64,000 nt of DNA, taken from assembly GCA_964016885.1 (NCBI GenBank), contig OZ024755.1:3596001-3660000 (forward strand), given 5' to 3'. The notes beneath the pieces are model-generated. The model was not told the DNA's origin, ran no database searches, and saw only the letters and a program-made list of their open reading frames with translations. The DNA comes from Eledone cirrhosa (lineage: Eukaryota). This document shows positions 1 through 64,000 of the stretch, piece after piece. Numbering within the stretch: position 1 is the first letter of the stretch; the number at the start of each line of letters is the position of its first letter. The position numbers and the translations under genes were made by a program.

Positions 1-49198: not shown

Positions 49199-49273
49199 TA
49201 TATATATAAATATATTATATATATATATATATAATATATATAATATATATATATATATAATATATATATATTA

Positions 49274-49320
<47 letters not shown>

Positions 49321-49327
49321 TATATAT

Positions 49328-49369
<42 letters not shown>

Positions 49370-49390
49370 TATATAATATATATATATATA

Positions 49391-49434
<44 letters not shown>

Positions 49435-49478
49435 TATATATATATATATATATAATATATTATATATATATATATATA

Positions 49479-49558
<80 letters not shown>

Positions 49559-49996
49559 TATATATATATATATATTATATATATATATATATATAATATA
49601 TATATATATATAATATATTATATATATATATATAATATTATATATATATATATATATATATAATATATTATATATATATATATATATAATATATTATATA
49701 TATATATATATATAATATATTATATATATATATATATAATATATTATATATATATATATATATATAATATATTATATATATATATATATATATAATATAT
49801 ATATATATATAATATATTATATATATAATATATTATATATATAATATATTATATATATATATATATAATATATTATATATATATAATATATTATATATAT
49901 ATAATATATTATATATATATAATATATATAATATATATATAATATATTATCATATATATATATATATATAATATATTATATATATATATATATATA

Positions 49997-50034
<38 letters not shown>

Positions 50035-50035
50035 T

Positions 50036-50069
<34 letters not shown>

Positions 50070-50074
50070 ATATA

Positions 50075-50116
<42 letters not shown>

Positions 50117-50553
50117 TATATATATATATATATATAATATATTATATATATATAATATATATATATATATATAATATATTATATATATATATATATATAT
50201 AATATATTATATATATATAATATATATATATATATATAATATATTATATATATATATATATATATAATATATTATATATATATAATATATATATATATAT
50301 ATAATATATTATATATATATATATATAATATATTATATATATATATATATATAATATATTATATATATATATATATATAATATATTATATATATATATAA
50401 TATATTATATATATATATATATATAATATATTATATATATATATATATATAATATATTTATATATATATAATATATTATATATATATATATATATTATAT
50501 ATATATAATATATTATATATATATAATATATTATATATATATATATATATATA

Positions 50554-50625
<72 letters not shown>

Positions 50626-51165
50626 TATATATATATATATAGATTATATATATATATATAATATATTATATATATATAATATATTATATATATATAATAT
50701 ATTATATATATATATATATAATATATATATATATATAATATATTATATATATATATATATAATATATTATATATATATAATATATTATATATATATAATA
50801 TATTATATATATATATAATATATTATATATATATATATATATAATATATTATATATATATAATATATTATATATATATAATATATTATATATATATATAT
50901 ATATAATATATTATATATATATATATATATAATATATTATATATATATAATATATTATATATATATAATATATAATATATATATAATATATTATATATAT
51001 ATATAATATATTATATATATATAATATATTATATATATATATAATATATTATATATATATAATATATTATATATATATAATATATTATATATATAATATA
51101 TATATAATATATTATATATTATATATATAATATATATATAATATATTATATATATATAATATATT

Positions 51166-51207
<42 letters not shown>

Positions 51208-51279
51208 TATATATATATATATATATATAATATATTATATATATATAATATATATATATATATAATATATTATATATAT

Positions 51280-51321
<42 letters not shown>

Positions 51322-51875
51322 TATATATATATATATAATATATTATATATATATATATATATAATATATTATATATATATATATATATATAATATATTAT
51401 ATATATATAATATATATATATATATAATATATTATATATATATATATATATAATATATTATATATATATATATATATAATATATTATATATATATATATA
51501 ATATATTATATATATATATATATATAATATATTATATATATATATATATATAATATATTATATATATATATATAATATATTATATATATATATTATATAT
51601 ATATATATATAATATATTATATATATATATATAATATATTATATATATATAATATATTATATATATATATATAATATATTATATATATATATATATAATA
51701 TATTATATATATATATATATATATAATATATTATATATATATATATATAATATATTATATATATATATATATAATATATTATATATATATAATATATTAT
51801 ATATATATAATATATTATATATATATAATATATTATATATATATAATATATTATATATATATATATATATATATA

Positions 51876-51917
<42 letters not shown>

Positions 51918-52568
51918 AATATATTATATATATATAATATATTATATATATATATATAATATATTATATATATATATATAATATATTATATATATATAAT
52001 ATATTATATATATATAATATATTATATATATATAATATATTATATATATATATATATATAATATATTATATATATATAATATATTATATATATAATATAT
52101 ATATAATATATTATATATATATAATATATTATATATATATAATATATTATATATATATATATAATATATTATATATATATATATAATATATTATATATAT
52201 ATAATATATTATATATATATATATATAATATATTATATATATATATAATATATTATATATATATATATAATATATTATATATATATATATAATATATTAT
52301 ATATATATATATAATATATTATATATATATATATAATATATTATATATATATATATAATATATTATATATATAATATATTATATATATATATATATATAA
52401 TATATTATATATATATAATATATTATATATATATATATATATATATAATATATTATATATATATAATATATTATATATATATAATATATTATATATATAT
52501 AATATATTATATATATATAATATATTATATATATATTATATATATATATATATATATAATATATTATA

Positions 52569-52599
<31 letters not shown>

Positions 52600-52697
52600 A
52601 TATATTATATATATATAATATATTATATATATATATATATATAATATATTATATATATATAATATATTATATATATATAATATATTATATATATATT

Positions 52698-52950
52698 TGT
52701 GATGCATATGAAGGATGACAGCTGCATAAAAAGGTGCAGAACACTAGAAGTCGATGGAAACCGCGGAGTGGGGAGACCCAAGATGACCTGGGATGAGGTG
52801 ATAAAAGCCGACCTTACCCAATTACACCTCTCAAAGGCGATGACACACGACCTTGACCTCTGGCGTCACGCAGTAATACAGAGTACCCGACCTCCCATAG
52901 GTACAAGCTGAAGCATATAGACAATATGCCCCCACACCCCCCACTGAAGT
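52698..52950 (+). mobile_element. RTE-type LINE 3' end fragment
   Basis: G.RG.GRPK.TW.EVIK.DL...WR C-terminal motif; second copy at ~56880-57030. Confidence 0.8.
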
Positions 52951-53012
52951 AGATTCCCTCTTTTAAAAACATTGATCTTGTGTAAAGAAATGGAAATATA
53001 TTATGTTCTTAC

Positions 53013-53201
53013 CTTTAAGAATATAAGTAAGGTTTGTTGTTGAGCGTGACCTAGAATATCTGTTTGGAGGTAGTGTAGGATTGCAATAGATAAATAGATT
53101 TGGTAATCAGCTCCTAGACAGCAGCAGGTACAAATGTAGTGGACAATATCTGACCAATCTAAATAGTTCCAGAAACACTGTTGAAGCCATTGTTGACACA
53201 C
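53013..53201 (-). CDS. TBC1D32: TBC1D32 exon [63 protein letters not shown]
   Basis: gacag| ... AAG|gtaag; 63 codons; QCFWNYLDW motif. Confidence 0.94.
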
Positions 53202-56200
53202 CTGTCATTGGAATAAGGTCAGAAGTGATAATATGGTAAAGGTACTGAGCTGTTGGCAGTAAAGGTGACACACCTGTCATTGGAATAAGGTCAGAAGTAA
53301 TAATATGGTAAAGGTACTGAGCTGTTGGCAGTAAAGGTGACACACCTGTCATTGGAATGAGGTCAGAAGTGATAATATGGTAAAGGTACTGAGCTGTTGG
53401 CAGTAAAGGTGACACACCTGTCATTGGAATGAGGTCAGAAGTGATAATATGGTAAAGGTACTGAGCTGTTGGCAGTAAAGGTGACACACCTGTCATTGGA
53501 ATGAGGTCAGAAGTAATAATATGGTAAAGGTACTGAGCTGTTGGCAGTAAAGGTGACACACCTGTCATTGGAATGAGGTCAGAAGTGATAATATGGTAAA
53601 GGTACTGAGCTGTTGGCAGTAAAGGTGACACACCTGTCATTGGAATGAGGTCAGAAGTAATAATATGGTAAAGGTACTGAGCTGTTGGCAGTAAAGGTGA
53701 CACACCTGTCATTGGAATAAGGTCAGAAGTGATAATATGGTAAAGGTACTGAGCTGTTGGCAGTAAAGGTGACACACCTGTCATTGGAATAAGGTCAGAA
53801 GTGATAATATGGTAAAGGTACTGAGCTGTTGGCAGTAAAGGTGACACACCTGTCATTGGAATGAGGTCAGAAGTGATAATATGGTAAAGGTACTGAGCTG
53901 TTGGCAGTAAAGGTGACACACCTGTCATTGGAATGAGGTCAGAAGTGATAATATGGTAAAGGTACTGAGCTGTTGGCAGTAAAGGTGACACACCTGTCAT
54001 TGGAATAAGGTCAGAAGTGATAATATGGTAAAGGTACTGAGCTGTTGGCAGTAAAGGTGACACACCTGTCATTGGAATGAGGTCAGAAGTGATAATATGG
54101 TAAAGGTACTGAGCTGTTGGCAGTAAAGGTGACACACCTGTCATTGGAATGAGGTCAGAAGTGATAATATGGTAAAGGTACTGAGCTGTTGGCAGTAAAG
54201 GTGACACACCTGTCATTGGAATAAGGTCAGAAGTGATAATATAGTAAAGGTACTGAGGTGCTGGCAGTAAAGGTGACACACCTGTCATTGGAATAAGGTC
54301 AGAAGTGATAATATGGTAAAGGTACTGAGCTGTTGGCAGTAAAGGTGACACACCTGTCATTGGAATAAGGTCAGAAGTGATAATATAGTAAAGGTACTGA
54401 GGTGCTGGCAGTAAAGGTGACACACCTGTCATTGGAATAAGGTCAGAAGTGATAATATGGTAAAGGTACTGAGCTGTTGGCAGTAAAGGTGACACACCTG
54501 TCATTGGAATGAGGTCAGAAGTGATAATATGGAAAAGGTACTGAGCTGTTGGCAGTAAAGGTGACACACCTGTCATTGGAATGAGGTCAGAAGTGATAAT
54601 ATGGTAAAGGTACTGAGCTGTTGGCAGTAAAGGTGACACACCTGTCATTGGAATGAGGTCAGAAGTGATAATATGGTAAAGGTACTGAGCTGTTGGCAGT
54701 AAAGGTGACACACCTGTCATTGGAATGAGGTCAGAAGTGATAATATGGTAAAGGTACTGAGGTGCTGGCAGTAAAGGTGACACACCTGTCATTGGAATGA
54801 GGTCAGAAGTGATAATATAGTAAAAGTACTGAGGTGCTGGCAGTAAAGGTGACACACCTGTCATTGGAATGAGGTCAGAAGTGATAATATGGTAAAGGTA
54901 CTGAGGTGCTGGCAGTAAAGGTGACACACCTGTCATTGGAATGAGGTCAGAAGTGATAATATGGTAAAGGTACTGAGCTGTTGGCAGTAAAGGTGACACA
55001 CCTGTCATTGGAATGAGGTCAGAAGTGATAATATAGTAAAGGTACTGAGGTGCAGATAGTGTCATTCACTTGTGTAGGAAGTGCAATATTGCATAATAGC
55101 AAAAGAGGAGTATTAAATGAAGAGGATGTGTAAGGTTAGCATTCATGAACAATGAAACGCAAACGAGCTGAGGGGAAGCAACTGCAGTGTGTAAGAGAGA
55201 TGAGAAGACTGCTCTGGTACAGACATGTGATGTGCATGTAAGATGACAGCTGGGTACAGAAATGTCAAAGAGACTATAATAAATGGTAAGAGCTGGAAAA
55301 GACCCATTCAACATATGCAAGCAAAGAAAATAGACATAACATGGTGATGATGATGATTTAATGTTTCAAGAATGATTAAATAAAATTACAATAAAAAAGC
55401 AATGAAAACACACCTGGATAGATGAAAATCCCGACATTGTAAAGGCAGCTGCTACTAATGGCAACTCAATTTGTAATAAAAAGTCAACATAATGAGCTGT
55501 CGTTGAATAAAGTACAGATATTCCACTTGCTATTTGGTCAACCTATGAACGATAGAAATAGAACTGAGTAAAGTTTTAGAATTGAATAAATAATATATGT
55601 GTGTTAAACTTATGTATAATAGAAATAGGGTTGATTTAACACTTTAGCATTTAAACTGGCCACATCTGGCCATATTCAGCTAGAATTCTCTCACCTCATT
55701 CTGTTCAAACTGACTAACTGGCCACTTATACTAACATTAAGGTATTGTTCTCAAAATAAATAACAACATCAAAATCTTGTAGATTCGAAATTATGTGAGA
55801 TAAACTCTTTACCACAAAAATACTATAGTAAAGTAATGTAAATGCTAAAGGGTTAAGTTTTAGATTTGAGTAAATATATGTGTGTATGTATTCAACCTAT
55901 GTATAATAGAAATAGGGTTATTTAAGGTTTAGACTTAAGTAATTATGAGGGTCGACTGGCAAAGCTAACATTGGTGGGATTTGAACTCAGAACATAAAGG
56001 GTCATAACTATATGCCATCTCTCACAGATGATATAACTGATAAACGCTTTAGAAGTTATTGAAATCTTTATAGTCAACACCTTGTTTAATTGCCAGTCTA
56101 TTTCCATTTCATTTATATTGTTTAATTTCTTTGAAAAATAAATCATGTCTGTTAAAGCTCTTAATTTTTATGTCTACCTAGAGAAGACCAGAAACAACTG

Positions 56201-58166
56201 CAGCATAACTAGTGTCATAAACTATAATGATGTTATGGCAGGCAATGTCAATAAAATGGTCATGCTACTTTTATATAAGAGAGACAAACATGAAAGATCT
56301 ATTTTTGTCAGCAATATTTTGCCATAAAATCTTTTATTTTATGTTTTGGGCAGTTAAAAATAATATTTCTTTAAATTTACACAGTTTTTATATTAAAAAA
56401 CATAAAAACAAGTGGGGTGGGCTTAATGAAGGCATGTGGCATAGTGGTTAGAGAATTGGATTTGTAATCATGATGAGAAAAGCAACACTTACCACCATTA
56501 GAGAGTACATTGACCAGAGAAAACAACACTTACCACCATTAGAGAGTACATTGACCAGAGAAAAGCAACACTTACCACCATTAGAGAGTACATTGACCAG
56601 AGAAAAGCAACACTTACCACCATTAGAGAGTACACTGGCCAGATAAATCTTGATATTGATAAAGGAGATATATTTGTCAACAGTTTCATAGTTCGTTCTT
56701 TATCTCCTTGGAATATCAGGAAGATGGAAGCAACAAACCAGTCAAACATTTTGTATTTACTTTGAAGATATTCTGATAACATTTAAGGAATATTTCTTTG
56801 AAGAAGAGTACAAATGACAAAACTTTCAAAACTCATGAATTGAATTCTGTATTTGTATATATATATTTGTATATATATAAAAGCTGACCATACCCAATTG
56901 CACCTCTCAAGGGCGATGACACACGATCGTGATCTCTGGTGTCACGCAATAATACAGAAGACCCGACTTCCCACGGGTACAAGCCGAAGCTGAAGCATAT
57001 AGAAAATATGCCCCCACCCCCTCCCACTGCAAAAAAGCACCCAGCCCACTCTGTAAAGAGGTCGTGGAGACGCCACGGAAAAAAAAGCACCCAGCACACA
57101 CTGTAAATGAGGTTGGTGTTAGGAAAGGCATCCAGCTGTAGAAATCAAGCCAGAATCAGTTCCCGTATGAGCAAGACAAGGTCAGCCGACTGGACACTGC
57201 CCACAACAGGACAACCCATCTAACCCATGCTAGCGTGGAAGAACGGACGTAAAACGGTGATGATGATGATGGTGATGATATGTACACCTAGTTTGAACTC
57301 ATCATTTAGTACAAGTATAATTCTTTTGAAATGTTTCTTTAAAATAGGTAAACACTAGTTTTAGTAGAATAGCTTCAAGTGATTATGATTTCAATTACAG
57401 TTGCAGTTGACATAATCTTTAGCTACTTATGACAATGTGATCAAACATCATAAAGTCACGACTTTATAGAAAATGGATGACAAGAAAAAAAAAAGAATTG
57501 TTATTCATATATTTACTTACGTGTTGCTCCTATAAACCAAATATTTATTTACTGGTTTATTTTTCAATTTAAATGTTTACTTGTCTATAGTCTTTCATAC
57601 TATTGTATTATTACAACCGATATTTAACAAGACACAAATCACAGTAATCTTTCTTGATTTATACCATTACTTATTTTTCAAAGATGAACTAGACAAGTTA
57701 ATAATATCTATACAATTTTAGCCAACAATGTTTGCATAGACAGATGTTAACACCTTGTCTGCTTGCATTTACATCTGTTTATACATATTAATGGCTAAAA
57801 TTCTTTAGTTATGTTCTGTAACACAGCGAAGCATTGGAACTGTTAATGCATCAGTAATTTAATAACTAAAATGTAATGGAGGTTGACAAGCATAGTTTAT
57901 CCTTTCCTAAACCTCATAACAGTAAATGTAGTGTGGCTGAATGGTAAAGAAGCTTGCTTTGCAATCATTAGGATCTATGTTTGATCCCTCTGTAAAGTAT
58001 CTTGGGCAGGTGTCATTTACCATACATAGCCTTGGGTCGTACCAAACTAGCTTATATATATCATCATCACTGTTTTATGTTGGTGTCTCCACACTAGCAT
58101 GGGTTAGACAGGTTGTCCTGTTGTGGGCAATGCCAGGTCAGGTGACCATGTCTTGCTCATACAGGA

Positions 58167-58211
<45 letters not shown>

Positions 58212-61200
58212 TATATGAACAGATTAAAGTTTAAGCAAAGAATCGCTGCTTTTACCCTTTAACGGGATCTTCTGAAATTATATATATATATATATAATCC
58301 TTATTGAGCTCTCTTCGGATTTTAGTCTTCACATTTATTATTATTATTATATATGGCAGGCTTCCACACCACTTCTGACTACCAAAGTTCACTCAAAGAA
58401 TATTAGACAACCTAGAACTATGTTAGAACACATTTGCCCATGTTACAGTGCAGTAGGATTAAACTAAGAATTATTATCATCTTGCAAGCAGGGAAAAAGC
58501 GGACGTAAAATGAAATGATGATGATGATGATCATTGTCATCATTGTCTTAATGACAAAGCCATGTCTGGTTGTTCTGTACTTTACACACAACAAAAAGGA
58601 TACTAAGTTGGCACCGTTGCTGCTGTTTTTCTTGTAGCAATCCTGACACTTGCTTTAAAAGCCATTCAAGATTTCCAGCATTATTAACATTATCTGATAA
58701 TAAACCCAGACTTTCTCCATATCTGAAACAAAAGAGTCAAAATAAAGATAAATGAATGAGCTAAAGATAGAATAAAAATATATCATTATCTTCTTCTTCG
58801 CCTACTTATTCCTGAAAGGGTCGTGTGGAATAAGTTATTAAATTGCTGCTATTCCTTGGCCGTTAGAAATAACTGAGATAATATTATGAGGTAGAAATGG
58901 GCTCCATAAACCATGGAGAGAGCAACTTGTCTAGGAGAGCAGTTACTCTAAATAAAAACTGATTCAGAGTAGAGAAAACCTATCAGTCCGATAGATCAAC
59001 CTCTCTAGTGCTGGTGGCATGAATAATGCCAGTCCATGTTGTAAAGTTGTTGGTAATAAGAAGGGCATTCAGCTAGTAAAACCTCGCCAAAACTATAGAA
59101 AGTACAAAAATATATAGGTAAATATTTGGAGAATATAAAGACTGTTATATTACCGAACTGCTAATGGGAGAATATAGAGACTGCTAATGCTATCCCATTA
59201 ATAAAGACTGTTATATTACCGAACTGCTAATGGGAGAATATAGAGACTGCTAATGCTATCCCATTAATAAAGACTGTTATATTACCGAACTGCTAATGGG
59301 AGAATATAGAGACTGCTAATGCTATCCCATTAATAAAGACTGTTATATTACTGAACTGCTAATGGGAGAATATAGAGACTGCTAATGCTATCCCATTAAT
59401 AAAGACTGTTATATTACCGAACTGCTAATGGGAGAATATAGAGACTGCTAATGCTATCGCATTAATAAAGATTGTTATATTACCGAACTGCTAATGTTAT
59501 CCCATCAAGTTGCTGTTGAGATAGGTCAGGATGAACATCTGCAAGGAAGGAAACAAAAACATTATTAGATAATAAATTAAAAAAACACAGCTATAAAAAG
59601 CTAAAATCTGATCTTGTGCCTAAAGTAGAAACAATTATTTAAGCCTTTAGTTAGCAACCCTAGCAAACCAGCTCTAGTTCTATGAAATAAAACCATCCAT
59701 TTTAAAGGTTTCCTATTTAAGCTGAATTTCACCATCTTTGTTAGATTTTTCAATTAAAACTTAAAATTGTAAATAAACTTGACAAACCTGATATTGTCTG
59801 AGAAACATTGGTTGGAGTAGATTCCAGTTGAAGTGATACAGTTTGTTCTAGAAGTTGTTGGACAACTGAAGAAGAATCAACAATATATAAGGTAAGACTT
59901 AGATAATATCACTTGTTAGAGACTGTATACACATGTACACACATATAAACATGTATACATACACACACATACACATGTGGTCACATACATACACAAGTAT
60001 ACACACATATACACACACACATGCATAGTCCCGTAACTTCTGAGGTAGTTGTAGGGGCGCTGTGTTGACATACATCATTTCTAAGGTATTTTAAAACCTG
60101 GCAGAGTCCAATCCTCTCCAGGTCTGAATACAATAGAATTCCTCCAAAGAAGGAAAGAGTAAGTGAGAGAATGGAAGTGAGGAAGAATCGACCCCAGTAT
60201 TAGACTGGTACTTTTAGGATAGAGAGAGAGTGAGAGAATGGAAGTGAGGAAGAATTGATCCCAGTACTTGACTGGTGCATTTTTTATTCTTGTCAGAAAC
60301 AACCATCTCCAACTGATCCAGCTGGATCCCTAAAGACCAGCCAAGCTCATGGATGTTATCCAACCATCTTACTGTGTGGTGGGGGTAGGGTAGGTAAAGA
60401 GTTTGTTTTGTAAATATGTAGATCTGAGTTTAATCCAGCTGGATTTGAGTGAATTGGAGCAATGTGAAATAAAGTGTCTTGCTCAAGGACACAACATATC
60501 ACCCAGTTCAAAAATTGAACTCACAACCTCACGATTGCAAGCCCAATGCTTTAGCCACTAAGCCATGATGAGTATATTGTGAAATAAAACTGACCACTTC
60601 CTTGTATGTGTTGTGGTGTAGTAGAGAGTACATTATGAAATACTTTCTGTATTTCTATCAACCATTCCATGGAAAGGGATGTGTTCTGACTGGTCAGTAA
60701 TTTTAGTAAGTCAGGATCTGCAATAAAAATAGCAAGGTTTTATTTTATTGATTAATGTAATCAACCAGGTGCAATAAATAAATCATGTGTGACAATTTAT
60801 AGAGAAAGGCAAACCCACCCATCCAGCTGTAAAACTAATTAGCTAGGCAATCAGTGAGATGTGTAACCTCTAATGAGCAAGCTAGTCAATGCTGGCTCAG
60901 GTAACATACAGCTAACAGTTGACACTACAAATATCCTATGTCCCGCTAACTAATTCTACAGATTTCATTTCAAAAGTTATTTCATGAAATGTAATTATTT
61001 TTATTAAAGTAAACAATGACCTGATGGTTAGAAGGCTTGGGGTATGATCGTAATGTTGTCGGTTCAATTCCTGGACGGGGTGATGGTTTGTGTTCTTGAG
61101 CCAAACATTATATTTTACATTGCTTCAGTACACTCAGCTGAGAAGTAAGTACCAGCAAGAACTGGGGAGTTATACCTGTGATAGACTAGCATCCTGTCCA

Positions 61201-63347
61201 GGGAGAGTCATGTACTCTCAGTTGCTTAATACCAAGGAAACCAGGGATAAACACCAACCTGATGAGCCTTCAGCTTAGAACAGATTTTAACTTAACTTTA
61301 ATGCTTCGAACATTTAAAACATATCCCCTCCCTCTAATTCTATGTATCTCTTACAATGGCCCTACCTATTTATAATAGCTATGATGCAGAATGTCAGAAT
61401 GAATGACTGATTTCACAATAACTGGGTTCAAACCATTATATTAAACACAATATATTAATCTATTGGTTATTGATTACCTAATTGAACATTGTGTGGTTAT
61501 TGATAAGAAATGTATACAACTGTAACAGCAATAGCTTTAACAGAAATCCTTGCATCCATTCTGGCATGGAGAAATCAATTTAAAACAATGCATGAAAAAC
61601 ATAGTTCACACCATTTTAGAATTGGGTTTTTCACTCTAACATAGCAGATACGTAAATGTATTTGTAAGTTTTATATCGAATAATAATAATATTTGATTCA
61701 TCTGCAACCAAACAGCTTCATCACACTATGGTTTTTAGATGACCACCATCGCCAATCTTTTTTTTCTAGCAGTGACAAAACCAAATTCGAATTTTGTTTT
61801 TAATTTTCAGCAAAGTCAGCCATTAAAAATTGCTTGGTATGCAAATTAGGCTAATCAGCTGATGTATATTCTAGAGAATATTATATATTCTCAAGAGTTA
61901 TAGTGAGTGACAGAAGAGAGATATACACAATCTTGATAAAGGGCAATAACCCAGATACAATTGTTGATTGTTTCTATGCATCACTGCTAGAGCAAAAGGA
62001 AGAGGTAGGCGAAGAAGTGGGAGAAGAAGAAGAAGATTACTAATACGAGCTTGCGAATGTCAACTACAGAACAGAATAAAGCTTACCATCTTTTGTATGA
62101 GGAGACCTTTTTATAGAGAGACTATAAGCTGATGGAATTGGGTATTTTGAAAACAAAGGATAAGGGTAGATGTTATCAGAATCCTGAAATTAAAGAAAAG
62201 GAACGAAAATATGGTAAAGGTGAACTAACATTAAGAAAATACTGGGAAAGTTGGTACATTTGAAATAGGGAATATTTTGGTGGAACCAAAGTAGGGCAAT
62301 ATAAGAATGACAAAACCTAACAATGGTTTTTTTTTTTACTTTATATATTACATGAAATATATAAAGTAAAAACTATTGTTATATTTTGCCATTCTTTAAC
62401 CCATGCTAGCATTGGAAAACGGACATTAAACAGTAGTGGTGGTGGTGGCGATGGTGATGGTGATGATGATAATGAAGATGGTGGTGGTGATGACGATAGT
62501 GGAGGTGATGATGGTGGTGGTGGGTGGTGATGACGATGATGGTGATAGTTATGGTGGTGATGATGATGGTAGTTGTGGTGGTGATGATTCTTATATTACC
62601 CTACTCTCAGTTCCACAATTATATCTCCACCATTGTATTCTACCAACTCACCAAATATATTTTTAATTACATCTCACATAATGCTGTATATAAACTAGAC
62701 AACTTCCAACTAATATTTCTTATAGAAACAGATTTCATATATTTTATTGATTTATTTATTAGAAGATACTATCCAGGTATAGCCTGACTACGAAGGAGTG
62801 ATGCTAGAGCTGTGAAATCTTGCATGCATTCATTTCAACACTTCTTATTAATAACTGCATTATTTCTTTTCACAGACTATGTTAAAAAATAAACCTCATT
62901 TGGTCATTCCATGAGAGTATCTTGGTCATAGGCTGACTATGAACAAGTGATGCTAGAGCTGTGAAACATTGCATACATTAATTTCAACACTCCTTACTAA
63001 CAACTACATTATTTCTTTCTAGGGACTATGTTAAAAAATAAACCTTATTTGTGCACCCCACGGAAATCACAGCACTGGGGGCAAGGAAAATATTGTATTT
63101 TGTCAAGGAAGAACACAATAACATTAACAAGGCTTGAAATTGTGATCGTGTAATAAATAATCAAGTGCTTCTTAACAACATAAATACAGTAGTTTTTATC
63201 AATTAGTATAATTAAGAGATTGATTAAAATAAAGCACTTACCTGTAGAAGAGTGCGAGGAGGTAATTGGCGTTCAGTTGGTCCACCAACCAGGTATGACT
63301 GGACAAGAATGTAATTCCTCTCAAGCGACATCATGTCAATGATGATG
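53013..63347 (-). CDS. TBC1D32: TBC1D32 / BROMI (broad-minded), 3' portion, 9 exons; continues beyond the window end; terminal exon not located
   Basis: Phase-compatible exons spell [69 protein letters not shown] and [26 protein letters not shown], matching the human TBC1D32 C-terminus as recalled. Confidence 0.92.
53194..55052. repeat. 72-bp minisatellite, ~26 copies, built from the TBC1D32 3' splice site
   Basis: CCTGTC recurs every 72 nt from 53201 to 55001. Confidence 0.97.
55414..55542 (-). CDS. TBC1D32: TBC1D32 exon [43 protein letters not shown]
   Basis: catag| ... CAG|gtgtgt; cf. human [28 protein letters not shown]. Confidence 0.92.
55636..55856. mobile_element. TTAA-flanked MITE, same family
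   Basis: TTAA-CACTTTAGCATTTA ... TAAATGCTAAAGGG-TTAA; internal similarity to 63381-63599. Confidence 0.78.
56475..56640. repeat. 42-bp tandem repeat, 4 copies, built from a TBC1D32 5' splice site
   Basis: CTTACCACC at 56488, 56529, 56571 and 56613. Confidence 0.95.
56618..56772 (-). CDS. TBC1D32: TBC1D32 exon [51 protein letters not shown]
   Basis: atcag| ... GTG|gtaagt; cf. human DWFVSSLFMIMLGDKEKT. Confidence 0.9.
56880..57030 (+). mobile_element. RTE-type LINE 3' end fragment, second copy
   Basis: Matches 52805-52950. Confidence 0.75.
58604..58722 (-). CDS. TBC1D32: TBC1D32 exon [39 protein letters not shown]
   Basis: ttcag| ... A|gtatcc; cf. human YGKFLSLL..DLTWVLKH. Confidence 0.85.
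59135..59505. repeat. 66-bp tandem repeat, ~6 copies, built from a TBC1D32 5' splice site
   Basis: TTACCGAACTGCTAATG every 66 nt from 59150 to 59480. Confidence 0.95.
59484..59538 (-). CDS. TBC1D32: TBC1D32 exon [18 protein letters not shown]
   Basis: ttgcag| ... CG|gtaata; cf. human LSSVQQLGIKMTVR. Confidence 0.85.
59788..59865 (-). CDS. TBC1D32: TBC1D32 exon [25 protein letters not shown]
   Basis: ttcag| ... G|gtttgt; phase 1 to phase 1. Confidence 0.78.
60595..60717 (-). CDS. TBC1D32: TBC1D32 exon [40 protein letters not shown]
   Basis: ttgcag| ... G|gtcagt; phase 1 to phase 1. Confidence 0.82.
62087..62183 (-). CDS. TBC1D32: TBC1D32 exon [32 protein letters not shown]
   Basis: ttcag| ... 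G|gtaagc; cf. human SDNPYPWPMFSSYPLP. Confidence 0.9.
63242..63347 (-). CDS. TBC1D32: TBC1D32 exon [35 protein letters not shown]
   Basis: On - strand tgtag| ... CAG|gtaagt. Confidence 0.92.
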
Positions 63348-63376
63348 CTACAGATATTAGAAACAACAAGAAAGTT

Positions 63377-63603
63377 TTAACCCTTTAGCATTCAAACTGG
63401 ACATATCCGGCCAGAATTCTCTCACCACTTTCTGTTCAAACCAGCCGTAACTAGCTGCTCATACTGATATTAAGGTATTGTTCTCAAAATAAGTGACATC
63501 AAAATGTCGTAGATTTGACATTACATAGATAATTATGTAAAATAAATCTTTACTGTGAAAATACAATAGTAACTATACAATAATGTAAAGGCTAAAGGGT
63601 TAA
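63377..63603. mobile_element. TTAA-flanked MITE (piggyBac-like); partial tandem copy at 63604-63780
   Basis: TTAA-CCCTTTAGC ... GCTAAAGGG-TTAA. Confidence 0.8.
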
Positions 63604-64000
63604 ACCAGCTGAATCCAACCAGAATTCTCTCACATTTTCTGTTCAAACTAGCTGTAACTGGCTACTCATACTGATGTTAAGGTATTGTTCTAAAAACAAA
63701 TAACATCAAAATCTCATAGATTCGATATTATGTGAGATAATTATGTGAGGTAAAGCCTTTATCTCAAAAATACAGTGGAGAGGGGGAAAGTTGATTAAGA
63801 CACACATAGTACACACCATGGAATGGTTGACATTAGGAATGGCATCCAGTATAAGAAACCATGCTAGAGGGGAACATAGGAACAGGAGAATGTCATCTGA
63901 CTTAGTCTCAGAACATCTTGTCTAACTCATGGAAACATGGAAAATAGATGTAAAACGGCGATGTAGTTGATGATAATGATGATGGTGGTGATGAACTATA

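Follow-up and report, generated by a model that had tools for sequence, protein, structure and literature searches.

The 3′ splice site of exon 32 of a gene identified by similarity as the ciliary gene TBC1D32 (BROMI) is amplified in Eledone cirrhosa as a 72-bp minisatellite with 26 near-identical acceptor copies, and a spliced molecule joins exon 31 directly to the last of these. At a probability of roughly three in four, we regard the array as a tolerated "mirage", in which splicing of the mRNA goes directly to the last copy and the 25 copies upstream of it are likely passed over. The amplification itself had been proposed in an original prediction made from the letters of the DNA, and it was verified here by TRF and by a count of 26 motif copies.

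The window, i.e. the whole stretch of DNA that was analysed, comprises 64,000 nucleotides of E. cirrhosa contig OZ024755.1 (positions 3,596,001 to 3,660,000 of the forward strand), and the coordinates given below refer to it unless another record is named. Adjacent matches to the Pfam profile BROMI_C (295-334 in exon 31 and 336-398 in exon 32), together with 90% identity of exon 32 to the Octopus sinensis protein broad-minded (P0003), identified the gene by sequence similarity as octopod TBC1D32, in line with the prediction. All features of the junction lie on the minus strand, and their boundaries were set by alignment to P0003 and by a contig from sequencing run X4. Exon 31 (55414..55542) has 43 codons and a 3′ end reading CAG. 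It is followed by the natural 5′ splice site GTGTGT (55408..55413) of intron 31 (53202..55413), which is 2212 nt long, or ~0.41 kb without the extra units, and is absent from the X4 contig. Exon 32 (53013..53201) has 63 codons, starts with Val-Cys and ends at the donor AAG|GTAAGA at 53012. When P0003 was mapped on the window and 200 kb alongside it, 32 minus-strand exons and 30 resolved introns were obtained (intron 17 was left out). The 33rd and last exon was located on the plus strand at G000:C15:4530221, where it immediately follows an N gap; it lies on a stretch (G000:C15:4529004-4530350) that is 0.88 Mb away and on the opposite strand. In the window, a 200-N scaffold gap follows a 3.5-kb AT repeat (48932..49131), the last exon of the gene lying beyond another gap. 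Since the X4 contig joins the last exon to exon 32, the scaffold piece between the two N gaps is likely inverted. TBC1D32 is whole despite the scaffold break, and the spliced contig corrects the scaffold at this end of the gene. Across the junction of exons 31 and 32, the sequence SSIQVCQQW is shared, without an insertion, by four relatives that are named or clustered (P0003-P0006); P0007 and P0008 from the P0003 cluster were rejected as unrelated 40-aa pieces. A metagenome scan with exon 32 gave 185 pattern matches, none of which was confirmed. Among other features of the region, where 385 candidate ORFs were listed around TBC1D32, a 78-bp repeat in four copies (L027:486-799) lies ~140 nt downstream of the stop codon of TBC1D32 and probably belongs to the 3′ UTR, and stop-free frames of 513 codons (31409-32947, minus strand) and 396 codons (L028:7921-9108, plus strand) are probably mobile-element remnants.

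The array was delimited by TRF as a period-72 minisatellite at 53194..55049, with 25.8 copies and 97% matches. On the minus strand, the acceptor and exon-start motif CCAATGACAG|GTGTGTCA recurs 26 times in exact 72-bp steps, and the first exon-side base of these AG|GTGTGTCA rungs runs from 55001 to 53201. There are hence 25 upstream pseudo-acceptors, the first at 55001, and one exon-proximal unit (53202..53273, minus strand) with the acceptor in use, the junction of the X4 contig being located at 53201. Each unit consists of the first 8 nt of the exon, a short filler that resembles sequence within the unit or nearby, and the 3′ end of the intron with its CAG. A branch-like CTGAC in every unit puts the A at -18, and both CTGAC and CAG|GTGTGTCA are kept in all 26 copies. 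As in mirages, the unit thus spans the intron-exon boundary (intron end, AG and 8 exon bases), and the splice signals are retained in 26 of 26 copies. Among the 25 full units only seven columns are variable and the mean pairwise identity is 97.6%; ten units are identical, the variants are interspersed among the units, and all 26 rung sites are alike from -12 to +8. Most individual rungs, for whose identification unit variants had been proposed, are therefore indistinguishable by short reads. A genome search with one unit returned at least 26 matches, all at the TBC1D32 array. A fold of three units of RNA gave -27.8 kcal/mol and, being without a shuffle control, was set aside.

A counterpart of the array was present in a second species (organism B, run X5). 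A contig of 1288 nt carries exon 32 at record positions 67-269, with 9 differences from the window in 203 nt, while a piece of the intron displayed 37 differences in ~315 nt (~12%). Unit-like pieces were found at 325-388 (9 differences in 64 nt) and 646-688 (4 in 43), at 86-91% identity; they also cover some of the filler sequence and are followed by letters resembling the unique flank. At the same site, organism B holds ~420 nt that include two or more additional, diverged copies, the first at a spacing of 62 nt, as compared to 1856 nt of homogeneous array in E. cirrhosa. That a shorter and diverged array occupies this site in the related species makes an old founding duplication likely. We infer that it is shared by both species, and that expansion and homogenisation took place in the E. 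cirrhosa lineage.

Use of the last copy was observed in run X4. None of the eight runs is recorded as RNA, but X4 was read as such since its contig joins three exons. The query 52965-53310 yielded a contig of 500 nt at a depth of 5.1, which covers 53012-53204 with 0 differences and has two loose ends, one of 54 letters starting with exon 31 from 55417 and one of 253 letters starting with the last exon. This contig represents a spliced molecule that uses donor 55413 and joins 55414 directly to the last rung at 53201, and across the exon 31/32 junction the transcript and the proteins of the relatives are colinear. Regular mRNA from the authentic site, another trait of mirages, is thereby demonstrated as a presence by one contig; contigs at depth 5 drop rare variants, and that X4 gave no contig on the 72-bp unit is, at this depth, no evidence of absence. 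In the frame of the exon, a unit encodes 22 residues and then a stop, and every upstream rung, as well as two internal AGs that were tested, leads to a stop that precedes the last junction. This was in agreement with the earlier claim that use of an upstream acceptor results in a premature stop. By the 50-55-nt rule, a stop that far before the last junction would trigger NMD.

The following course of events would account for these observations. A tandem duplication that comprised the intron end and the first 8 bases of the exon, together with a short filler, may have founded the array before the two species split, and ordinary minisatellite turnover could later have expanded and homogenised it. 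The proximal acceptor would be chosen by exon definition, as it delimits an exon of 189 nt versus 261, 333 and up to 1989 nt for the upstream rungs. The upstream copies would be ignored, probably because only the last copy is coupled to the body of the exon with its strong donor, and any leak to an upstream rung, with a stop well before the last junction, would be cleared via NMD. The donor-like start of the rungs would be a by-product of the Gln|Val-Cys codons.

This donor-like start was the core of the original prediction. The natural donor of intron 31 reads CAG|GTGTGT (55414/55413), and splicing to a rung would remake the same nine bases from -3 to +6. As a possibility contained in the sequence this stands; positions -3 to -1, however, belong to exon 31 itself, so that their identity is given by construction, and the coincidence between rung and donor amounts to six bases, four of them beyond the GT. 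We scored site strength with a leave-one-out matrix from 30 introns of TBC1D32 alone. The natural intron-31 donor ranked 12th of 30 and forms about one more U1 pair than the rung donor does; the rung acceptor ranked 28th of 30. Exons that start with GT are found in 4 of 30 cases in the gene, and the exon after intron 18 regenerates CAG|GTGAGC (9.5 against 8.6 bits for the natural donor) where no array is present. This latter exon (G000:C15:3672182, L007), with its slightly stronger regenerated donor and a weak acceptor, is a candidate annotated RS-exon in its own right. A donor-like start of exon 32 (GTNTGY) is to be expected because the Gln|Val-Cys codons are conserved, and it is nothing unusual and older than the array.

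The prediction had gone further and had envisaged a recursive ratchet, 72-nt mini-introns and a tuning of NMD by copy number. Exon 31 would often be joined to an upstream rung, CAG|GTGTGT would be remade and the product re-spliced down the array, or nested rung-to-rung introns would be removed first. Every rung indeed offers an AG|GT with positions +1 to +6 of a working donor, the regenerated donor is a reasonable one by its rank, and upstream rungs are transcribed first. With the next donor 72 nt further on and the stop, each unit might serve as a 72-nt cryptic exon and comes near to the cryptic RS-exons of Drosophila, which according to the available text of PMC8605326 measure ~50 nt and often contain a stop. 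Recursive splicing has also been reported in small and medium introns in the part of PMC10156609 that was accessible, the array has persisted in two species that are ~12% apart over the intron piece, and variation spares the 20 columns around AG|GT (0 of the 7 variable columns; P ~0.09 by hand, which is not significant). All such routes end in the normal mRNA, with which the X4 junction is compatible.

Several features nevertheless speak against recursion. The rungs possess the AG|GT that regenerates a donor equal to the natural one from -3 to +6, but lack the pyrimidine-tract acceptor: besides the rank of 28 out of 30, none of the 26 rung YAGGT sites matched Y5+N0-4YAGGT, the motif that serves to nominate human recursive sites (Hoppe; PMC10156609, available text). 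Intron 31 measures 2.2 kb where more than 10 kb would be typical, and the Drosophila ratchet points described in the available text of PMC8605326 are mostly in long introns and ultraconserved. There, the donor of the ratchet point is stronger than that of its cryptic exon, whereas a rung donor is the same as the donor of the next unit downstream. Moreover, the correct junction itself carries the regenerated donor, yet exon 32 is retained in the X4 contig. The regenerated donor is therefore at least partly silent after splicing, like that of EJC-repressed RS-exons. For human, the accessible text of PMC6224609 gives 3.6% as the share of exons that regenerate a donor; 93.8% of those are constitutive and are retained through the EJC. 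The same source suggests that flies may lack such retention. No intermediate was present in the one spliced X4 contig (depth 5). With a direct junction, a weak acceptor and a failed motif, none of the three proposals received positive evidence. Recursive rescue lacks support, yet it is not refuted, as a recursive path would yield the same mRNA; we consider it unlikely. It is equally doubtful that the minisatellite is self-rescuing, with every acceptor copy a ratchet point and mis-splicing corrected by re-splicing, and we would give no better odds to such rescue having let the array persist through the species split and reach 26 copies.

Alternatively, the upstream rungs could sometimes be used without any rescue and their products degraded, the length of the array lowering TBC1D32 output. 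The rung most likely involved would be the penultimate one, giving an exon of 261 nt. This would be in line with the sameness of the 26 sites from -12 to +8 and with the stops that the upstream choices and the two internal AGs bring in before the last junction, which does exist. A product of this kind was, however, not seen in the one spliced X4 contig at depth 5, and known mirages are described without aberrant mRNA in the available text of PMC3087553 and PMC3902484. We therefore regard leaky use of the upstream rungs as rather unlikely, and the direct use of the last copy remains the preferred reading.

The reads also bear on the reality of the array. One X1 contig runs from exon 32 into the last 72-bp unit and a second one leads out of a unit into the unique flanking sequence; X1 contigs made up of units only have depths of 18-57 versus 3 and 5.4 for the two contigs that cross into the flanks. 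The 72-bp array is thus present in reads, and the copy number of 26 comes from the assembly only. X1 and X3, whose DNA contigs contain the unit, are one sample, possibly that of the assembly, and do not represent an independent individual. Of the eight runs, X1 and X3-X6 were set against the window. When 85% likeness was allowed, interspersed repeats at 55190-55400 and 55600-56020 dominated the comparison, which makes its joints and loose ends uninformative, and the RAD run X6 covers neither the 72-bp unit nor exon 31. That the array is false or inflated through misassembly is highly improbable: the end of the gene is mis-scaffolded 4 kb away and X1-X3 are probably the source sample, but variants are interspersed among the units, X1 contigs cross both edges of the array with unit depth well above that of the flanks, and copies occupy the same place in the second species.

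Junction-spanning arrays were found at three further places in TBC1D32. An array of 4.1 copies of 42 bp (56475..56647, minus strand; TRF and P0003 alignment) copies the intron-30 donor GTG|GTAAGT, the true donor being at 56617. Here a strong donor is present four times, and splicing at the second copy would lengthen the protein by 14 residues and at the third by 28, in frame and without a stop; the first copy alone is consistent with the proteins of the relatives. An array of 5.5 copies of 66 bp (59135..59496, minus strand; TRF and P0003 alignment) copies the intron-28 donor, with the true donor at 59483; this weak donor is present six times, and a stop follows immediately after the true one. 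The fourth junction array of the gene, in intron 3 (G000:C15:3716075-3716242, L011), has a 32-bp unit and five identical CAG|GTAAAT donors. A minisatellite of 48.5 copies of 63 bp (G000:C15:3712574-3715594, L011) starts 33 nt past the intron-4 donor and does not span it. The 32-, 42- and 66-bp arrays are all located at donors and are without the acceptor-donor property; such rescue is therefore not needed for an array to persist in TBC1D32. The idea that units are multiples of three (72, 42 and 66) was dropped, as the fourth unit is 32 bp and the first spacing in organism B is 62 nt.

As controls, THOC2 (32 exons mapped) and VPS8 (41 exons) were picked beforehand, with exons located by tblastn. 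In these two genes, none of 22 arrays touched an exon match, where 2.1 were expected at the loosest setting. Arrays were present at 4 of 64 junctions in TBC1D32 and at 0 of 142 junctions in the two control genes (Fisher P 0.009, or 0.028 without the index array), and with the index array excluded the excess over chance in TBC1D32 had a P of 0.014-0.13, depending on the setting. TBC1D32 thus looks like a local hot spot for junction arrays, while a general, genome-wide enrichment is not supported by this small sample.

As it stands, the 72-bp array is another tolerated junction-spanning minisatellite, in a group for which no description was found: our literature search returned none of recursive splicing through a minisatellite or of octopus junction minisatellites, and a review with both minisatellite and recursive-splicing themes handles them separately in its available text (PMC13196383). 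The array offers a clean natural system in which to study the choice of one acceptor among 26 near-identical ones, and it also suits the question whether a regenerated donor rescues a wrong choice. If recursion were true, the expansion of a VNTR would be linked to the birth of recursive splice sites, in bulk.

The claimed match to ratchet points and to intron gain through AGGT held for the AG|GT, but failed for the pyrimidine tract, the long intron and the new intron. Like recursive sites, and judged by the available descriptions, the rungs have an AG|GT junction that remakes a donor, and exon 32 satisfies, by its sequence, the definition of an annotated RS-exon; unlike ratchet points, they combine a weak pyrimidine tract with a short intron, tandem copies and a unit that has diverged between species. 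In the model of Rogers, as given in the available text of PMC4974935, tandem duplication of an exonic AGGT creates an intron. The duplicated AG|GT segment in TBC1D32 likewise gives GT..AG intervals, but it is mostly intronic and lies inside an existing intron, and 72 nt is far under the shortest mapped intron of the gene (249 nt). No new exon or intron absent from orthologues was seen, the transcript and the proteins being colinear.

The closest likeness is to the mirages of amphioxus, which the accessible text of PMC3087553 and PMC3902484 describes for Adh3, the globins BflGb6 and BflGb9, troponin C and PGBD5. These are tandem repeats over an intron-exon boundary with units of 10-160 bp, many of which keep AG/GT signals; they include acceptor-side cases, give normal mRNA and were proposed as a path to intron gain. 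In BflGb6, as in TBC1D32, the 3′ end of an intron and the start of the exon are copied. The present array differs in that it belongs to a mollusc, has 26 copies at 97.6% mean identity versus 3-6 copies in BflGb6, has copies that are also donor-like (AG|GTGTGT), is one of four arrays in the gene and recurs in a second species. A second parallel is the 37-bp VNTR in intron 7 of human F7, where, in the available text of PMC1557585, identical pseudo-donors are able to function yet stay silent, splicing taking place at the exon-proximal site. In F7, too, the first minisatellite unit spans the exon boundary and the exon-proximal site prevails; there the donor is copied and was tested in minigenes, whereas the 72-bp array copies an acceptor. 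The direct analogues of F7 are the 32-, 42- and 66-bp arrays of TBC1D32.
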